From positions 64,001 through 128,000 of IMG/VR virus record IMGVR_UViG_3300044719_000048: a stretch of 64,000 nucleotides of DNA. One strand, written 5' to 3'. Below the pieces are notes generated by a model. The model did no database searches, was not told where the DNA came from, and saw only the letters and a program-made list of their open reading frames with translations. Shown here in pieces: positions 1 through 64,000 of this stretch. How positions within the stretch are numbered: position 1 is the first letter of the stretch; each line of letters begins with the position of its first letter. Made by a program: the position numbers and the translations under genes. This stretch comes from a virus (Duplodnaviria; Caudoviricetes).

Positions 1-2028
1 GGGACAGGTACCCTCACCATTGCCAGCTCGGGCGGCTCCATCACCTCGGTGGGTACCGGTGTGTCCCTGATCGACTCGCAGGCTTCCTCGAATACCAATC
101 TGCGCTCTATCGTTGCAGGCTCTAATGTGACTGTTACCTCGAACGGCACAGGCGGCATCGTCATCGCATCGACGGCAGGATCAACGTCTACGACTCTCAC
201 CGGAGACGTCACGGGTACTGGTACGGGCACCGTAGCCACTACGCTGGCGAACAGCGGCGTCACGGCAGGCACCTACACACAGGTAACGGTTGATGCAAAG
301 GGCCGCGTGACTGTGGGTGCGAATCCGACCACTTTGGCAGGCTTCGGCATCACCGACGCTCTGCCTCTGGCCGGGGGAACGATGACAGGCGACATCAACA
401 TGACCCTCGGGAAGACCATCAAAGGTGTCCCGGACCCAGTCGCGCTGACGGATGTTGCAAACAGGAACTACGTCGACACTGCGTTGGCCGACGCAGCCAA
501 CGGCGTGTCGTGGCGTGAATCGGCCGCAGTGGCTACCACTGCAAACCTTGCGGCTCTGAGTGGACTGCAGACCATCGACGGCTACACGCTGCAAGCGGGC
601 GACCGAGTGCTGGTCAAGAACCAGACCACGGCAACTCAGAACGGTGTCTACGATGCCGCGAGTGGTGCGTGGACCCGCTCGTCGGATTCCAACACAGGAG
701 CAGAGCTGCTCCACGCCGCGTACCTGGTGGTGAACGGTACGACCAACGGCTTGACGCAGTGGGCCAATACGAACCAAACGACTCCGAACGTAGGAACTGA
801 TGCCATCACGTTCGGTCAGCTGCGGGCGGCAGGCAACCTGTACACGGCGGGTGCAGGTCTGACTCTGAGTGGTCTGCAGTTCAGTATTGCCCCAACTGGA
901 GTGACTGCGGGCTCCTACGCGAAGGTGACAGTCAACACTCTGGGTCAGGTGACTGGAGGTTCGGCGCTGACCAGCTCAGACATCACGACGGCTTTGGGCT
1001 ATACGCCGTACAATGGGACGACGAACCCGAGTGGCTTTATCGGAGCCCTTACCGCAGCGGGCGATGCGACGGGCTCGACGGTGGTAACGGGTTCGGCGGG
1101 TGTGCTGACACTCGCATTGGCAACAACGGGTGTTGCGGCCGGCACCTATACCTCGGTAACAGTCGATGCAAAAGGTCGGGTGACGGCAGGTGGTCAGATC
1201 ACTCCGTCTCAGATCACGACGGCCTTGGGCTACACGCCAGTGAACAAGGCAGGCGACACTATGAGTGGCGCGCTGAACTTCGCAGCGCAGGCGACCGTTA
1301 CGGCATCGGCGACGACAGGAATCGGTGCGGCTGGGGCTAACCAAATTCTTGTCAATGGTACGACGACAATCACGGCCTTCGACACTATCGCATCTGGTGC
1401 GTATCGTATCGTGGTCTTTGCCAGTTCCCTGACGCTGACCCACAATGGTACGTCCCTGATCCTACCAGGCGCTGCGAACATCACGACCGCAGCTGGCGAT
1501 GTTGCCCAATTCGTGAGTCTCGGATCAGGTAACTGGCGGTGCGTCAACTACATGAAGGCAGACGGTACGCCGCTCAAAGGTGGTAGTGGTTCGCCATACA
1601 GCACGGTGCAGATCTTCAACGGGTCAACAACTGACTTTGCAGCAGAGTTCGTCAACGCGGTCGAGCTGGTGAAGATCACCGGCACTACCCCGAGTCCGAA
1701 CTTCGACGTTCAATTAGGTGCTGTGCAGTACTACACAGTCAACCTCAGCCAGAACTTTGGTATAAACTTCAGGTTCAACAGCACCACAACCCTCGGATCG
1801 ATGCTGTCCTCCGGGATGTCGGTAACACTGGCCCTGATAGTGAGCAACGGCTCGAATGCGTTTATGCCCACCACTTTCCAAATCGATGGTTCGGCTATAA
1901 CGCCTAAGTGGCAAAACGGAGTGGCCCCCTCAGGAGGAAACCCTTCGGCCTACGACATCTATACGTTCACGATCATTAAGAGCGGAGCGAGTTTCATAGT
2001 ATTCGCGGCGCAGACCACGTTCTATTGA
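1..2028 (+). CDS. Long tail fibre protein, 5'-truncated by the window edge
   Basis: Frame 1 is open from base 1 (GTGTLTIASSGG...). It is G/T/A/S-rich with three GV(T/A)AG(T/S)Y..VTV...G.VT fibre repeats, two ITTALGYTP repeats and a TIDGYTLQAGDRVLVKNQT virion module. Confidence 0.85.
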   Translation, partial: GTGTLTIASSGGSITSVGTGVSLIDSQASSNTNLRSIVAGSNVTVTSNGTGGIVIASTAGSTSTTLTGDVTGTGTGTVATTLANSGVTAGTYTQVTVDAKGRVTVGANPTTLAGFGITDALPLAGGTMTGDINMTLGKTIKGVPDPVALTDVANRNYVDTALADAANGVSWRESAAVATTANLAALSGLQTIDGYTLQAGDRVLVKNQTTATQNGVYDAASGAWTRSSDSNTGAELLHAAYLVVNGTTNGLTQWANTNQTTPNVGTDAITFGQLRAAGNLYTAGAGLTLSGLQFSIAPTGVTAGSYAKVTVNTLGQVTGGSALTSSDITTALGYTPYNGTTNPSGFIGALTAAGDATGSTVVTGSAGVLTLALATTGVAAGTYTSVTVDAKGRVTAGGQITPSQITTALGYTPVNKAGDTMSGALNFAAQATVTASATTGIGAAGANQILVNGTTTITAFDTIASGAYRIVVFASSLTLTHNGTSLILPGAANITTAAGDVAQFVSLGSGNWRCVNYMKADGTPLKGGSGSPYSTVQIFNGSTTDFAAEFVNAVELVKITGTTPSPNFDVQLGAVQYYTVNLSQNFGINFRFNSTTTLGSMLSSGMSVTLALIVSNGSNAFMPTTFQIDGSAITPKWQNGVAPSGGNPSAYDIYTFTIIKSGASFIVFAAQTTFY

Positions 2029-2033
2029 TTAAC

Positions 2034-2067
2034 AGGGCCGCCATTAACATAATGGCGGCCCTTCTTC
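2034..2067 (+). terminator. Intrinsic terminator-like hairpin after the tail fibre gene
   Basis: AGGGCCGCCATTA-ACA-TAATGGCGGCCCT is a perfect 13-bp stem followed by TCTTCT (weak U tract). Confidence 0.7.
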
Positions 2068-2079
2068 TAGGAGATTCAA

Positions 2080-3009
2080 ATGCCTATGATTGGAACACGC
2101 GGGGTAATGTCCTCGCGCGGGCTCGGGCAATTCTCGGCAAAGAATTTGGTGCCAGGTACATTTGCGGTAGTTGTATTAGGGCTCGGTTCTTGGAGATATT
2201 CGTTCGCTACAGACACCGCAGTGCAGTTGCTGTCGAGCATAGACTCGAACGGCACTACCCCGTCTGGTAATAGAATGACCAACGTTGGTAACTCTGTAAA
2301 GGCTTATCTGAGCGTGCGGTCTAACTCCAACGGCATTCTGTTCATGAAGCGCATGCTCTGGTCCGCCCAGAAAGCGCTTAAGAGCGTCAGCTTAGTGCCT
2401 CAGGTTAACAACCTGAGCCCTACCGCGTCTGGCAACTCAACCGTGGGTGTCATATCCAACAGTAGTGGAGCGTCCCCTTCGGGTGCAGTGGACACTATTA
2501 CCTACTCAAATGATGCAGTGGCGTCCGGCACTACACTGACAGGGCAGGCCTACGGAGGTCAGTCTGTCGCGACTTCGGACCACGCTCTGTTTGCTCTTAT
2601 GGGATCTTCGCTACAGCAGACTAACAAGTACGGATTTGCTGACAACAGCGTCGTCTCTGGGACCAACCTCACGTTCACAGCGTCGTACTCGGCCGGTGCC
2701 TCAATCGGGAACGCTAATGTAGGTATCTTCACCCGAGCCAACAGCACAAACCTCACCTGCAAGTACACGCACACAGGTGACACTACGGCGAACAGCACGA
2801 ACCTTGTGGGTAACACGTCTGTAGTCGGCGGGTGGAATAACGATGTGAGTGGGGTCATACCCTATGGCGCTGCAACAGGGCAGACCAACTGGACGAAATG
2901 GCTTTTCGCCAGCGACACGGTTAGCGCTGTCCTAGGAAGCAGTACAGGCCTCGGTAGTGCCATATATGCCTATGGCTGCGCCAACGGTATTCCAGGAGTC
3001 TCTGTGTAA
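2080..3009 (+). CDS. Putative virion or tail-fibre-associated beta-rich protein
   Basis: AGGAGA RBS; S/G/T/N-rich with ~40-aa internal repeats (Y.(F/Y)..D.V..GT.L); directly follows the fibre gene. Confidence 0.6.
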   Translation: MPMIGTRGVMSSRGLGQFSAKNLVPGTFAVVVLGLGSWRYSFATDTAVQLLSSIDSNGTTPSGNRMTNVGNSVKAYLSVRSNSNGILFMKRMLWSAQKALKSVSLVPQVNNLSPTASGNSTVGVISNSSGASPSGAVDTITYSNDAVASGTTLTGQAYGGQSVATSDHALFALMGSSLQQTNKYGFADNSVVSGTNLTFTASYSAGASIGNANVGIFTRANSTNLTCKYTHTGDTTANSTNLVGNTSVVGGWNNDVSGVIPYGAATGQTNWTKWLFASDTVSAVLGSSTGLGSAIYAYGCANGIPGVSV

Positions 3010-3015
3010 GCCAGC

Positions 3016-3022
3016 AATTTCA
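3016..3022 (+). promoter_or_regulatory. AATTTCA promoter-like motif (class A)
   Basis: Intergenic, ~30 nt before the GAGGA RBS/ATG at 3054. The same motif precedes five - strand units. Confidence 0.45.
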
Positions 3023-3053
3023 CGACACCTATAACAACCCTTCCGAGGACTAA

Positions 3054-3704
3054 ATGACTGCCAAACCGCACCGCCAGAACTCCGGCTTCCAGCTTCGTTA
3101 CTTCCTTGCTGGTCAGTGCTCAACACCTGATGGAGCATACGTACTCATGTACGGTCAGATGACCGACATGAAGAACAAGCTGCGCCACGCGGAGGCCCAG
3201 CTGAAGCGTCGACATGCCAAGCTGGCCAAGGCTCAGTATGTGATCGACCACCCAGCAGAGTTCAAGGCCTACGAGGTATTGGAGGCCGAAGCCGACAAGT
3301 TGGAAATCGAGGCCGACATTCCTATCTGGGATATGAATGTGTTAGCCGCTCAACAAGAGTTGGCCGACATCGAGAACCTCATGTTGGAGATACGCCCCAA
3401 GTGCAAGTATGCGGATCTTCCTATTCTGGAGATGAGCGAGGCCTGTCAAGAAGAAGAGTGGCTGGGCGAATTGAAGCAACGCGCTGAGAACTTCCTCATC
3501 ACTGCTGGTACGATCCCGCATGATCATTTCCAGACCATGCGGTCGCACCCGAGGTTCAAGACCGACCTGGTGCCGCACATTCAGCTCGTAAATCAGAAGC
3601 TGGCAACAGCAGCAGCGTTGACTCACAAAGGCCAAGACGGTATGACTTCCCTCATGCTGGAACTGGAGGAACCAAAGTTGCTTGAAGCTCCAAAGGAGGA
3701 TTGA
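3054..3704 (+). CDS. Hypothetical helical protein (possible fibre chaperone)
   Basis: GAGGA RBS, 216 aa, coiled-coil character, located in the tail-fibre operon. Confidence 0.6.
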   Translation: MTAKPHRQNSGFQLRYFLAGQCSTPDGAYVLMYGQMTDMKNKLRHAEAQLKRRHAKLAKAQYVIDHPAEFKAYEVLEAEADKLEIEADIPIWDMNVLAAQQELADIENLMLEIRPKCKYADLPILEMSEACQEEEWLGELKQRAENFLITAGTIPHDHFQTMRSHPRFKTDLVPHIQLVNQKLATAAALTHKGQDGMTSLMLELEEPKLLEAPKED

Positions 3705-3901
3705 TGGACTTTGCAGACATCGGACTTGAGGCCACTGAGGCGCGCACGGAGGCCTTAATCAAGGAGGCGCGCGAGCGAGTCGAAACGACGCCTAAAGCGA
3801 AGGGCTCGTGCAACAATCCATTGTGCGGGCTCGACACTGACAAACCTTTCTGTTCGCCGGAATGCCGTGACGAATACGACCGAGTAAAGGACAAGATATG
3901 A
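3704..3901 (+). CDS. TraR/DksA-like C4 zinc-finger protein
   Basis: N-terminal MDFADIG (DxxD), a helix, then C-NNPL-C...FC-SPE-C; GGAGGA RBS; TGATG coupling. Confidence 0.6.
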   Translation: MDFADIGLEATEARTEALIKEARERVETTPKAKGSCNNPLCGLDTDKPFCSPECRDEYDRVKDKI

Positions 3902-4281
3902 CCTACATCACAGGCAGTGCCTCGCCGCCTCAGAGTTTGGGGCTCGAACTCAAGGCTACGGTGTGCCGCAATCAGATACAGCGCACGGTGGGCAATTACT
4001 CTGCACTGTACTTCGCTGACCAGTCCAACATACAGGACGTGTACATCGAACTCGATGAATTGCAAGTGTGGTCATCGAATCCGCAGGAGACTTACCAGCA
4101 GCTGGTGGTTTCCTGTTCGGGGCCGCTGGAGTTCACTGGGGTTCGCCCTAACGGATCATCCGTAACGCTGACGGCCAACAAGATGCTGGTTCTGGACACT
4201 GAGTTCAGGACGTTCAAGTTGTCGAACATCAACACCGAACGAGTAAGGGCCCAGTTGAATTTCGTTTCGACCCGGCCGTAA
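3898..4281 (+). CDS. Hypothetical protein
   Basis: 127-aa ORF overlapping the previous stop (ATGA) and ending at the terminator. Confidence 0.65.
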   Translation: MTYITGSASPPQSLGLELKATVCRNQIQRTVGNYSALYFADQSNIQDVYIELDELQVWSSNPQETYQQLVVSCSGPLEFTGVRPNGSSVTLTANKMLVLDTEFRTFKLSNINTERVRAQLNFVSTRP

Positions 4282-4326
4282 AAGAGGGAGCTACCATTGC
4301 TAATGGTAGCTCCCTCTTTTCGTTTT
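4280..4326. terminator. Bidirectional intrinsic terminator between convergent operons
   Basis: Perfect 19-bp inverted repeat AAAAGAGGGAGCTACCATT-GCT-AATGGTAGCTCCCTCTTTT followed by CGTTTTT; lies between the stops at 4281 (+) and 4337 (-). Confidence 0.9.
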
Positions 4327-4336
4327 TCACAGGGGA

Positions 4337-4864
4337 TTACGGAATGAGCATGCGTGGCTCCTGCAACAGTGCCTGCGTGAGAACCGGTGGATTCTTCTCA
4401 AGCTCATCAGATTTCCTCTGATACGTACCCAGAGCAACTGCAACTGCTTCGTGGTATGCGTTGGCCTTGATCACGATCTTCTGGGCAAGTACGTCTACGT
4501 CTACGCCCCTGATCCTGCTCAGGGTCTCCAAGAAAAGGCTGGGCGTGCCTGTCTTGAGATACTCCCTCGCGTCTGCCTCCTGTCGCGAATACGTCGCCAC
4601 TTCGTCGGGAGACTTACCTGACGTGAGTGCATTGATGGCATTGCGCAGCTCCCGCTTCAGAGCTCCTTGCGCCGCTTCACTTAGCAGCTTGGGCGTAATC
4701 TGATCAAGAGGGCGTCCGTGCATCCAGCCATGCCCGTTGAAGTAGACCTGCTGTCCTTCTCGTTGAGCTGGTGGCGCCCACGTAGTTGAATTAGGCGGCG
4801 GATTCTCAGATATGACAAAGCCTTGAGGAATAAAGGTCTCCGGGCAATAGGTGTAGTAGATCAT
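4337..4864 (-). CDS. Tail fibre assembly/chaperone-like protein
   Basis: N-terminal PPNSTTWAPP...FNGHGW and C-terminal LSRIRGVDVDVLAQKIVIKA resemble fibre-assembly proteins; ATGA-coupled to the upstream fibre gene. Confidence 0.6.
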   Translation of the reverse strand: MIYYTYCPETFIPQGFVISENPPPNSTTWAPPAQREGQQVYFNGHGWMHGRPLDQITPKLLSEAAQGALKRELRNAINALTSGKSPDEVATYSRQEADAREYLKTGTPSLFLETLSRIRGVDVDVLAQKIVIKANAYHEAVAVALGTYQRKSDELEKNPPVLTQALLQEPRMLIP

Positions 4865-6885
4865 CCCCAAGACGTGACTCCTTCAGGATACAGCCACACA
4901 TAAGAGAACGTGTCCGTTCCAATAACTCCGTAATCGCCCGTTATTTGTATGCGGTCTCCTGGGTTGACCGGAATCGTGTACATACCGCTATGGCCCGGGA
5001 ATCCAGGGGACTCCTCAATGTCGATGAAGCAGATCTGGACTCCGTTGACCAGCAGGTAGGCAGTACCCACGTTGTCGTGCTCGCAGCGTACCGTCACGTA
5101 GTAGCCGATGCGATCTGATGGTACGGTGTAGTCCGTCGGATCGGGCACATTGATGCGCTCCAACATGCCGCTGCTGGTTGGCAAGATGTTGGTATTGAAG
5201 TTCGTGTAGGTCGGGGAGCTGGCCACCTTGTTGCCGATGAATGCCGCTACTCCTGCTACCGTCATAGTTCGTGAGCCTACAGCACCACCTCGGAAGTTGA
5301 AGGACATGTCCCGCGACTCTGCGGTGAACAACTTGCCACTGCCAGAGACCAGCGTAGACTCTTGCAGCAGATTGTGCGGCACCAGCGTGAAGTTGGAACC
5401 GAATTGCGACTCCGCCTGAGGCAACGAAATCTCGCAGTTACGGAGAAGCCAGCTGCCACTTGCATAGGGGTCCATGAAGCTACCATTCCGGTGTACCGGA
5501 TTGGCGTTGGCGACCTTGATACCTGCAACGAACTTGATGTCTATGGCTTGCACGTAGGCCCCGAGGTCGGGTATCAATGCTGAGGCGTACTGCACCATCA
5601 GACCACCCTCGTTGTACTGCATGAACGGCTGGGATTGAATCGTCGGGCTGACGGCTTGGGCGGCGACAGTCATGAAGACCGAGTCACCTGGGTTAGGTGG
5701 TAGTGCATCGGACAGAGGGCCATACGGTTGGATCAACCACTTGCCACCCCTGAACACTGCGCAGTTGTTGGGATCGACGTAGTGGGTCTGTTGCTCGTAC
5801 AGGAAGATGTTGCGGTCGATACCGGAGGCACCAAGGCTCAATGCGTATTGCAGGGTCTGCAGGGGTTGAGCACGCGTACCCGGATTGCTGTCACTACCGT
5901 TCACTGCATCGACATAAATGTTCTGAAGTTCAGGCGGCGCTACCGTCCCATAGTAAAGGCCGTCCGACCGCTTCTCCAGCAGGTTCCCAGAAGTGGCTGA
6001 CAGGCGGACTTTGCTGAGGTCCTTGGTCGTGTGAATCCAGACCTGATTGCCGCTACTGAAGGCAGTCGGGAACGCCTCAGTAAAGGTGAAGGTCAGCGTT
6101 GTCTCATCGGCACTCAGAACTGCTGTAGAGACCGCGCGGAGATAGCCGGCGCTATTTTCGATCACAAATTCCTTGGCAGTCGAGGACACCAACTCGTGTA
6201 CGGAGAGCACGGAGTCCAGAGCGCTGGTGGCCACTACGACTGTCGTGGTGCTGCCTGATTGACACGGACCTTTGTACACCGATTGGTAGTTAGTGCCTAC
6301 CGTCCAGTGAGTATCCGACGCTTGGTGGATCAAGGTCGAGTCACCTTTCGGATCGAGCTCGCGCACCAGAATCGAAGGAATGCCCGGATTGGCCGACAAG
6401 GCAGGTGGGTAGACATCCGACCAGTGATCAACTTCCCAAATGTCTGGAGGCAAACAGTTGGTGTTGACCTGGAAGACTGCAACTGACTGCTCCAGCTTCA
6501 GCAGGCAATTGAAGGTATAGGTCGACAATACGTTAGTGCCCAAAGAACTGTACTTGATCTGCGGGGTAGCGAACGCCGCCTTGGCGAACATCGCTCCGCC
6601 CGTCAGGAACAGTGCGACCTCACCGAACTGGAAAGGGCCGGCCTGAGTCGGAATACGGCACACGATGTCCAGTGTGTTGTTACCTACGTATTTGTAGGTC
6701 AAGGGCTCGCCCTCGTACAGCAAGTCCCCGTTGATGTCGGTGTCGGTAGGCTCTGGTGTATAGCCGTACGCCGAGCCGATTTTGAAGGACGCGATCTCAA
6801 TGAAGGGACCGGTTGGAGTTGCTACTGAGGCTGCGGCCTCCCCTACGTTGGTAACAACCAGCTTAGGCGTTGTGAAGTCGGTCAT
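4861..6885 (-). CDS. Baseplate-attached tail fibre protein (P2 gpH-like N-terminus)
   Basis: N-terminal VVTNVG...IEIASFKIGS...GPFQFGEVALF baseplate-attachment pattern; IYVDAVNGSDSNPGT..PLQT adhesin-like motif; follows the wedge genes. Confidence 0.75.
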   Translation of the reverse strand: MTDFTTPKLVVTNVGEAAASVATPTGPFIEIASFKIGSAYGYTPEPTDTDINGDLLYEGEPLTYKYVGNNTLDIVCRIPTQAGPFQFGEVALFLTGGAMFAKAAFATPQIKYSSLGTNVLSTYTFNCLLKLEQSVAVFQVNTNCLPPDIWEVDHWSDVYPPALSANPGIPSILVRELDPKGDSTLIHQASDTHWTVGTNYQSVYKGPCQSGSTTTVVVATSALDSVLSVHELVSSTAKEFVIENSAGYLRAVSTAVLSADETTLTFTFTEAFPTAFSSGNQVWIHTTKDLSKVRLSATSGNLLEKRSDGLYYGTVAPPELQNIYVDAVNGSDSNPGTRAQPLQTLQYALSLGASGIDRNIFLYEQQTHYVDPNNCAVFRGGKWLIQPYGPLSDALPPNPGDSVFMTVAAQAVSPTIQSQPFMQYNEGGLMVQYASALIPDLGAYVQAIDIKFVAGIKVANANPVHRNGSFMDPYASGSWLLRNCEISLPQAESQFGSNFTLVPHNLLQESTLVSGSGKLFTAESRDMSFNFRGGAVGSRTMTVAGVAAFIGNKVASSPTYTNFNTNILPTSSGMLERINVPDPTDYTVPSDRIGYYVTVRCEHDNVGTAYLLVNGVQICFIDIEESPGFPGHSGMYTIPVNPGDRIQITGDYGVIGTDTFSYVWLYPEGVTSWG

Positions 6886-6895
6886 GAGTTGCCTT

Positions 6896-7642
6896 TCAAT
6901 AATTGGTGAGCTTGATTTGGAAATCGTTGTTCAGGCCTATCGCCACAATGACGGCTGCATCGCCGTCTATCTCGGAGACTATCTGCATGTCGAAGTTTGC
7001 GTCCACCGACTGAAGCACGAGATTGTAGTTGGCGATCTCGTAGAAGAACTGCTGGAGCGTCAGGATGTCGATGCCCTTCAACCCTCCCTTGGCCTCAATC
7101 AATACGTGCGTTGTCGGATACCACGGTCCGCCCTCCCATATAGGAGTGCCTATGGTTTCATCTCCCTCAGGTACGAAGGTCACGTAGTCAGTGGTCCACA
7201 TATTGAAGACCCTGAAATCTGAGGACAGGCAGTAGTTGATGAACTCGATGAACTGTCCTGTGCCCTTGCCGAACCAGTAGGTGCCGACGAAACGAGCAAT
7301 GGTCTGGTAAGCGTCGTCTGAGACGATGCCTGCGGTCTGGAGCTTCATGCCGAGGGCGTTGACCTGCTTGACTACTAGGTCGCGGTCAGGAGTAGACCAT
7401 GCACTGTCAGGTATCAACGCCTGCTGGTCCACGCTGGCCTCCGTCGTAGGGTTTTGCACCCACATATTGCGGAGATTAGCCAGAGTCCGAAGCTCTGCAT
7501 CCACAGTGGGGCCGAACACAGCATCCATCGCATTGCAGTACTCGACGAAGTAAGGGTTCGATGCGAGATACGGTGGCAGCAGAGTCGAACGAGGGACGAT
7601 GATTCCGTGGCGCTGCCTGTACTTTGCGCTTTCAGTATCCAA
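6896..7642 (-). CDS. Baseplate wedge protein (P2 gpI/T4 gp7-like)
   Basis: LLPPYL...YWFGKGT..FIEFI pattern; lies between the J-like gene and the fibre gene. Confidence 0.6.
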   Translation of the reverse strand: MDTESAKYRQRHGIIVPRSTLLPPYLASNPYFVEYCNAMDAVFGPTVDAELRTLANLRNMWVQNPTTEASVDQQALIPDSAWSTPDRDLVVKQVNALGMKLQTAGIVSDDAYQTIARFVGTYWFGKGTGQFIEFINYCLSSDFRVFNMWTTDYVTFVPEGDETIGTPIWEGGPWYPTTHVLIEAKGGLKGIDILTLQQFFYEIANYNLVLQSVDANFDMQIVSEIDGDAAVIVAIGLNNDFQIKLTNY

Positions 7643-7835
7643 AGAGGACCTCTCTTGATTCTGGAGTGGAGACCAGCATTTCCGGGCACTCCTTTATGGG
7701 CCGCAACCCGTGAGTCATAGCCATCTGCTCTTTCGGGTTGCTGACCATGTTGTTGAATAGCTTTATGGTGGCCTCTTCGTTCGACATGGCTTCCGCCACG
7801 TAGACCACCTTGTCGCACTGGCACAGATAGATCAT
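7632..7835 (-). CDS. Small hypothetical protein (67 aa, MIYLCQCDK...)
   Basis: ATG at 7835 overlaps the TAA of the baseplate J gene and fills the gap to the next gene. Confidence 0.45.
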   Translation of the reverse strand: MIYLCQCDKVVYVAEAMSNEEATIKLFNNMVSNPKEQMAMTHGLRPIKECPEMLVSTPESREVLFGY

Positions 7836-9595
7836 TATGCCAGCCTCGTGGGTGCACCTTGGATGCGCTGTTGCCGCTCGGCGTACACAACATTGACCAC
7901 CAGGCTGTTGATCTTGTTGTAGCGGATTGGAACATTGGCCGTTCCCGGAGGCGCGACACCCGGCGTGATAGAGCCGTTGTCCGTGAACTGCAGCGGATCG
8001 CCTGCGTTGATTGTGGCTAAGAGGCCTACACCCTCGGACGCTTTCCGACCATAGACCTTGTACTGTGCAGCGACTTCCATAGGGAGCCACGTGAGTTTGA
8101 CGGAGTTGTTGTTACCCATCGCATTCGTGATCTGCGGGAAGACCCAGTTCGACGGGGGCCCTTCCTCGCCGTCGCCGTTCACGACCGACACGCCGTAGGA
8201 GTACATCAGAGGCGTCAGCGTACCTGATCCGTGAATGAGCTCGAACTGCAGGCCCGGACTCGGCGGCGCAGTCACGATCATCGGATCGGTCGGCGACTGC
8301 ACGGTGACATAGGACACTAGGCCAGGAGCAGCTATACGGCAAGCGTTCTCCAAGTCATAGCCATAGAAGTTGGTCATCAGCAAGCCGCTGCGTGGCGCGA
8401 ATAGCTGATTGATCTGTGCCTCACACGCCGCTTGCACTTGCGAGAGGATAGCAGTGTTGAAGCAGAAGACAGTGACCTCGATGTCACGTAAGATCGCTAT
8501 AGGATCTTGGAACACGAAACGTGGTGCGTACATCGTGACCGACTGCAGGTATGAACAGTAGTCTTTCTTCTGCTGCGTTGTCCAAGGTGTAGTGGTTAAT
8601 GCCGAGACACGCATCACGTTCATCCACTCCAAGGCCATCGGGTTAATGTCGCGCTGGGCCTGCGTCACCGAATCGATGACGCCTGGATAGTCACCGACTG
8701 TCGCCAGATACTGGGACTTCGTGACCGCCGACGAGTAGGTGCCGAAGGCCCCACTACTCAAGTTCTTGTAAGTCTGGATCGGCTGCTCATCGCCACCCCC
8801 TGTCGGGTTTGCCAAGGCCGTGCCCGTGATTTCCGGATGGCCGTCCACTGAGAGAGGCTTGCCTTGCAGAGTCTGGTTCGACCCGTCTGCGCCATTCGTG
8901 ATGGCGTATTGAATGACGATGACATCGGAGACCTGCGGCGTATAGCCGAACTGCTGCGAACCGAAGACCACGAGTAGGCGTCCATCCGACGTGGTGAGAT
9001 CCGCATACGCCGGAAGGCCCCTGTAGTTCCAGAGCGTGCCAAACGATTTTTCGATCAGCGTATTGTTCACGTAGACCCTTACGTCTTGGTCGGAGACGGT
9101 GAACGAGTCGTCCTCGGAGAGGAAGGTCTGACGAGGCGAACCCAAACCACTCATCGCGAAGGCCGTGATCCGGCCTTGGAACAGCGTCACCGTCTGCGGT
9201 ACGTTAGCGGTGAAGAACAGCTGCTCGCGATTGAAGTAGTATTGCCCAGCGATCAGGAACTGAGTCATCGGATTCAGCGTCTGCGTGGTAGTCGACGTGA
9301 GCGAAACATCTAGCCCGGCCGGGAGCTTACGCGTCATGCGCAGGCCCTGCATCTGGGTGATGGCTCGAATAGCGTCATCGGACTGCGCGGTTTCCGCGAA
9401 TGCGTCCTCCGCCGTTCGGATGTTTCGGCCTTCCATGAAGGTGCCAACAGCGGCGACCAACTCGATTAGCGTCTGAGAGGTCTGCGTGGTCAGATTCCCT
9501 TTCCACGTAGGCGTGTTCGACAAATAGGTCTCGAACGCCGTGACGAAGTCGTTGAAGTCCGCTGCTGTTACTGGGATGCTCAGGTCTTGGCTCAT
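7835..9595 (-). CDS. Baseplate wedge protein (P2 gpJ/T4 gp6-like)
   Basis: DF..F..A...YL, LLVVFG...FG..P, Y.ITNGADG, TGGGDEQ, SAVTKSQY motifs. Confidence 0.85.
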   Translation of the reverse strand: MSQDLSIPVTAADFNDFVTAFETYLSNTPTWKGNLTTQTSQTLIELVAAVGTFMEGRNIRTAEDAFAETAQSDDAIRAITQMQGLRMTRKLPAGLDVSLTSTTTQTLNPMTQFLIAGQYYFNREQLFFTANVPQTVTLFQGRITAFAMSGLGSPRQTFLSEDDSFTVSDQDVRVYVNNTLIEKSFGTLWNYRGLPAYADLTTSDGRLLVVFGSQQFGYTPQVSDVIVIQYAITNGADGSNQTLQGKPLSVDGHPEITGTALANPTGGGDEQPIQTYKNLSSGAFGTYSSAVTKSQYLATVGDYPGVIDSVTQAQRDINPMALEWMNVMRVSALTTTPWTTQQKKDYCSYLQSVTMYAPRFVFQDPIAILRDIEVTVFCFNTAILSQVQAACEAQINQLFAPRSGLLMTNFYGYDLENACRIAAPGLVSYVTVQSPTDPMIVTAPPSPGLQFELIHGSGTLTPLMYSYGVSVVNGDGEEGPPSNWVFPQITNAMGNNNSVKLTWLPMEVAAQYKVYGRKASEGVGLLATINAGDPLQFTDNGSITPGVAPPGTANVPIRYNKINSLVVNVVYAERQQRIQGAPTRLA

Positions 9596-9596
9596 A

Positions 9597-10019
9597 TTAT
9601 GTTCCTGCGGTCTCCTGGAACCGAATGTCCAGTGGGTTTTTGGTTAAGGTATCCGTGCCTACGATCCGAACTTCGTAACCGGGGATCAGGGTATTGGGCG
9701 TGATAGAGCACTTGGCGTAGTCCAGACGAATGCGCGGCTCCCACCTTGAGATAGCCTGAATCATGGCGATCCTCATCTTCGCTGCGGTGACGAGATCGAT
9801 GGGCTCTTGCAGGAACAGTTTCCATTCGGAACCGTACTCAGGCTGAAAGATCTTGCCGCGCTCTCCAATAGAACAGTTGAACAAGTTGAAGAGGCTCGAA
9901 TGAACAATGGACAGTGAGTCAGGCAGTCGGTCAGGCAAAGCGTCCTGGGTGACCCTGCTGTTGACGTCTATCCATGTTGCCCCTGACAGGGACAGTTCAA
10001 AGTTGGTAGGCTGTGGCAT
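9597..10019 (-). CDS. Baseplate wedge protein, gp25/GPW family
   Basis: SLFNLFNCSIGERGKIFQPEYGS...LQEP...AISRWEPRI signature. Confidence 0.9.
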   Translation of the reverse strand: MPQPTNFELSLSGATWIDVNSRVTQDALPDRLPDSLSIVHSSLFNLFNCSIGERGKIFQPEYGSEWKLFLQEPIDLVTAAKMRIAMIQAISRWEPRIRLDYAKCSITPNTLIPGYEVRIVGTDTLTKNPLDIRFQETAGT

Positions 10020-10030
10020 GTTGTCCTCAA

Positions 10031-10038
10031 ATGAAATT
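10031..10038 (-). promoter_or_regulatory. AATTTCAT promoter-like motif (class A)
   Basis: In the 19-nt gap directly before the GAGGA RBS of the gp25-like gene. Confidence 0.5.
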
Positions 10039-10884
10039 CTACACTATGCTGGTGATGATGCCGTCTTGCACGGTTATGGTCTTGTTCTCCTTGGAGTGGA
10101 ACACGCCACTAGCACCGTTGCCCGCCGACAGACTACCCGTTGAAGACGTACTCGGCGCGTTTAGGCTGATCCCACCGCCACTTATCGTGACCAGACCGCT
10201 ACCACTTATAGTAATCGTTGGGGCGTTCAGCGAAATCGAGCTACCAGCAGTTTCTGTGATAGTGTCGGCACTTAAGCTGGCCGCGCTCTGTACGCTTTCA
10301 GTCTGGTTCCCTTGGATGTTCAAGGTGCTGTTCCCTTGAACCGTCGTGTCTTGATTACCACCTATGGTGGAGGTCTGGTTGCCAATCACGTCTTCGCTCA
10401 GGTCCTTCGCAACGTGCAGGTTGACGTCTCCTGCGCCGTCGTACTTCAGGGTCGTACCCGACTGATGCGTGAACTCCCATGCGCCTGTATCCATATTTAC
10501 CCACAGCTCCGAACCTCCTGGGTCCTTGAACCCCCAAGTGTTGGGATTGCTGAACTTGGGATTGGCGTGCGCAGCCAGATACTCGTCGCACTCGTAGACG
10601 GGGTGATGCGGATCGCCTCCTTGGAAGGACACCCGCACTGGCGATCCGACCTTGGGTGCGCCGTACACTCCGTAGTTGGGACCCTGTCCGAACGGAGACT
10701 TCTTGGACGGCAGGCACCACGGTATGGGACCTTGATCGCTGTCCAGAAGCTCTGGTATCCGAACCTTGACACGAGCAATGCCCAGTGGGTCGTTGTTCTC
10801 TACGACGGTACCCACTACAAAGCCGTCGTACTTGTCGTCCTGCTCTGCATCAGAGAGACGATCGTTCACTGAGTTCATTGTCAT
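10039..10884 (-). CDS. Baseplate central spike (gp5/gpV/VgrG OB-fold plus beta-helix)
   Basis: GTVVENNDPLGIARVKVRIP...PKVGSPVRVSFQGGDP.HPVY, followed by GNQT..I/V beta-helix repeats. Confidence 0.9.
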   Translation of the reverse strand: MTMNSVNDRLSDAEQDDKYDGFVVGTVVENNDPLGIARVKVRIPELLDSDQGPIPWCLPSKKSPFGQGPNYGVYGAPKVGSPVRVSFQGGDPHHPVYECDEYLAAHANPKFSNPNTWGFKDPGGSELWVNMDTGAWEFTHQSGTTLKYDGAGDVNLHVAKDLSEDVIGNQTSTIGGNQDTTVQGNSTLNIQGNQTESVQSAASLSADTITETAGSSISLNAPTITISGSGLVTISGGGISLNAPSTSSTGSLSAGNGASGVFHSKENKTITVQDGIITSIV

Positions 10885-12005
10885 TGCGCACCTATTACTG
10901 TCTCGTTAGTGCCGTGTCGGCACAGGCCCAGCTTTTCTGAATAGTTGGCACCCTGCACGTAGATCGCTCGACCCGTGACGGTATAGGTGCCACTGTTTGG
11001 AGTGTCCTGGCTCGTGGCCTCCGTCTGAAGACTCAACGATAGCCGTTCGCACAACTGCACTGCTGTCGTGTCCACCATCAAGGCCTCCAAGCCTAAGCTG
11101 AACAGGTTGCGGTACCTCAGATTCTGATACGCAGCCTTCTCGTAGTTCAGGTGTACGTTTCCAGCGTCGATAGGTCCGAACCTCACGGCACCTCGGCCGA
11201 GCGTCTGCTTGAGCGTATCATTGTAGTGCGGCGTCTTCACGTCAGGAGTGAACGAAAGGTTCTTGTTCGCCGTCCAGATGTCGTTCACCGTTACCGACTG
11301 AGATACCCGCATGTTTTGATAGCCGGACAGGGCGTTGTTCAGACCTGACGAGGCACTCAGCTGTATGTCGGAGGCGGTCATCGCGTCCTCCGCGTACGTA
11401 TAGCCAATGATCTTCTGCTTGGGTTCGGGTAGGTTGTTGACGTCTTTGAGTCTCAGAGTTCCGTCGAGGTCGACGCACAAAATCATGCATGAGGTGTCGT
11501 TGATCCATGAGTGATCGGCCACGTCTTTCGCCCATGCCCGATACAGTCGATTGCGTGGCACCCATATCTGACTATCGTTGGTTGTCGTGCCGTCGTACTT
11601 TAGTCCGCACGTAGATGCTATCTCCTGAAGTACGTTGCTGGCGGTGCCTTCGATAGTCCTGACCGAAGACGCCAGCCAGTACAGAGGAGCATCCCAATAG
11701 CCATAGATGCTCCAGGTGTAGGCCTCACCAGAGAACACCCGCTTGTGGTTGAACTTGCGGAACAGGTAGGTCCGACTGTCCTTGCCGTTAGGCTTCACCA
11801 CGATACGAAGAGGAGTACCGTCGAGAATACCGATCTTGTCGAAGACGTGCTGGACATCAGTGATCTGGAATCCGCAGACGGGTAATGCCTGACGCACTGT
11901 TGTTGCGATGTGCAGCCAGTTCAGAAGGTTGAGTGCCCCTAAAGGGTACTCCTTGTCGGCGATGAAAATCGAAATCTCGATTTGTCCGTTCACCAAATAG
12001 GACAT
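10881..12005 (-). CDS. Baseplate hub protein (gp27/gpD-like)
   Basis: Start taken at MSYLVNG (AGGAGA RBS). GTASNVLQEIASTCGL and SGTYTVTG motifs; lies between the gp53-like gene and the spike gene. Confidence 0.65.
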   Translation of the reverse strand: MSYLVNGQIEISIFIADKEYPLGALNLLNWLHIATTVRQALPVCGFQITDVQHVFDKIGILDGTPLRIVVKPNGKDSRTYLFRKFNHKRVFSGEAYTWSIYGYWDAPLYWLASSVRTIEGTASNVLQEIASTCGLKYDGTTTNDSQIWVPRNRLYRAWAKDVADHSWINDTSCMILCVDLDGTLRLKDVNNLPEPKQKIIGYTYAEDAMTASDIQLSASSGLNNALSGYQNMRVSQSVTVNDIWTANKNLSFTPDVKTPHYNDTLKQTLGRGAVRFGPIDAGNVHLNYEKAAYQNLRYRNLFSLGLEALMVDTTAVQLCERLSLSLQTEATSQDTPNSGTYTVTGRAIYVQGANYSEKLGLCRHGTNETVIGAQ

Positions 12006-12013
12006 GTGGTCTC

Positions 12014-12352
12014 CTAGATCGTGAGGGTCTGCTGTTGCGACTGAAGCTGTGAATTCAGGTACTGAATGACAGCTGCCTTGGCCGGGAGTTTCAAGATCTG
12101 ACCTGGGTACATATCCTGGATCGGGTCTTGCATGCCGTTGTAGGCCAGCAGCATTCGCCACATCGAGACGTCACCGTAGAACCGGAAGGCTATACCTGCG
12201 AGGTTGCCAACGTCCGGATCGCTGATCACTAGAGTCTGAACAGCTGGAAGAGCGAACCGAATGTTCTTATACGCCGACTTCACGAAGTTGTAGGCCGTAC
12301 CTGTGTTATCCAACGGAGTGAACCGCGAGTAGTCGTAGTCTGAGGAAATCAT
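12014..12352 (-). CDS. LysM-like baseplate protein (T4 gp53/P2 gpX-like)
   Basis: LAGIAFRFYGDVSMWRMLLAYNGMQDP..DMYPGQILKLP signature. Confidence 0.8.
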   Translation of the reverse strand: MISSDYDYSRFTPLDNTGTAYNFVKSAYKNIRFALPAVQTLVISDPDVGNLAGIAFRFYGDVSMWRMLLAYNGMQDPIQDMYPGQILKLPAKAAVIQYLNSQLQSQQQTLTI

Positions 12353-13173
12353 CAGGCTCTCCTAGCGAAGATCTGGTCCAAGTCATCTTGGGTGACAAGG
12401 AACAGTGGTTTGAAACGAATTGATACCTTGGCATGCAAGGGGAGGCCCGTACGCGTATCGATTTGATTCGACCACGTCTCTTGTGCGGACATGATGACCA
12501 CGGAGTCGAAGAATGCGTAGTTACCGATCTGCACGCTGATCTGATTGCGAACAACAGACTTCCAGAACTGCGCACCGCCCAAGCCGTTCTGCGCGGTGGG
12601 TGGGCTGTTGGCCTGCTGATTGGAATTCAGGTTGGCATTAGGTCCGTTCAGTCCTCGGTCGGTACGTAAGGTACCGGAGATGCCTGTTACGCTGCCCAAT
12701 GCGTTAAGAGCCTGCTTCGATTCATTCAGCAGCGTAGAGCCCGAAGACGACAGGATCTTGCCGGTATCCTGTAGGCTTATACGTGGCCCTGGGCTCTTGA
12801 GCAAGCCTGTTGCAGCATCGACAGAGGCAGCAGCCAACTTCAGGAGCGTCAGCACCGGTTGGCGCACATCGGCATCCGGATCGTCATAGGTCTGAAAGTC
12901 CAGCTCCAGGCTCATGTCGTTCTCTGTGGCGCCTTGCCATAGTTGTGCCGTCATCGCTTGCGTGGTCAACCTCACACCCAGAGACGACAATGCAGTAGCA
13001 GCATTGCCAGACCCTAGCATGCCCTGCGCAAAAGGTGTTGCGTATTCGGACGATGTATCGTACGCCGTGCTCTCGGGCAGAGGTGCCGTCACCGTGGGGC
13101 CTGCGAGTCCAGGGTTTGCGGGATCCGGCACCTGCTTGATGATGACCAAATAATCAGGGTTGTTGATTCTCAT
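12352..13173 (-). CDS. Tail tube initiator/baseplate cap protein (gp48-like)
   Basis: LWQGA...MSLELDF and C-terminal GLPLHAKVSIRF tube-fold pattern; fits the synteny. Confidence 0.55.
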   Translation of the reverse strand: MRINNPDYLVIIKQVPDPANPGLAGPTVTAPLPESTAYDTSSEYATPFAQGMLGSGNAATALSSLGVRLTTQAMTAQLWQGATENDMSLELDFQTYDDPDADVRQPVLTLLKLAAASVDAATGLLKSPGPRISLQDTGKILSSSGSTLLNESKQALNALGSVTGISGTLRTDRGLNGPNANLNSNQQANSPPTAQNGLGGAQFWKSVVRNQISVQIGNYAFFDSVVIMSAQETWSNQIDTRTGLPLHAKVSIRFKPLFLVTQDDLDQIFARRA

Positions 13174-14603
13174 TGTAGTCCTACCAAAGTTTTGCCCGGA
13201 CCTTTGATCAGATCGGTGGGGCTATTGTTGGACGTTATGACCGGAGTAGTGCTCTGAGCTGCGGTCTTGAGTGTGGTCTTGCGTGGAGGCTCCACATATC
13301 GAGACTCGGCCATACGCGGTTGATCCGTTACTAAGGCCGTAGCAGAATTGGCCTCCCTGTAAGCACGCTCGTAGTTGGCGATCTGGAACTCAAGGAAGTC
13401 TTGAGCACTCATGCTGGCTTTCATGCCGTTTTGCTGCATAGCCAGCAGCGTTGCTGGACTGGCTTCACCACCTTTCATGACATTGATAATGCCGGGACCA
13501 ATGTTGTGCATCATGTATAGGTTAGCTCCCGTCACAGGAAGTCCAGCCTGCCTGAGCAACGTGGCGTTCTGGGAAGCCAACAATGCAGTGGCCAAAGTGT
13601 TGATGCGCTTATCAAAACGGGGGTCCTCCTCTGTTCTGAAGTTGCCGTTTGGATTGGGCTTTACGTGAGGCCGTATCGGCCTCCCCTTCGCATCCTTCTC
13701 CTCTCGGTAGATGCCAGTGATAGGCTGCATGCCAATGGCTGCACCACCTTTCGAGATCAACGCATTCCACGTACTGGCTACAAACTGACCCGTACCGATA
13801 GCACCAGTGGGAGACATCTTGCCTGTCCAGCCAGACTCCATCTTGATGAAGCCCCGCAGCACGTCCAGTGGAAGTGTCGGGAACATCGTTGAGGCTTCTC
13901 GTATGTAACCATCCACGTCGGCGCCGAAGCCCGTGAACTTTTTGCCCTCCTTGGCTTTATAGATTTTCTGCGTCGCGAAGGCGCGCTTTATGGCCTTGAC
14001 CGCTGAGCTTTCAGTGATAGTTTCCAGCGTGGACTTGGGCTGTGCGGCTACCGGATTCGGAAGTTCTTCAACCACTGCTCCGGTAGGTGCAGTGTCTATC
14101 TCTTCCACTTCAGGCTTGGCGAAATACTTCCGATACAAAGCAACGCCACCTGCCACTGCGGCGGCGATGCCTAAGCCTATGAGTACCTCAGGCGTCAGCA
14201 CCGCGGCAACGGCTGTCGCAGCGGCCTCGAAGAGGGGAACGATGACCCAGCGTAGGGCTGCGCGTGCGGCGATTCGTACCAGGTTCATTGCCATGCGTGC
14301 GGCAAAGCGGAGTATGGGGCGCATGATGGCCTTTATCAGCCGTTTGCCCACCATCTCCATGACCTTACCCATAAGGCGGCCCATCACATCACGCTCAGGC
14401 TCACCTTCCTCTAGGCGCGTTGCCATTTCTACCACTGACTGCATGGCCTTCTTAGCCTGTCGGCTGTCATGCGCCTTCTTGCCCAGCTTCGTCAGCAGCC
14501 GCTCTAGCTTGGTAGTAGCGACCGCCAGCCGTTGAAGACCGTCGAAGGCTTCCAAGACTGGACGGTCTTCTCTGGTCGGGAATCGGTCCAGAGTGTAGTT
14601 CAT
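13170..14603 (-). CDS. Tail-associated lytic transglycosylase (SLT domain)
   Basis: IKMESG...TGAIGTGQFVASTW catalytic motif and LYMMHNIGPG; hydrophobic segment upstream. Confidence 0.8.
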   Translation of the reverse strand: MNYTLDRFPTREDRPVLEAFDGLQRLAVATTKLERLLTKLGKKAHDSRQAKKAMQSVVEMATRLEEGEPERDVMGRLMGKVMEMVGKRLIKAIMRPILRFAARMAMNLVRIAARAALRWVIVPLFEAAATAVAAVLTPEVLIGLGIAAAVAGGVALYRKYFAKPEVEEIDTAPTGAVVEELPNPVAAQPKSTLETITESSAVKAIKRAFATQKIYKAKEGKKFTGFGADVDGYIREASTMFPTLPLDVLRGFIKMESGWTGKMSPTGAIGTGQFVASTWNALISKGGAAIGMQPITGIYREEKDAKGRPIRPHVKPNPNGNFRTEEDPRFDKRINTLATALLASQNATLLRQAGLPVTGANLYMMHNIGPGIINVMKGGEASPATLLAMQQNGMKASMSAQDFLEFQIANYERAYREANSATALVTDQPRMAESRYVEPPRKTTLKTAAQSTTPVITSNNSPTDLIKGPGKTLVGLQ

Positions 14604-16249
14604 GAGATCATACCTAGGTTGAGGATATTCAGTGCAGAGTCGCCACTGTCGAAGCCAAACGAACCCATGCCGATCTGCGCTATAGCGGCCTTAGACTTCT
14701 CCTCTGCCGTCTTCTCCTCAGCCTGCTTTTCGGGACTGTCGTACGAACGACCGGGTAAGAACCTAGGCATGTCGCCAATCACTTGAGTGGATACCGGCGT
14801 TGCAGCGCTCGACTTGTTCAGCATTTCCTGCGGATTTGCCACCGTAGTAGGGGCAGGGACGGTAGATACCTCCGTTGCCTGCTGAACGGCCGTTGCTGCC
14901 TGACTTGAAGAGATCTCACCTACCGCAGTAGAGGCCGAGGCCTGCGGGGCTTGAGCAGGAGTCACCAACGTCTTTGCCTGCTCGATGTCAGAGCCTGCGG
15001 TCTTCACTTGCTGCGCACGTGAGCCATACATGGTGACGCGGCTCTGCCAGTAATTGACGCTCAGCTGCGCTTCGTCAACGGCCTTCTTATTGGCAGCAGT
15101 TGGGTTAGCAGTGTAACGCGCTGTTGCTTCGGACAGACGCTGTTGCGCTTGCGCCAGACCAGACTGCTGAGTGGGCAGCGCCTTCTTAGCCTCTTCCGCA
15201 CTGATCTCTTTCGGCAGCTCCGTCGTTTTGGCGACAGGTTTGACCTCAGCCCTCGTCTCCGACTTCTTTTTCTCCTTGGTGCCGAACCCAAGCAACGACT
15301 TGACCTTATCGATGATCCAGTCAAGGGAATCGGTGCCTAGCTTCTTCGTTTCCTCCCAAGTAGAGTCCACAAACTTGGAGATGTTGTCGAAGTTGAGGAG
15401 CCTCGATACCTCGTCGGTTATGGACTGAATGAGCTGAGGATTCATGACAGCCATCAACAAGGGCCTGCTAATCATGTCGAAGAGGTCGGACGCCTTAGAT
15501 GCTCCCGACTTCGCTTTGGACCATGCTCTGCCGAAAGGCGAGAACACGGCTTTGAGCTTGCGTAGCCAAATGTTGGCTCTACGTTCCTCGTCGTTCTCTT
15601 CGTTTGACCGTGAGAACCTCTCGTACAGAGAGGACACGCGATCACGAATAGCACCTGCCGTGTCGCGTATCATCTGCATCACTTCGGTACGCTGCTGATC
15701 AGCGCGCTCCTGTCGATCGAGTACGCGATCCATGAGCGCTCGATTCTGCGGAGTCTCCGGCGCACCCTGCTCAGGCTCAGAGCGGTCGAGAAGACGGTCC
15801 AGAGGATTGCGCTCGCCGGCAGGGACCTGCTGCGGTACTGGCATCGCGCGTATGCGTTCGAGTGCAGACTCCACTCTGGTTCGTATCGTCTGCTCCTGCT
15901 GCTCGAATTCGTCGTGCACCTGCCCGAGTATGTCCTCGATGGCCTGACTCATCACGTCTTGGAACGCACGGTTGAACAAGCGTTCTTGCGCGCGGTCTGT
16001 CAGGGCTTTCTTGCCAGATTCGATGCGCTTGCGCTCAAGGCTGTCTACTACTTGATTGGCGGTCTTCACCGCGTCTTCAACACCTTGATCGAAAATCTGC
16101 CCCGCTAGTTCGTGTTGCTCAGCCAGCAGTTTGGATATGGCGTCCAAGTCTTCTTTTGAGCCCTTGCCTGCCAGTATCCTATCGATGTGGGCATGCCCTG
16201 CGTCTTGCAGGGAGTCCCACTTCGATTGATTTCGTGCATTGAGTGTCAT
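14600..16249 (-). CDS. Putative tape measure protein
   Basis: 549-aa helical, A/Q/E-rich protein between the chaperone pair and the SLT gene. Confidence 0.55.
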   Translation of the reverse strand: MTLNARNQSKWDSLQDAGHAHIDRILAGKGSKEDLDAISKLLAEQHELAGQIFDQGVEDAVKTANQVVDSLERKRIESGKKALTDRAQERLFNRAFQDVMSQAIEDILGQVHDEFEQQEQTIRTRVESALERIRAMPVPQQVPAGERNPLDRLLDRSEPEQGAPETPQNRALMDRVLDRQERADQQRTEVMQMIRDTAGAIRDRVSSLYERFSRSNEENDEERRANIWLRKLKAVFSPFGRAWSKAKSGASKASDLFDMISRPLLMAVMNPQLIQSITDEVSRLLNFDNISKFVDSTWEETKKLGTDSLDWIIDKVKSLLGFGTKEKKKSETRAEVKPVAKTTELPKEISAEEAKKALPTQQSGLAQAQQRLSEATARYTANPTAANKKAVDEAQLSVNYWQSRVTMYGSRAQQVKTAGSDIEQAKTLVTPAQAPQASASTAVGEISSSQAATAVQQATEVSTVPAPTTVANPQEMLNKSSAATPVSTQVIGDMPRFLPGRSYDSPEKQAEEKTAEEKSKAAIAQIGMGSFGFDSGDSALNILNLGMIS

Positions 16250-16252
16250 GCT

Positions 16253-16417
16253 TTACCCCACGAAGATCTTGCCGGCCTCTGCTGCCTTAAAGCGCTCATT
16301 CCTTCGGTTCTCAGCCAAGGAGGCCATGAACTGAATCTCATAGAGTGGCGTGGAATCCGGCAAGTGGATATGATATTCAGCAGCAATCAGTCCGTGCATC
16401 TCCAGATAGGACTTCAT
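16253..16417 (-). CDS. Tail assembly chaperone C-terminal ORF (lambda T / T4 gp51-like), probably also reached by -1 frameshift
   Basis: 54-aa ORF in the -1 frame overlapping the chaperone stop (ATGA), directly upstream of the tape measure gene. Confidence 0.55.
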   Translation of the reverse strand: MKSYLEMHGLIAAEYHIHLPDSTPLYEIQFMASLAENRRNERFKAAEAGKIFVG

Positions 16418-17448
16418 GCTGCCAATGGGAAAAAACTGTGGGCCTCGATCTCCAGTTCGTCGGTGTGAATGTGTCCGCACGTCTTGCAGGTCCACTTGAG
16501 GGACTCGACCACGCCGTAGTCGGAAATCGCTTTCTCATAACGGGCGATGGTAGCAATGTCGTCGCCGCTCATGTCGTCCACCAGCTGCATGCGCTCTTGC
16601 AGGGATGCATTCCGGTCAACGAGCTGAATCGAGGCTGCGGTGCGCGCAGTGAAACGGTCGATGTTTTCGTTCATGGTGATCTCCAGAACGTCTTTCATCA
16701 GAATCGGCACGAGCTTGATTCCCTGATAATCCAACGCGAATTCCTCCGGGTTCGGAAGCACCTTCAGCTGCTTGGTCTTCAGCGTGGCGCTGGTGATGAG
16801 CGTTGCGTACTTCAGCGTGTCGGGTTCAACCTTCACCAGCTTGCCATCGACTGGACGACCGTTGTTCACCCAGTCATGGTGAACCTTGGAGCGGCACATC
16901 GTCTGATGCGTGAAGCCATGCTTGAGGAACGAATGCATACGCAGCCAATACAGACAGGCGTAGTAATCGGGAAGCGTGAGCTCGAAGGCTAGGCCCGTAG
17001 GATACGCCGCGTTGGAGATGACCGAGGACACGACCTCGATCATGTGCAGCATGGACTGCTCCTCGCGAGCACGGTGCAGCTTGGCGAAGTGCCGTCCCTT
17101 GAACGGTCGAATGTACAGGTCCTTGAACTGGTCGTAGACCAGAAAGTTGGAAGGCAGAGCGAACGATACGGCCTCGGCTTCCGAGTTGGGCGTCACATGC
17201 ACATACGGCTGCGGTTCAGGAATGGGTGCTGCCATTGGTTGCGGCATCTGCGGACGACCTTGCGGAGCCACTGTACCTTGAGTGGTGAGCGAGATGCCGG
17301 CTGCTGCAACCTTGGGCTGACTAGCCGCCTGCTGGGCCTTCACATGAGGGTGATGCGGATTGTGAACCGTGCCGGGCTTGACGCGGTTTTCCATTTGCTG
17401 CCGTTTTTCTGCCGGGAAGGGTACGAATTGTTCTGAGGAGTTTTCCAT
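16414..17448 (-). CDS. Baseplate hub/tail assembly chaperone (T4 gp26-like)
   Basis: LPS...LYIRPF, LYWLRMHS, C-terminal CKTCGH...FF pattern; P/Q-rich N-terminal extension. Confidence 0.7.
   Translation of the reverse strand: MENSSEQFVPFPAEKRQQMENRVKPGTVHNPHHPHVKAQQAASQPKVAAAGISLTTQGTVAPQGRPQMPQPMAAPIPEPQPYVHVTPNSEAEAVSFALPSNFLVYDQFKDLYIRPFKGRHFAKLHRAREEQSMLHMIEVVSSVISNAAYPTGLAFELTLPDYYACLYWLRMHSFLKHGFTHQTMCRSKVHHDWVNNGRPVDGKLVKVEPDTLKYATLITSATLKTKQLKVLPNPEEFALDYQGIKLVPILMKDVLEITMNENIDRFTARTAASIQLVDRNASLQERMQLVDDMSGDDIATIARYEKAISDYGVVESLKWTCKTCGHIHTDELEIEAHSFFPLAA
16429..16435 (-). other. Candidate -1 ribosomal frameshift heptamer T TTT TTC
   Basis: In-frame X XXY YYZ (AGT TTT TTC) four sense codons before the stop; the -1 frame is open to 16253. 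Confidence 0.6.
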
Positions 17449-17458
17449 TTATGGCCTC

Positions 17459-18442
17459 TTAGAATAGTTGTTTGATTGCGGACCTAGCCGTGTTCCTGAC
17501 GAGGTCACGTGCGCTGCCTTTGAGTGCGGAGAGAAGTGCTTGTCCTGAAAGATTGCTATTCACCTTGAAGGCTGTCATGAAGACATCGCCTGCGCTGAAG
17601 TTCACGCTGTAGGTCAGCCTCGTCGAGCTTTGACTATCCAGCTGTATCTGATCGAGGTTGGTGGGCCAGCACTCGATGTACTCCAACATCAGAATCACTG
17701 CCTTGGACTGGTCAACGAGATAGATGCGGATGGGCTTCCAGTAATCGGAAGGACGCCCAAAGCCTCCACCCACCGTAACCGCACCAGACCCGAAGGGCGC
17801 CAGAATTGCGCCGTCCCAGGACATCAGGTAGTTCAATGACTTGTTCTCAACGTCTGCGTAGAAGTTCAGACGCAGGTTGTCTACGTTGTATGTACCGGCA
17901 ACCTTTCGGTTACGGCCAGAGCCATAGATCTGACGTACCTCATAGGTACGGAATGACGGAGCGGCTTCTTCGACATAGCTCCAGTCGAGGTTCGCAGGCG
18001 CACCGTCAATAGGCGTGACAGTAGGGAGCTCGCAGTACCACTGGAAACTCATCATGGGGTCGGCGCGACCTAATGCACCCTGCAAGGTATTTACGATGCC
18101 ATTACTAGAGCCGAAGACACCGCCACTAGAGGACAGCCCGAATGCCGCACCGAACTGGCCGAGTACGTCCTGCGGCCCTTTGGCAAGAGTCGTTAAGGCA
18201 CCGCTGAAATCTCCAGTGGCTGCTTGGGCTGCTGCCGCGCGAATGTCGTTCACTCCGACGTTGAGCGCACTGGAGACAGCTCCACGGACGTCTGCGGCAC
18301 CAGCCTGCATTATCGACTTGGGTATGTGCAGGACTTCCGTTGCAGTGGCTTGGATCGCCGTTGACACCTGCCTGTTGACCTCTTTCGCCAACACGGAGCC
18401 CGCCTGCAGCTTCTTTCCTAATATATCATTGAGAGATGGCAT
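17459..18442 (-). CDS. Tail tube-fold protein (gp19/gp54-like)
   Basis: LRLNFYAD...NYLMSW and IYLVD...EYIECWPTNL..IQLD...YSVNFS tube-family pattern. Confidence 0.7.
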   Translation of the reverse strand: MPSLNDILGKKLQAGSVLAKEVNRQVSTAIQATATEVLHIPKSIMQAGAADVRGAVSSALNVGVNDIRAAAAQAATGDFSGALTTLAKGPQDVLGQFGAAFGLSSSGGVFGSSNGIVNTLQGALGRADPMMSFQWYCELPTVTPIDGAPANLDWSYVEEAAPSFRTYEVRQIYGSGRNRKVAGTYNVDNLRLNFYADVENKSLNYLMSWDGAILAPFGSGAVTVGGGFGRPSDYWKPIRIYLVDQSKAVILMLEYIECWPTNLDQIQLDSQSSTRLTYSVNFSAGDVFMTAFKVNSNLSGQALLSALKGSARDLVRNTARSAIKQLF

Positions 18443-18514
18443 GATGGGTCCTCAAAGGGAACCCACGAGAATAGCTGGAGAGGGATCCTCATGAGCCAGC
18501 TACGCTCATGGGTT

Positions 18515-18561
18515 AAAAAAGAGAGAACGGCTATTCGTGGCCTACAGCCTAGCCGTTCTCT
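18515..18561 (-). terminator. Intrinsic terminator
   Basis: AGAGAACGGCTA-16 nt loop-TAGCCGTTCTCT then CTTTTTT on the - strand. Confidence 0.8.
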
Positions 18562-18627
18562 AAACGCGGAGACTGCACCCTTCCGCGAGTCGGCTGCAAG
18601 CAACCCAGCTCCGCGTGTAGGCACAAC
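18515..18627 (-). ncRNA. Candidate ~110-nt structured small RNA or leader RNA
   Basis: Starts right after AATTTCAT. Predicted three-way junction with a G(CUUG)C tetraloop, then a 12-bp terminator stem and U tract. No credible ORF. Confidence 0.45.
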
Positions 18628-18635
18628 ATGAAATT
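18628..18635 (-). promoter_or_regulatory. AATTTCAT promoter-like motif (class A)
   Basis: Directly after the stop at 18637 and before the structured non-coding region. Confidence 0.5.
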
Positions 18636-18636
18636 G

Positions 18637-19080
18637 TCATCCCCAGAGCCATACGATGTTGGCTGGAGGTCCTCCCGGATACCAGGCCGGCATAGGTCGG
18701 TTGAGATCCAGAGTAGGGCTGATGTTGCGCCCTTGTGGTGCCAGATAGAAGCCTGAATGCTCGTCGGTGTTCAGGTTGGGGCTCTTCAATCGAACCTGCA
18801 GATCGCGCGTCACCACTTCTCTTGCGTGGTCAGGCGCAACCAGCAAGTCTGGACCAGTCTGATACAGCACCCACAGAGTGGCCAGCTCCTTGCTAGGAGC
18901 CCGATTGACGCCCAGAGTTTGAAGTGCGCTCTCCAGCTTGGGCTCATTACCTTCGTAGTAGACACTGAGCTCTCGTGTGGATGGCTGATTCTGAATGGCG
19001 ATGACATCACGAATGATCTGACCTTCGACTTGGGACGTGAAGTGATCCCACATCAGACCTATGACATAGGGAGCTCTCAT
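18637..19080 (-). CDS. Hypothetical protein
   Basis: 147-aa ORF closely packed in the portal operon. Confidence 0.65.
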   Translation of the reverse strand: MRAPYVIGLMWDHFTSQVEGQIIRDVIAIQNQPSTRELSVYYEGNEPKLESALQTLGVNRAPSKELATLWVLYQTGPDLLVAPDHAREVVTRDLQVRLKSPNLNTDEHSGFYLAPQGRNISPTLDLNRPMPAWYPGGPPANIVWLWG

Positions 19081-19081
19081 A

Positions 19082-19333
19082 CTATTTCCCCTTCGCTATG
19101 CCCTTGGCGATCTTCTTTGCCAACGGCAGGTCCAACGTCATGACCCTCGTTGGGTCGCCTTGGAAGATCATGCGGATCTGCTTCCCGTTCGACGACTTGC
19201 GGACACCGAAGCGCTGACCCTTCTCCAGAGTGCGAGTGATGCCCCGGAAAGGAATTTCCAGAGGCGGCCCTCCGTACTTGAAGAAATCATATTCCTCTTC
19301 GCCCTTAACGCGGGCTACCAAGCATGAGTACAT
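19082..19333 (-). CDS. Hypothetical basic protein
   Basis: 83-aa ORF with 1-nt gaps to both neighbours. Confidence 0.6.
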   Translation of the reverse strand: MYSCLVARVKGEEEYDFFKYGGPPLEIPFRGITRTLEKGQRFGVRKSSNGKQIRMIFQGDPTRVMTLDLPLAKKIAKGIAKGK

Positions 19334-19334
19334 A

Positions 19335-21182
19335 TCAGGGCTCCAGTCGTGATTGTCCGAACTTCAGTTGATTGGTCTTGGCGAGTTGCAAGCGGTAGTG
19401 GGCGTCGGTCTGAGCACGCGCGCTGATTTTCGCGATCTGTGCGTTCTGATCACGCGTCTTCAATCGCGAATTGTAGACGTATTGCTTCTTGCCGGTCTTG
19501 CCGATGGTGTAGTCTTGAGGATCGCCCCAGTCGCGTCCCAAGATGGACCGCTTGCCCGTCACGCCCTTGCGCATAGACTGAGCGGTGGGCACACGTTGAA
19601 CGCCCTTGACCTTTGCGTACTCCTCGTTGCCGACCTCTTCCTCACCTTCGTGCGACGTATCCTTGCCGGTGTATTTCGCCAGCAGGCTGCGCAGTTCCTT
19701 GTCTTCTTTGAGGTCTTTCAGCAGCGTGTCCTTGTCGAGACCGGCCGCCGCCATCCACTGCTTCAGCGGAATGGGCACACCCTTCTCGGAGACCTGCTCC
19801 AGCATGTCGAACGTCGACTCCTCGCCCTTGGCTTCTAGCGACTTGTGCCACATCAACTTGGGAATCAGCAGGTTGGCTTTGTTGTTCGAGTGCATCAGGA
19901 ACTTGGAGATCTGGCCGTTCCGCAGCTTGGCTTCGGCAGGGGTACCCGGCTTGTACAGCCCGTTGGCCACTGCGATCAAGGGGAACAGCGTCGAATAGAA
20001 GATCGCGTTCGTCATGTGGTTACGATACACGTTCTGCGATTCGAGGAACAGCGAATACGCCGACTCCATTGCAGCATACGAAGTCTCACCTGACAGAAAG
20101 GACTCGGAGACGCCTAGTGCCCGCAGCTTGTAGGGGATCATCTGATCGCCCATGTCGGTCCACTTCCAGAAGTCACCACCGGGGCGAATGTCGGTCAGTT
20201 GAACAGCGTTGCGTGTCGAGACCCATCCACCGAGAGGATCGAACTCAGCTTGCTGGAACTGCGAGACCAGCGCTTCGAGCTCTTCACCCGTAGGCGTCCA
20301 CACATCGTCGCCTGCCGTGATGTGCGTTGTCGCCCGCTGCCGACGTGAGGCCTCGACCAACGTGCCTCGGAACATCGTCTTCTCGATCAGGTACATCGGA
20401 AGCAAGCGATGCAAATACGACACGTAAGCCCTGTCAGTCAGCGTCTTCCGAGCCACGAACAGCGTAGAGATCGGACTCAGCGTGTACTGGCCTTGGTTCA
20501 TCAGCTGTACGAACTCGGGAGGCAGCGAATGCACGTACTCGCGAGCATACGGCGAATCCGAGCCCAGCAGATTGACTGTCTGGCTCGAAGTCTGCACGTT
20601 GATCTGCGGCATCATGTTGAAGAACGAACCGGGGATGATCGAGCACTGGAGCGCATCGTGCACCAGAGTGTCCACGAACCGCTTGGTTCTCGGATCGAAG
20701 ATCAGCGACCCCGCGAAGAACCCGTCAGCCAGATAGGCCGTCGAGATGTGCGGAAGCATACGCTGGATGTTCAGCTGCTCGATGGCGTCATTGTAGATCT
20801 GAATCGACTTCTCGTCGGCGCCGCGCAGATCGAAGTCTGAGAATGGAAACGTCGACTGCAGGTCAACCACCGTACCGCCAACGTTGTCATTCAGGTAGAT
20901 GTCCCGGTAGAACAGAGCCAGCTGCGCAGATTGGCTGTACATCGGCTCTGCTGGAATCAGGCCGGTGAAGAAGTACTGGTATTGGCTATTCCAGAACGAG
21001 TTCATCGACACGGAGTTGCCTCCGCCAGAAACACCCAGATTGCCACCTAGTGCAGCGGTGACCTTCGTTGAGGCTTCGCTGTAAGAACGCTTTGAAGCGT
21101 ACGCCGAGACGGCAGCAGGTGCCCCCATCTCGGTCTTGATGCGCCCGTTGTTGACGCCCGTAATACGGTTTTTCGGGAACAT
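19335..21182 (-). CDS. Portal protein (putative)
   Basis: 615 aa; FYRDIY..D..GGTVVD N-terminal helix and KLRALGVSESFLSGETSYA stem pattern typical of portals; near terL. Confidence 0.7.
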   Translation of the reverse strand: MFPKNRITGVNNGRIKTEMGAPAAVSAYASKRSYSEASTKVTAALGGNLGVSGGGNSVSMNSFWNSQYQYFFTGLIPAEPMYSQSAQLALFYRDIYLNDNVGGTVVDLQSTFPFSDFDLRGADEKSIQIYNDAIEQLNIQRMLPHISTAYLADGFFAGSLIFDPRTKRFVDTLVHDALQCSIIPGSFFNMMPQINVQTSSQTVNLLGSDSPYAREYVHSLPPEFVQLMNQGQYTLSPISTLFVARKTLTDRAYVSYLHRLLPMYLIEKTMFRGTLVEASRRQRATTHITAGDDVWTPTGEELEALVSQFQQAEFDPLGGWVSTRNAVQLTDIRPGGDFWKWTDMGDQMIPYKLRALGVSESFLSGETSYAAMESAYSLFLESQNVYRNHMTNAIFYSTLFPLIAVANGLYKPGTPAEAKLRNGQISKFLMHSNNKANLLIPKLMWHKSLEAKGEESTFDMLEQVSEKGVPIPLKQWMAAAGLDKDTLLKDLKEDKELRSLLAKYTGKDTSHEGEEEVGNEEYAKVKGVQRVPTAQSMRKGVTGKRSILGRDWGDPQDYTIGKTGKKQYVYNSRLKTRDQNAQIAKISARAQTDAHYRLQLAKTNQLKFGQSRLEP

Positions 21183-21189
21183 TTGATCC

Positions 21190-21528
21190 TCAGTAGTAGA
21201 GATCGACTTCCAGCGTGTCGTGGTTCAGGATCAGGTCGAGGATATACTCACCCGACTGATAGTGGCCGTCCGACTCCACAGCCTTGGTGTCCATCTTGTG
21301 AATGGGCAGCTTCCGGAACTTGAAGCCTATACGCTCGAACTCGCGCTGCACGTCCTCCAGCATAGGAGGCGGAGCCTTCTTGCGGTACTCACGCGGGTTG
21401 GGGCCGTTTGACGACAGCTTCCGCTGGATGTTGAATTTGTTGGTGACGTTCTCGACTTCTTTGACCAGATCGTTCAACGAGGCCCTGAAGGCTTTGAGTC
21501 GAGCTGCTGCGCTAATAGTGATAGTCAT
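21190..21528 (-). CDS. Hypothetical protein
   Basis: Strong AAGGAGG RBS; has its own AATTTCAT motif. Confidence 0.7.
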   Translation of the reverse strand: MTITISAAARLKAFRASLNDLVKEVENVTNKFNIQRKLSSNGPNPREYRKKAPPPMLEDVQREFERIGFKFRKLPIHKMDTKAVESDGHYQSGEYILDLILNHDTLEVDLYY

Positions 21529-21543
21529 TGTGTCCTCCTTGCA

Positions 21544-21551
21544 ATGAAATT
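21544..21551 (-). promoter_or_regulatory. AATTTCAT promoter-like motif (class A)
   Basis: Intergenic, immediately before the RBS; heads the unit containing the portal gene. Confidence 0.5.
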
Positions 21552-21556
21552 TGGAG

Positions 21557-22150
21557 CTACACGTATAGAGCGTAGTTCTCGGCGTCCTCTATCGACCTGC
21601 CGCCGACCACTGGAATGTCGTTTGGTCCCCAGGTGAAGGGTACCGTGCTTCCCGTGTCCACGTCCAGCATCTTGATCTTGTACCCGAACTTCTCCAACGA
21701 CTTGAAGGCTTTCAGTGCACCAACAGCCATCGTAGTGTCGCTCTCAAGATGCTTGAAGACGTGCACGGCCCCCAAGTGAAGAACGGTTGCCAGTTTCTTG
21801 CCTCGATAGCTCTTGTCCACATACAGGTTGTACATGCGCCACCTGGCGGAATACGGCGACTTCTCCAGCTTACCGTAGGCCACGACCTTTGTACCATCAT
21901 CGAGCGTCACCACTCGATCCATCGTGTCGGCTATGAGCTTCATGTTCAAGCCGTCCTTGGAACCCAGCTCTTCCTTTATCAGACCTGGATTGTTGATCGC
22001 GTACTTGAAGATCGTGCGAGTGAATTTCTTGCACTGCTGCCGACCAAAGCTATCAGACAATGGTTGGCCGCCTATCTTGGAAATGACTTCCGAGGAGGCT
22101 TGAACCTGCCGCCTTAGTCTGGAGCGTTTGACGAACGAAAGCAAACTCAT
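21557..22150 (-). CDS. GNAT-fold acetyltransferase-like protein
   Basis: LYVDKSYRGKKLATVL matches GNAT motif A; ESD...GA.K.F..L downstream. Confidence 0.6.
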   Translation of the reverse strand: MSLLSFVKRSRLRRQVQASSEVISKIGGQPLSDSFGRQQCKKFTRTIFKYAINNPGLIKEELGSKDGLNMKLIADTMDRVVTLDDGTKVVAYGKLEKSPYSARWRMYNLYVDKSYRGKKLATVLHLGAVHVFKHLESDTTMAVGALKAFKSLEKFGYKIKMLDVDTGSTVPFTWGPNDIPVVGGRSIEDAENYALYV

Positions 22151-22695
22151 AGCAGTCCTTTCATAGCTGCATCGACGGCAGCGAAAATGGAGTTGCGAGA
22201 CCTCGGCTTGGGCACCGACTGAACGGCATCAAGCATCTTGTTGATCACGTACTGACGACCTGCGGTCTTGGACTTGCGCTGATGCAGCGTCTGATCGGCA
22301 GAGCGGTATCCCATACGTACAGCTATGGATAGCCGGGTCTTGCCGTGCATGGATTCGTACTTGGCACGCTTGGCTACATAGATTGAATCCTGCCCAACTA
22401 CGTAGACACCAATGCCGGGCAGCACCTGATCCTTGATCTTGTCGTAGACCTCTTTGGTGCAAGCCAAGTACATCTTGTCGCAGTACTTGCGGTATTGGCC
22501 CATCTTCTTATCGGATCGAAAATCAGCAACTGAGGATTTGACCTCTACGATGTCGATGCCGCCTCCCATGTTTAGGGCCACTATGTCGGCACGAAGGCGT
22601 CCACCCTTTAATAGGCCGAGTTCAAAGTGCGTGGCCCATCGCTTGTGGTTATACCGCGCGGCCACTACCTGTCTGATGTGATTGGCGTCTATCAT
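22147..22695 (-). CDS. MmcB-family PD-(D/E)XK nuclease
   Basis: RADIVAL...IDIVEVKSSVADFRSDKKM..Y.KYCD.MYLA is the MmcB signature. Confidence 0.85.
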   Translation of the reverse strand: MIDANHIRQVVAARYNHKRWATHFELGLLKGGRLRADIVALNMGGGIDIVEVKSSVADFRSDKKMGQYRKYCDKMYLACTKEVYDKIKDQVLPGIGVYVVGQDSIYVAKRAKYESMHGKTRLSIAVRMGYRSADQTLHQRKSKTAGRQYVINKMLDAVQSVPKPRSRNSIFAAVDAAMKGLL

Positions 22696-23321
22696 TTTTG
22701 TAAGTAGCTGACGATTCCGTCTTGGATTGTGCGGTAGTGCGCGGTCATGCGGTTCGCTAGACGGGCTCGGGACTCGCGCAGAAGAGGAGCGAACTTCTCG
22801 TACTCCTCGGAGGTCATGTTGGCCTTGGCATCAGCTGCAATGTTGGAGAACTCAAGAACAGTGTCTTGAGCAAGGTCGCCGAACGCCGGCTGCACGATAG
22901 AGCGCACTAGCATCTCGCCCATCATGCCACGGTCTTGGGCAGACTGTACGTCAACCATGAGCTCGCGCAGCGAACTGATAAGCATGTTGAAACCGTGGAC
23001 GCCGCGCACCCCCTTGGAGTTGCGAATCCCCATTTCGGCTAATGGAAGCACGTCCACCACCGACTGAAGAAGCCGCTTGTAGATCAATGCGATTGCAGGG
23101 TCCGTGTCGTCCTGCTCCAGCAGTCGCAGAATCTTTTCGGTGCCTTTGCCGAATTGAGTGCGCAAGGCCTTGCCTTTGAGCTTGGAGAGCTTGGGTTCGT
23201 CCTCGTCGTCAGCAGGAACCAATGCGTTCTTTTTCTTCTTTTTCACCGGCTCTGCGGACACGTCGTACTCCGTCTTTTTCTTTTTCTTCTCGGGTGCGGG
23301 AAGGGATTTCATTTTAGCCAT
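22692..23321 (-). CDS. Hypothetical helical protein (terminase small subunit candidate)
   Basis: K-rich N-terminus, helical body, near terL. Function inferred from position only. Confidence 0.5.
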   Translation of the reverse strand: MAKMKSLPAPEKKKKKTEYDVSAEPVKKKKKNALVPADDEDEPKLSKLKGKALRTQFGKGTEKILRLLEQDDTDPAIALIYKRLLQSVVDVLPLAEMGIRNSKGVRGVHGFNMLISSLRELMVDVQSAQDRGMMGEMLVRSIVQPAFGDLAQDTVLEFSNIAADAKANMTSEEYEKFAPLLRESRARLANRMTAHYRTIQDGIVSYLQK

Positions 23322-23355
23322 AGGTGAGGAGAGGGCGCAAAGAGCGCCCTACGAG

Positions 23356-23643
23356 TTATTGGTCGAGGTACGTGTTAGGGCCGACGGTCGCGTGAGACGC
23401 AGCGTCGTCCTGAACCACTGCAGTGGGATCAGCCGTGGGCAAACTGATCCGGCAATCCATGCAGGTTTGGGTTTCGATGTTGGCAGCGACCATAGGCTGC
23501 ATCGGCTGCTTGCAGTCGGGGCACAGACCAGCGCCAGCGACTTCGGTGCTCATATCGATGCGGGCCTCTACCTTCTTCTTTGCGGTGACTGCCGAGGGTG
23601 CGTTATTGGTCTTCGGTGTAGACCACGCTTGCGGTAGCTTCAT
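23356..23643 (-). CDS. Small zinc-ribbon protein
   Basis: CPDC...CMDC; start at MKLPQ (AAGGAG RBS); alternative start at 23751. Confidence 0.6.
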   Translation of the reverse strand: MKLPQAWSTPKTNNAPSAVTAKKKVEARIDMSTEVAGAGLCPDCKQPMQPMVAANIETQTCMDCRISLPTADPTAVVQDDAASHATVGPNTYLDQ

Positions 23644-23757
23644 TTGCTTCTCCTTTGTCATTGGATTGTTTTGGCTCAGGTGTACGCGGACAGTAGCATC
23701 CTCTAGTGCAGCCGCCTTCGCACAGACCTCGGTGTACTTCCAGTGTTTCATGGAACG

Positions 23758-24366
23758 TCATTTGCGAGCCCTCCGTAGCTCAAGGCACGATGTGGTTTCC
23801 ACCATCTCGATGATTTTCTCAGGTGTGTATTTCAGCTCGCGCTGCAAGGCATATTCCAGGCCGTAGATACCAATCAACACTGAATCCAGCTGGTGAGGCG
23901 TGGTCAGGCAGTCGGCGTACATGCCCTTCAGGTAGTCGTCACCCCAGCGGCGATTGAATGCCACTTTCCACTGAGAGGCCGGAATGTACTTGTACGGTAT
24001 GCGGCGCACCGCACCCAGTAGGGCATTCATAGTGGACACCAGTTCGATGGTAGGTCCACCATTGCCGCGTGTCTGGAACCGCTCGGCAATCGTCAGATTC
24101 GGATCGTACAGCTTGAACCACTGACGAACCTCAGCCGAGTACAGATTGCGCTGCGCCATGACCTCTGCCGTCAACGAGGTCATCGGATTGGTAAGCAAAG
24201 AGTTCGCCACCACATCGATCTTGTCACCGATGACCCCAATGCAGGCGATGCCGTAGTTGCGTGTTCCCGGATCAGCAGACAGAATGCGGTAGTCGTGTTT
24301 CCTGCTGCACGGCACCAGTTCGTATTCCTTGTTGGGCTTTCGCTCTTTGGTTTTTCGTTTGGCCAT
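23758..24366 (-). CDS. ruvC: RuvC-like Holliday junction resolvase
   Basis: ILSADPGTRNYG, IAERFQ, ASQWK and HQLDS catalytic segments. Confidence 0.8.
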   Translation of the reverse strand: MAKRKTKERKPNKEYELVPCSRKHDYRILSADPGTRNYGIACIGVIGDKIDVVANSLLTNPMTSLTAEVMAQRNLYSAEVRQWFKLYDPNLTIAERFQTRGNGGPTIELVSTMNALLGAVRRIPYKYIPASQWKVAFNRRWGDDYLKGMYADCLTTPHQLDSVLIGIYGLEYALQRELKYTPEKIIEMVETTSCLELRRARK

Positions 24367-24381
24367 CTTCCACTCCTTTGC

Positions 24382-24389
24382 ATGAAATT
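24382..24389 (-). promoter_or_regulatory. AATTTCAT promoter-like motif (class A)
   Basis: Intergenic between the terL stop and the AAGGAG RBS of ruvC. Confidence 0.5.
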
Positions 24390-24394
24390 TGGTT

Positions 24395-26578
24395 TCAACG
24401 AAGACCAGGCCAACGCTGGGCGTGCCCTCCTGAACGACCTGCGTAGGCGGGCATAGGCATCCTTGCGCGATTGCCAGTGTCGCCGTACGTCCAGTTGCGA
24501 GCCTCTTGGAGGGCCTCCATCACTTTCGGATGATGCATCTTCGCCAGACCCAGTGCAAAAGCCCTGAAGATGTCATCGGTCATGTCGTCACCCTTGGTGG
24601 GGCAGCGCTGCTCTCCGACGTCTTTGACCGTGCTCATTTGGAGCATTAAGTGCTGGACTGGCTTGTTCACCATCTCCTGCTTATACGAAGCCACTCCGCC
24701 CTCGAGGATATGTTTCGCATCGACCTCGTTCACTGTCGGGAGCAAAACGTTACCTGCGGCCAGCATGGCGCGCACTGCCGCGAAGTCCTTGTAGGTGGGG
24801 CTGTGCTTAACGGCCTTGCATCGCGGCTTACCCAGCGGGTTCTTGCCCATGTCGTCCTGCGCACGGTTCAAAATGTCGATGGATTGCCACTGGTCAGCCA
24901 ACAGCGCAACAGCGTTGAGATCCTTCAACAAAGGCAAAATCACATAGAGATACAGCATATTGAAGTTGACCCTGCGGCCTTCTTGCGGCATGCACTCGAG
25001 AATGGTGGACACCACCGACTTATTCAAATCGAAGTCGTAGTGCATACCCGTGATGGTGAACGAGTTGTCGACCTGTCCGGCGTCGATGGACACCACCGAC
25101 GGCCACCTGAAGGTCCTGATCTTCTGGATCTTGCCGTAAATCAGGCCGGGCTGATCAAAGCAGTACTCGAAGTTGTGCGAGTTCTGCCCGTTCATGAAAG
25201 CCTTCACGAATCCAGAGGGTTGCAGATAGCGAGAGTGCACGGCTGGTGGGTTAGCACCATAGTCGCGCTCTGCCTTTTCCGCGTTCGCCGCGTAAGCCGC
25301 AACGATTGCAGGATGGTCCCGGTCGAAGTCCGGGTTGATGTCCCACGTTGCGAAGTTCGTACCCAAAATGGTCTGCGAACCTTCAGGAGTGCGTGAATGC
25401 CTCAACAGGCGCATCACCTTGTCGCGTAAGGAGAACGGCGACGACACCGACATAAGGAACGCTCCGGGCACCGAGGAATAGCCTTGCTTAAGTAGCTTAA
25501 GGCGAATGCCCTGCACCGTCAGCAAGCTGTTCATCAGTGACTTGTGCGCCTCGTCAGCATTAGCGCGCTCCGACTCCGTATCCTCCTCTTGATCGCCTTG
25601 CGGCAAAGGGAAAAGACCCAACTCGTCAAGACCCGCGCCGATTCGCGTGTCACCACGAAGGACCGAGCTACGAGGCCCCGTAGGATAGAAGTGCATGTTC
25701 TTGTGGTGGAACTTCATGTACATGGTACTGTTCCGATAGAGCTCCACCCCGTACTTCTCTTTCGAGTCGTCGAGGATCTTGAAGTACTCTTTCCACCACC
25801 GGGAGGCCTCTATGTGTTTCTTGAACGGAATCCACATGACACCTATGGCCTTACCCGTCGTCAGCGACACGAAGCTCATGGTCAGCTCCGTGGACGCCTG
25901 CATGGACTGAGGTGCTAGGGTCGGCAGGTTCGGGAACTTCATGTATTGGTGCGCGATGTACGGGGAGAAGCCACCGAACGCCGAGCTCGACTTACCCGAA
26001 CGCTGCCCCCACACGTTGACCAGCTCCATGTAGTTGCGCATGCCGTGATTCTTGATCAGGTCCCACTTGTGACGACCGCACTTGGGACACACTCCGTGCT
26101 CCAACAGAGTCACCAGCTTCGGGAACTCCATCGAGTTGAAAGCCTTCGGTATATTGGTGGGGTCCAGATACTTCTGCTTAGTGCACGCAGTGCAGATCTC
26201 GCCGTTCAGCAGCAGACCAACCAGCATCTGCTTGGCCCACGGCATGTTGGCATCTCGGCCAATGATGTTGGCCGAGTAGTCCCAGTAGTTCTTCGCGTGC
26301 GGAAGATCACGGTCGTCGATTCTCAGGTTCCGCATCGTCCCTGTGAGAGGATCTTCGGCCTGCGCCATCAGAGCCTTGATGTCGAAGTCGTCAGGAAGGA
26401 CAATCTCTTTGTCATCGGGAAGGATGATGGTCTCAGAGCGGCCGCGGTCAACGGCCTTCTTGGTCTTCCGCGCTAGGCGGTCAAGTTCCTCAAGCTGCTC
26501 AGGGGTCGTGAAGTCTGGAAACAGCTCATGAAGGGTCTGCAGCTTTTTTAACTTCTTTTGCTCTTTCTTGTCGCTCAT
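24395..26578 (-). CDS. terL: Terminase large subunit
   Basis: Walker A WGQRSGKS, Walker B GLDELG, motif III VSSP, nuclease SIDAG...ADQWQS...DDIFRA; extra CxxC pairs. Confidence 0.88.
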   Translation of the reverse strand: MSDKKEQKKLKKLQTLHELFPDFTTPEQLEELDRLARKTKKAVDRGRSETIILPDDKEIVLPDDFDIKALMAQAEDPLTGTMRNLRIDDRDLPHAKNYWDYSANIIGRDANMPWAKQMLVGLLLNGEICTACTKQKYLDPTNIPKAFNSMEFPKLVTLLEHGVCPKCGRHKWDLIKNHGMRNYMELVNVWGQRSGKSSSAFGGFSPYIAHQYMKFPNLPTLAPQSMQASTELTMSFVSLTTGKAIGVMWIPFKKHIEASRWWKEYFKILDDSKEKYGVELYRNSTMYMKFHHKNMHFYPTGPRSSVLRGDTRIGAGLDELGLFPLPQGDQEEDTESERANADEAHKSLMNSLLTVQGIRLKLLKQGYSSVPGAFLMSVSSPFSLRDKVMRLLRHSRTPEGSQTILGTNFATWDINPDFDRDHPAIVAAYAANAEKAERDYGANPPAVHSRYLQPSGFVKAFMNGQNSHNFEYCFDQPGLIYGKIQKIRTFRWPSVVSIDAGQVDNSFTITGMHYDFDLNKSVVSTILECMPQEGRRVNFNMLYLYVILPLLKDLNAVALLADQWQSIDILNRAQDDMGKNPLGKPRCKAVKHSPTYKDFAAVRAMLAAGNVLLPTVNEVDAKHILEGGVASYKQEMVNKPVQHLMLQMSTVKDVGEQRCPTKGDDMTDDIFRAFALGLAKMHHPKVMEALQEARNWTYGDTGNRARMPMPAYAGRSGGHAQRWPGLR

Positions 26579-27152
26579 GCGGTACTCCTACTGGGATGAT
26601 CTGAGGAGGACGCGGCTTCATCGCCTGTAGTATCTCAGTGGCTTCTACCTTCGTCAGCCCCAAAGCGCGGGCGACAAAGCGGGCCATCTTGATGTCTACT
26701 GCAAGCGCCGTCATCCTCTCGAATTTCTCAAATTGAGTTCCGTCGACGTCTGACTTCACAAGACGTCTCACGACCTCTAAGGCTTGACTGGTGCCGGCAC
26801 CCACTGCCATCGTTATAGGAGCAATCTCCTGAAGAAAGAACTCGCGGACTTGGTCGATGTTGTACGCCAGCTCAGACGGCACCTGCTGCTTGTAGCTCTT
26901 CAGACGACGCTCGACCTCAGCGTCGATGTGCACCATCTGTTTGGGAACGAACACCTTCTTCTTGGCCTCGACCTCGTCCGCGAATGACCGGGACAGCCGG
27001 AAGAAGAACTGTGACTTGCGGACCGTCACCGGCTTAATTGGCTCAGGAACCGCCGTGGAGTACGCGATGTCGGTCAATGAGGCCAACATCGCATCCTCGT
27101 TGGCTAAGTCCTCGTCCGACACTGGTACTAGCGCGTTGGCCTCGTTTTTCAT
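26526..27152 (-). CDS. Hypothetical protein
   Basis: 208-aa ORF coupled between recA and terL. Confidence 0.65.
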   Translation of the reverse strand: MKNEANALVPVSDEDLANEDAMLASLTDIAYSTAVPEPIKPVTVRKSQFFFRLSRSFADEVEAKKKVFVPKQMVHIDAEVERRLKSYKQQVPSELAYNIDQVREFFLQEIAPITMAVGAGTSQALEVVRRLVKSDVDGTQFEKFERMTALAVDIKMARFVARALGLTKVEATEILQAMKPRPPQIIPVGVPHERQERAKEVKKAADPS

Positions 27153-28648
27153 TCGTCGTCGCCCTCGTCGTCTTCTTCGTCCTTGTCCTTCTTGCCTGCG
27201 TCCTTCGCACTCTGGTAGGCGACGTACAGCTCTTCGGCGACCCCCTTCTCCATCTGCTTGAAGCAGAAGGCCTTGAGCGACATCGGCTTGAAGCCCAGCT
27301 CCTTGGAGATCTGAGTCATCGTATCCTTGTCACCCAAAACCCACCGCTTGAGCGTCATCCAATCGACAGGCTTCTTGGCTTTGCCCAGTCCGTGCAGTTC
27401 CAACTTGAAGGCTTTGCGCTTACCACTGAGCTGGCCGGTCTCTTTCAAGAAGCAAATCACGTCGAAGACAGGATCAAGGCCGCGTGCTACGCCTGACGCA
27501 TCTTCGACCCAAATGCGGAAGAAGCACTCGCGGTTCGGTGTCCAGTGCTTGTTCTTGATGGCCTTGACGTGGACATAGCGGTAGGAGTCCTTGCCTTTGT
27601 ACTCGACCGATTTCTCCAGTTCGTTGAACGTGGTCTTGCAGGTCTCTTGGACCTTGAACGGAGCAGCAGACAGAGCACGCGAGGTCTGACGGATACGCAC
27701 GTCCGAGAACTGCTGGAGGGCCTTGCCGCCTTTCTCGGATACTTTGGGTCCGAACATCGCCATCGGATTGTCGCGCAGGTGATTCAGGCCGTAGACCAGA
27801 ATCATCTTCTGGAGCATGCGGCCCTTGATGCGCTCCAACTGCTTCGAGAACGCGGAGGCCTTGACCGACAGCTGATTGCCGATGTCTTCCTCGTCCTTGG
27901 CGGCAGGGTTCATAGCCGTGTAGGAGTCGAGAACGATGATGCCTTGGGGGTTGCCGTCAGGCGCTTCAACCCACAGGCCGCCTCCGTACTTCTTGGTCAT
28001 GGCTGCATCTACTTCATCGCCGACACGCGCCTTGTTCTTCTTGTTGTCCTCGAAGACATACCACCACTTGTTCATGAGGAACCGCTTGTCCGGCAGCTCG
28101 CGCAGAATAGCGGCCAGCCATTCGTAGAAATGCTCCAGGATGGCCATGTTGATGTAGCGGACGCGGGGTTCGATTTCCCAGCCACCTTCCTTCGATTCCT
28201 TGCCGAAGATCTCGTTCATCTTGAGCTTGATGCCTTGCCCCTTGAAGATCTCGTGCACGTAGCGCTTTGCCGCTTTGGTTGAACCCTCATAGTCGACCAT
28301 CGCTAGGAAGGGTACGCCACGTTTGACCGCTGCCGCGAGACCAGTCAGGGCCAGCGTAGTCTTCGCGCACTGTTCCTCCGCCGCCGCCGTCAGCATGCCC
28401 GGACGCATACCGCCACCAAGAATGAGGTCTACCATCAACAGACCCGACGACACAGGTGGCGATACGTCGAGGCCAGATGCCACGATGCCTTGTCGCTTAG
28501 CAACCTCGTTGAGAGTGCCGTGAATCAGGGCATTGACATCGAACCCCATCTTCTTTTTCTTGGGCTCTTCGTCCTTGACCAGCTTGGCTGCCTTCGCATT
28601 CTTCGCCTGCTTGGGAGCCGCCTTTGCTGCCTTCTCTTTCTTTGCCAT
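27149..28648 (-). CDS. recA: RecA/UvsX-like recombinase
   Basis: SSGLLMVDLILGGG, variant Walker A EEQCAKTT, VDYEG, IIVLDS, NHLR, GGKALQQFSDVRIR, KNK. Start at MAKKEK (GAGGA RBS). Confidence 0.85.
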   Translation of the reverse strand: MAKKEKAAKAAPKQAKNAKAAKLVKDEEPKKKKMGFDVNALIHGTLNEVAKRQGIVASGLDVSPPVSSGLLMVDLILGGGMRPGMLTAAAEEQCAKTTLALTGLAAAVKRGVPFLAMVDYEGSTKAAKRYVHEIFKGQGIKLKMNEIFGKESKEGGWEIEPRVRYINMAILEHFYEWLAAILRELPDKRFLMNKWWYVFEDNKKNKARVGDEVDAAMTKKYGGGLWVEAPDGNPQGIIVLDSYTAMNPAAKDEEDIGNQLSVKASAFSKQLERIKGRMLQKMILVYGLNHLRDNPMAMFGPKVSEKGGKALQQFSDVRIRQTSRALSAAPFKVQETCKTTFNELEKSVEYKGKDSYRYVHVKAIKNKHWTPNRECFFRIWVEDASGVARGLDPVFDVICFLKETGQLSGKRKAFKLELHGLGKAKKPVDWMTLKRWVLGDKDTMTQISKELGFKPMSLKAFCFKQMEKGVAEELYVAYQSAKDAGKKDKDEEDDEGDDE

Positions 28649-28663
28649 ATGATCCTCATGTGG

Positions 28664-28704
28664 AAAACGAAAACCCGACCGAGCTCTCACAGCCGGGCCG
28701 GGTT
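28664..28704 (-). terminator. Intrinsic terminator after the SSB gene
   Basis: AACCCGGCCCGGCT-GTGAG-AGCTCGGTCGGGTT then TTCGTTTT on the - strand. Confidence 0.75.
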
Positions 28705-28713
28705 GAGTACTAA

Positions 28714-30330
28714 TTACTTCTTGGACTTCTTGCCCTTACCGGACTTCTTGGACTTCTTGGGTTCGTCGTCCTCATCGTCATCGTCGAAGTCATCATCGTC
28801 TTCGTCGTCATCGTCCGACTTGGACTTCTTGCCCTTACCGGACTTCTTGGACTTGGATTTCGGCTCATCCTCTTCGTCATCATCGAAGTCGTCATTTTCA
28901 TCGTCGTCTTCGTCGTTCTTCGATTTGCCCTTCTTGCCCTTGGCAGGCTTCTTGGGTTCGTCATCCTCGTCGTCGAAGTCGTCATCCTCGTCGTCCTCGT
29001 CGTCTTCATCCGAGTCGTCGTCATCGTCGTCCGACTTGGATTTACCCTTCTTTCCCTTGGTCGACTTCTTGGACTTCGACTTGGGTTCATCATCTTCCTC
29101 GTCGTCATCCTCGTCGTCATCCTCGTCATCGTCTTCGTCGTCCGACTTGGACTTCTTACCCTTCTTGCTCTTGGCACCTTTCTTGGACTTGGGTTCGTCT
29201 TCGTCATCATCGAAGTCGTCATCCTCGTCGTCGTCCGAGTCGTCTTCCTCGTCTTCATCCGACTTGGACTTCTTGCCGCCTTTCTTGGACTTCTTCGACT
29301 TGGGCTCATCGTCCTCGTCATCCTCGTCATCCTCGTCATCCTCGTCATCCTCGTCATCCTCGTCATCCTCGTCATCCTCGTCATCCTCGTCCTCGTCGTC
29401 CGACTTGGATTTGCCCTTCTTGGCCGACTTCTTGTTCTTGCCTTTCTTGGACTTCGGTTCGTCCTCGTCGTCTTCATCATCGTCGCCGTCATCGTCAGGC
29501 AGGTCTTCGTCGTCCTCGTCTTCATCCTTGGACTTCTTCTTGCCTTTGGCGCCCTTGACCTTGACGCCGTTGCGGGACGCCCACGACTCGAAGTCACGCT
29601 TGATCTCGGCTTCCGGGATTTCGTCCTCGAGCTCCGACAGGTCCCAGATCAGGTATTCCTTCTGCTCATCCGTCAGCGGCGTACGTTTGTCGCCCATGAC
29701 GACCTGGTATTGGTCGGCTGGTGCTTTGGTCGAGTCGTACTTGATGCGGACATCGCGGCCGTACTTCTCGTGCGTCAGCGGGAATGCCTTGGTCTGGCCG
29801 TTCACTTCCTTGGTGTTCAGCTGGCCTTGCTCCTTCAGCTTGTTCAGCGCAGCAGTGCCGAGAGGGAATGCGAACACAGGCGTCCACGAATCGCTGTCTT
29901 TGTCCTTGAAGTGGGTCTTCAGTTCCTTCTTTGTGGCTGAGACTTTGCGCGGTTTGTCCTTTTCGGCCGAACGCACGATGCCGTTGATGTAGCCTTTCTT
30001 GGCGAAACGAACCAGCCGCTTGTCTTGCGGGACTTCGTCGGCGATCTGCTGGGCCTCCAGGTCACGCCACGGGTCGTACTTGCTGCTGTCGCGTTGCTGC
30101 GTGTTCGGGTCGTACGACGGGCACGGCGTGTAGAACGTCGTCATCTTGCCGTCCTTCTTCTTGGTCTTGACCCAGTAGCCAGCGTACGTGTAGATCGGGC
30201 CGAACAGGCGCGCCTGCAGCCACTTGCCTTCAGGGAACTTCACCATTGTGACCTTGTCGGCGATCTTCGGCCGCTTACCATTGCCACCGTCGGCGATGTC
30301 GTCGAGGTCGGTGCCCTTTTGCTTTGCCAT
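28714..30330 (-). CDS. Single-stranded DNA-binding protein (gp32-like, putative) with a ~280-aa D/E/K low-complexity tail
   Basis: The N-terminal ~255 aa resemble phage SSBs (RLFGP..., YINGIVR, LTHEKYGRDVRIK); adjacent to recA; acidic tail. Confidence 0.65.
   Translation of the reverse strand: MAKQKGTDLDDIADGGNGKRPKIADKVTMVKFPEGKWLQARLFGPIYTYAGYWVKTKKKDGKMTTFYTPCPSYDPNTQQRDSSKYDPWRDLEAQQIADEVPQDKRLVRFAKKGYINGIVRSAEKDKPRKVSATKKELKTHFKDKDSDSWTPVFAFPLGTAALNKLKEQGQLNTKEVNGQTKAFPLTHEKYGRDVRIKYDSTKAPADQYQVVMGDKRTPLTDEQKEYLIWDLSELEDEIPEAEIKRDFESWASRNGVKVKGAKGKKKSKDEDEDDEDLPDDDGDDDEDDEDEPKSKKGKNKKSAKKGKSKSDDEDEDDEDDEDDEDDEDDEDDEDDEDDEDDEPKSKKSKKGGKKSKSDEDEEDDSDDDEDDDFDDDEDEPKSKKGAKSKKGKKSKSDDEDDDEDDDEDDDEEDDEPKSKSKKSTKGKKGKSKSDDDDDDSDEDDEDDEDDDFDDEDDEPKKPAKGKKGKSKNDEDDDENDDFDDDEEDEPKSKSKKSGKGKKSKSDDDDEDDDDFDDDDEDDEPKKSKKSGKGKKSKK
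29312..29391. repeat. 9-bp tandem repeat (TCCTCGTCA)x8 plus a partial copy, encoding (EDD)n
   Basis: Eight perfect units counted at 29312-29383, within a longer degenerate repeat region 28714-29560. Confidence 0.95.
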
Positions 30331-30377
30331 CTACTACTCCTTGTTGTTGATGAAATGAATGTTTGCCACAGCGATTC

Positions 30378-30385
30378 TATTTACT
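30378..30385 (-). promoter_or_regulatory. AGTAAATA promoter-like motif (class B)
   Basis: ~48 nt upstream of the SSB start; one of eight same-strand copies. Confidence 0.6.
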
Positions 30386-30554
30386 AGTTGCTTAAGAGAT
30401 ACGCAACCGATGCGGACCAAACTACGAGGGCTATGGCCCATAGTGCGCCACGCAACACGAGCGCGAGATGGCCGGTCTTGTGTGCTCGGTACAACAAATG
30501 CAGGAAAGGTGCGAGCAACAGCGCCAAGCCTGCGTAGTGCGAAACGGTCTTCAT
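30384..30554 (-). CDS. Small two-helix membrane protein (56 aa, absent from the ORF track)
   Basis: Hand translation gives MKTVSHYAGLALLLAPFLHLLYRAHKTGHLALVLRGALWAIALVVWSASVAYLLSN*; ATGA overlap with the upstream stop. Confidence 0.55.
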   Translation of the reverse strand: MKTVSHYAGLALLLAPFLHLLYRAHKTGHLALVLRGALWAIALVVWSASVAYLLSN

Positions 30555-30931
30555 GGTTTAACCGCCGATCCGTAGCCTTCGCTGCCATCAGCAGCTATGA
30601 CGTAGATACGATGCACTGGCAGTATCCTCTGATCCGGATTATAGATGCCGTCAGTGAACATATCCATGCCCATAAGGGCACCAAAGTGGCCTGCCATCAC
30701 GGCCTCGTGCTGCGGGACTGGGTCGAAGAGGAGAAGCAGATCATCGTCGTGCACGAGTGCATTGTACGCCCGAATGTCCAACAGTACGTACGCAGTGTCA
30801 CGCTTGTCGCGCGGCAGCTTGTTGCGCAACGCCGATACCAATTCGCTATTCAGCGTGACTGGGACGGTAGAGACCTCAGAGTTGCAGTGGGACTCTAGCT
30901 TGGCTTTGATCTCTTCAGGACTGTACTGCAT
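30551..30931 (-). CDS. Hypothetical protein
   Basis: 126 aa, AGGAGA RBS. Confidence 0.65.
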   Translation of the reverse strand: MQYSPEEIKAKLESHCNSEVSTVPVTLNSELVSALRNKLPRDKRDTAYVLLDIRAYNALVHDDDLLLLFDPVPQHEAVMAGHFGALMGMDMFTDGIYNPDQRILPVHRIYVIAADGSEGYGSAVKP

Positions 30932-31301
30932 TGGATTCTCCTTGTTTGGTAGGGCGAACAGAGTCGCATTCGATTGTCAACGTCAGATTTTTGATGACCT
31001 CGATGAGACGATGTTTAGCCCCTTGGTCTGCGCAAGCCAATGCCGTCTCGTTCAGCACCATCAGCGTCGTCTGAATAACGCCTTTGTATTGGGCTGACCG
31101 CTCGGCATCGCGCTCCTGCAGATGCTCAACGACCTTGGAAAACAGCTCATCGCGTATCTCCTGAGGCAGCTTGTCGCGCATGAGCACTGCGTTGGAAGCC
31201 TCTGACTGTCGACAGCGCATCGTCAGATCGGAGACCTGCGAGCGTAGGGCTGCTATGGTCAGCAGGAGCCCTCGGTCGGGTTGGTTAGGCTGGATCTTCA
31301 C
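30915..31301 (-). CDS. Hypothetical helical protein
   Basis: 128 aa, GAGGAG RBS, overlaps its neighbours. Confidence 0.6.
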   Translation of the reverse strand: MKIQPNQPDRGLLLTIAALRSQVSDLTMRCRQSEASNAVLMRDKLPQEIRDELFSKVVEHLQERDAERSAQYKGVIQTTLMVLNETALACADQGAKHRLIEVIKNLTLTIECDSVRPTKQGESNAVQS

Positions 31302-32256
31302 ACACGAACTCCTCTAATAGACGACGATGCTTCAACGAGACGTACTGCGGTATGTGCATGGAGGTCCGAACCAGTCCTTCGGGGTCCACCTGTTGGCTGA
31401 TGTACGCAACGTGCTGCCACATCTCAGCTGACTGGTCAGGCATAACCATACCAAGCAGGTCATGCACTGCGTCACCGTGCTCTTCGATAAGGCCTTCGTA
31501 CGACGAGTCCTGATGGCCTTCTGCCAGTTTGGCTACTTCCGACTTGGCCGACTTGAACCAAGATTGCATGAATGTCGTGATGACTCCGTGCCGTGAGTCG
31601 CAGCGGTCGATGGCTCGGGAGACAACCAACAGGTAGATCTGCACCACGTCGTCCAGCTTCACCACGTAGTTGTAGTCCCGGTAGGTGGCTTGAGCCTGCA
31701 AGAGGGCCATGCGCGTGTACTTCTCGACGATCTGCTCTTTCCACTTACGGGCCTTCGCCGACCAGTACTCGACCTCCATGATCGCGGCGTAGAGTTCACC
31801 GCCTTCGCGCATGCCTATTGCGCGCTCTATCTGCCAGCACAGGCTTCGGGTGCGGACAGTCAGCAGGGCGCTCTCGTGCATTTTCCTGTAGTCCTTGAGG
31901 CGGTTGAGGAAGAACGAGATGAAGCCAAACAGCAGACCGCGGTTGATGTGCATGTCCTTGGCGAGGTCCACCAGCTTGGTATCTTCGGCACGTAGACAGT
32001 TGAACAGCTGCGTGGGTAGTTTCTGCCGGTCGTTGGATGTGAACTTGGCGGAGGCTTTCAGCGTCTGCCGCGCCACGATCTTGCACAGGTAGCCTTTGAA
32101 GAACTCGGGACACTCCAATGCTATAGGCTCCAGCGCCTTCCACAGAAAGTGGTTCAGGGTCTGCAGGTATTGCAGACTCGTGTAATTGGTACTGATGGAC
32201 TCGCGTATGGTCTTGAGGGATTCAAACGCCCTCGAATGTTCGTACTGGGCCGCCAT
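31285..32256 (-). CDS. Phage sigma-70-like transcription factor (region 2 recognisable)
   Basis: KEQIVEKYTRMALLQA...KLDDVVQ...VSRAIDRCDSRHGVITTFMQSWFK aligns by eye with sigma-70 regions 2.1-2.4. Confidence 0.65.
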   Translation of the reverse strand: MAAQYEHSRAFESLKTIRESISTNYTSLQYLQTLNHFLWKALEPIALECPEFFKGYLCKIVARQTLKASAKFTSNDRQKLPTQLFNCLRAEDTKLVDLAKDMHINRGLLFGFISFFLNRLKDYRKMHESALLTVRTRSLCWQIERAIGMREGGELYAAIMEVEYWSAKARKWKEQIVEKYTRMALLQAQATYRDYNYVVKLDDVVQIYLLVVSRAIDRCDSRHGVITTFMQSWFKSAKSEVAKLAEGHQDSSYEGLIEEHGDAVHDLLGMVMPDQSAEMWQHVAYISQQVDPEGLVRTSMHIPQYVSLKHRRLLEEFVCEDPA

Positions 32257-32681
32257 CAGAGGGTTCCTGGTGGGAGCTTAGGACGAATGCGCTCCACCAG
32301 AGCAACCATGTGCTTGCAGAGCGAGTTCCTGAGCTTGGGATTGGTAGTGCTCGGGGGTTCACCATTCGAGTACTCGATGACGGCGGCATCTTTAGCAGCG
32401 TTGGCGAATTCCCAGCGGAACGTGTTGTCCTCGCACGAGCACGCGCAGTGGACGTTCAGCTTCTTGTCGATGAACGTGATGACCGTGATGTGGTGGTTCG
32501 GATTCTGAGTCCGCACGAGCTTGCCCTGCGCGTTGACCCTGTGAGTCGAGTACGACTTGCACGCCACGTAGCCCAGACCGTTTTTCAGATGGCCGGTCTT
32601 CACGCCGACGAGCTTCACGTAGCGCGCTCTGTGCTTGCGTTCGTCGTCCGTCTTTGCCATGAATCGTTTCAGTGTCAGCAT
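32256..32681 (-). CDS. SWIM zinc-finger protein
   Basis: CSCED..FRWE...LCKH (CxC...CxH); TGATG-coupled to the sigma-like gene. Confidence 0.75.
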   Translation of the reverse strand: MLTLKRFMAKTDDERKHRARYVKLVGVKTGHLKNGLGYVACKSYSTHRVNAQGKLVRTQNPNHHITVITFIDKKLNVHCACSCEDNTFRWEFANAAKDAAVIEYSNGEPPSTTNPKLRNSLCKHMVALVERIRPKLPPGTL

Positions 32682-32682
32682 C

Positions 32683-33174
32683 TCAACCTCCCTTAGCAGA
32701 ATCCATGAAATTCAGGCTAGGTGCGCGACCCCATCCGTGTAGGCACGCCACCAGCGGATCACGGAAGGGCAGAACGACTGTTGGAGAGACAGGCGCTCGG
32801 TGGTCGTCTGCCATGAGGTGTTGGCCTTCGACAGGTTGTCGCGCAGCTGGCTTCACCGGAGCGCCGTCCCAATCGGTAGGAAGCAGCTTCGTGGCTCTCT
32901 CATAGGCGTCTTCGGTGATCTTGAACATCTTGAAGCCGGGACCGGCTGCGACGCGTGTGGTGTCGTAGTGCGAGAACTTCACCAGCCCCAGCTCAAGGAA
33001 CTCATTGAGGAATTCCCTGCCGGTAGAGGTCGACATGTCGAGATATGCGGCCACGTCTTCTGAGGAAGCAGTGCCCTGCTCCTCTACGTATTTCAGAGCG
33101 CGCAGCATGTTGACGTTGCGCAGCGCAGTGGCTTTCGTGAACTTGGTTCGTTGAGCGGCTTTAGGACGAGGCAT
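32683..33174 (-). CDS. Winged-HTH DNA-binding protein with a C-terminal RDPLVA motif
   Basis: SSEDVAAYLDMSTSTGREFLNEFLELGLV HTH; start at MPRPK (GGAG RBS). Confidence 0.7.
   Translation of the reverse strand: MPRPKAAQRTKFTKATALRNVNMLRALKYVEEQGTASSEDVAAYLDMSTSTGREFLNEFLELGLVKFSHYDTTRVAAGPGFKMFKITEDAYERATKLLPTDWDGAPVKPAARQPVEGQHLMADDHRAPVSPTVVLPFRDPLVACLHGWGRAPSLNFMDSAKGG
32705..32712 (-). promoter_or_regulatory. AATTTCAT promoter-like motif (class A)
   Basis: In the 3' end of the HTH gene, ~24 nt before the SWIM start (GGAGG RBS). Confidence 0.4.
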
Positions 33175-33619
33175 GTTGGCTCCGATGAAAGATGACAGAG
33201 GGTGCGATGCCACTCCCCATCAGGTATGCGACGAGTGGATCACGGCGAACATTGCACGGCTCCCACTCCTTCACGGGCTCTGCCGATTTAGGAGTTTCCG
33301 GCCGCCCGGACGTATGAGAGATCTCAAGGTCCAGTGGAAGTTCCCTGTTGAGGTCCGCCTCTGTGTAGGCAGTCACGCTGTACTTCTTGCGTGCGTCTTT
33401 ACCTTTCGTAGTACCTGAGACCCTAACGAGTTCACACGTCATAAGGTTGAGCACGATCTTGCTGCACTTCGAGGGGCTCCACTTATGTACTGAGTGAATG
33501 TCCTCCTTCGTCACGCCTGGGTTCTCTTTGATGAAGGCCAGGACCTTGCGCAGGTCCCGGATGCGAGCCAGAGTCGCTTTGTTGATGCGACCGAGTTTGA
33601 GTTTCGACTCGCTGGTCAT
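33161..33619 (-). CDS. Winged-HTH DNA-binding protein, paralogue of the downstream gene
   Basis: VLAFIKENPGVTKEDI...SPSKCSKIVLNL; C-terminal RRDPLVAYLMGSGIAPS. Confidence 0.7.
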   Translation of the reverse strand: MTSESKLKLGRINKATLARIRDLRKVLAFIKENPGVTKEDIHSVHKWSPSKCSKIVLNLMTCELVRVSGTTKGKDARKKYSVTAYTEADLNRELPLDLEISHTSGRPETPKSAEPVKEWEPCNVRRDPLVAYLMGSGIAPSVIFHRSQHASS

Positions 33620-34674
33620 TTGAGGCCTCTTTTTGCCCGGAGCTTCCGGATGCGGAGGGTCTCCTGAGAGGAATGGATCATCTTCTCTGCATCGCGAATA
33701 TAGTCGGCGCCGACCTTCCTCATGCCGAGCTCACGTTCAACGCACGAACGCACTAGCGACTTGAGGACAGTGCCTTCGTGGAAGGTCATGTTGAGGGCCT
33801 CTATAAGGTCTTCGACCTCGAAGACATAGGGCTTGCGTTCGGGTCGCTTCGGATTGTCTATGGGGACGCAGTAGTAGTTGACGTTACCGCCGCTATTCTC
33901 CTCTTTGAATTCACGGCGCTCGTGCTGTCGGCGATCCTCGCTGGTGTCAACGAAGGTCGTACCAGGGCAGGGCACAGGTTTAGCCGCGAGCACGTACGAA
34001 GATGGCTGCTGAGTACCTTTGTCAGGTGGAGGTAATACACTGACAGAACCACCACTTGGTAGCACAGTGGTCTGGGCATCCACCCTGTCGGTAAGCTCAG
34101 CAGCCGACTTGGTCGTCGGTTCGTAACCTTTCGTACTACCGTCAAGACATAGCGGAGCCAGGTTCATAGACGTGTCGCTGGTCAACGCAACGGGCGAGTC
34201 TGACGCAAGGATGTCGATGCTTGCCGTATTGCGAGCCGCTGTGCCAGCTATGGATTCCGCTATCCTTTGCGTCACGTACTCACCTGGGCGCAATTCCTCA
34301 GCCGCAGTGGTAGTGACGATGCCTAAACAGGTTCCAGTGCCTTCGATAGACCTTGTCATAGCCAGTTGCTCAGAGGGGCGCACCCCCGCGTCTACCGTGC
34401 CCACACCCTCAACCGGCTCGTTTGTGCGTAGGCTATCGACCATATCAGGCGTGAGTACCACCGCTGACATAGACACGATTCCCACACTCGCGTCCTGAAT
34501 TCGTTTCCTCATCTCGTCGGTCACAGGCACCCATCGAGTACCGCACGGCGTACGCACGATCTGTCGATTATCTCCATTCGTGTGCGTAATCTCTTCCTTG
34601 TAGCAGTTGATTTCGGCCAGCGTGCCGTCCTTGTTCAGCCGACCCGTTGGCAGACCGTCTTTCAATTCACTCAT
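33616..34674 (-). CDS. Protein with a C-terminal DUF3310-like domain and a long T/S/P-rich linker
   Basis: GGNVNYY...EVEDLIEALNMTFHEGTVLKSLVR...DAEKM pattern. Confidence 0.5.
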   Translation of the reverse strand: MSELKDGLPTGRLNKDGTLAEINCYKEEITHTNGDNRQIVRTPCGTRWVPVTDEMRKRIQDASVGIVSMSAVVLTPDMVDSLRTNEPVEGVGTVDAGVRPSEQLAMTRSIEGTGTCLGIVTTTAAEELRPGEYVTQRIAESIAGTAARNTASIDILASDSPVALTSDTSMNLAPLCLDGSTKGYEPTTKSAAELTDRVDAQTTVLPSGGSVSVLPPPDKGTQQPSSYVLAAKPVPCPGTTFVDTSEDRRQHERREFKEENSGGNVNYYCVPIDNPKRPERKPYVFEVEDLIEALNMTFHEGTVLKSLVRSCVERELGMRKVGADYIRDAEKMIHSSQETLRIRKLRAKRGLK

Positions 34675-35194
34675 TTGTCTCTCCTTTGATTCCTAAGTAT
34701 TCACGCCACGGAACTTTCTTGTCATCGACCTTGAAGCCCCATGTACCACGCTTCTTCCACGTGATGAACAGGGTCCACACTCCATCGTCAGGTACTCCCA
34801 CTATTCGGTGGAATTCGCCGAACTTGAGGCTTGCCGTAGTGCCTTGAGTGCGGAAGTAGAAATGCGTACGGCAGCGCGCTGGGCAGTCTTGGACCTCCCG
34901 TTCCTCCCTGTACCAGCTGCGCAGAATGAAGGTCCGCACGTTCCACGGATGATCGTGCAAGTGAAGATCAGGGTCCGGCATGCGTATGCAGTGGACACGA
35001 ATGCTCGGCAGCAGGGTCTTCCACCAGCGCTTCTCGTCATCGCCGGTCGGATAGGGGTTGAACAGCCAATAGCGCTCCATGTAGAGAGCGCCCTTGAGCC
35101 TGATGTGACTGTACGGCCGCCGCTGCGTCTTTTGGATCAACCAGTCGGCAACCATCGGACGAGCCAGTGTTCTTGCGAGAATGTTCCAAAGCAT
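34667..35194 (-). CDS. Cupin-like phage protein
   Basis: YMERYWL...DPDLHLHDHPW...FHRI...VWTLFIT...WGF (HxH...H). Confidence 0.65.
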   Translation of the reverse strand: MLWNILARTLARPMVADWLIQKTQRRPYSHIRLKGALYMERYWLFNPYPTGDDEKRWWKTLLPSIRVHCIRMPDPDLHLHDHPWNVRTFILRSWYREEREVQDCPARCRTHFYFRTQGTTASLKFGEFHRIVGVPDDGVWTLFITWKKRGTWGFKVDDKKVPWREYLGIKGETNE

Positions 35195-35202
35195 AGATGC
35201 TC

Positions 35203-35730
35203 CTATAGGGCGTAACGCTCACGGATGAACCATAGAGGTCCCAGGTGGAAGACCCAACTCCAGACCTTGCGGCCGTCGTGTCCATCGTAGTCGTAAATGA
35301 CCAGGCGAGGGCGACTCCAGTTCCTGAGCCTTTTCGACAGGCGGAGGTCCCACATGCTCAGATCAAAAATCGAATCGTTCGCACGGGCTTTGGCCTCGCG
35401 GTCATCGGTAGAAGTGCCTGCACCACGCATATCCGTTACGACGATCACGAACTGGGCGTCGGTCACGATAACCGATTCGCCCATGCCTACCTTGATCGAC
35501 TCCCGCACCGTGTCGTCAACGCTGTCGGCAAGTTCGCTGATCACGTCATCGGCTTTCTTGTTGGGATGAGAATAACGAGCACCGATCCAGAATGGTGCAG
35601 TGGTGTCGATCTTGATACTGGTGCAGAGCAGGCGTTCGATGTTCAATTCGCCACGAAGATACGATTCACGGATCGAGGTCAACCGTTCGGGGCTGTTGCG
35701 TCCTGGCACGCGGATATGAGTGAGCTTCAT
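35203..35730 (-). CDS. Hypothetical protein
   Basis: 175 aa, AGGAGAGG RBS, ATGA coupling to folA. Confidence 0.6.
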   Translation of the reverse strand: MKLTHIRVPGRNSPERLTSIRESYLRGELNIERLLCTSIKIDTTAPFWIGARYSHPNKKADDVISELADSVDDTVRESIKVGMGESVIVTDAQFVIVVTDMRGAGTSTDDREAKARANDSIFDLSMWDLRLSKRLRNWSRPRLVIYDYDGHDGRKVWSWVFHLGPLWFIRERYAL

Positions 35731-36218
35731 TTCCTCTCCTTTGATTTACTGATGTAGGTGACGAAGGTGTAGTCGACCGATGCAGAAACGGACCGCTTGC
35801 GCTCGCTGCAACGCACAGCTTCCCATTGGAGTGGATCGATCTCAGGGAAGAACGTGTCGCACTCGTAGGTATTGTGGAGGTGAGTGACGATCAACTTGTC
35901 GGCCATCGGCAAGGCTTGTCGGAAGATCTCGGCGCCACCTATAATGAAGATGTCAGAATCGTCCGCGTCCTTGATAGCCGCTTCGATAGAACCATAGAGG
36001 AAGCTACTGGTCGGATTGCGGGAAACCACTAGGTTCTTACGCATAGGCAAAGGCCTGCCAATCGACTCAAAGGTCTTGCGGCCCATGATGATCGGATGGG
36101 TGAGCGTAGTGTTCCTGAAGTGCATCATGTCCTCAGGAACGTTCCACGGCAACTTGTTCTTGAAGCCGATGCCGCGCTGCTCGTCCATCGCTACGATGAT
36201 AATGATGCTTGGTTCCAT
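35727..36218 (-). CDS. folA: Dihydrofolate reductase
   Basis: IG.KNKLPW..PEDM.HF, IMGRKTFESIGRPLP.RKN, IIGGAEIF, CDTFFP. Confidence 0.97.
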   Translation of the reverse strand: MEPSIIIIVAMDEQRGIGFKNKLPWNVPEDMMHFRNTTLTHPIIMGRKTFESIGRPLPMRKNLVVSRNPTSSFLYGSIEAAIKDADDSDIFIIGGAEIFRQALPMADKLIVTHLHNTYECDTFFPEIDPLQWEAVRCSERKRSVSASVDYTFVTYISKSKERK

Positions 36219-36227
36219 GATAGCTCC

Positions 36228-37250
36228 TTAGACGGCGACCTGGGCTTTGATGGCCGGATGTGGATCGTAGCCGACGATCTCGAAGTCCTCGAACTTGTAG
36301 TCAAAGATCGATTCGGGCTTGCGTTTGATCACCAGCTTCGGCAGCGGTTTGGGGGCACGCGACAGCTGGAGTTCGACCTGTTCCATGTGGTTGGAGTAGA
36401 TGTGTACGTCACCTCCGGTCCAGATGAATTCGCCCGCCGCCATACCCACTTGGTGGGCGATCATGTGAGTCAGCAGCGCGTAGGAAGCGATGTTGAACGG
36501 CAAACCCAAGAAGACGTCACACGACCTCTGGTAGAGCTGGCAGTCCAGTGCGCGGCGCGGAACGCCCTGATCATCGAAACGTGCGTGTGCCAACTCGACG
36601 GCGTCTTTATCATCACCGCGTAGCGCCTCCGACCAGTCGAGACTACCTCGATAAGCAGTAGGATTCGGGCTGAGGTTGTCACGCTCAGACAACGACAGCT
36701 CGCGCGTGTAGAACTGGAACAGCGCGTGGCAAGGTGGCAGCTTCATGCGTGGAATGTCGGCCACGTTCCATGCACTGACAATTAGGCGCCTGCTGTCCGG
36801 GTTGGTCTTCAGCTGATTGACGACCTCAGCAATTTGGTCGATTGACTCATGCTCGACAGGCGTACCTTCCGTAATCAGCTGCCAGCCTTCGTTATCGCGG
36901 ACCTCGTATTGGGTACCGCTGTCTCTCACCGCAACGATGTTGCCCGGCCACGAACGCCACTGATAGCCATAGATGGGACCGAGCTCGCCATTCTCGTCTG
37001 CCCACTCGTCCCAGATTGACACGCCGTTCTGCTTTAGGTACTCGATGTTGGTCTGCCCGGACAGGAACCAAATCAGCTCATGGATAATCGACTTCAGGTG
37101 GAGCTTCTTGGTCGTGACCAGCGGAAAGCCGTCTTGCAGATTGAAGCGTGTTTGGTAGCCGAAGACCGACTTGGTGCCAGTGCCGGTGCGGTCGGCCTTG
37201 AACGTACCGTTGGACAGTACGTGACGCATGAGGTCGTGGTATTGTTTCAT
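36228..37250 (-). CDS. thyA: Thymidylate synthase with two loop insertions
   Basis: [59 protein letters not shown]. Confidence 0.98.
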
Positions 37251-37576
37251 TTGTGTTCCTTGTTGGCGTTGTAGATGAAGGACGGACGCTTCGATTTGAT
37301 CCAGCGCCCTTCGACCTGGACGGCGTCTTCAACGTCGTCAAAGTTCACACTGTCGGTTGCCACTGCGTAGTTGACCTGGCAGCCTGCTACTGTTGTGTCC
37401 CCGATCTCGACGTACCAATTGGTTGAGCGACCGTTCGGCCGGATACCAAGCGTGGCCTCCGCTGTCTTGATGGCCGTCAGCGTACCCCAGATGGCCTTGT
37501 ACTGCAAACCGTCTGGAGCGTAAAACCAATTCTCGGTGGTGATGAGTACATTCTTTCCAACATAGCTCTCGTTCAC
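37247..37576 (-). CDS. Hypothetical phage protein
   Basis: 109 aa, AGGAG RBS, GTG start, coupled to thyA. Confidence 0.65.
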
Positions 37577-37586
37577 TTAAGGCTCC

Positions 37587-37976
37587 TTATTTGGGAATGA
37601 CGATCAGGTTGACGGTCCAGTGGAAATCGAAGTAATGCGATTCTGAAGGAGCCGTAGTGTTCGGCCGAACGTACACGGCTTTCACAAGCACGTCGTCCCA
37701 GTGGTGTCTCGGATCTTCCTTGGCCGGCAACTTCAAGGACAGTGCCACTGCGCTGTTCATGAGACGCTCAAGGGCATTTATCATGTGAGGAACGACTTCC
37801 TCGGCCGAGAGGTTGCCACCGCGGCCGTAGCCGATGACGAGCTCGCGCACATCCGAATGACCGATGTTGGTGGGAGAAGACGCGTACCACACAGACAGCG
37901 GACTCAGCGAGCGCAGAACGCCGTGTTTGGCAGCCCACTCGGCAACAGCTTTGGTCGATAGTTCTTGGAAAGTCAT
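37587..37976 (-). CDS. Hypothetical protein
   Basis: 129 aa, AAGGAG RBS, ATGA overlap. Confidence 0.6.
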   Translation of the reverse strand: MTFQELSTKAVAEWAAKHGVLRSLSPLSVWYASSPTNIGHSDVRELVIGYGRGGNLSAEEVVPHMINALERLMNSAVALSLKLPAKEDPRHHWDDVLVKAVYVRPNTTAPSESHYFDFHWTVNLIVIPK

Positions 37977-38320
37977 TTCGGCTCCTTGTTAGGGTAGTAG
38001 AAGCGGCGTGAATACGGCAAGATGGTGAGCATGATCGCATCGACGCGCTGCTTGATCTCGGCTATCTTGCGACGGTATTCCTCGACCTCAGGTCCACTCA
38101 AGATGAGACGCGCAAAGCCGGGACTTGCCAGTTGGTCTTGCATATGCAGTACTAAGGCAGCGCCGACTGCTTCGAGACCTTTTGGGCGTGGTGCATAATG
38201 TTGAATGCACCGCTCGATGTAGGCCTTATAGGCCTTCGACTTGTAAGAGCCCTTGAGTCGATCACACAAAGCCTCTCGGAGCTGACGCTGGAAGCGCCGT
38301 TCCATCACGTCTACTTGCAT
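37973..38320 (-). CDS. Hypothetical protein
   Basis: 115 aa, GGAGG RBS. Confidence 0.6.
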   Translation of the reverse strand: MQVDVMERRFQRQLREALCDRLKGSYKSKAYKAYIERCIQHYAPRPKGLEAVGAALVLHMQDQLASPGFARLILSGPEVEEYRRKIAEIKQRVDAIMLTILPYSRRFYYPNKEPK

Positions 38321-38754
38321 ACTTCCTCCACTGTCGTGACGCCGCGATCAACCAGATAGGCCCATGCCATCTCTCGCGACCAATCGAACAAAAAGTTCTG
38401 CTGCGGGCATCCCCATTCGCCTGACTCGTAGTAGAGGGGCAGTGCGCAGCGCGCAACCTCCATGCCGCGTACGATGTAGGATGGAGGACCTTCGTAGGTT
38501 GTCCAAGGCGTAATCAGCGTCACGTCCTGTACTTCCCGTGGAGACTGCGGGTCGGACACTACTAGCTCAAATCGGTGCCCACCTTCGCGCAGCATGTGCC
38601 GGAGGGCAAAGAATACTGGAGTGTTCTCGTACAAGAGTTTCCAGCGAAAACTCGCGTCATCGAACGGAGCGTACTTCAGGCGCTTTGCGGTCTCATCGAA
38701 CATTCCCATAGACCGGGAGCTGTGAATCATGAACTTCAGGTAGTCAGGTGTCAT
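38311..38754 (-). CDS. Hypothetical protein
   Basis: 147 aa, ATGA overlap. Confidence 0.6.
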   Translation of the reverse strand: MTPDYLKFMIHSSRSMGMFDETAKRLKYAPFDDASFRWKLLYENTPVFFALRHMLREGGHRFELVVSDPQSPREVQDVTLITPWTTYEGPPSYIVRGMEVARCALPLYYESGEWGCPQQNFLFDWSREMAWAYLVDRGVTTVEEVCK

Positions 38755-38966
38755 TCAGGCCTCTTGCAGGAATCGGGATCGAGTGTGTGCGTGCCGCACT
38801 CAGGGCAAGGAAGTCTCGACACGAATGCGACCTGAGTGCCGCTGAATTTCGTGTGCGAGACAAACGCATGGCCCTTGATGCACCGAGTCTCCACTTCAGG
38901 AAGACCTTCGCTCTCCGACCAATCCTCACTCGTCGTCTTTGGTTTTGTCACGATTGGCTTTCGCAT
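38751..38966 (-). CDS. Small putative zinc-binding protein
   Basis: C..GH...CPECG; fills the gap between coupled genes. Confidence 0.45.
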   Translation of the reverse strand: MRKPIVTKPKTTSEDWSESEGLPEVETRCIKGHAFVSHTKFSGTQVAFVSRLPCPECGTHTLDPDSCKRPE

Positions 38967-39948
38967 AAGAGATCGAACGTTCCATCAGCTTGACGATCGG
39001 CTCAGGCAGCTTCTTCTTCACCATGTAGAAGGCAAAGCATTCGGCGAACAGCTCCTTGAAGTTGACCGTCGCGTAGTCTGACACGATAGGCGCCAGCTCT
39101 TTGTGGCTGATATTGCGGACCGGCCAGACCTTCGCCACCTCGTCCTTCATGTCGGCCTCGAACAAGATGTCCAAATCCTGTATCGATAAGCCGTTGACCT
39201 GTTGGATCGTGCGGATCAGCCACTTGAACGCCAGTGCGTCCTCTTCATCGAGACCGCGCTTGAAGTCAGACGGAGGTTCCTCGCCACCGATCAAGGCGTC
39301 CAGTAACTGTTGTGACTTGTCCTTCTTGATCGTGTCCACGCGAATCGACGTGTTGAACAGCTTGAGCCAAGAAGCGTTCAGCTTCTTGGCAGGCTTGCAG
39401 TAGTCGAGGTGCAGATTGTGCCCGAGCTCGTGATACCACACGTACTGATACTCGGAGGCAGGCATGATCTCGGGGCGAATCTGAATACGCTTCGGTAGCT
39501 TCTCGTTCTTCGACTTCAGAAACCTCCCTGCGAACTTCTCGCCGTTGTACGGCAGGACTTCAAAGATCATATTGTCGAGGAGGAACAGCAGATCTTGTCG
39601 CTTGAGGCGTTCGGCCACCTTGTCCATCGATTCTTTGAGGTCTGCCAGCACTTGCTTATCCGGCCGATAGAAGAAGTGCACGTCCCCGAACTTGTCGTGG
39701 GTCAGTCGCTTTCGATGCAACGTACCCACGTCGTAGCCATAGACCTTGCCGGGGTGTGGGTCAGAGCCCAAGTTCAGCACCACGTCAGAGAGGGCCACCG
39801 TCATAGTGTGGCGAAGACCCTGAACGTGGCAATCCTTTTCCAGTACAGCTTCTACCGACCTCGAGTCGGAGTCTGCCAAGGCCTTGAACAGATAGTCCTT
39901 GCCTTGGTCTTGCTTGGCGATACCATAGTCGCCTTTGCGCATCTTCAT
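38926..39948 (-). CDS. Zincin-like metallopeptidase
   Basis: YHELGHNLH (HExxH) and distal SDYATVNFKELFAECF third-ligand segment. Confidence 0.7.
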   Translation of the reverse strand: MKMRKGDYGIAKQDQGKDYLFKALADSDSRSVEAVLEKDCHVQGLRHTMTVALSDVVLNLGSDPHPGKVYGYDVGTLHRKRLTHDKFGDVHFFYRPDKQVLADLKESMDKVAERLKRQDLLFLLDNMIFEVLPYNGEKFAGRFLKSKNEKLPKRIQIRPEIMPASEYQYVWYHELGHNLHLDYCKPAKKLNASWLKLFNTSIRVDTIKKDKSQQLLDALIGGEEPPSDFKRGLDEEDALAFKWLIRTIQQVNGLSIQDLDILFEADMKDEVAKVWPVRNISHKELAPIVSDYATVNFKELFAECFAFYMVKKKLPEPIVKLMERSISYAKANRDKTKDDE

Positions 39949-39960
39949 TCGATACCCCTA

Positions 39961-39995
39961 AAGAAAAAGCCCAGCCCTGTTAAGGACCGGGCTTT
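39961..39995 (-). terminator. Intrinsic terminator
   Basis: AAAGCCCGGTCCT-TAAC-AGGGCTGGGCTTT TTCTT on the - strand. Confidence 0.8.
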
Positions 39996-40008
39996 GGTTG
40001 GCAGCTGC

Positions 40009-40929
40009 TTAGTGTGCGGCCACTTCGACTTGCACAGCGACCGGCGGCGTGGCGACTTCTGTGAAGGCGACGGTTTCCGGTTCGGTAGAGGCTTCGATTT
40101 CGGCCAGCTCCACGTCAGCGGCGGCCTCTTCAGCAGAAACGACTTGCGGCTCTGCTACGGGCGCAGTAGTCGACGTTTCCGGTGCGTAGGTGGTGAAGAT
40201 CACCTGGTACATGTGGCTTCCGTAGAAGACACACGGGTAGACGCCGAGGAACTCGTTCCAGTTCACGTGTACGGGAGCGCCCTCGATTTCGATCTCGAAC
40301 GTGAAAATCGACTTGCCACTCTGTTCCGACGACGGCGAGAACGCAGCAATCAAGGCGTCGCGCGTGATGCCCTTCTCGGAACGGATGAACAGCGAATGCT
40401 GAACCGAACGAGGGGAAGTTCCAGGCGACTGCTGATACGACGAGACGGCCTGCGCCAGATACTCGGCGTCGAGGACCGAAGGCAGGTCTGACGACGGAAT
40501 GAGCTTCACGATCGGACCTGCGTTGTCCGTGGAATCGCTGCCGTAGTCGTCTTTCTGGAGTTCTTGGCCGTCGGATTGAGTGCCGTCATCGTCACCCAGG
40601 TCTTCTCCGTCCTCGATGACCAGCTCATCTTCATCGGAGTTCAGATCGAGGGCGTCTTCGCTGTCGGAGTTGCTGATAGCCAGCAGGTTCATCAGACGGG
40701 CTTCCAGTTCCGGGTCGACCATATGGAACTTGCGCTTGTTCAGGAAGCGGTCGATGTCGCAGCTCAGAACGTTGTTGTTCTCGTCGGCATACACGACCTG
40801 TGCCGGATACTGCTTGCGCACCTTTTCGGGCAGAGCCATGTTGGTCAGGAACAGGAAGCGCGCTTCGCGGCCGTCCTCACGGACGAAGATGGAACCGGGG
40901 GTCAGGAAATCCAGATCAGCAATGTTCAT
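40009..40929 (-). CDS. Acidic hypothetical protein (stand-alone unit)
   Basis: 306 aa, GAGGA RBS, bracketed by an AGTAAATA motif and a terminator. Confidence 0.75.
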   Translation of the reverse strand: MNIADLDFLTPGSIFVREDGREARFLFLTNMALPEKVRKQYPAQVVYADENNNVLSCDIDRFLNKRKFHMVDPELEARLMNLLAISNSDSEDALDLNSDEDELVIEDGEDLGDDDGTQSDGQELQKDDYGSDSTDNAGPIVKLIPSSDLPSVLDAEYLAQAVSSYQQSPGTSPRSVQHSLFIRSEKGITRDALIAAFSPSSEQSGKSIFTFEIEIEGAPVHVNWNEFLGVYPCVFYGSHMYQVIFTTYAPETSTTAPVAEPQVVSAEEAAADVELAEIEASTEPETVAFTEVATPPVAVQVEVAAH

Positions 40930-40963
40930 TTAATCCTCATAGGGTTAGGGTAATTACGGACTT

Positions 40964-40971
40964 TATTTACT
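40964..40971 (-). promoter_or_regulatory. AGTAAATA promoter-like motif (class B)
   Basis: Intergenic, 35 nt before the ATG at 40929. Confidence 0.6.
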
Positions 40972-40988
40972 AGTGCGCGTGTCGCACT

Positions 40989-41477
40989 CTAGAAAGGACC
41001 CGGCTGCGTCTGCCAGCAGGTGATACCACGTTCACGCCACATCGCAACGGTCGAATCGCGGTCTTCGATGACCAGCAGGATGCGGTCGAGCGAGTAGCCA
41101 GCCTCTTCGATCAGGCGGGGCTTGAGCACAGTGTCGTGCTCCTTCTCACTGTCGAGTGGACGCATCAGCAACTTGGACTGATCGATCTGAAAGCCGAACA
41201 GCTCTTGCAGCTGCAGGGTCGTGTACTCGCGGCAAAGCTCAGAACGGCCGGTGACGAACAAGTATTCCAGAGACTGGGTGTCTCGTACCATGTCGAGGAA
41301 CATCCCATACACGACATGCCCTGCCGGAATCGTCTTGTCCGTGTGGTACAGATTGTCGTATGTCTCGCGGTCGCCATTCAGGAAATGTGGGAGACGCTCC
41401 TCCGAATCTACGAGACACCCATCGATGTCCAAGATGATCAGGTTCTTTTGGGTTTGGGTGATCTGTACGTGGTTCAT
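40989..41477 (-). CDS. HAD-family phosphatase (polynucleotide 3'-phosphatase-like)
   Basis: [16 protein letters not shown]...D..LK, IEDRD...MWRERG resemble the T4 PNKP phosphatase domain. Confidence 0.85.
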
Positions 41478-42157
41478 TTATGGCTCAGGGTAACGAACTC
41501 GGAACGAGTTTCGGGATTGCGGAAAGCGCCGCCGACCTTGGACGTCACCGTATCGGAACAGGCGTCTTCCACGCCGCGCGTTTTCACGCACATATGTTCG
41601 GCTTCGATGATGACGGCAACGTCTTCGGTTTCCAGAATGAAGCACAGGGCGGCGTGAATCTGTGCGGTCAAGCGCTCCTGCACTTGCGGGCGGGCAGCAA
41701 AGAACTGCACGATGCGATTCATCTTCGACAAGCCCAAGACCTTGGCGCCCGGAATGTACGCCACGTGAGCCTTGCCGATGATGGGCAACAAGTGGTGCTC
41801 ACACGTCGAATTCAGCGTGATGTTGCGCTCGAGCACCATCTCGTCCACGTGCATCTTGTTCTCGATGACCGTGCACTTAGGGAACTCATCGTAGTTGAGC
41901 CCCTTGAAGACCTCGTTCATGAACATTTTCGCCACGCGCGTCGGCGTCTCGCTCAGGCTGTCGTCGAGCAAGTCGAGATGCAGTTCCTCCATTATGGCGT
42001 GCACATGGCGTTCGATACGACTCAGTCGGCCAGCATCGTACTGAGCGTCCTTTACGGAAAGAGCGAGAGACTGCGGCACCTGCAACATCGGCGTTTCGAT
42101 GCCGAGCTGCTTCAGATGCTCGTTGACCAGCTTGCCCAGTTGAGGGTCGTTCTTCAT
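41474..42157 (-). CDS. folE: GTP cyclohydrolase I
   Basis: [49 protein letters not shown]. Confidence 0.98.
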
Positions 42158-42167
42158 GTTGTTCCTT

Positions 42168-42965
42168 TCAGGCTAATGCACAGATGGTGTGCATCTGAAT
42201 AGACAGACGCAGATTGTTTTTCAGCGCGTACGCGGCTGCGTAGCGGTAGTTGGCGGCCGTCTGCTCCTGATCGACGAGCTCAGCGTCCCATATGCTGGAG
42301 ACTTCGCCTTCATAGGGCTTCCGGTAGACGGTCATTGGCGAAACCATCACGATCTTGTGACTGCGCAGCGCCCACTCAGGAATCGTGTGATGCGCCGACT
42401 CCGGATCGGCAGAGATCACGAACTTGTATGCGTGCGCCCACCACTGGACCTTCTCAGGCACTTGCGGGTACTTCTTGAGTCGCTCGTTCGCCTTTGGGCT
42501 GACGATGAACTCCAGTCGGTCGTCGCCAATCAAGCCCATGTGCTCGGCCTGCTCGAAGAACTTCGGCTGCGTGCCGTTCGTTTCCACTTGGATAGCAGAG
42601 AAATGGCACAGGGCTTTGGTGATCAGCGCCAGTACATTGGCTTGCAGCGTGGGCTCTCCGCCAGTGATGACCAAGATGTCTGAGGGGGAGTAGCCCTTGA
42701 CCCGCAGCAGGACCTCGAGCACGGTGTCGATGTTCAGAATCGAGGCCTTATCGAATTGGAACGACGTGTCGCAAAACAAGCAGTGGTCGGTCTTCGATCC
42801 GTAGTTGCATCCCGCGAGACGAAGGAAGACCGCGGGCTGTCCGGCCCGTGTTCCTTCTCCTTGCAGCGTACGGAACCAAGATGTCACGCGTAATCGATTG
42901 TCCATGAAGCGGTAGTCACGGGCACTGATATTGCGGTCTTGGTTTTGAACTTGGATGGGTATCAT
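42168..42965 (-). CDS. queE: 7-carboxy-7-deazaguanine synthase (radical SAM)
   Basis: [22 protein letters not shown]...[30 protein letters not shown]; start at MIPIQ (ATGA coupling). Confidence 0.95.
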
Positions 42966-43393
42966 GGCGCTTTCACCTTCGAGTTGAAGACCCGGTCGTT
43001 GTAGCACAACCGGGATTGCATACGAATGAAGGACTTGGGGAGCCCTTCCTCTACGTTATTTACGTAGTAGTCGTACAGCTGCTTCGTCGTCGGAATGTTG
43101 TTGTACTTGGGGATCTCTACTGAGACCTCGTTCGGCATCAGCGACTTCGGATCCGGCATACTAGTGCGCGTCCAGATGCCGGAGCCTTTTGTGTAATGCC
43201 ATCCGAGGATAGGCACACCTGCCGCGTGCAGATATGCCAGTCCGGAGACCACAACGAGAAATTTGTGCTTGCGCTTTGCTTTCTCGATGTTGTGGACTCC
43301 GATTGCGAGGTCGACGTTGCCCGAAGCCCATTTGCGGAACTCCGGTGACAGCGATGGATACCCGTAGACGTTCTTTGCTTTGAGTACCCTCAT
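42962..43393 (-). CDS. Orphan protein inside the deazaguanine operon
   Basis: 143 aa, ATGA-coupled on both sides. Confidence 0.7.
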   Translation of the reverse strand: MRVLKAKNVYGYPSLSPEFRKWASGNVDLAIGVHNIEKAKRKHKFLVVVSGLAYLHAAGVPILGWHYTKGSGIWTRTSMPDPKSLMPNEVSVEIPKYNNIPTTKQLYDYYVNNVEEGLPKSFIRMQSRLCYNDRVFNSKVKAP

Positions 43394-44832
43394 TTCTTCC
43401 CTTTCTTGGTTGACATGCCGTGGAATTCCTCATAGCGCATGATGGCCTTCGTCACGTTGGCCTCGGCCTTCTTGTGCTGCTCGTTGACCTTCTGCGCCGC
43501 AGTGAATAAGCCCTTGTCCTCCTTGTTCTTCCGCATGAACTCTTTCAAGGCTGGGCCGTGCTTGGTCCACGCCCTGTCGAAGCCCTTGTCCATGTCGCAA
43601 ACGAAAGCAAAAAGCATGCGGTAGAGAGGCCACAGGGCCTTGCGCGGCTGAATGGTCAGCAGCAACTCGTCCAGAGGCAGCTTGCCATTCAAATACATCT
43701 TGGTCATAGACGCAATGATCTCGGCCAATCGACGTTGCACGAACAGCGTATGGATTGCGTTGGCGTCCTGCGACATACGATAGACTTGTGCATCGCCAGC
43801 CAGATTGCAGACCGGGCAGTTGCACGCCAGCCCGAACGGAGCGGCGAGGGTCTCCAACGGACCTGCCGATACTTGGTCCTTGCGGCTGATGATCGTGCCC
43901 CTTGTCCAGAACGACAGGCTTGCCTGACTGTACGTCGAGGAGTCCGCAGTGATGAACGGCGCCGTCTCGTTCAAGGTCAGAATGTTGTAGAGCGCGATGT
44001 GCAGCGGGCTCATCGTCCCCAGAATGTGGAACCGATCATATACACCCTTGGAGCGGCACAACACATAGCACATGTTGATGACCGAGGCCGTTACCGAAGT
44101 CAACTGGTTGTCGTAGTTTGCTTGACCGATACCGCCCATAGACAGGCCGGAGCCCACCTTGTGCTTCAGCACGTAGTCGAGGAACTTGGCGCGATTCTCC
44201 AGTGTCAACCCGTGCGACACATCGTAGAGCTCGCAACCACTTCCCTTGATCTTCTTCGAGATGTACTCGTTGTTCTTCAGCATGACCTTGCACATGCGGA
44301 GGAACCAGTCGGTGCCCTGAAGGTGGCGAGGAACCGGAATGTCCATGCCGATGCCTATGTTTATCTTCTTCGCGTAGAAGTGCGAGACCTCATCGAGGTC
44401 CATGAACTCGGTCACGCCCTTCGACAGCTGGAAGCCACCTGAGTCAGACACCACATGGACCTTACCGTTGCGCCGCACGTAATCCGAAGTGGCCAGACGT
44501 TCCGGCGTGACCATCATCATGTTGTACCCGGCTTCGAGCATGAACTCAGGGGCTGTAAGCGGCGACAGATGCGTGGCCCGGTCGAACTCGAAGTCAGGAA
44601 TACCGAAGGTAGCACCGTTGCCGCGACCCACGAACACTGTCTTATCCTTGAGGTAGATCGTGTGCAGACCCTTCACTCTCTCGGACGTGTAAGGCTTCTT
44701 GGGTGTGCCGTAACGTACTCCGAGGAAGCTGTTCAGCGCCATCGAGTTGACGGCGGCCGGCATCAGAGATACGCGAGGGTTGACCGACTCTTTGTTCAGC
44801 AGCTTGTCGAGTGGAAGGCAGTCAGGTTTCAA
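43390..44832 (-). CDS. dpdA: TGT-family transglycosylase, probably DNA 7-deazaguanine insertase
   Basis: VVSDSGGFQ, GMDIP, HG, MGG, FHILG, TADSSTY, CNCPVC...H zinc site; preQ0 genes on both sides. Confidence 0.85.
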   Translation of the reverse strand: MKPDCLPLDKLLNKESVNPRVSLMPAAVNSMALNSFLGVRYGTPKKPYTSERVKGLHTIYLKDKTVFVGRGNGATFGIPDFEFDRATHLSPLTAPEFMLEAGYNMMMVTPERLATSDYVRRNGKVHVVSDSGGFQLSKGVTEFMDLDEVSHFYAKKINIGIGMDIPVPRHLQGTDWFLRMCKVMLKNNEYISKKIKGSGCELYDVSHGLTLENRAKFLDYVLKHKVGSGLSMGGIGQANYDNQLTSVTASVINMCYVLCRSKGVYDRFHILGTMSPLHIALYNILTLNETAPFITADSSTYSQASLSFWTRGTIISRKDQVSAGPLETLAAPFGLACNCPVCNLAGDAQVYRMSQDANAIHTLFVQRRLAEIIASMTKMYLNGKLPLDELLLTIQPRKALWPLYRMLFAFVCDMDKGFDRAWTKHGPALKEFMRKNKEDKGLFTAAQKVNEQHKKAEANVTKAIMRYEEFHGMSTKKGKK

Positions 44833-45592
44833 AGTCAGCCTCGTTCGATGTGATGTAGTCGGGAGGCAAGGCCGGAAGGATCTCGCTCTTGCGATCTTCG
44901 TCGTAGTGGTCGCCGGACTTCATGGCGTTCACCAGCTCGCGTAGCTCTCTGGTCTGGAGTGGATCAACGTTGTATTGCTCTTGGGCGATGCCGAGCTGGC
45001 GGAAGATACCCCACCGGCGCAGGCAGACAACGCAGCGACCGCAGTTACCGGCCTCACCGGACAGGCAACTGCTGCTGTGCTTGATCTGCTGTTCCGTGAT
45101 GCCGTTCTTCAACGCCCACTCGACAGCGCGCAGCTTGTTCATTTTGGCTTCCGCCAGAGGAAAGCGAACCTGGACGTTCGACTTGAACGGAGCCAACACG
45201 TAACCGAGCGTCTCGTTCATGAGCTCTACGAACGCCCAGTTCTTGTCGGTGGCACTGTCGTGGGTTTCGCCTTGGAGTGCACCCATCCAGATTTGATCGG
45301 GCAGATACATGCAGGCAGCCGCAGTGGCCAACAGCATGTTGCGCCCCGGGATGTAGATGTTGCCGGAGGCCGACCCTTCTTTGGACTTCAGTTGGCCGTC
45401 GATGTCCACGTTCAGCCACGGCAGATCGCGCTGAATCACGTAATCAGGGAGAGCCGCGATCTCCTTGGCGGCATACTCCTGGCCGATGTTGTAGAACACG
45501 CAGGTAACGGTTGCGTCCGGGTAGTTGACCTCGGCGTAACGCTTCATGATGAGCGAGTCGAGGCCTCCGCTGTATAAGATGAGGATATTCAT
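44822..45592 (-). CDS. queC: 7-cyano-7-deazaguanine synthase-like ATP pyrophosphatase
   Basis: LYSGGLDS PP-loop, GQ...KE, YIPGRN, PL...K, SC...CGRCVVCLRR. Confidence 0.9.
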   Translation of the reverse strand: MNILILYSGGLDSLIMKRYAEVNYPDATVTCVFYNIGQEYAAKEIAALPDYVIQRDLPWLNVDIDGQLKSKEGSASGNIYIPGRNMLLATAAACMYLPDQIWMGALQGETHDSATDKNWAFVELMNETLGYVLAPFKSNVQVRFPLAEAKMNKLRAVEWALKNGITEQQIKHSSSCLSGEAGNCGRCVVCLRRWGIFRQLGIAQEQYNVDPLQTRELRELVNAMKSGDHYDEDRKSEILPALPPDYITSNEADFET

Positions 45593-46126
45593 TTAGATTG
45601 GCTTGCTATTGTTAGAGGTTTGGTTCCTGAAAAGGCCGCGATCGCCTTCGACCACGTGATCGATTTCCTCGTGAGGGAAGACGATCCAGTCAGAAGTGGT
45701 CATACCTGCAATATTTACTCGACTGCGGATGGACTCATCCACGTTGTTATCGAGCACCGCAGGCACGAACTCGGCGCTTACGTGGCTCCCATAGTAGGCT
45801 GCGTGTGCCGTCAGAACCTTGGTCAGCGTGCGTCCCTGCGCCACCACGTCTTCCAGATAGACGAACACCGCTCGGTCATCGTTCGTCAGGTCATCCCACG
45901 TTGGGTGCTGCACTCGCATCGGGTGCGGCGAAGCCATAGGGAAGACCACTCCGAGAGGCAGTGCCATCTTGTAGGCTACGAGCTGGCCGAACGTCAGGCC
46001 GCCCCGGGCGATAGCGAACAGGAACAGCCTGTCGGCCTTGATCTGCTCGGCGTATTTCACTCGGAGTTGTTCAACCACGTGGTTGGCAACGTCCTTCAGT
46101 TGTTCGTAGGTGAGGTAGACTTTCAT
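45593..46126 (-). CDS. Type I purine phosphoribosyltransferase (Gpt-like)
   Basis: AIARGGL, VYLEDVVAQGRTL PRPP-binding loop, WIVFPHE. Confidence 0.85.
   Translation of the reverse strand: MKVYLTYEQLKDVANHVVEQLRVKYAEQIKADRLFLFAIARGGLTFGQLVAYKMALPLGVVFPMASPHPMRVQHPTWDDLTNDDRAVFVYLEDVVAQGRTLTKVLTAHAAYYGSHVSAEFVPAVLDNNVDESIRSRVNIAGMTTSDWIVFPHEEIDHVVEGDRGLFRNQTSNNSKPI
45712..45719 (-). promoter_or_regulatory. AGTAAATA motif inside the PRT gene (possible internal promoter for queC-dpdA)
   Basis: Exact match, 120 nt upstream of the queC start. Confidence 0.3.
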
Positions 46127-46989
46127 AGTGGGTACGTGACATTCAATCCGAAGTTGGCGGCCGGCGTGTTGTAGCTTTCCACCCAGCGCACGATCTCGTT
46201 GTAGTTCGCGAACATTGTCTCATAACCGGCCGCACTGAATTCCTTGGGGTGCTTAATCGCGAGCTCCTGCACCTTCAAGGCCTTGCACAGCGCATTCAGA
46301 GTAGCCGAATCGGACAGCTTGTCGGTCTCGACGTGAATGACGTTCGGCAAGGCGTGCACCAATCGTTTGTGAACATCGAGACGACGAAGCATACGGCGTG
46401 CGTAGTCTTCTGGCATCGCCAGCTTAGTGGTCTTGCGTGCTTCCTCCTGTTCCGGGCATGGAGCGAAGATGCCAGTGTAGTCGCAGGCAAAGTTGCTGCA
46501 CAGCCACTTGACCAGGTCCGAAGGCATGAGGTTGATGGTCACGTCGAAGCCTTTCAGCACGGCATCCATCCACAGGTCGTTGGGAGCTTCCACGTCGCCC
46601 ATGAGCGTGACGATTTGGGTCTTCACCACATAGCTGAACTCGCGGTATCGGTTCAGCAGCGTCCTCAGGTAGTAGATGTGCTGATCAGTCAACACTTCCT
46701 CGTAGTGGCATTCCACGTAGCACATGGAGTGGTGCCGCGCCACGGGCAGGAAGGAAGAACCGCTGAAGTCCTTGAAGTGCGGATGCGTGCGGAACAGGAT
46801 GGCGTGCTCTGGATCGAACGGCTTCACAGCTTCGTACCCGAACTTGTATCCGTGGAACGACCATCCGTGGAAGTACTCACCCAAGTGCTTCTCGCTGCCA
46901 ATGGTCAGCGTGCGGCCCAAGGCCGTGTTTATCGCGTCTTGCAGGGACTTGCTTCCCGTACGCTGCATGCTCAGGATATGGACCTTCAT
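46123..46989 (-). CDS. Sulfotransferase-fold protein (Stf0-like)
   Basis: ILSMQRTGSKSL (5'-PSB loop), LGEYF, VVK, INL...DLV..LCS (degenerate 3'-PB), IHVETDKL, FANYNEI; start at MKVHIL. Confidence 0.65.
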   Translation of the reverse strand: MKVHILSMQRTGSKSLQDAINTALGRTLTIGSEKHLGEYFHGWSFHGYKFGYEAVKPFDPEHAILFRTHPHFKDFSGSSFLPVARHHSMCYVECHYEEVLTDQHIYYLRTLLNRYREFSYVVKTQIVTLMGDVEAPNDLWMDAVLKGFDVTINLMPSDLVKWLCSNFACDYTGIFAPCPEQEEARKTTKLAMPEDYARRMLRRLDVHKRLVHALPNVIHVETDKLSDSATLNALCKALKVQELAIKHPKEFSAAGYETMFANYNEIVRWVESYNTPAANFGLNVTYPL

Positions 46990-46990
46990 G

Positions 46991-47668
46991 TCAGAACTCC
47001 AGAATGAATTTGTTTCCGTCCCACGACGGGAAGCCTTTGGCACAGACGTTGTACTTCTCGACGCAGTACTCTACCGTCATCGAAGGCGTCATGTGGCCTC
47101 GGATGTCGAACGAAGAGGCCAGCCGTTCTTCTCTAGTAGCGGCGTCGATGATGCGCCACTTGAGGTCCGAACCATTGTGCAGAGTGTTGAACCGAATGTG
47201 GTAGGTCCTCATCTGATCGGTGACGGCCTGGACAACGATTTTGGCGGCTTCCTCAAAACGCGGTTCGTCCAGATACTTGTTGAACTGCAGATCGGGAGTA
47301 CCGACGTACGGCTGGAACAGCTTGTTGGTGTCCTCGAAACGGCCTTCCTGAATGGTATTCATGAACACCGTGAAGACCTTGTTCTCTCCGTCGGCCTCTG
47401 CCGCACTGAAGTAGGCAACGCGAGTGTCGTTCGTCGGATTCACGAAGTCCACGACTGTCCACTGATTCTTGACAGTCAGCGCTGCGATATGTCCCAGTGC
47501 GTAAGCCTGCTTGATGCGGTCCACTTCCGTGAAGCCCAGATGGGAAGTCACCGTGGACCGCGCCCAGTCGGCGTTGATGTGTACAGCGTTCAGAAGTGCG
47601 GCCACCTTGCGAGCCAGCGTGGTCTTGCCCGAACCCGGAAGGCCGATGATAGTGATGATCTTACGCAT
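46991..47668 (-). CDS. Adenylylsulfate (APS) kinase-like protein with an extra C-terminal domain
   Basis: GLPGSGKTTLA, NADWAR, HLGFTEVDR (cf. CysC DLGFS..DR), VVDFVNP. Confidence 0.75.
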   Translation of the reverse strand: MRKIITIIGLPGSGKTTLARKVAALLNAVHINADWARSTVTSHLGFTEVDRIKQAYALGHIAALTVKNQWTVVDFVNPTNDTRVAYFSAAEADGENKVFTVFMNTIQEGRFEDTNKLFQPYVGTPDLQFNKYLDEPRFEEAAKIVVQAVTDQMRTYHIRFNTLHNGSDLKWRIIDAATREERLASSFDIRGHMTPSMTVEYCVEKYNVCAKGFPSWDGNKFILEF

Positions 47669-48118
47669 TTATGCTCCCATGTAGATTGCGCTGTTAGATT
47701 CGTGCTCGGAGACTTCAACCGACACGAGCGTGACGCGGTCTCCGTAACCGGCGTCCTTCAACCACTGCTCAGCCACCTGGTAGGTGTACTCGGCGAATTT
47801 CTCGCACCCGCCTGCAGGAAGTTCTACCAACCGCAGGACGCCTAGGCGATGACCTTCACGGAACCACTCGATCTGCGGGTCGTCGGAAGCCACGATGGTA
47901 GTGTGATCGAACGTATCGGCCAGAATCTGCTTGAGGGACTTGACGCCGCCGAAGTCGACCACCCAGTTGCGCGCGTCCAAATCCTCTGCCGAAAACACGA
48001 ACCTGAAAGCCAACGCGTATCCGTGCAGAAGACGGCAGTGCGAGTCAGCCCGCCACTGGCGGAAGGCGCAACTGAAACCAGTGGAATGCGGGTAGTGTTT
48101 TGTGCTCTGATAGGACAT
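47669..48118 (-). CDS. queD: 6-carboxy-5,6,7,8-tetrahydropterin synthase
   Basis: FRQWRADSHCRLLHGY, WVVDFGG.K, FDH, GCEKFAE, VEVSEH..NSAIY; start at MSYQS (GGAG RBS). Confidence 0.93.
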   Translation of the reverse strand: MSYQSTKHYPHSTGFSCAFRQWRADSHCRLLHGYALAFRFVFSAEDLDARNWVVDFGGVKSLKQILADTFDHTTIVASDDPQIEWFREGHRLGVLRLVELPAGGCEKFAEYTYQVAEQWLKDAGYGDRVTLVSVEVSEHESNSAIYMGA

Positions 48119-48137
48119 GTCGATCTCCGGTGTAGAC

Positions 48138-48173
48138 AAAAAAGTGCCCGGCAGATCGATTCAATCTACCGGG
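48138..48173 (-). terminator. Terminator/attenuator hairpin in the queD leader
   Basis: CCCGGTAGAT-TGAATCG-ATCTGCCGGG-CAC-TTTTTT on the - strand. Confidence 0.65.
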
Positions 48174-48184
48174 TAATCACGTCT

Positions 48185-48192
48185 TATTTACT
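48185..48192 (-). promoter_or_regulatory. AGTAAATA promoter-like motif (class B)
   Basis: Overlaps the o-spanin stop; heads the deazaguanine operon. Confidence 0.55.
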
Positions 48193-48478
48193 AGTTGTTC
48201 AGCGCCTTCTTGAGCACTCGATCGGCATCGCGTTTGCGGGCCCTGCAATCGGCATAAGGCGTCACGACCTGCTGAATGAACGCCAGAACGTCGGCTTCGG
48301 TGTAGGCTCGGTTCTCCATCTTGGGTAGCGGATCGCAATCGCGCAGCGTCTCTTTCGGAATATCGACCTTGGTCTGCTTGGGGACCAGCACTACGTCCTC
48401 CAAAGGTTTCTGTTTTGGCGAGTCGTGTGCGCAGCCGGCCAGCAACACAGCTGCGGCAATCATGATGTACTTGATCAT
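48191..48478 (-). CDS. o-spanin (Rz1-like lipoprotein)
   Basis: Signal peptide with LLAGC lipobox, P-rich segment, two further Cys. Confidence 0.75.
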   Translation of the reverse strand: MIKYIMIAAAVLLAGCAHDSPKQKPLEDVVLVPKQTKVDIPKETLRDCDPLPKMENRAYTEADVLAFIQQVVTPYADCRARKRDADRVLKKALNN

Positions 48479-49023
48479 TTGTCCTCCGTCATGGTAGTGG
48501 TTGCCCCGCCAGCAGTGTCGCTGTGGACAGGGTTAGCAGGATCGCCGCTATCAAATGGAGCAGGTAAAGCAGCAGGGGTCTCATTGGGTTCCTCGTTCAC
48601 GTTCTCTATGAGGGCGTTGATAGCTTGCACGGTCTCGATGGACAGACCGCAGTGCTGCTGAATCTTCGGCTCTACGCTTGCGCGATAGTCCGAGATGATC
48701 TTGTCACGAGCGCGAATTTGTTGGTTCAGGTCCTTCACAGTCTCTACTGCCTGATTGGCTGCGTCCTTCTGGACGGCCTTGATCTTGTCGGCGACTGCTT
48801 TTCGTTCGGTGTTGACGAGCGCGGTCAACCCAGTCACGTTGTCTTTCAAGTGATCGACCTCTTCGTTACGGCTGGCGCGACCATCGGTAAAACCCTTCGT
48901 GTGCCCAGATGCGTAGCCGTCGGCGTGACCCCAGCTGTAGGCACCGAGACCAAGAGCAAACACTAGGGCGAGTAAGATCCATCCGGCGGACGACGAGAAA
49001 AATAGTTTGAGTGTTGAAAACAT
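48475..49023 (-). CDS. i-spanin (Rz-like)
   Basis: N-terminal TM helix and coiled coil; ATGA-coupled to the lipoprotein gene. Confidence 0.7.
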   Translation of the reverse strand: MFSTLKLFFSSSAGWILLALVFALGLGAYSWGHADGYASGHTKGFTDGRASRNEEVDHLKDNVTGLTALVNTERKAVADKIKAVQKDAANQAVETVKDLNQQIRARDKIISDYRASVEPKIQQHCGLSIETVQAINALIENVNEEPNETPAALPAPFDSGDPANPVHSDTAGGATTTMTEDK

Positions 49024-49033
49024 AGGCGGTTCC

Positions 49034-50047
49034 TTAGAAGTAGAGGCGTTTGATTTTTCGGATGATCCATTCGGGCATACAGCCGGGGTCCCACAATGTA
49101 ACGTCGGCCTTCTTCGCGGCCTTGGACGGGTACTCTTCGTGCTTGAACTGAATGTACGGTGATCCTTTCATGGACCACAGCTTGAGGACCTTCACCTTGA
49201 ACATAGATTCGACTCGAGGCTTAAGCAAGGCCGTTGCTTCCTTGCCAGCACAGTCGCCATCGAACAGTAGGATCAGGCGCTGTACACCAGCAAGTTCTAA
49301 GAGCTTGGCTTTGGTGTCGCTCCAGCTCTGCGTCCCCAAAATACAGAGCGCCGGTATGCCAGCAGCAATCAAGCGTAAGGCATCGCGCTGACCCTCAACT
49401 AAGACTATGGTCTTCGAGTCGAGCTCTCGCATCAGCTTGATGGAATAGTCAAACGGGAATAGCCCATGTGTCTTGGACCAAGGACCTTTGGCATTGATGT
49501 ACGAAGGAAAGTCAGGATGCTTGCGAAAGCGTGCCTTGATGTACCCGCGAAGCTCTCCGCTGATGTAGACCGGCAACCACAGACGAGGTTTCAGCAACCC
49601 GTATTCCTTGGATCGAATCCGACATACCTTTGCACCCAGGTCGATCAGCAAGTTGGTTTTGATGTCGCGCCACTTCTTGTTCTTTGGTAGGTCTGTGAGC
49701 TCCATAGGCTCGTTGACGAAGTCCTCATTGGCGTCCTCCGTAGGCTCGCCTGTTGGCAGCAGATTGAAGTTCGCGAATTCTTCGGACGGCTTCTCCCGCT
49801 TGAATGGCTTTAGACCAAGCAACGGGGCAACCTTATCCCAAGGACCTTTTCCGCCACAGCCGTAGCACTTGAGGAAGCCCGGACTCTTGGTAGTCTCCGA
49901 AACGAAGACGCGAGCGCTCGGCGTTCTCTCCGAATGGAACGGGCACAGTACGAAGACCGAACCGCTCTGTTCCTTCTTAGGTCCGGCGTATTGCTGGAGC
50001 TGGGTTCGTACGAAGTCCAGCTTTGATTGAGTCTCAACGTAGTCCAT
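49034..50047 (-). CDS. dnaG: DNA primase
   Basis: CPFH...CYGC zinc finger; TOPRIM LVEGQRDAL and FDGDCAG. Confidence 0.92.
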   Translation of the reverse strand: MDYVETQSKLDFVRTQLQQYAGPKKEQSGSVFVLCPFHSERTPSARVFVSETTKSPGFLKCYGCGGKGPWDKVAPLLGLKPFKREKPSEEFANFNLLPTGEPTEDANEDFVNEPMELTDLPKNKKWRDIKTNLLIDLGAKVCRIRSKEYGLLKPRLWLPVYISGELRGYIKARFRKHPDFPSYINAKGPWSKTHGLFPFDYSIKLMRELDSKTIVLVEGQRDALRLIAAGIPALCILGTQSWSDTKAKLLELAGVQRLILLFDGDCAGKEATALLKPRVESMFKVKVLKLWSMKGSPYIQFKHEEYPSKAAKKADVTLWDPGCMPEWIIRKIKRLYF

Positions 50048-50732
50048 GATCTATGGAAGGAAGTTCAGGGTCCTTGTAGAGGATGAGCTCTAAGGCATTG
50101 CACGCCTTCATAAGGCCCCATTTAGTGGAGTGCCTTTGAGTCAGCCTCCACCACTTGGAGCACAGGGCTAACGACGGAACGAACAGAGGTCGCTTCGTTA
50201 GCGTAGGCATAGCGTACACGGAGTAATTGAATGCCTTCATGGCCTGAAGCGTCTTCTTGTGGTCGAATGTACTCCACACGAGTTGAGCACTCCCCGAGTT
50301 CGAGTCCAAAAGGACCGACACGTAGAGAGGTTCGTTAGACGCCATTAGGTAGAAGGCACCGCTCACGGGATGGTCATCGACTCCCGTGTTCAGAATATTT
50401 ACCGTAGCGGCGTATGTAGCCGAGTCGAAGCGTTTCAGCAGCTGATGCAGCTTGTAGAGCTGCCGAGCATCTGCGTACTGCGCGTCCAACGTGGACAGTT
50501 CCTCAGCCAAATCGTGTCGAACGACCCAGCTGTCGGATAGAACGGTCATGCGTTTATATCGTTGGGGGATCAGGACCTCAACGGGCTCGGTGTCGAAGTA
50601 TTCGACGAAGCTGCCGTTGTACCGACCACTCACATGATGGCCGGATTTCTTGGAGAGAGTGGTCAGCTCTGGCAAAACCAGCTCAGCCACCGGCCTCTCT
50701 GATTGCAGGACAAGGGAACCTAAAATGGTCAT
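50034..50732 (-). CDS. Hypothetical protein
   Basis: 232 aa, TAATG-coupled within the replication operon. Confidence 0.65.
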   Translation of the reverse strand: MTILGSLVLQSERPVAELVLPELTTLSKKSGHHVSGRYNGSFVEYFDTEPVEVLIPQRYKRMTVLSDSWVVRHDLAEELSTLDAQYADARQLYKLHQLLKRFDSATYAATVNILNTGVDDHPVSGAFYLMASNEPLYVSVLLDSNSGSAQLVWSTFDHKKTLQAMKAFNYSVYAMPTLTKRPLFVPSLALCSKWWRLTQRHSTKWGLMKACNALELILYKDPELPSIDHGLR

Positions 50733-51097
50733 TAGTGTGCTCTCTCAGTTTCCCATTCGACGTGCTGTCCATGAAGATCAGCACCGAGTCGAACAGCGAT
50801 TTCGATTGGATTGGCGACATCAGCACCGCCATGAAGTTCATCCATTATGTAGTCGACTACGTCTTTGGCTACGCTGATGTCGGACACTTGGACATTGCAG
50901 ACCAAGATCTCGCGCATGTACACCAAGTAGCGTGAACTCTGCTGGTGCATTGGAACCTCAGCCAGCGAGATCTGGACTATCAAATTGTCTAGGCACGTCA
51001 GCCCAAGTACATAGACCTGGGCGGCGTGCGTGTCCAGTATGGACCAAGTGCAGTCATCGAAAGCCTGTATTACGTAGCGACTTTCGAGGTCTTGCAT
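50732..51097 (-). CDS. Hypothetical protein
   Basis: Start at MQDLES (GAGGAG RBS). Confidence 0.6.
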   Translation of the reverse strand: MQDLESRYVIQAFDDCTWSILDTHAAQVYVLGLTCLDNLIVQISLAEVPMHQQSSRYLVYMREILVCNVQVSDISVAKDVVDYIMDELHGGADVANPIEIAVRLGADLHGQHVEWETERAH

Positions 51098-54000
51098 TTC
51101 TTCTCCTCGTAGACTGGTTTGATTGCGGCTTTGATTTGCTCGTCCAGCTCCGAGATTCCGAGCAGCGGATACTTCTTCTGGAGGTAGGCTCGCATCTTCT
51201 TGTTGCGCCACGGCTCGAAGATTTGCTTGACCACCTCCGCGCGCGTTCCCTCTAGCAATCCGTCTTTCTCTGCCTCATCCACTGAAGACAGCAACGAAGT
51301 CACCAGCTGCGGAATGCTCCAATCCCACTTGTACGTGTTGTCGTCACGAGCACCCACTTCGATTTCGATTTCAGGCTCGACGCCGAACTCCACGTTGAAC
51401 TCCTCGGCATAGACCTTGGTCACACCATAGGTCGACGCGTATTGCAGGATGTGGATGAACGGCAGGATCATCGGGTAGATGACGCTGAAATAGTTCGCGT
51501 CGTGAACCACTCGATTGTAAGGCACGCGCAGAGCCCATTCGTCGTACTCGATGCCGAGGATCTCGCAGAACTTCGGCAGCTCCTTGTAGTAGAGCTCGAT
51601 GATTAGACGGCCGGCCTTGATACCGATCTCCGATGCAAAGCCTTGGATCGGTGCGTTGGAACCCCTGCGAGCCTGTTTGTTGATGATCGTCCTGTCCCCA
51701 GTCATCGCAGCGTACAGGCGACGGACACGGCCAATAGGGGAATACACGTAGTACTTCTCGACCGCCAGCTTCTTCATCTTCTCGGTCCACGCTGCCGACT
51801 TCTTGAACTCCTTGAACAGCTTGTCCAGAATGTCTTGCGCGTACGGCGTACGATCCTCGGCCATCAGCGCCTTCAGCTCTTTCTCGGCCTTGGCGATGTC
51901 CTGGGCGGTCGCGTCCTTAGCACCGATGCGCTTCATCAGAGCCTGCCGGTCGCCCATCTTCGTGTCTTCGCCGAGCGTCTCTGCACCCTTGGAATAAATG
52001 GCTCCGAAGATAACGGCCTTAACGGCGTCACGCAGCGGGTGATCCTTGTCGACCTGTTTGTTGAAGAAGCGCTTGACGTTCAGAATGTGCAAGTCGCCTT
52101 TCTCTTTCACGGCCTTGCGGTTCTCGTCGGACGGATTCTGAATGAATGCCTGCCGGAGTTTCTGGCCGATCTTGAAGATGCCTGCCAGCACTTGATCCTT
52201 ACCGACGTACGACCAGACACGAACTTCGTGTGCCGAATAGTCGAAACGAACCAGCAGCGTGCCCTTGCGCGCCACGAACATCCGCTTGATGATCTTGGCC
52301 AACTTGCCGCGCGAAGGAATCTGCTGGAGATTTGGATTCTTACTGTTGAGGCGGCCTGTCGTCACGTCGAAGAACGAGTAGTCAGCCCTTAAGTGCTGGT
52401 CCTCGATCGAGTCCCTGTTGGAACGCAGTTTCTTCAACCACCCCTTGGCATAAGTGGACATCAGCTTGCCCAACTTGGCGTATTCGCCGTATGCCGCAAC
52501 CACGTGGTTGCGGGCCTCCATCTCTGCAACGAACGCTTTGTCCACTGACTTCTCGCCCTGTTTGGTCTCGTTGACGGGCTCCATGCCCATCACATCGAAG
52601 AACAGGGTACGCAAATGGTTGGGCTTCGTCATGGACAGCGCCCACTTGGCGGAGGCTTTGGCCTTGCCGAACAAGCCCTTGGCCTTCATACCTGACTCGC
52701 CGAGGATGCGTTGATTGGCTTCTTGTACCTCGGGGAACTTCCTGAACTCGGCGGCCAGTCGTTTCATTTCCGTGCGCAACGGCGACTCGGTCGAAACCAG
52801 ATGCTTGAGGTATTTGATGTCGACCAGCGAACCGTCCTCACGCAGATGGGACAGCATGTGCGCCGTATCGCCCATCTGGTCGATCATGTGACGAATGAAA
52901 TACGGCTTGTAGTTGCGACCCTCGATGTCGAACTTGGAGGCCCGTCGAATCTGCTGGTGGCGAATCTTCAACAGCGACTGCACGTCCATTGCGCCGTACT
53001 TCTGGAAACCCTTATCGGTAGGTTTGACCGCAGCGATAGTTGAACGGTCTTCCTTGCCGAAGTCCGCCGTGTAGTAGTAATCGCATTCGTACGAGCACAA
53101 GACCGCAGCCAAGTTACCGGGCTTGGAGTTGAAGTTGGCCAAGTCGGAAATGTTCTCGTCCAGCTCGTGCTCGCCTGCTGTGATCTCCCACACGTCATGC
53201 CAGATGATCGCCAGCTTCAGGCAGCGACGAATGACCCTTAGGTCGTACATGATGTTGAAGCCCACCAGCAGCTTCTTCTGCTTGGATCGGAAGAGCTTGC
53301 GCAGACGCTGCTTGATGTACTTGCGTTGTTCCTTTGTCCAGCAGTCTTGCAAGGGGTGATCGATTGGGATCACATACCCGTACTCGGGGCTCGATTCCAA
53401 AGCGAACTGGATTGTGTAGAGGGCGTTGCCGAGCACTGAGAGGTCGCGCGTCTCCGTGTCGACCGCGATGATCTCCTCGGCCTCTACCTTGTCCATCAGA
53501 CGATCGAATTTCTCGATGGTGTCGATGTATCGCGGGGTCGGCACAAAACCCTTGAGGGAATGCGGGTGGCGTCCCAGCATCAGATAAGTCAGGTGCCTGC
53601 ACCAGAAACCCAGGAGGTTTGCGAACTGACCCTGCTTCTCCAGCAAGCGGGAGAAGTCCAGCGTCGAGGTGACCTTGACCTTATGGTCGCCGGATTTCAG
53701 TTCGTGCACCCAGCCGCGTTTGTAGGCATGCTGTTCGATCTGAGGCCACATAGCGTGGAAGGCCTCATCGCCCGCGACCAACACATGGGTCGGCTTGAGC
53801 TTGCGGATCAGCTTGTGTGCATGCGCGGCGAACTCGTTCTCCATTCCCTTGCGAGCGGAACCTTTCAAGTTCAAGTGACGCTTGCGGTTGAATGGAGCCA
53901 CGACGTAGGCCGGGCTCTTCATATTCTCGTCGTATCGACGTGCGGTCTCCAGTGCATACTTGAGGGCGTTGACCGCACAGGTGCGAACCGTCTTGTCGCC

Positions 54001-54153
54001 GAGCATACCTTTTGCCTTGAGGTCTCGACTATCGACGGTCTGCATGAAGATCAAGATCTTGGTCTTGGCCGAGTTCCACGAGGCGCACTTAGGGATGCTC
54101 AACTCGTAGGCGTCCTCAGCCTCGAAAGGGAAAGTGAACCGTTGCTCAAGCAC
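51070..54153 (-). CDS. polA: Family A DNA polymerase with 3'-5' exonuclease and an N-terminal UDG-like domain
   Basis: Exo AVDTET, FNIMYD, YGAMD; TGRLNSKNPNLQQIP; motif A DYSAHEVR; motif B R.AVKAVIFGAIY; NAPIQG; motif C VHDA. Confidence 0.97.
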   Translation of the reverse strand: MLEQRFTFPFEAEDAYELSIPKCASWNSAKTKILIFMQTVDSRDLKAKGMLGDKTVRTCAVNALKYALETARRYDENMKSPAYVVAPFNRKRHLNLKGSARKGMENEFAAHAHKLIRKLKPTHVLVAGDEAFHAMWPQIEQHAYKRGWVHELKSGDHKVKVTSTLDFSRLLEKQGQFANLLGFWCRHLTYLMLGRHPHSLKGFVPTPRYIDTIEKFDRLMDKVEAEEIIAVDTETRDLSVLGNALYTIQFALESSPEYGYVIPIDHPLQDCWTKEQRKYIKQRLRKLFRSKQKKLLVGFNIMYDLRVIRRCLKLAIIWHDVWEITAGEHELDENISDLANFNSKPGNLAAVLCSYECDYYYTADFGKEDRSTIAAVKPTDKGFQKYGAMDVQSLLKIRHQQIRRASKFDIEGRNYKPYFIRHMIDQMGDTAHMLSHLREDGSLVDIKYLKHLVSTESPLRTEMKRLAAEFRKFPEVQEANQRILGESGMKAKGLFGKAKASAKWALSMTKPNHLRTLFFDVMGMEPVNETKQGEKSVDKAFVAEMEARNHVVAAYGEYAKLGKLMSTYAKGWLKKLRSNRDSIEDQHLRADYSFFDVTTGRLNSKNPNLQQIPSRGKLAKIIKRMFVARKGTLLVRFDYSAHEVRVWSYVGKDQVLAGIFKIGQKLRQAFIQNPSDENRKAVKEKGDLHILNVKRFFNKQVDKDHPLRDAVKAVIFGAIYSKGAETLGEDTKMGDRQALMKRIGAKDATAQDIAKAEKELKALMAEDRTPYAQDILDKLFKEFKKSAAWTEKMKKLAVEKYYVYSPIGRVRRLYAAMTGDRTIINKQARRGSNAPIQGFASEIGIKAGRLIIELYYKELPKFCEILGIEYDEWALRVPYNRVVHDANYFSVIYPMILPFIHILQYASTYGVTKVYAEEFNVEFGVEPEIEIEVGARDDNTYKWDWSIPQLVTSLLSSVDEAEKDGLLEGTRAEVVKQIFEPWRNKKMRAYLQKKYPLLGISELDEQIKAAIKPVYEEKKCKTSKVAT

Positions 54154-54394
54154 GTGTGGACTCCTGTTGTTTAGGCAAAGGCTTTAGGGTGACGATCATG
54201 AATTCCCCTGTGCTTGTGTAAGTGACGCGCTGTACGCTACGGACCTTGCGCTCTTGTCCGTCGATCAGTACTGTGGTGCCACCTATGCGCTCGTTTACCG
54301 CATGGACGAACACCCGGTTGGCGTGTGCTCGATGTATCCGGTGAATCGTGTCGCGTGTCTGATCTGGAAACACCATATGCTTGAGCTCTATCAT
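54146..54394 (-). CDS. Hypothetical protein
   Basis: 82 aa, GGAGG RBS, ATGA overlap. Confidence 0.6.
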   Translation of the reverse strand: MIELKHMVFPDQTRDTIHRIHRAHANRVFVHAVNERIGGTTVLIDGQERKVRSVQRVTYTSTGEFMIVTLKPLPKQQESTRA

Positions 54395-54870
54395 TGCGCC
54401 TCCAGTTGTTGCAGACGTTGTCGACCTTTATCAGTCAGGAAGACCTGGCACTCACAGAATACACCATCAGCGTTGTACTGAGTGAGGTAGCCTTTGTGGA
54501 TCAACGTGTCTGTCTTCCTCTTTATGAGACGAACTTCGTCGAAGCCCGAAGCGTTCAGCCATTGACGATAGTAGCCCATGACCGGCCAGATTTCGTGGTC
54601 TCCGATGTAGCGAAGGACTTCGACGGTTGGAATGTCTGCGCAGCGAAGACGCGGAATCTCGTAGCGCTTGAGTGGCTTGCAGTGGACCAGAATGGTCTTG
54701 TGGAACCCGGGAACGACTTCGATGCGCGAGGTCGAGTAGACGAAGCGTTGGACTCCGTTGATGATGCACGTCGTATAGCTCAGACCTTCGGCGTGATGGT
54801 GCTGGACGCGGAAGTGGTTGTCGTCTGTCGGATCGGTGGGCAGCTTGGGTACTACGAACAGGATTTTCAT
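54391..54870 (-). CDS. Hypothetical protein
   Basis: 159 aa, GGAGG RBS; first gene of the polymerase operon. Confidence 0.65.
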   Translation of the reverse strand: MKILFVVPKLPTDPTDDNHFRVQHHHAEGLSYTTCIINGVQRFVYSTSRIEVVPGFHKTILVHCKPLKRYEIPRLRCADIPTVEVLRYIGDHEIWPVMGYYRQWLNASGFDEVRLIKRKTDTLIHKGYLTQYNADGVFCECQVFLTDKGRQRLQQLEAQ

Positions 54871-54890
54871 GAGGCCTCCATTAACACTAA

Positions 54891-54898
54891 TATTTACT
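54891..54898 (-). promoter_or_regulatory. AGTAAATA promoter-like motif (class B)
   Basis: Between a terminator and the RBS; heads the polA-primase operon. Confidence 0.65.
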
Positions 54899-54914
54899 GC
54901 ACTTGAGTCGGTAC

Positions 54915-54941
54915 AAACGACAAAAGGTGCCCGAAGGCACC
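54915..54941 (-). terminator. Intrinsic terminator with a UUCG tetraloop
   Basis: GGTGCC-TTCG-GGCACC-TTTTGTCGTTT. Confidence 0.88.
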
Positions 54942-54960
54942 AATTGTGTTGAGGCTTGAG

Positions 54961-55593
54961 TTACAGCTGGACGCGGCCGCGTGCCACTGCGACCTGTTCG
55001 GTCAGCGCTCTCACTCGGCTGGTCAGCTCGAGGAGTCGGCTGTGCATCGGCGAATAAGGCACTGGCTGCGGATCACCGCCGCACTTCAGCTCGTTACTGT
55101 CGAACGTGAGGATTGGTTCGATGGACTGGATCAGTGCCTGCGCTTGGGTTTCCAGGTCGTACAACGCACCTGCCAGGTCGTTGAAGGCGCCGTCGATAGG
55201 GGAGACCTTGATCTCGGGGTCGCAACACCGCAGCTGCGACATGGACTGGAGGTTGGTCTGGAAAGCCGTGTCTTGCGGTGCAGTAAGCGGAGGCATTGGC
55301 GTCTGCTGCATATTGGCCGCGATCTTCCGTGCCAGTTCGTCCATGTCGATGTCGGCCGGTACCTGGACGCCGAAGACCCTCGACTGAACGTCGTCTGCAC
55401 GTTGATTGGCTGCACGAGCCTTGACGCTGGACGATTTCGTTTTCGGAATGTTCTGCGCGGTTGCGCCGACGATGCTGCCAGTGGTACTGCTGATGCGACC
55501 AGTGTTACTGCTGATGCGACCAGTGGTGGCGCCGGTGCCGACGCGAGCGGCAGCAGTGGAGGAAACGGTTTTCAGGCCTTTTACTTTGGTCAT
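54961..55593 (-). CDS. Hypothetical protein with a low-complexity N-terminus
   Basis: 210 aa; TTGRISS repeats; helical C-terminus. Confidence 0.65.
   Translation of the reverse strand: MTKVKGLKTVSSTAAARVGTGATTGRISSNTGRISSTTGSIVGATAQNIPKTKSSSVKARAANQRADDVQSRVFGVQVPADIDMDELARKIAANMQQTPMPPLTAPQDTAFQTNLQSMSQLRCCDPEIKVSPIDGAFNDLAGALYDLETQAQALIQSIEPILTFDSNELKCGGDPQPVPYSPMHSRLLELTSRVRALTEQVAVARGRVQL
55478..55527. repeat. 21-bp tandem repeat, 2.4 copies
   Basis: CCAGTG(G/T)TACTGCTGATGCGA x2 plus CCAGTGGT; in frame. Confidence 0.85.
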
Positions 55594-55595
55594 GT

Positions 55596-55928
55596 TCAGA
55601 TCGCTTTCGGTTGGTTATTGTTTTCGGCCGCGTAGGCGGCCAGCAGTTCTTTGTGGCGGTTGAGGGCCTTGCCGCGATGCATGGCCTCCTGCATCTGCAT
55701 CGATGCATAGTCGAAGACCGCCACCATTGCCTTCTTGTGCGCAGCTTCCTTGCCCATCTGCTCGTCGTAGTTCTCGAGGTCGATGACGCTGGCGATGCCG
55801 TGGCAGGTCCAGCCAGTGTCCAGCACGATCTCGCAGACGATGGCCTTACCTGAAGGCAGGCGCGTATAGGTCGTGGACTGGATCATAGCCTTCACGTCCT
55901 CGACGCTGAGCCTCGTGTTGTGGTTCAT
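55596..55928 (-). CDS. N4 Gp49/Sf6 gp66-family protein
   Basis: IVCEIVLDTGWTCHG.ASVID.ENYDEQMGKEAA..KA matches the family pattern (C...L.NGF.V.G.SAC....NFD.EIG..IA). Confidence 0.75.
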   Translation of the reverse strand: MNHNTRLSVEDVKAMIQSTTYTRLPSGKAIVCEIVLDTGWTCHGIASVIDLENYDEQMGKEAAHKKAMVAVFDYASMQMQEAMHRGKALNRHKELLAAYAAENNNQPKAI

Positions 55929-56419
55929 TCTTCGGTCCTCGTCGTGGTTTCACTGTCTGGGCGCATGTCGCGGGTCAGGAAGCCCGGGCCACCGCCCATG
56001 CCATTACCTCCTGGGTAGCCGGAGACGGGCTTGGCGACATCAGAGACCACGTTGGTACGAATCGTGACGTTACGCAGGAACGCGTCCATGCTGGTCTTCA
56101 CGCCGCTGAGTTCGGCCTGCGCGATCTTGGCATCGATGCCGGCTTCGCGCTTGATCAGGTCGATCTCCTTCTGCTGAGCCGTGGCCTCACGTACGGTCAG
56201 TGCGGTCTCACGGGCAGTCAGCTCTTGGTGAGCGCTGAGCTTCGCACGCAGCTGTTCGACCTCTGCTTGCACCGACTTGAATGCAGCTTGGGTGCGTTCG
56301 AGCTCCTTCGCTTGCTCATGGGCCTTCTCGATGAAGCTCTTCAGCTCGCCTGCTACGACGCCGTTGAGGTTTTCTGCGATTGCCGCTTGAACTGCTTGGC
56401 TCAGATTTTGGGCACTCAT
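55925..56419 (-). CDS. Coiled-coil hypothetical protein
   Basis: Start at MSAQN (AAGGAG RBS). Confidence 0.7.
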   Translation of the reverse strand: MSAQNLSQAVQAAIAENLNGVVAGELKSFIEKAHEQAKELERTQAAFKSVQAEVEQLRAKLSAHQELTARETALTVREATAQQKEIDLIKREAGIDAKIAQAELSGVKTSMDAFLRNVTIRTNVVSDVAKPVSGYPGGNGMGGGPGFLTRDMRPDSETTTRTEE

Positions 56420-56444
56420 TTCTGCTCCTTTAATAGAAGGTGTG

Positions 56445-56849
56445 TTACGGGTGGGGTTGTGAACGAGCGCGGTCAACAAAATGATAGCTGTTGGCGTAGC
56501 TCAATACTGCGAAGAAGCCCTGGCTTGGTACGTGCTCCCAGAAAGTGCCTCTGTAGGAAACCATACCGGAGGGCACTGCTCCCTCCAGCTTCAAAATCTC
56601 GTAGAACTCAGTTTCCTTTTCCTTCAGTTCTTCGACGATTTGCTCTTTCATCCAGAAGAGGTTGCCGCCTGTCAGAAAGCTGAGCAGATTCTCAGGAGTA
56701 GTGATATAGCGATCCCGAGTACCTAGCTCGAAGCGTGGAATGCAACCGTCTCCGACTTGAAAGAGTCGAAGTTGGGGCCACGTTGTGGTACGCCATTCGG
56801 TTAGCTGCGCATTTATGTAGTCTACGTCGGCTGCGGTAAGTGCAAGCAT
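56445..56849 (-). CDS. Hypothetical protein
   Basis: 134 aa, GAGG RBS. Confidence 0.55.
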   Translation of the reverse strand: MLALTAADVDYINAQLTEWRTTTWPQLRLFQVGDGCIPRFELGTRDRYITTPENLLSFLTGGNLFWMKEQIVEELKEKETEFYEILKLEGAVPSGMVSYRGTFWEHVPSQGFFAVLSYANSYHFVDRARSQPHP

Positions 56850-57223
56850 TTGATAGCCTCTATTTGTAGTGGGTTGATGTCCTTAATGGTCGGAGCCTGC
56901 ACGATCTCCGAACCATTGCGAATGATAAAGGTGGGCGGCTCTTCCTTGAAGCTCCAGCGACTTTGAGGCACCGTGCGCTGGCAGTCCGACGCAGCAAGGA
57001 AGCACTTGTCCGGCTCAAGGTTCACGTTGAGGATCAGATAGAAGTCGCCCTTGCGTATGTCCTTGAAGAAGGCCGGCACCCAGTTCCCGGTTGCTGGATT
57101 CCAGATGTCGACCGGCCGGTCGTTAGGTCCATCCGGTTCGGTGGACCACTGACGCGCAGGCACGACAGCGACTTCTGTGCTAGGGTTTGTAGGATCGGTA
57201 CTGCTTGAAACAATCGAGTTCAT
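56822..57223 (-). CDS. Hypothetical protein
   Basis: 133 aa, AAGGAG RBS. Confidence 0.6.
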   Translation of the reverse strand: MNSIVSSSTDPTNPSTEVAVVPARQWSTEPDGPNDRPVDIWNPATGNWVPAFFKDIRKGDFYLILNVNLEPDKCFLAASDCQRTVPQSRWSFKEEPPTFIIRNGSEIVQAPTIKDINPLQIEAIKCLHLPQPT

Positions 57224-57401
57224 CTGTGATCCACTCCTTATGCTTGATGAACCGCATGCCGTCGACTATTCCCCACTCTCCACCTCCGTCCTCAAATCGC
57301 GGCTCATGGCTTTGAAAGATGCGGACCTGCATGCGAAGACCGCCGACCAAGTGATGCTCAATCAGCTCTTTTGGGTAGTGCACGTCAGCATAGAGGTCCA
57401 T
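57180..57401 (-). CDS. Small hypothetical protein
   Basis: 73 aa, GAGG RBS; starts just after the upstream stop. Confidence 0.45.
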   Translation of the reverse strand: MDLYADVHYPKELIEHHLVGGLRMQVRIFQSHEPRFEDGGGEWGIVDGMRFIKHKEWITDELDCFKQYRSYKP

Positions 57402-57402
57402 G

Positions 57403-57729
57403 TCACTTCCTCTCAGGAACCTTGCTCACGCTTCGGAACAAGTTCGCGGCGTTGCGTGTAGCCTCGTCTGCAAAGGCAATAGCCCAGCGCCATGTCTTGA
57501 GGCGGGCGACGTTCTCCGGCGTGTTCTCGACCAATGACCAGTCGTAGTGTGTTCGGAATCGACCTTCCTTGCCGTGAACGCTGAACTCCCAGACGGCTGC
57601 GCTAACACCTACGTCTACTACGTCGTAGCAGATCAGCGTGTCCCTGTCGACCATAATGCCGCCACCTGGATCAGTGTCCAGAGAGCGATCAACAGGGTAG
57701 AGGCGGTCAGATGTGAAGATGTACTCCAT
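57403..57729 (-). CDS. Hypothetical protein
   Basis: Start at MEYIF (GGAGG RBS, TGATG coupling). Confidence 0.6.
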   Translation of the reverse strand: MEYIFTSDRLYPVDRSLDTDPGGGIMVDRDTLICYDVVDVGVSAAVWEFSVHGKEGRFRTHYDWSLVENTPENVARLKTWRWAIAFADEATRNAANLFRSVSKVPERK

Positions 57730-59417
57730 CAGGCCTCCGTCTTCTGCTTCGCTGCGGCCTCTGCCGCCTTCTCGGCGGCCATCTCCTCGTCGCTCAGAAC
57801 CTTGATGCCCCGGAAGACCGCATTGTGGCGGAGCTCCTCGAAGGAGAATTCGGTCTTCAACGAAACGCACACGCGATGCGTCAGCTTGATCAGGTTCTGG
57901 ATGTCACGACCGACGATCTCGGGGAACGCACGAACAGCCTTGACCAAATCGGCCTTCGGCAGTTCCAGATTGAACTGCTGGAGCTGCATCTGCCACAAGC
58001 GCAGACGTTCCTTGCGGGCCGGCGCCTTGAACTGGATCATGGCGATGCAGCGCGACTTGATCGCATCGTCGATGTCTTGCTCGCGATTCGTCGTAAGGAA
58101 GACCAGACCGGTGTGATACTCCAGCAAGCGCAGGAAGACCGCAACGACAGCGTCCTGATCCAGCGACTTGCCACGAGCACCGACGAATGCATCAGCCTCG
58201 TTGATAAGCAGCGGCATTTTCAGGCGCAGCGAACGACTGAGAATGGCACGAAGGTTGGACTCGATGGTCTCCGGGTCCGACCCCAACTGGGCGCCTTGAA
58301 TCTCGTACAGCGGACGCTGAATCGTTTCAGCATAGACCTCTGCCGAAAGGGTCTTGCCCGTACCCGGAGGACCGAAGTTCAAGATGACCGACGAGGCAGC
58401 CTTCGATTTCAGGATCTTCGACTTGTCCGGGCCGTCCGTCTCGTCACGCAGAGCATCCAGATTGGAAACCAGCGCGCGGATCAATCGCGTGTGCGACTCA
58501 GGCAGGATCAACCGCTCTTGTACCTTGTCGTCATACTCGTAAGGCCGCATGTTGCCGACGTTGACCCACACCATCTGATGGTGGACCAGCGAGAACAACG
58601 GCAGCACCGGATGCATCGGAACGGCGCACGATGCGTTGTAGATTTCGCTGTAGACCGTGTTCTTGGCGTAGTTGCGGTTGTACTTCTCTTGGCCGTATTC
58701 AGTGTCGAGCACGGCCTTGGAAGGCTTGCCGAAGACCGTAAGGTCCAGTTCCGATTCGGACCACCAGCGACGGCCCCCGCTTGAGAACGCGGTTCCGCGA
58801 ACCTCGAATTGATCGCCATGCATCTCGCTGTACTTCAGGTACCGACGCTTGATCTTCTCGTAGTCCTCGACCATCGTCTCGTCGGGAGACATCAGGTCTT
58901 TGCGGCGCAGGATCTCCGGCACGGTGCGACCCAGCTCGTGTCGAGTGAACGTGATCGACTCTTCGGAGAAGCCGTACCGGCTGTTGAAGCAGTACTTGAG
59001 CCTGACGTAAGCCTCGCGATGGCTCGTCATTCTCGTTTCCTTGATCTCCGGAACATATTCTATGCTCGTAGGCAGATAGGCCACACCTTTGAGCGTCGCG
59101 TGCAGCGAGTGCAAGGTCTTTGCCTCCTGCGCGTTGAGGAATGCCTTCATAGCAGCGCACAGTTCCGAGAGGTCCTCGACCTTCTTATTGGTCGGGTCTT
59201 TCAGCGAACGGCACAGCTTGTTGACCTTCGGGTAGGCCTCGTCCTTGTGGGCCTTCAGGAACGACGTGAGAACCGTCAGATCGTCGAGGTCCAGGTCGTA
59301 CAGCGGGAGCGTCAGCTCGTCGCCCGGTTTCTTCTTGCTCGTGAACAGCGTGGGAAGACGATCTCCCATCTTCTCCTTGGCGGCCTTGTAGCAGGCTACT
59401 GAGATAGCGATTTCCAT
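57729..59417 (-). CDS. AAA+ ATPase
   Basis: GPPGTGKT, LLINEAD, FLRLLEY..GLVFLTTNR, IDDAIKSR arginine finger, GRDI. Confidence 0.92.
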   Translation of the reverse strand: MEIAISVACYKAAKEKMGDRLPTLFTSKKKPGDELTLPLYDLDLDDLTVLTSFLKAHKDEAYPKVNKLCRSLKDPTNKKVEDLSELCAAMKAFLNAQEAKTLHSLHATLKGVAYLPTSIEYVPEIKETRMTSHREAYVRLKYCFNSRYGFSEESITFTRHELGRTVPEILRRKDLMSPDETMVEDYEKIKRRYLKYSEMHGDQFEVRGTAFSSGGRRWWSESELDLTVFGKPSKAVLDTEYGQEKYNRNYAKNTVYSEIYNASCAVPMHPVLPLFSLVHHQMVWVNVGNMRPYEYDDKVQERLILPESHTRLIRALVSNLDALRDETDGPDKSKILKSKAASSVILNFGPPGTGKTLSAEVYAETIQRPLYEIQGAQLGSDPETIESNLRAILSRSLRLKMPLLINEADAFVGARGKSLDQDAVVAVFLRLLEYHTGLVFLTTNREQDIDDAIKSRCIAMIQFKAPARKERLRLWQMQLQQFNLELPKADLVKAVRAFPEIVGRDIQNLIKLTHRVCVSLKTEFSFEELRHNAVFRGIKVLSDEEMAAEKAAEAAAKQKTEA

Positions 59418-59429
59418 GTGGGCTCCCGA

Positions 59430-59924
59430 TCAGAGGACGGTGTCGCTGTCGTACACGTCGAAGGTCAGGCCGACGACCAGGTCTTCTGGCGACTTGTTGC
59501 CGCTGCCGAGGCTGAGGAAGGCATCCGGATCGACCTCGAACTCACGGCGGATCGTGCCGACCGTTTCATTACCGTAGATGAAGCTGATCTTGATGGTCGC
59601 GTCTTCCGACGCCTGCAGTGTCTTGATGTCTTTCAGGACCTCAGCGTTGAGCGTCGTAGTAACGTAGAGCGTGCTGTCCGATTCGGCGGCTTCTTCCTCT
59701 TCTCCGTCTTCGTCCGAGCCTTCGCCGTCCACTTCGTCTTCTTCGTCACCGTCCTTAGGCAAGAGGAAGCCGTTGTCGTCTGCTTCCTCCTCCGGTTCGT
59801 CTTCGTTGAACTCGCGCTCCCAGCTCGTGATGGAGGCCGCGAGATTCTGGGCAATGATCTCCGGTGCGTCCGGGTTAGCGAGGCTGGTGATTTCGACAGT
59901 GAAGTTTTGGCTGATGTTGATCAT
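59430..59924 (-). CDS. Highly acidic hypothetical protein
   Basis: 164 aa with a central D/E tract; AAGGA RBS. Confidence 0.7.
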   Translation of the reverse strand: MINISQNFTVEITSLANPDAPEIIAQNLAASITSWEREFNEDEPEEEADDNGFLLPKDGDEEDEVDGEGSDEDGEEEEAAESDSTLYVTTTLNAEVLKDIKTLQASEDATIKISFIYGNETVGTIRREFEVDPDAFLSLGSGNKSPEDLVVGLTFDVYDSDTVL

Positions 59925-59946
59925 GATTGTCCTTGTTGAAAAACGC

Positions 59947-59954
59947 TATTTACT
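59947..59954 (-). promoter_or_regulatory. AGTAAATA promoter-like motif (class B)
   Basis: Intergenic, 23 nt before the ATG at 59924. Confidence 0.6.
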
Positions 59955-59957
59955 GCT

Positions 59958-60098
59958 CTAGTGAAGGCCCAACAACTGGGCTATCAAAGTGAACGGATAC
60001 ACTCGTTCATACAGCAGATGTTCGATTGGGTATCCTACAGTGGTGCCGACACAGAATCCCACCACTGCGTAGAGAAAGCGACGGGTCCTGAATCGCAT
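59958..60098 (-). CDS. Small membrane protein (46 aa)
   Basis: MRFRTRRFLYAVVGFCVG...; GGAGG RBS. Confidence 0.5.
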   Translation of the reverse strand: MRFRTRRFLYAVVGFCVGTTVGYPIEHLLYERVYPFTLIAQLLGLH

Positions 60099-60100
60099 GC

Positions 60101-60310
60101 TCAGTCCTCCAAGACCTGCCAATCCAGGCGAAGCAAGTCGCGTTGGGTCGGCACCCAGTCTTGCTCCAACCCGGTCTTGTAGTTGAAGAGCCGCAGCGCC
60201 TGATGGCGTCCTTGGACCTTGACGTAGCAATGACGCTCTACCATGTCTGCGTGCGACATGTACTTGGTGGTCTCGTCTTTGATGGTTGTGAGTGCGTCGT
60301 CGAACCTCAT
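60101..60310 (-). CDS. DUF2829/Tad2-like protein
   Basis: MRFDDAL..IK N-terminus and WVPTQRDLLRLDWQV C-terminus; AAGGAG RBS. Confidence 0.7.
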   Translation of the reverse strand: MRFDDALTTIKDETTKYMSHADMVERHCYVKVQGRHQALRLFNYKTGLEQDWVPTQRDLLRLDWQVLED

Positions 60311-60831
60311 TCTGTCTCTCCTTGTGCTTTCCTGAAATCGATCTCGTGTTTGAGCCACGCGAAGACCTTCTGCTGCGTGGCCTCATCGTGATGCAGGTCT
60401 TTGACCGTGAACGAGAGCGGAAGATTGCCGCCCGTGCGCAGGGTGTACAGCTTGCAGGGCTCCTTCGTACGAGGCAGCTCCGCAATGGTATTGATCGCCT
60501 TCTCCAGATCGAGCGCCAACTTCAGGGGCTTGGCGCCTCTCAGCTGAACGAATATGGCCGGAGTGAACCTAATCGGCAGATCGTTCAACTCGATTCGACT
60601 GATAGGAGCAGTGCTCGAATCGCCATTGATCTCGATTGGCAGAACCGATATGCGATGCCACCGTCCGTTGATCTTTATGAGATGCACCGCGCCTACATAG
60701 AAGTGGTTCTTCGTGGCTTTCCCAATCGCGTGTGCCTCGTCCTTCGTCCAGGCGTACCCATGAACATGGCGCTTGTTGTACCCACCGCCAGTCAAGGTGT
60801 ACACCTCAAAACCCTGCTTAATCACTTCCAT
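60307..60831 (-). CDS. Hypothetical protein
   Basis: Start at MEVIK (AAGGAG RBS). Confidence 0.65.
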   Translation of the reverse strand: MEVIKQGFEVYTLTGGGYNKRHVHGYAWTKDEAHAIGKATKNHFYVGAVHLIKINGRWHRISVLPIEINGDSSTAPISRIELNDLPIRFTPAIFVQLRGAKPLKLALDLEKAINTIAELPRTKEPCKLYTLRTGGNLPLSFTVKDLHHDEATQQKVFAWLKHEIDFRKAQGETE

Positions 60832-60851
60832 TCTCCTTCGGTCAAAAACTG

Positions 60852-60859
60852 TATTTACT
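60852..60859 (-). promoter_or_regulatory. AGTAAATA promoter-like motif (class B)
   Basis: 21 nt before the ATG at 60831; overlaps the upstream stop. Confidence 0.55.
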
Positions 60860-61043
60860 GTTCGTCCTCGAGTGCAAGGCCGACTGCGAGTGCGACGCAG
60901 CCGACCAGCATGATGAAGTAGACGACCGTGCTCGGCCCTTTGAACTCGCCACCGCCGATGACGAAGCCGATAGTCATGACGACACACAGGACAACGGAAA
61001 TCAAGGACGCGAGCTTCATGCGGCGCTTCAGCTTGTCTTTCAC
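60855..61043 (-). CDS. Small two-TM membrane protein
   Basis: Two hydrophobic helices; AGGAGG RBS. Confidence 0.6.
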   Translation of the reverse strand: MKDKLKRRMKLASLISVVLCVVMTIGFVIGGGEFKGPSTVVYFIMLVGCVALAVGLALEDEQ

Positions 61044-61261
61044 TGTTCCTCCTTGATCTGCTCAGGGCGCTTCAACGACACTTTGATGACCAGACACGCA
61101 AGGTAGATCTCCAGAATGGTATAGATGAGGAGACCGATGTTCCAAGCGTGGAGCTTGAACGTGCCACCCACCGTCAGGTAGATAGCAGTGATTCCCGCAC
61201 TCACCAGCAGGAACGTGATGAGTGAAGAGGCGACGATGACGAAACGTTCTACAGACTTCAT
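61040..61261 (-). CDS. Small two-TM membrane protein
   Basis: Two hydrophobic helices; GAGG RBS. Confidence 0.6.
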   Translation of the reverse strand: MKSVERFVIVASSLITFLLVSAGITAIYLTVGGTFKLHAWNIGLLIYTILEIYLACLVIKVSLKRPEQIKEEQ

Positions 61262-61262
61262 G

Positions 61263-61415
61263 TTACCCTCGTGGTTGAAGTGACGAGAGATAGCGCTCTC
61301 GATCGCGGGTTAGCTGCTCTAAGACGAGACCCGAGTAACCGCACTCTTTCAAACGCTTGATGTGCCACTCACGGAAGTCGTCGATCTGCTGTTGGGTCCA
61401 AGTAGGTTTCTTCAT
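61263..61415 (-). CDS. Small hypothetical protein
   Basis: 50 aa from MKKPTW; fills the gap. Confidence 0.5.
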   Translation of the reverse strand: MKKPTWTQQQIDDFREWHIKRLKECGYSGLVLEQLTRDRERYLSSLQPRG

Positions 61416-61416
61416 C

Positions 61417-61770
61417 TCAGTTGTGGAAGTTGGGAATGCACGGCACACCGTCATGATGCGCCTGACTGTCTAAGGTACGAATCAAGTCAGTGAAGTCGGC
61501 CAACTGATCGTCGTGATAGTGGAGAACCGCCGTCTCCAGTTCGCATAGCAGCTTGGGGTTCTTGCAGATGCAGGCCACCATCCTCAACTCAGGCAGACCA
61601 CGCAGGATGACCTGACAGTGAGCCTTCACTGCGCTAGTCAGGAGCAGAGGGTGCCACGCCACTATATTCGGAGTGACTCGCGTGCCTTGTATCACATCAC
61701 CACTACTTGTGAGGATCATGATCTTACCTGCCGGTGGATCGCTGTCGATGCCTATGTAGTTCCAGTTCAT
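61417..61770 (-). CDS. Hypothetical protein
   Basis: 117 aa, GAGGAG RBS; MNW......PP...IVAWHPL N-terminal module. Confidence 0.6.
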   Translation of the reverse strand: MNWNYIGIDSDPPAGKIMILTSSGDVIQGTRVTPNIVAWHPLLLTSAVKAHCQVILRGLPELRMVACICKNPKLLCELETAVLHYHDDQLADFTDLIRTLDSQAHHDGVPCIPNFHN

Positions 61771-61979
61771 TTGTCACTCCTCTTCAACGCCTGAGCACGT
61801 TCCCACGTGATGCACAGCTGCACGGCGGCGAGAAGCATCAATATGAGAACACCCGGAGCACGATCATCGCCAGCCACGTAATAGGTCAGCTTGACTATCC
61901 CAAATACGATGCCAGCTAGGATTGCCATCATCAGCATTCCACCCAGTTCGTAGACCAAAGCCTTGATAAAATACTTCAT
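61767..61979 (-). CDS. Small two-TM membrane protein
   Basis: Hydrophobic; ATGA-coupled. Confidence 0.6.
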   Translation of the reverse strand: MKYFIKALVYELGGMLMMAILAGIVFGIVKLTYYVAGDDRAPGVLILMLLAAVQLCITWERAQALKRSDK

Positions 61980-62257
61980 ACCACTCTCCTCAGCAGCTTT
62001 GCGTGAATGGTGGGCACCCGTACTGAGCGCACCAGCTTGAAACCAAGTGCATCCAATGCGGCACCGTATTCGTCAGCACGGGTGAGCAGTTGAGCCTCAT
62101 ACATCACACCTACTGCACCGCTCGGATGAGCGTATAGCAGCAGACCGACGGACTGAATATTTCTGGCGATAGCCCGGTCTCTGCGTACAGAATTGCGCCA
62201 GCGATCTTCGACTGCAGTCAGGTCTTCGTTGCAGTGCAGATGGATTGGTAACTTCAT
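61976..62257 (-). CDS. Hypothetical protein
   Basis: 93 aa, GGAGG RBS. Confidence 0.6.
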   Translation of the reverse strand: MKLPIHLHCNEDLTAVEDRWRNSVRRDRAIARNIQSVGLLLYAHPSGAVGVMYEAQLLTRADEYGAALDALGFKLVRSVRVPTIHAKLLRRVV

Positions 62258-62817
62258 GTGCCCTCCAGTTGAGGCAATGCGAACGGCAGACCAGTGGTCT
62301 TGATCTCAACGCCGAGCTCTTTGGTCATCTCCCGCGCCGTCTGAACGAGCTGCGCAGGGAACTCCAAAGTGGTTGCGCCGTCGAGCCAAGCATTGAAAGC
62401 CTTACTCATGCCAGCCATGATGGGCAGGATCTCCGCGCCAGTCAGTACGATTTCTGGCAACGTTGGACCTGGGTAGGCCAATGTGTCCCACCACTCGTCC
62501 TCCACGACCCTTACACAATTATGAGCATAGCTGGCATGCCACAGCTCGAGAGGCCGGTCGAACAATGGCAGAAGATAGAGCTCAACCAACGCCATAAGGC
62601 AGAAGTCATCGAACGTTGTGGTCTGCTTTTCTGCGTAGGCACGATCCTGCGTGGCCTCGAGCTCAGGCACTTCATACAGGTAGTCGTCGAGTAGATCACC
62701 ATCGTTGAATCCGTTCTTGCACCAGAGATGATGCCCCACGAGACGTATGGGGTAGTTAGGCAAGTCAGACCGCCTCATGAAGGGCTGAAAGTTCACGAGC
62801 CTCATATAGCACCCCAC
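62254..62817 (-). CDS. Hypothetical protein
   Basis: Up to 187 aa; the true start may be the ATG at 62805. Confidence 0.6.
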   Translation of the reverse strand: MGCYMRLVNFQPFMRRSDLPNYPIRLVGHHLWCKNGFNDGDLLDDYLYEVPELEATQDRAYAEKQTTTFDDFCLMALVELYLLPLFDRPLELWHASYAHNCVRVVEDEWWDTLAYPGPTLPEIVLTGAEILPIMAGMSKAFNAWLDGATTLEFPAQLVQTAREMTKELGVEIKTTGLPFALPQLEGT

Positions 62818-63200
62818 TCTGATAATTTTTCACCTGGTAGTCGAATTACCGTAAGTGAGTCCTCATCATAACCCCCAAGCAGTGCACCCTGAGCCCGACT
62901 GTGACACATAACGTAGAGACCATCTCTACGAAGAGCGTCAGCGTTCTTGTCAACCTCTTCGAGTTTCTCCTGAGCCTTACGACTGAATGACAAACTGTAG
63001 AGTGGACTACCATCACAATCTCTACTATGGTGCACGACGAACAAGCGAAGACCTCGCGTAGGCTCTACGTCAAGGGGATCATCAGCGCTAATAATCTCAA
63101 CCAGAGCGCCTATAGGTATTTTGTGAGCACGTTCAAGATTGTTCTGTCGTATAGTTTTGCCGTTTTCTTCGACAATATCACTAGCCATAATGATTTTCAT
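62802..63200 (-). CDS. Hypothetical protein, low G+C
   Basis: Start at MKIIM (GGAGG RBS). Confidence 0.65.
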   Translation of the reverse strand: MKIIMASDIVEENGKTIRQNNLERAHKIPIGALVEIISADDPLDVEPTRGLRLFVVHHSRDCDGSPLYSLSFSRKAQEKLEEVDKNADALRRDGLYVMCHSRAQGALLGGYDEDSLTVIRLPGEKLSEWGAI

Positions 63201-63217
63201 ACTTCCTCCCGTTACTC

Positions 63218-63225
63218 TATTTACT
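63218..63225 (-). promoter_or_regulatory. AGTAAATA promoter-like motif (class B)
   Basis: Between a terminator and the RBS. Confidence 0.65.
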
Positions 63226-63228
63226 TCC

Positions 63229-63270
63229 AAACGAAAAGAGGGAGCTACCAATGCGAACGGTAGCTCCCTC
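63229..63270 (-). terminator. Intrinsic terminator, second copy of the 4.3-kb hairpin
   Basis: GAGGGAGCTACC-GTTCGCATT-GGTAGCTCCCTC-TTTTCGTTT. Confidence 0.88.
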
Positions 63271-63274
63271 CTCG

Positions 63275-63472
63275 TTACAGCAAGTTGCTGAACCAACGAG
63301 ATATGCGCTGCCACCACGTTGGTTTCTTCACGGTCTTCACTTGCTGGACTGTGCGCTCAGGACCATAGAGCGCAGCTCCTCGCGTGATGCGAACGTGATC
63401 GATTGCTCCACTTGAAGGAGCGTCAGTCACTGCTGTGTCGGAACGGGAATCCGATGGTTGTACGAAGGTCAT
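63275..63472 (-). CDS. Small hypothetical protein
   Basis: 65 aa, AGGAG RBS, amphipathic C-terminus WWQRISRWF. Confidence 0.6.
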   Translation of the reverse strand: MTFVQPSDSRSDTAVTDAPSSGAIDHVRITRGAALYGPERTVQQVKTVKKPTWWQRISRWFSNLL

Positions 63473-63484
63473 CTACTTCTCCTA

Positions 63485-63979
63485 TCACAGGTTGTTGACC
63501 AACCACTGCAGACGTTGCAGTGAGGTCTTGATGTCGCCGAGATGATGAACGGTGAAGCCTCCTGCTGTCTCCCACGCCGCGCAGTTGTCCTCTCGATCAT
63601 CGATCAGAATGTCGCCGGGCTTGCAGTGGCGCCACTTGTCTTTCGAGTGCGGGCCGATCAGGACCTCAGGTGGCGAGCCCAGAAAGATCCTGTCCTTGTG
63701 ATCCAACACCCAGTCCCGCTTGTTGCCCTCCGCAGAGGGCATAGAGGACTTGCGCGGGATAGCGGTCAGGATCTTACTAGGCAGTGCGTGATGACAGATG
63801 GCGGCCCACAGCTGCGCGGCATAAGGCGTGGGCTTCATCATCCTGAAGACGTTGGGAATCTCCTGGAGCTCGGCCCACATCGTGTCGTCATCCACCTGAG
63901 CCTTGGCAGAAAGGTGCTCGCGCTTGAAGCGGTCGAAGTCGACGAGAACTCCGTCCATGTCGCAGTAGATAGTAGTCAT
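63485..63979 (-). CDS. HAD 5'(3')-deoxyribonucleotidase (NT5C-like)
   Basis: IYCDMDGVLVDF, ILTA, K..W, ILIDDR..N...W..AGG. Confidence 0.88.
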   Translation of the reverse strand: MTTIYCDMDGVLVDFDRFKREHLSAKAQVDDDTMWAELQEIPNVFRMMKPTPYAAQLWAAICHHALPSKILTAIPRKSSMPSAEGNKRDWVLDHKDRIFLGSPPEVLIGPHSKDKWRHCKPGDILIDDREDNCAAWETAGGFTVHHLGDIKTSLQRLQWLVNNL

Positions 63980-64000
63980 TTGTTCACCATGAGGTTGATG

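Follow-up and report, generated by a model that had tools for sequence, protein, structure and literature searches.

A conserved jumbo phage operon for a probable hypermodified 7-deazaguanine that points to a sulfated purine derivative

What would a pair of enzymes related to those that make and use activated sulfate do inside a phage operon for 7-deazaguanine synthesis? This question is raised by a locus in IMG/VR virus record IMGVR_UViG_3300044719_000048, of which positions 64,001 to 128,000 (64,000 nucleotides, referred to here as the window) were analyzed. The phage is a jumbo phage of the phiRSL1/BCSR5/Motura clade, and the operon is located in a variable DNA-modification island. We give about an even chance to the explanation that a hypermodified 7-deazaguanine is the product of this conserved operon, through a pathway that includes PAPS-based sulfation of a small molecule.

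Organization of the operon

Ten tightly coupled genes, all on the minus strand, occupy positions 40989-48139 between two copies of the motif AGTAAATA. The initial annotation had described such a motif-bounded unit with close junctions, and all ten open reading frames were found at the coordinates that it had given. The motif occurs eight times in the whole window, on the minus strand every time, against a chance expectation of 0.38, and 0 of 100 shuffles gave eight copies. The copy at the head of the unit (48185..48192, minus strand) overlaps the stop codon of the upstream gene and is a candidate phage promoter element. The next copy (40964..40971, minus strand) lies beyond the HAD gene, at the end of the unit. 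An extra copy, absent from the initial annotation, is located within the phosphoribosyltransferase (PRT) gene at 45712-45719. A 12-bp hairpin with a T-run (48147..48173, minus strand) between the head motif and queD might be either a terminator-like or a leader structure.

The queD/kinase and PRT/queC junctions are 0 nt, the kinase and sulfotransferase-like genes are 1 nt apart, and 10 nt separate queE from folE. ATGA overlaps join the sulfotransferase-like gene to the PRT gene, dpdA to the orphan gene, the orphan gene to queE, and folE to the HAD gene, and queC overlaps dpdA by 11 nt. The dpdA gene has a TTG start, and its N terminus is conserved among homologues. The sulfotransferase-like gene starts at ATG 46989, not GTG 47043, and queE starts at ATG 42965. 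For queD, ATG 48118 behind GGAG is most likely the start, rather than TTG 48139.

Synthesis and insertion of the deazaguanine base

The proposed identities of QueD, QueC, QueE, FolE, the PRT, and the HAD protein, as well as the APS-kinase likeness, were borne out by Pfam, PHROG, or NCBIfam. The names "dpdA" and "sulfotransferase-like" are without a Pfam match, yet structure prediction and fold search agree with both. Thus, the designation of the unit as an operon for 7-deazaguanine synthesis and insertion holds, through profile matches for the core genes and the fold and motifs of the tRNA-guanine transglycosylase (TGT)-like protein.

FolE, a GTP cyclohydrolase I (41474..42157; Pfam, 210 bits; NF006824, 291 bits, above the cut-off), the QueD-like 6-carboxytetrahydropterin synthase (47669..48139; Pfam PTPS, 64 bits; phrog_2389, E 3.6e-43), and the QueE-like radical-SAM 7-carboxy-7-deazaguanine synthase (42168..42965; Pfam Radical_SAM; phrog_2076, E 9e-36; TIGR03963, E 3e-20) would convert GTP to 7-carboxy-7-deazaguanine. 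This compound may then be converted to an amide or nitrile derivative by the divergent QueC-family PP-loop ATPase (44822..45592; Pfam QueC, 51 bits; phrog_1550, E 1e-29), which matched none of the solved structures with phmmer and is 49% identical to the PRT-adjacent QueC of T4-like contigs.

The basic, 480-amino-acid protein encoded at 43390..44832 has no Pfam match, the TGT model included. Its AF2 model matches TGT and DpdA structures only (6h62 at 3e-8 and 7ui4 at 3.5e-8), and comparison of homologues revealed invariant catalytic and zinc motifs (DSGGFQ, GG, DSxT, and CxCxxC...H). It is 30% identical to a "tRNA guanine transglycosylase" of Achromobacter phage Motura. This TGT/DpdA-superfamily transglycosylase would exchange the modified base for guanine in phage DNA, perhaps together with a basic orphan protein of 143 amino acids (42962..43393; pI 9.8) that has no family match in Pfam, PHROG, or NCBIfam. 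The orphan gene is conserved and always 3' of the transglycosylase gene, including in related loci L002, L004, L005, and L008.

The operon resembles described phage systems that combine FolE, QueD, QueE, and QueC with DpdA1-4 (Hutinet 2019, PMC6884629; Cui 2023, PMC10516641) in its clustering of precursor genes with a TGT-superfamily transglycosylase. The distant, Pfam-negative transglycosylase recalls DpdA3 and DpdA4, both of which were found only by sensitive methods. However, the QueF, Gat-QueC, ArcS, DpdL, DpdM, and DpdN of those systems have no counterpart here; the initial annotation had recognized no known tailoring enzyme, and none of the corresponding domains was detected in the unit with Pfam, PHROG, or NCBIfam. 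In their place are four other proteins, namely, one that resembles APS kinases, one with a sulfotransferase fold, a PRT of the purine type, and a HAD phosphatase. PMC10516641 mentions none of the four: in its text "kinase" and "phosphoribosyl" have 0 occurrences, and all matches to "sulfo" are to Sulfolobus.

A putative PAPS-forming kinase and a putative sulfotransferase

The kinase (46991..47668) consists of a P-loop kinase domain of the APS-kinase family (residues 1-120) and a new C-terminal domain (approximately residues 130-225). It matches Pfam APS_kinase at 39 bits, over the cut-off, and its family profile ranks solved APS kinases ahead of other kinases, with about 20 of them matched at E values between 2e-15 and 2e-8. 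Residues D34, R37, F46, and R51 are conserved in the alignment with solved APS kinases. The P-loop and the acceptor-site residues, namely, the second Asp of the DGD motif followed by Arg, Phe, and Arg, are common to the phage kinase and the kinase domain of CysC and PAPS synthase (2yvu, 2gks, and 2ofx), with the acceptor-site residues aligning with 2yvu and 2gks. Unlike those enzymes, the phage family has an invariant Asn at the first Asp of DGD; the Pfam match stops at 112 of 152 positions, which leaves the APS-kinase lid unmatched; and a domain of about 95 residues, for which no relative was found, is added. The score is far under the NCBIfam CysC equivalog cut-off. From these sequence features we propose that the kinase makes PAPS by phosphorylating APS. 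No ATP sulfurylase or CysD was found in the phage record, which is only about 80% complete, and the kinase would therefore use host APS. Burkholderiales assimilate sulfate via APS reductase, so that a phage kinase would be required for PAPS.

The neighboring gene (46123..46989) encodes a 288-amino-acid protein whose family is rare (38 clusters in a set of 1.8 billion proteins) and which falls below every Pfam sulfotransferase threshold. Its AF2 model (pLDDT 86) has as its best fold match the Stf0 trehalose 2-sulfotransferase (1tex; Foldseek E 1e-4; Z 10.4, rmsd 4.2, 197 aligned), a match that spans nearly the whole chain. Two independent aligners placed sulfotransferases at the top, Stf0 first, with a modest margin over nucleotide kinases (Z 10.4 versus 8-9). 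As in Stf0 and other PAPS-dependent sulfotransferases, an N-terminal strand-loop-helix carries R-x-G-S-K, like the 5'-phosphosulfate-binding loop. A QR(T/S)GSK loop is invariant in the family, and QR(T/S)GSKSL aligns, below significance, with the PAPS loop of 4mua and NodH. Weak matches to Sulfotransfer_1/3/4, in 4 of 29 distant family members, are the sole recurrent Pfam matches there. The protein is only 12-14% identical to Stf0 and other sulfotransferases, and their 3'-phosphate-binding motif was not identified in it. Based primarily on the modeled fold, we propose that it is a PAPS-dependent sulfotransferase, which would transfer sulfate to a small-molecule intermediate of the deazaguanine pathway.

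Conservation of the pair and sister-phage islands

The kinase and sulfotransferase-fold genes sit between queD and queC, as originally reported, and they are adjacent in 11 of 11 loci that show both, including a cassette with rearranged gene order (L006). Full-length kinase orthologues with the same C-terminal domain (45-49% identical) head 5-hydroxymethyl-dU (5-hmdU) hypermodification islands in phiRSL1, L010, L012, and the P0034 contig, each of which has a Pfam Sulfotransfer_2 gene. Thus, the kinase pairs with two sulfotransferase families, Stf0-like here and Sulfotransfer_2 in the 5-hmdU islands. Its presence beside this different, bona fide sulfotransferase family provides independent support for the earlier suggestion that PAPS is made.

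A close comparison is the ORF228-238 island of Ralstonia phage phiRSL1 (AB366653.2), which belongs to the same clade (PolA 50% identical). Like the operon described here, that island follows the polymerase and primase genes, and it encodes a sulfotransferase, a HAD_PNKP homologue, and a kinase orthologue that is 48% identical and shares the C-terminal domain; HAD homologues are also present in the L012 and BCSR5 islands. In contrast, its modified base is thymidine-derived, with genes for a dUMP hydroxymethylase, a 5-hmdU DNA kinase, three TAGT glycosyltransferases, and NDP-sugar enzymes, and its sulfotransferase is of the Sulfotransfer_2 type rather than Stf0-like. No paper on phiRSL1 DNA chemistry was found in the literature.

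It is very unlikely that the sulfation pair is merely co-located and acts on an unrelated glycan, protein, or host molecule, or that the transglycosylase acts on tRNA. The former would fit the wide distribution in phages of relatives of the kinase N-terminal domain: more than 400 IMG/VR phage loci have kinases about 50% identical to it, and a sulfotransferase was absent among the commonest neighbors in the sample scanned. One bacterial kinase homologue is located in an LPS-core cluster. The latter would fit the fold search, in which tRNA TGTs and DpdA are not distinguished. However, the pair is embedded in the stretch from queD to queC, where it is joined by 0-1 nt gaps and overlapping codons; it is kept inside the cassette even where gene order is shuffled (L006); and the sulfotransferase-like family was found only within such cassettes.

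The phosphoribosyltransferase and phosphatase

The initial annotation gave no role to the purine-type PRT (45593..46126; Pfam Pribosyltran, 28.3 bits) or the HAD phosphatase of the PNKP 3'-phosphatase type (40989..41477; Pfam HAD_PNKP, 62 bits). These form a separate sub-module that is also found without the sulfation pair. In T4-like phages the PRT gene is accompanied by a TGT-like gene, the QueC variant, and a small gene of HAD-like type, and no kinase or sulfotransferase homologues were found near the PRT-QueC-HAD set. The PRT profile matches purine PRT, HPRT, and Gpt structures. Seven of seven aligned homologues and the T4-like copy have Ala96 in place of an Asp that is present in HGPRT and purine PRTs. 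Replacement of this N7-contacting Asp fits a 7-deazapurine substrate, and we propose from the alignment that the enzyme is a 7-deazaguanine PRT.

This co-occurrence bears on an unlikely alternative with no sulfur chemistry, in which a deazapurine ribonucleotide made by the PRT would receive a phosphate at its 3'-OH from the kinase, be bound in this form as a substrate by the sulfotransferase-fold protein, and later lose the phosphate to the PNKP-type 3'-phosphatase, so that all four accessory proteins share one nucleotide intermediate. Phosphorylation of a 3'-OH on a 5'-substituted nucleotide is what APS kinases catalyze, and the four proteins come from families that handle 3'- or 5'-phosphorylated nucleotides; the atypical DGD motif and lid and the subthreshold sulfotransferase scores also agree. 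However, the PRT, HAD, and QueC genes co-occur without the kinase or sulfotransferase-like gene, and kinase orthologues adjoin ordinary carbohydrate-type Sulfotransfer_2 genes where there is no PRT.

The PRT might also serve a pre-replicative route, which we regard as quite improbable. The deazaguanine NMP made by the PRT would be converted to a dNTP by the kinase and host enzymes and incorporated by the phage polymerase, dGTP would be depleted by phosphatases or pyrophosphohydrolases, and the TGT-like enzyme would clear only residual G. The active-site change suits this route, as does a PF04447 dATP/dGTP pyrophosphohydrolase gene adjoining the HAD gene in the L005 cassette. In phages with DpdA3, a distant subfamily, 100% of G is replaced, and the phiST cluster has a dNTP hydrolase (PMC10516641). 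However, the kinase is nearest APS kinases, not NMP kinases, and elsewhere has sulfotransferase partners; the sulfotransferase-like protein would be left without a role; and the published view is that known deazaguanine cases are all post-replicative (PMC10516641).

Possible destinations of the sulfate

Toyocamycin-type deazapurine antibiotic pathways share with the phage island GTP cyclohydrolase I, QueD, QueE, and QueC homologues, a PRT (ToyH), and a HAD phosphatase (ToyI), whereas the island has a transglycosylase and lacks ToyE/F/G-type enzymes. This likeness suggests a further possibility, rather unlikely and differing from the preferred explanation solely in where the sulfate goes: the pair is real, the PRT and HAD protein make a riboside as ToyH and ToyI do, the Stf0-like enzyme sulfates a ribose hydroxyl to give a soluble 7-deazapurine nucleoside or nucleotide, and DpdA separately inserts the plain base. 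N9 ribosylation is the most natural reaction for a purine-type PRT with this Asp replaced, and a product blocked at N9 would not be inserted by the transglycosylase. Stf0 sulfates a sugar hydroxyl, and 5'-O-sulfonyl nucleoside antibiotics such as ascamycin offer a parallel. Whereas the DpdA-like protein, the orphan, and the known DNA-acting enzymes of such islands are basic, the kinase, sulfotransferase-like protein, PRT, HAD protein, and QueC are acidic or neutral, a weak hint that the substrates of these five are small molecules and that DNA itself may not be sulfated. In addition, cells infected by a DpdA3 phage have been reported to contain ADG in nucleoside form (PMC10516641). However, the equivalent island in sister phages serves DNA base hypermodification, and no export or target function for a soluble product is evident.

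In the preferred explanation, the sulfate acceptor would be either the free base or a ribonucleotide or nucleoside formed from the base and PRPP by the Gpt-like PRT, the HAD phosphatase may afterwards remove a phosphate, and the sulfated product may be what enters DNA. One consideration against this explanation is that preQ0 offers no obvious sulfate acceptor. No paper describing a sulfated purine derivative of this kind was found. Formation and use of activated sulfate is the most likely function of the enzyme pair, and the operon points to a sulfated purine derivative.

A probable 7-deazaguanine DNA-modification operon

Ten minus-strand ORFs fill positions 40989-48139 in the order queD, kinase, sulfotransferase-like (ST-like), phosphoribosyltransferase (PRT), queC, dpdA, orphan, queE, folE, and HAD, with junctions that are gaps of 0 to 10 nt, ATGA overlaps, or, in one case, an 11-nt overlap. 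The source record is 189.5 kb long, with an estimated completeness of ca. 80%. In the window, eight copies of the octamer AGTAAATA are present, all on the minus strand, compared with 0.38 expected. One minus-strand copy lies just upstream of queD, at the head of the unit, and the next motif after the unit lies just downstream of the HAD gene on the same strand. The initial annotation had described this motif-flanked ten-gene unit correctly, apart from two small start corrections: the ST-like gene starts at the ATG at 46989 and queD probably starts at the ATG at 48118. A further minus-strand copy of the octamer, at 45712-45719 within the PRT coding sequence, might drive queC-dpdA-orphan-queE-folE-HAD as an internal promoter, unless it is there by chance. 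A 12-bp GC-rich hairpin with a T-run (48147-48173, minus strand) lies between the octamer and the queD ribosome-binding site and might either terminate transcription of the preceding gene or act as a regulatory leader.

The operon very probably encodes a 7-deazaguanine DNA-modification system, comprising both synthesis and insertion, because the core genes are recognized and because the transglycosylase is supported by its identity to a Motura protein, its motifs, and a TGT-fold model. FolE is unambiguous (Pfam, 210 bits; NCBIfam, 291 bits, over the cutoff), and QueD, QueE, and QueC are recognized by Pfam and by the PHROG phage QueD-, QueE-, and QueC-like families. QueC is divergent, scoring 51.2 bits against a cutoff of 22 with the Pfam QueC model but 53.3 against 150.3 with the TIGR00364 equivalog, and a phmmer search with it found no solved QueC structure.

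The 480-aa DpdA-like protein had no Pfam, PHROG, or NCBIfam match and missed the gathering score of Pfam TGT (PF01702). The DpdA3 and DpdA4 subfamilies are likewise detected by HHpred only (PMC10516641). The 480-aa protein shares 30% identity with a protein annotated as a transglycosylase in Achromobacter phage Motura, where the cluster reads queC-(Asn-synthase-like)-tgt-x-queE-x-folE. Among its homologues, from a group of jumbo phages, DSGGFQ, GG, DSxT, and CxCxxC...H are invariant (D130 to Q135, D297, C337, C339, C342, and H361), and the catalytic and zinc motifs align with those of ArcTGT 1iq8. An AF2 model (pLDDT 67.5, pTM 0.74) had 157 structure matches at an E value of 1e-3 or lower, and all 47 of the matches listed were TGT or DpdA chains, with the best being 6h62 (3e-8) and the DNA preQ0 insertase DpdA 7ui4 (3.5e-8). 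These profiles, motifs, and fold bear out the earlier assignment of the unit as a 7-deazaguanine operon with FolE, QueD, QueE, QueC, and DpdA. The DpdA-like protein is a putative TGT/DpdA-superfamily transglycosylase, and DNA rather than tRNA is its predicted substrate from its basic pI (9.3) and its location within a DNA-modification island.

The gene that always comes next after the transglycosylase, the orphan (42962-43393, minus strand), encodes a strongly basic 143-aa protein (pI 9.8) that may be a candidate DNA-binding partner of the DpdA-like enzyme. Motura and phage BCSR5 also have an unannotated gene at this position.

The 7-deazaguanine derivatives known from phage DNA number eight, none of them with sulfur or a sugar, and the described enzymes are QueF, Gat-QueC, ArcS, DpdL, DpdM, and DpdN. 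It had been proposed that the operon holds no known tailoring enzyme, and indeed QueF, ArcS, Gat-QueC, and the other described tailoring domains were undetected in it. A 2023 deazaguanine survey names no kinase or PRT, and "sulfo" appears in it only as Sulfolobus (PMC10516641). Our literature search for phage DNA hypermodification or deazaguanine together with sulfotransferase, PAPS, kinase, or PRT found nothing relevant.

An APS-kinase-family protein

Residues 1-120 of the kinase match Pfam APS_kinase at 39.3 bits (cutoff, 21.1), and with a profile of seven orthologues the first 19 solved-structure matches were APS kinases (E values of 2e-15 to 2e-8). The DGD motif reads N32-A33-D34, all invariant, with the first Asp changed to Asn and the second Asp retained. 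R37, F46, and R51, presumably the Arg/Phe/Arg residues that bind the acceptor APS in the Penicillium chrysogenum and human structures, are invariant together with D34. The APS-kinase lid is unmatched, with the Pfam alignment ending at position 112 of 152, and the score against the TIGR00455 equivalog (31.8 bits) is under the cutoff of 138.7. Production of PAPS from APS is a predicted activity, with indirect support from the pairing of kinase orthologues with Sulfotransfer_2 genes.

Residues 130-225 form a conserved C-terminal domain for which an Atlas search returned only subthreshold matches. More than 400 IMG/VR phage loci (including L015-L094) encode kinases of ca. 250 aa that share ca. 50% identity with residues 1-120 of the window kinase and differ from it in their C-terminal halves. 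The commonest of their scanned neighbors were SNase nuclease, 2OG-Fe(II) oxygenase, CHAP peptidase, and Trp-halogenase genes, with no sulfotransferase among them. The whole kinase also has a bacterial homologue (39% identity over 97% coverage), encoded at 9001-9768 of contig L011, alone beside lipopolysaccharide-core glycosyltransferase genes and a UDP-glucose dehydrogenase gene.

The kinase was also considered as a DNA kinase of the type acting on 5-hydroxymethyldeoxyuridine (5-hmdU). This assignment was rejected, as the sister islands already have such an enzyme, HMUDK. The search for HMUDK in the window record was negative, a weak result because the controls for that family were also blank.

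A rare Stf0-like sulfotransferase-fold family

The family of the 288-aa ST-like protein is rare: 5.8 billion proteins yielded only 16 clusters at 90% identity, and 1.84 billion yielded 38 representatives. Scans of IMG/VR and of metagenomes added two and five further loci, respectively, mostly duplicates or short fragments. A model built from a 17-sequence alignment (pLDDT 86, pTM 0.85) ranked the mycobacterial sulfotransferase Stf0 (1tex) first in both Foldseek (E value of 1e-4) and VIA-align (Z score of 10.4, root mean square deviation of 4.2, 197 residues aligned). Sulfotransferases, one of them a sulfotransferase-fused MBP chain, made up seven of the nine top VIA-align rows and spanned the whole chain, whereas the nucleotide kinases that came next (Z scores of 8 to 9) covered only residues 1-240. 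The modeled fold favors a sulfotransferase over a kinase by a modest margin.

The N-terminal strand-loop-helix carries an invariant QR(T/S)GSKSL (R10, G12, S13, and K14), which is not a Walker A motif. This loop aligns with PRTGTKSL of the schistosome sulfotransferase 4mua and with the NodH PAPS loop, at E values of 0.65 to 0.7 that are below significance. K123, T124, Q125, E38, and H41 are also invariant and are candidates for a 3'-phosphate-binding motif or a catalytic base. No Pfam sulfotransferase model matched the window protein at the gathering score, and the only recurrent Pfam matches among 29 distant members were weak (Sulfotransfer_3, 5e-4; Sulfotransfer_4, 0.012, in two members; Sulfotransfer_1, 0.013). 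Searches of solved structures with single sequences (phmmer) gave nothing significant for the ST-like, PRT, DpdA-like, or QueC protein, and family profiles were needed. The earlier description of the protein as sulfotransferase-like is supported by the fold and, tentatively, by the motif, but not at the level of a curated family.

A PRT and HAD submodule

The PRT passes its Pfam cutoff narrowly (28.3 bits versus 26.3). E92, D93, G98, R99, and T100 of its PRPP loop are invariant, and the family profile matches structures of the purine PRT 1vdm, HPRT, and Gpt. Ala96, invariant in all seven aligned homologues, aligns with the PRPP-loop Asp of 1vdm and 6igs, which we take to be the N7-contacting Asp137 of human HGPRT. 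A 7-substituted 7-deazapurine, which has no N7, would fit as the substrate because the Asp that contacts N7 is replaced with Ala. The HAD protein matches Pfam HAD_PNKP (61.9 bits; cutoff, 27.6), and a DIDG motif is seen in its translation. Its possible roles are trimming of the PRT product, removal of PAP as a dedicated phosphatase of the sulfation cycle, and repair of DNA ends that bear a 3'-phosphate.

A compact TGT-like/HAD-like/PRT/QueC module was found in T4-like contigs (L095 and L098-L100, ca. 6297-10246, and also L101). Its PRT is 29 to 32% identical to that of the window and has the same C-terminal signature and the same Ala substitution. A 134-aa HAD-like gene lies upstream of, and overlaps, the PRT gene, which precedes a queC whose product is 47 to 49% identical to the window QueC. 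A 441-aa TGT-like protein with HSDSGGLQ is encoded just upstream, and the module also encodes a 286-aa protein with a DND motif. No kinase or ST-like homologue is nearby. Therefore, the PRT, HAD, QueC variant, and TGT-like enzyme form a submodule of their own, to which the kinase and ST-like pair is an add-on, because the T4-like contigs carry the former without the latter. HAD homologues were also found in the islands of phages phiRSL1 and BCSR5 and of the related locus L012, and the BCSR5 deazaguanine island has neither a kinase nor an ST-like homologue.

Related islands in other phages

PolA (ca. 50% identity) places the phage in the phiRSL1/BCSR5/BcepSauron/Motura clade. Neither megablast of the operon nor tblastn of the ST-like protein and PRT matched any of 50,697 phage records, a set from which near relatives may be missing. 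The cassette order QueD, kinase, ST-like, PRT, QueC, DpdA-like, orphan, QueE, FolE, and HAD recurs in metagenomic phage contigs, with ST-like proteins 37 to 50% identical to that of the window and one cassette rearranged. The kinase gene is directly upstream of the ST-like gene at every locus showing both, and the check for co-occurrence of the pair with dpdA in related phages was positive, with the pair present in recurring cassettes that encode the DpdA-like protein. At every locus extending that far, the cassette follows polymerase and primase genes, and in L002, L004, L005, and L008 a ThyA- or ThyX-type thymidylate synthase gene lies within 4 kb after it. In the related cassette of L005, the HAD gene and queE flank a dATP/dGTP pyrophosphohydrolase gene (PF04447; 14466-14786), a hint that the dGTP pool is manipulated.

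In phiRSL1, the same island position holds a different island (ORF228-238; AB366653.2, 161848-180498), a putative 5-hmdU hypermodification island that is headed by a full-length kinase orthologue, 48% identical and with the same C-terminal domain. The kinase is followed by genes for three TAGT glycosyltransferases, sugar-activating enzymes, a Sulfotransfer_2 protein (E value of 4e-21), a 5-hmdU DNA kinase, and a dUMP hydroxymethylase, and the island also encodes an APH-like kinase with a nucleotidyltransferase and an HAD_PNKP homologue. This gene content suggests a sulfated glycosyl-5hmdU in phiRSL1, a cultured phage. Our literature search found no publication on the island. Three further contigs carry the kinase, Sulfotransfer_2, HMUDK, and a thymidylate synthase homologue together. 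Glf is also encoded by two of these contigs, and PfkB, a cytidylyltransferase-like domain, and SIS sugar enzymes by one. Therefore, the kinase has a partner from a different sulfotransferase family in each of two different base-modification systems. Comparison with hhalign detected no relation of the ST-like family to phiRSL1 ORF237 or ORF232. Three traits make the window cassette distinctive: the lack of a glycosyltransferase, a Stf0-like protein instead of Sulfotransfer_2, and the PRT and HAD submodule.

The deazaguanine island of BCSR5 (MW460245.1, 3308-20594) encodes QueD, DpdA-like, QueE, FolE, and HAD proteins. Upstream genes that carry hypothetical annotations encode a GT1 glycosyltransferase, a PIG-L-type deacetylase, an AAA_28 kinase-like protein, and a PP-loop protein. 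The BCSR5 island may specify a glycosylated deazaguanine.

A possible sulfated deazaguanine

The initial annotation had read the operon as a deazaguanine system with an embedded sulfation module. The first part stands, and the second is partly supported; the chances of PAPS-dependent sulfation being linked to the deazaguanine pathway appear about even. The best available argument that the kinase may supply PAPS is that its orthologues pair with two unrelated-looking sulfotransferase families. No ATP sulfurylase, CysD, or PAPS reductase was found in the record, which is ca. 80% complete, and therefore APS would come from the host. Burkholderiales reduce APS directly, without a need for PAPS, which would explain a phage-borne kinase.

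Where sulfate would be added is a further consideration. The DpdA-like protein (pI 9.3), the orphan (9.8), and the phiRSL1 DNA kinase and TAGT (9.7) are basic; the kinase, ST-like, PRT, HAD, and QueC proteins are acidic or neutral across their families, a weak hint that these accessory enzymes act on small molecules. Ribosylation of N9 by the PRT would make insertion of its product by a base-exchange enzyme impossible. In that case, sulfation may take place on the free base before insertion, the ribosyl group may be attached elsewhere, or sulfate may end up on a soluble nucleoside or nucleotide. Bearing on the last of these, the ADG nucleoside has been reported from cells during DpdA3 phage infection (PMC10516641), and deazapurine nucleosides thus do occur in such infections. 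The pyrophosphohydrolase of L005 keeps a nucleotide-pool route conceivable. A tentative proposal, which we judge less likely than not, is that virion DNA in this lineage bears a sulfated derivative of 7-deazaguanine, perhaps on a ribosyl group that PRPP donates.

Implications

The cassette offers three candidate enzymes: a lidless APS kinase with a new domain, a new sulfotransferase family, and a PRT apparently suited to 7-deazapurines. With this PRT, it becomes an open question again whether deazaguanine modification is always postreplicative. The kinase half of the proposal can be tested now, because phiRSL1, which has an orthologous kinase and a classical sulfotransferase, is in culture.

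If the proposal is true, a natural DNA base would for the first time be seen to carry a sulfate ester or sulfamate. Its synthesis would draw on PAPS supplied by the phage and on a new Stf0-like family of sulfotransferases, and among purines it would match the sulfated sugar suggested for 5-hmdU in phiRSL1-type relatives. Either a sulfated DNA base or a sulfated phage-made deazapurine nucleotide would be new nucleic acid chemistry. Sulfation would place a strong negative charge in the major groove, with expected consequences for restriction enzymes, CRISPR nucleases, glycosylase-type defenses, and sequencing signals.

Follow-up and report, generated by a model that had tools for sequence, protein, structure and literature searches.

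A gene for an APS-kinase-like protein and an adjoining gene for a putative sulfotransferase, both embedded in a 7-deazaguanine operon of a jumbo phage, raise the question of whether phages carry their own sulfation module and, if so, what would be sulfated. PAPS is the donor used by sulfotransferases, and one class of bacteria reduces adenosine 5'-phosphosulfate (APS) directly (PMC1175818). We analysed a stretch of 64,000 nucleotides (hereafter, the window), which is part of a 189.5-kb record of a phiRSL1-like jumbo phage, estimated to be 80% complete. The features of the locus are listed here in their minus-strand order, with the kinase directly followed by the second gene of the pair, which we call X.

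48147-48173, minus strand: terminator-like hairpin directly upstream of QueD, 12-bp stem followed by a T run; ends the preceding transcription unit
47669-48139, minus strand: QueD (Pfam PTPS); its stop abuts the kinase ATG
46991-47668, minus strand: kinase, 225 aa, APS-kinase-family N-domain plus a new C-domain (Pfam APS_kinase, PDB profile, fold)
47216-47668, minus strand: kinase N-domain, residues 1-151, with P-loop, NAD, R37, LGF46, D50-R51, DFVNP78 and RFxDTN
46994-47215, minus strand: kinase C-domain, residues 152-225, beta-rich, seven strands in the model; matches no known fold or family
46123-46989, minus strand: X, 288 aa, divergent Stf0-like sulfotransferase-fold protein (by predicted structure)
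45593-46126, minus strand: Gpt/XGPRT-like type I phosphoribosyltransferase (PRTase), 177 aa (Pfam Pribosyltran)
44822-45592, minus strand: QueC-like protein, 256 aa (Pfam QueC, 51 bits; NCBIfam TIGR00364, 53 bits, below cut-off)
43390-44832, minus strand: DpdA-like DNA transglycosylase, 480 aa; no Pfam match, assigned by its relation to a Motura protein
42962-43393, minus strand: conserved 143-aa protein without an assigned function, 94% identical in L005 and found in all cassettes
42168-42965, minus strand: QueE (Pfam Radical_SAM); likely start at the ATG at 42965
41474-42157, minus strand: FolE, GTP cyclohydrolase I (Pfam, 209.7 bits)
40989-41477, minus strand: HAD_PNKP-type phosphatase, 162 aa (Pfam HAD_PNKP, 61.9 bits)
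39966-39995, minus strand: terminator-like hairpin closing the unit after the ORF at 40009-40929, 13-bp stem followed by a T run

From QueD to the HAD phosphatase, the genes are tightly packed and partially coupled in translation. Both genes of the pair lie on the minus strand where a preliminary description of this DNA, made from its letters, had placed them, with one revision: the ORF listed for X (46123-47043) starts too early. All homologues begin at its Met19, whose ATG (46989) follows the kinase stop by 1 nt and is preceded by a GGAG at a distance of 7 nt; the X gene therefore spans 46123-46989 and encodes 288 aa. The start of QueE was placed with the help of L005, a relative with which its alignment begins at residue 15. 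The DpdA-like protein is 30% identical, across 94% of its length, to the Motura "tRNA guanine transglycosylase", whose gene sits in Motura's QueC/QueE/FolE cluster. All genes are under purifying selection relative to L005, with dN/dS values of 0.09 for the kinase and 0.17 for X.

The PRTase ATG overlaps the X stop (ATGA). Its Pfam Pribosyltran score is 28.3 bits (cut-off 26.3), accompanied by a weak NCBIfam HGPRTase match, and its PPi loop (R41-G42-G43), PRPP loop (E92-D93-V-x-A-x-G98-R99-T100) and DWIVFPxE segment are invariant in 7 sequences. In the HAD_PNKP phosphatase, DxDG, T76/R78, K119 and D139 are invariant. The earlier observation that the window holds no ATP sulfurylase extends to the whole 189.5-kb record (estimated 80% complete), and neither window nor record contains a PAPS_reduct/CysD-type gene. 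Without an ATP sulfurylase in the record, APS must be supplied by the host.

The kinase and its appended C-terminal domain

Judged from its sequence and predicted structure, the kinase most likely belongs to the APS-kinase family and is predicted to convert APS to PAPS. It scores 39.3 bits against Pfam APS_kinase (PF01583; cut-off 21.1) and matches PDB entry 2yvu (E 2e-10), whereas its 31.8 bits against the NCBIfam apsK equivalog (TIGR00455) fall far under the cut-off of 138.7. With a profile from alignment A2, the best 20 matches in the PDB are all APS kinases (E 2e-17 to 6e-9). The preliminary description had proposed a structural comparison with CysC and Stf0 as its check, and had named NMP or gluconate kinases as the nearest folds that would speak against its reading. 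Using the AF2 model (pLDDT 90), the top five VIA-align matches of the N-domain are all APS kinases (Z: 4rfv, 18.9; 2yvu, 17.8; 1x6v, 17.3; 2gks, 17.1; 3cr8, 16.2; rmsd 1.8-2.4, 20-27% identity), and gluconate kinase is the next family at Z 15.6. In the same comparison, X is nearest to Stf0.

The P-loop (Walker A motif GLPGSGKT) and the LGF..DR segment, both noted earlier as retained, are invariant in 24 relatives, and the motifs of the N-domain are invariant in alignments A2 and A6. In HMMER alignments, D34, R37, F46, D50-R51 and F75..P78 align with LDGDNIR, LGFSxxDR and SFISP of 2yvu, 4rfv and PAPSS1. R37, F46, D50-R51 and F75..P78 are invariant and, by correspondence to solved APS kinase structures, presumably contact APS. 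N32-A33-D34 aligns with D-G-D; the catalytic (second) Asp is invariant and the first is Asn clade-wide. The lid is ~14 aa shorter than in CysC/PAPSS1, with only DTNKLF left before the C-domain follows, and HMMER alignments to APS kinases stop near residue 120. In PAPSS1 and CysC structures, the missing stretch (KGLYKKAR...FTG) carries the second adenine-stacking Phe.

The extra C-terminal domain pointed out in the preliminary description is real and conserved (residues ~152-225). Its motifs YHIRFN, KWRII and KYNV are conserved, and ten of its residues, mostly polar, are invariant, including R159, N161, T162, W171, R172, E181, K205 and N207. Searches of ESM-Atlas gave no usable match by features and a structural TM of at most about 0.5. 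We saw this domain in no other architecture, only fused to the APS-kinase-type domain, and a scan of 185,579 species genomes found no bacterial-type kinase with it. One homologue of the C-domain kinase lies on a bacterial contig amid LPS-core genes, with no sulfotransferase within 9 kb. The beta-rich C-domain probably completes or regulates the short-lidded active site.

The N-domain is far more widespread. Hundreds of phage proteins carry it ahead of other C-termini, without a sulfotransferase gene nearby, and in a large phage family, likewise without such neighbours, it is joined to a small HxGH nucleotidyltransferase. Scans of IMG/VR and of a metagenome collection with the kinase alignment were dominated by an abundant phage family of ~253 aa that shares only the N-domain, whose loci held no cassette genes and no sulfotransferase-sized neighbour family. 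The loci of C-domain kinases were then sought by single-protein scans.

X and the sulfotransferase fold

By its predicted structure, X is the founder of a small, fast-evolving phage family with a fold nearest to Stf0 and the carbohydrate sulfotransferases; the family comprises 25 representative clusters among 1.84 billion proteins. The AF2 model (pLDDT 91) has Stf0 (1tex) as top match both by Foldseek (E 1e-5) and by VIA (Z 10.9, 197 residues aligned). Other sulfotransferases align over 180-207 residues and kinases over about 155, and P-loop kinases score about 1.5 Z units below Stf0. X has no Walker A motif. Furthermore, every named neighbour of the model in ESM-Atlas is a sulfotransferase cluster (TM 0.56-0.66 by query and 0.40-0.80 by matched model, rmsd about 3-4.6 Å), the ESM-Atlas feature search likewise yields sulfotransferase clusters, and matches in BFVD include annotated phage sulfotransferases.

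At the level of sequence, X has no significant match in Pfam (none at E ≤0.1), PHROG or NCBIfam, and the family profile finds nothing in the PDB at E up to 10. The best Pfam score among 26 X members is to Sulfotransfer_4 (E 0.012), with weak matches confined to residues 5-28. Comparing the X family with the phage Sulfotransfer_2-type genes by hhalign gave a probability of 0.4%; therefore, a sequence-level link between the two cannot be claimed. When X was compared directly with phiRSL1 ORF237 and ORF232 by BLASTP, only noise was returned. We searched 50,697 phage records, both near and at the protein level, using the region, X, an Arg-type X (P0025) and the PRTase, and found no match; by this measure, cultured phages are without X or the Gpt-like PRTase at BLAST sensitivity.

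The preliminary description had reported a retained 5'-phosphosulfate-binding loop and EYF motif, together with a replaced 3'-phosphate-binding Arg. The loop after strand 1 follows the pattern R-[ST]-[GA]-S-K and reads SLQRTGSKS here, with R10, S13 and K14 invariant, and E38 of LGEYFH is invariant as well, in agreement with the first two observations. E38 and H41 are candidates for the catalytic base by their position after helix 1. The third observation is essentially borne out: among near relatives, position 156 (INLMPSD) holds Pro without exception (15/15), and among deeper ones it always holds Arg (11/11). We located the 3'-phosphate site from the model, in which position 156 falls at the end of strand 150-155 and before helix 159-172, and from sulfotransferase motifs. 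S165, invariant, lies nine residues past position 156 in helix 159-172 and is the 3'-phosphate Ser by position; we take R/P156...S165 to be the putative 3'-phosphate-binding pair. On this model-based placement, the X family would tolerate being without the canonical 3'-phosphate Arg.

Co-occurrence across phages and the putative acceptor

The kinase with the C-domain adjoins X in the window and in L003-L008, L014 and L179, and a stand-alone kinase of the same clade adjoins an Arg-type X in L010. Arg-type and Pro-type X occupy the same cassette with the same kinase. In phiRSL1, L175, L177, L178 and the P0048 locus, the C-domain kinase is instead found near Sulfotransfer_2-type genes (in L178, 47.9 bits; cut-off 22). 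The combination of this kinase, a sulfotransferase-fold gene and a HAD_PNKP phosphatase recurs in both deazaguanine and thymidine-hypermodification islands. The X family goes with deazaguanine and Sulfotransfer_2 with thymidine hypermodification, so that the type of sulfotransferase tracks that of the DNA modification. The Gpt-like PRTase is specific to deazaguanine islands: it follows X in every deazaguanine cassette whose contig reaches past X, and also in L011, and is absent from L010. The deazaguanine cluster of Motura has no X, PRTase or HAD, and Motura has no APS-kinase-like gene; its single HAD_PNKP match is sub-threshold (20 bits) and about 75 kb from that cluster. These observations should be weighed against the largely inherited gene order of related jumbo phages, which makes synteny alone weak functional evidence.

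We give an even chance to the reading that the kinase and X form the core of a phage-borne sulfation module, combining PAPS supply with sulfotransfer. From the folds, motifs, operon structure, purifying selection and co-occurrence in two kinds of hypermodification island, which are directly established, we infer APS as the substrate, PAPS as the donor, the hydrolysis of PAP and any acceptor. Most likely, the kinase would phosphorylate the 3'-OH of host-made APS to yield PAPS, and X would use PAPS to sulfate an acceptor linked with the 7-deazaguanine pathway of this phage. The HAD_PNKP phosphatase is a candidate PAP 3'-phosphatase and may remove PAP, an inhibitory product. The PRTase might recycle the guanine released by DpdA, or make a deazapurine ribonucleotide that could itself be an acceptor.

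The joint travel of kinase and sulfotransferase in DNA-modification islands suggests that sulfate may be placed on something tied to the modified DNA. In its fullest form, the proposal is that phiRSL1-like jumbo phages decorate hypermodified DNA with sulfate by means of 1) an APS kinase, 2) an acceptor-specific sulfotransferase and 3) a HAD 3'-phosphatase, a portable three-gene module that would plug into either a glycosyl-hydroxymethylpyrimidine or a 7-deazaguanine island. Here, the product would be a sulfated 7-deazaguanine-derived nucleotide in DNA, or its ribosylated form via the PRTase. We regard this extension as tentative and rather doubtful. Counting against sulfation of the cassette product, preQ0, which is the expected one, offers no obvious hydroxyl or amine. 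preQ1, which would provide an amine, was considered as well, but no QueF gene turned up in the record of 189.5 kb (about 80% complete).

PAPS might also be made, and something sulfated, with an acceptor unrelated to DNA or deazaguanine, such as a host or phage glycan, a protein or a small metabolite; the placement in the island would then reflect ancestry and expression timing. The nearest folds to X (Stf0, NodH and heparan sulfotransferases) all act on carbohydrates, the bacterial homologue of the kinase sits amid LPS-core genes, and the gene order flanking the island (DNA polymerase, primase and small ORFs) is inherited across these phages, all of which, with the lack of an obvious acceptor group on preQ0, would fit such an acceptor. 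However, the sulfotransferase type switches with the kind of DNA modification, X-family genes adjoin QueC or the PRTase even on unrelated short contigs (L011), and the kinase and X genes are translationally coupled within the Que operon. Moreover, in Motura the absence of X is accompanied by that of the kinase and of a HAD in the cluster. A non-DNA acceptor is, in our estimation, unlikely.

Alternatively, the kinase might not act on APS at all, and might phosphorylate another hydroxyl (the 3'-OH of a PRTase-made deazapurine ribonucleotide, a sugar or a DNA-borne group), with X binding that nucleotide or using another donor, so that the module would serve phosphotransfer or a nucleotide pathway. 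The short lid, the extra C-domain and the sub-equivalog score are consistent with such an activity, and the same three features tell against the suggestion in the preliminary description that the phage diverts host APS to PAPS, whereas the folds, the motifs and the co-occurrence with sulfotransferases speak for it. A non-APS substrate would further accord with gluconate kinase being only about 3 Z units behind, the fusion of the N-domain to HxGH nucleotidyltransferases in a family without sulfotransferase neighbours, the PRTase and HAD beside FolE/QueD/QueE/QueC, which recall the toyocamycin pathway, and the loss of the assigned 3'-phosphate Arg in X. Against it, the residues that contact phosphosulfate and adenine in solved APS kinases are invariant here, and islands with neither PRTase nor Que genes also combine the kinase with a Pfam-significant sulfotransferase. 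In addition, X is without a Walker A motif and its named Atlas neighbours are only sulfotransferase clusters. We consider a non-APS kinase improbable. A role as a 5-hmdU DNA kinase was considered and set aside, since related islands have both the kinase and, next to it, a distinct HMUDK_hel gene; there is no HMUDK_hel gene in this genome.

Finally, it is very unlikely that the Pro-type X is catalytically altered, using APS or acting as a PAPS-dependent "sulfate as leaving group" enzyme (e.g., in 7-amido to nitrile dehydration or in activating a group for substitution): the clade-wide Pro156, the structural matches to elimination-type enzymes (retinol dehydratase, CurM and OLS sulfotransferase domains, LGS1) and a QueC divergent enough to fall below the NCBIfam cut-off could be read in its favour, but Arg- and Pro-type X share cassette and partners, which argues for one unchanged function, and the strong constraint on the kinase in Pro-type cassettes argues against APS as donor, weakening the earlier idea that the transferase might use it.

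As far as we know, sulfated bases in DNA have not been described. With a DNA-linked acceptor, the locus would stand for a hitherto unreported class of hypermodification, in which DNA would carry a sulfate ester or sulfamate for the first time, and it would matter for restriction evasion, DNA glycosylase-type defences and enzymatic DNA tools. Even with another acceptor, the locus would add a new APS-kinase architecture, a new sulfotransferase family tolerating loss of the assigned 3'-phosphate Arg, and a phage PAPS supply, perhaps in APS-reducing hosts.

Comparison with known systems

The kinase shares with APS kinases (CysC; the PAPS synthase domain; PF01583) the P-loop fold, GLPGSGKT, the catalytic Asp, both Arg, the Phe of LGF and F-x-x-P. 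It differs in having NAD for DGD, a lid shorter by ~14 residues and an appended beta-rich C-domain of 74 residues, at 20-27% identity. Similarly, X resembles Stf0, the mycobacterial trehalose 2-sulfotransferase (1tex, PF09037), in its size and in the R-S/T-G-S type loop after strand 1. In contrast, identity is 12-15%, with no Pfam or HMM match, and X is phage-encoded within a deazaguanine operon, has a beta-hairpin insert with conserved aromatics at residues ~43-95, carries an invariant K14 in the loop and has Pro at the assigned 3'-phosphate-binding Arg.

Phage 7-deazaguanine systems (FolE/QueD/QueE/QueC plus DpdA; Hutinet et al., PMC6884629, PMC10516641) have the same precursor pathway and a DpdA-type transglycosylase, here in one operon. 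In the 2023 survey (PMC10516641), the words "kinase" and "phosphoribosyl" are absent and the five occurrences of "sulf" listed belong to Sulfolobus names; the eight phage 7-deazaguanine modifications counted by the survey and its predecessors (PMC10516641, PMC6884629) involve no sulfur chemistry, kinase or PRTase. The kinase, X, PRTase and HAD represent four additional genes that are not known from any deazaguanine pathway.

Toyocamycin and tubercidin biosynthesis is similar, by description, in placing a purine-type PRTase and a HAD phosphatase beside FolE/QueD/QueE/QueC. The putative resemblance is to the ToyH/TubE PRTase working with a HAD phosphatase on preQ0 or CDG; the other toyocamycin tailoring enzymes are missing from the phage operon. 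In a preprint on tubercidin, the tailoring enzymes include a PRTase and a "haloacid dehalogenase", as well as a GMP reductase and a UbiD-family decarboxylase. The phage operon differs in lacking the latter two and other tailoring enzymes, and in including DpdA.

The closest counterpart in a cultured phage is that of Ralstonia phage phiRSL1, which carries an orthologous kinase and a sulfotransferase (ORF232, annotated as a galactose-3-O-sulfotransferase). Its island is of the thymidine-hypermodification/glycosylation type, with TS-like and HMUDK-like genes, glycosyltransferases and nucleotidyltransferases and no Que genes, PRTase or X, and its sulfotransferase is of the Sulfotransfer_2 type, with no detectable sequence relation to X. 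Nevertheless, ORF238 (annotated as an APS kinase) is a full-length orthologue of our kinase at 48% identity, C-domain included, and there, too, the kinase lies in a DNA-modification island together with a sulfotransferase and a HAD_PNKP phosphatase.

Gene row containing the kinase and X

Single-protein matches link this phage to the phiRSL1/Motura/BCSR5 group of Burkholderiales jumbo phages. When the 50,697 deposited phage genomes were searched with the window region and with X, the 288-aa sulfotransferase-fold protein, neither query matched. The record is 189,544 bp long, of which the window covers bases 64001-128000, and is an estimated 80% complete. X and the 225-aa kinase preceding it belong to a tightly packed minus-strand gene row flanked by strong terminator-like hairpins at 48173-48147 and at 39995-39966.

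Genes of the row, in order of transcription
47669-48139, minus strand, QueD
46991-47668, minus strand, kinase
46123-46989, minus strand, X
45593-46126, minus strand, phosphoribosyltransferase (PRTase)
44822-45592, minus strand, QueC
43390-44832, minus strand, DpdA-like transglycosylase
42962-43393, minus strand, 143-aa ORF
42168-42965, minus strand, QueE
41474-42157, minus strand, FolE
40989-41477, minus strand, HAD_PNKP phosphatase
40009-40929, minus strand, 306-aa ORF

The kinase ATG is directly abutted by the QueD stop, the X ATG lies 1 nt past the kinase stop with a GGAG 7 nt upstream, and the PRTase ATG overlaps the X stop as ATGA. The preliminary description had reported a kinase and transferase pair; both ORFs and all the features it described are present in the sequence, except that the listed start of X has to move to Met19, where all homologues begin and the ribosome-binding site fits. 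Compared with the relative L005, the kinase gave a dN/dS of 0.09 and X one of 0.17; by customary criteria, both genes are functional. X was the fastest-evolving cassette gene in this comparison (72% identity, vs 97% for DpdA), and the corresponding identities to L014, another relative, were 27% and 53%.

Several further features of the region were noticed. The listed QueE ORF (42168-43007) opens with GTG and its relatives align from residue 15 only; the start is likely the ATG at 42965, giving a 4-nt overlap with the 143-aa ORF at its stop. The 143-aa protein (42962-43393, minus strand), located between DpdA and QueE, occurs in all cassettes and is 94% identical in L005, a conservation exceeded among cassette genes by DpdA alone; it may act together with the transglycosylase. 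In L005 (14168-16974, compared with window 42965-43000), QueE is flanked by two additional genes missing from the window, a 308-aa ORF directly upstream and a GIY-YIG (LEM-3-like) gene directly downstream. Homing-endonuclease-like inserts are also found within the islands of L175 and L014, and mobile endonucleases appear to target these modification islands with particular frequency. Finally, the 340-aa thymidylate synthase of the window (36228-37250, minus strand) matched its Pfam model in two stretches, indicating an insertion relative to canonical ThyA; as the genome record holds no HMUDK gene, the enzyme is probably an ordinary ThyA rather than a hydroxymethylase.

Fold and conserved residues of the two proteins

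Residues 1-151 of the kinase passed the Pfam APS_kinase cut-off, and the first 20 PDB matches to a profile of 24 relatives were all APS kinases. The five best superpositions of its AF2 model (pLDDT 90) were likewise APS kinases (Z 18.9-16.2, rmsd 1.8-2.4 A), ahead of gluconate kinase (Z 15.6), which upholds the preliminary assignment on structural grounds. Invariant residues D34, R37, F46, D50-R51 and F75..P78 align (HMMER) with LDGDNIR, LGFSxxDR and SFISP of CysC/PAPSS1; we take D34 to be the catalytic Asp and the remaining residues to bind APS through its phosphosulfate and adenine. Unlike CysC/PAPSS1, the phage kinase has Asn at the first Asp of DGD and a lid shorter by ~14 residues, the FTG segment being gone. 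Its score is far under the NCBIfam equivalog cut-off. The protein thus belongs to the APS-kinase superfamily, with a new architecture, and cannot be called a proven CysC. The C-domain (residues 152-225) is beta-rich, with ten invariant, mostly polar residues and no recognisable fold, and is found in fusion with this kinase only.

The same N-domain, with a clade-specific NADxxR motif, also exists as a stand-alone form of ~150 aa and in a large phage protein family of ~253 aa (L015-L094; e.g., P0094, P0113, P0121; counterpart in the window, 47216-47668), where it is joined to a small nucleotidyltransferase with HxGH and ISATxxR motifs. PAPS synthase and CoA synthase also pair a nucleotidyltransferase with a kinase, an analogy hinting that the whole kinase clade acts on an adenylylated substrate; the phage version is compact. 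The ~253-aa fusion proteins had no sulfotransferase-sized neighbour family.

X was unrecognised by the sequence libraries (Pfam, PHROG, NCBIfam, PDB profile search), and a search of 1.84 billion proteins gave only 25 representative clusters for its family. Its AF2 model is confident (pLDDT 91), and Stf0, the enzyme to which the transferase had been likened, was the top match both in Foldseek against the PDB (E 1e-5) and in an independent all-against-all structure search (Z 10.9, 197 residues). In the latter, other sulfotransferases aligned over 180-207 residues, and P-loop kinases over ~155 (Z up to 9.2). All named ESM-Atlas neighbours of the model were sulfotransferase clusters (Sulfotransfer_3, Stf0, NodH; TM 0.56-0.66 by query), in agreement with an ESM feature search, and a BFVD search led to annotated phage sulfotransferases.

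The motifs of X fit a sulfotransferase. Its invariant residues are R10, S13 and K14, of the R-[ST]-[GA]-S-K loop after strand 1, as well as E38 and S165; the last lies in the helix that follows strand 150-155. We take position 156, where this strand ends, to be the usual site of the sulfotransferase 3'-phosphate-binding Arg, from its location and familiar motifs. The position cleanly divides the family, with Pro in the window and all 15 near relatives and Arg in all 11 deeper ones. The Arg previously noted as replaced has thus indeed been substituted, and the ancestral state supports a sulfotransferase origin. Since an Arg-type X (P0021) occurs in L014 within the same ten-gene cassette and beside the same C-domain kinase, the substitution probably left the job of X unchanged. 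We class X outside PF09037, in a new family that has the sulfotransferase fold.

Association across phage genomes

The strongest new evidence is the association across genomes. In deazaguanine islands, the C-domain kinase precedes an X-family gene in the window, L003/L004, L005/L006, L007, L008, L014 and L179. On L010, an Arg-type X adjoins a stand-alone kinase from the same clade, and on L011 an X-family gene precedes PRTase and then QueC. Thymidine-type islands, which hold a thymidylate-synthase-like gene, 5-hmdU DNA kinase, glycosyltransferases and sugar-nucleotide enzymes, have an orthologous kinase near a Sulfotransfer_2-type gene in phiRSL1 (ORF238/ORF232), L175, L177, L178 (47.9 bits, cut-off 22) and the locus encoding P0048. 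The HAD_PNKP phosphatase is present in the same islands of both types. Kinase and phosphatase are thus the constant parts and the sulfotransferase varies with the type of DNA modification, as expected if it recognises something specific to each pathway, although the compared phages are related and part of the synteny is inherited.

In phiRSL1 itself (NC_010811.2, record 161865-171498), the stretch from ORF238 to ~ORF228 looks like an island for thymidine hypermodification and glycosylation: ORF230 is thymidylate-synthase-like, ORF231 is similar to HMUDK_hel genes (27% identical to the one in L175), ORF232 resembles Sulfotransfer_2, and the HAD_PNKP gene occupies 161865-162308.

As a second reservation about the association, a kinase homologue that includes the C-domain (39% identical) occurs at 9001-9768 of a 135-kb bacterial contig (L176, ENA contig k141_86521), between UDP-glucose dehydrogenase plus LPS-core glycosyltransferases and coaX/birA. 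No sulfotransferase lies within 9 kb of it, and C-domain kinases of this type had no relative among 185,579 species genomes.

Possible pathway and comparison with known systems

In the pathway that we propose, APS would be supplied by host ATP sulfurylase, PAPS would be made by the kinase, X would transfer the sulfo group and the HAD phosphatase might hydrolyse the resulting PAP. The lack of ATP sulfurylase described for the window extends to the whole 189,544-bp record (~80% complete), which also has no CysD-type gene. The HAD protein falls in the Pfam family for the PNKP (polynucleotide kinase) phosphatase domain, which in T4 is a 3'-phosphatase. PAPS is the general sulfotransferase donor, and P. 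aeruginosa, R. meliloti and M. tuberculosis have APS reductases of a bacterial class (PMC1175818); in hosts with such reductases, a phage would have reason to carry an APS kinase of its own. We give the core reading, a PAPS-making kinase with a sulfotransferase, an even chance, and the preliminary interpretation as a whole is partly supported.

A tie of the kinase and X to the deazaguanine pathway or to DNA is plausible. PreQ0 offers no obvious acceptor group for sulfation, and no QueF was found in the ~80% complete record. The PRTase (45593-46126, minus strand), a Gpt/XGPRT-like protein, is confined to deazaguanine-type islands; it carries the Gpt-type purine motifs RGG, EDVxAxGRT and DWIVFPxE and a family-specific C-terminal motif, VEGDRGLFRxGTS. 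Guanine recycling is a plausible role for it and the most economical one: guanine expelled by DpdA would be converted to GMP and on to GTP for FolE, a loop that would explain the PRTase. In the toyocamycin/tubercidin pathways, a PRTase makes a deazapurine ribonucleotide; by analogy, it is plausible that the phage enzyme does so too, offering ribose hydroxyls to a carbohydrate-type sulfotransferase. Sulfated DNA is a minority possibility that we consider unlikely, which, if true, would be categorically new. As phiRSL1 is cultured, sulfated nucleosides are open to direct search.

A full-text literature search on phage DNA hypermodification and sulfotransferases returned nothing relevant. The words kinase and phosphoribosyl are absent from the 2023 survey of phage 7-deazaguanine pathways, where "sulf", among the matches listed, belongs to Sulfolobus names (PMC10516641). 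Other phage Dpd systems have been expressed heterologously in E. coli (PMC6884629). Motura has FolE, QueD, QueE, QueC and DpdA as here, but lacks X, PRTase and any APS-kinase-like gene, and its deazaguanine cluster contains no HAD gene. Compared with such systems, the cassette presents known kinds of enzyme in a new genomic setting.
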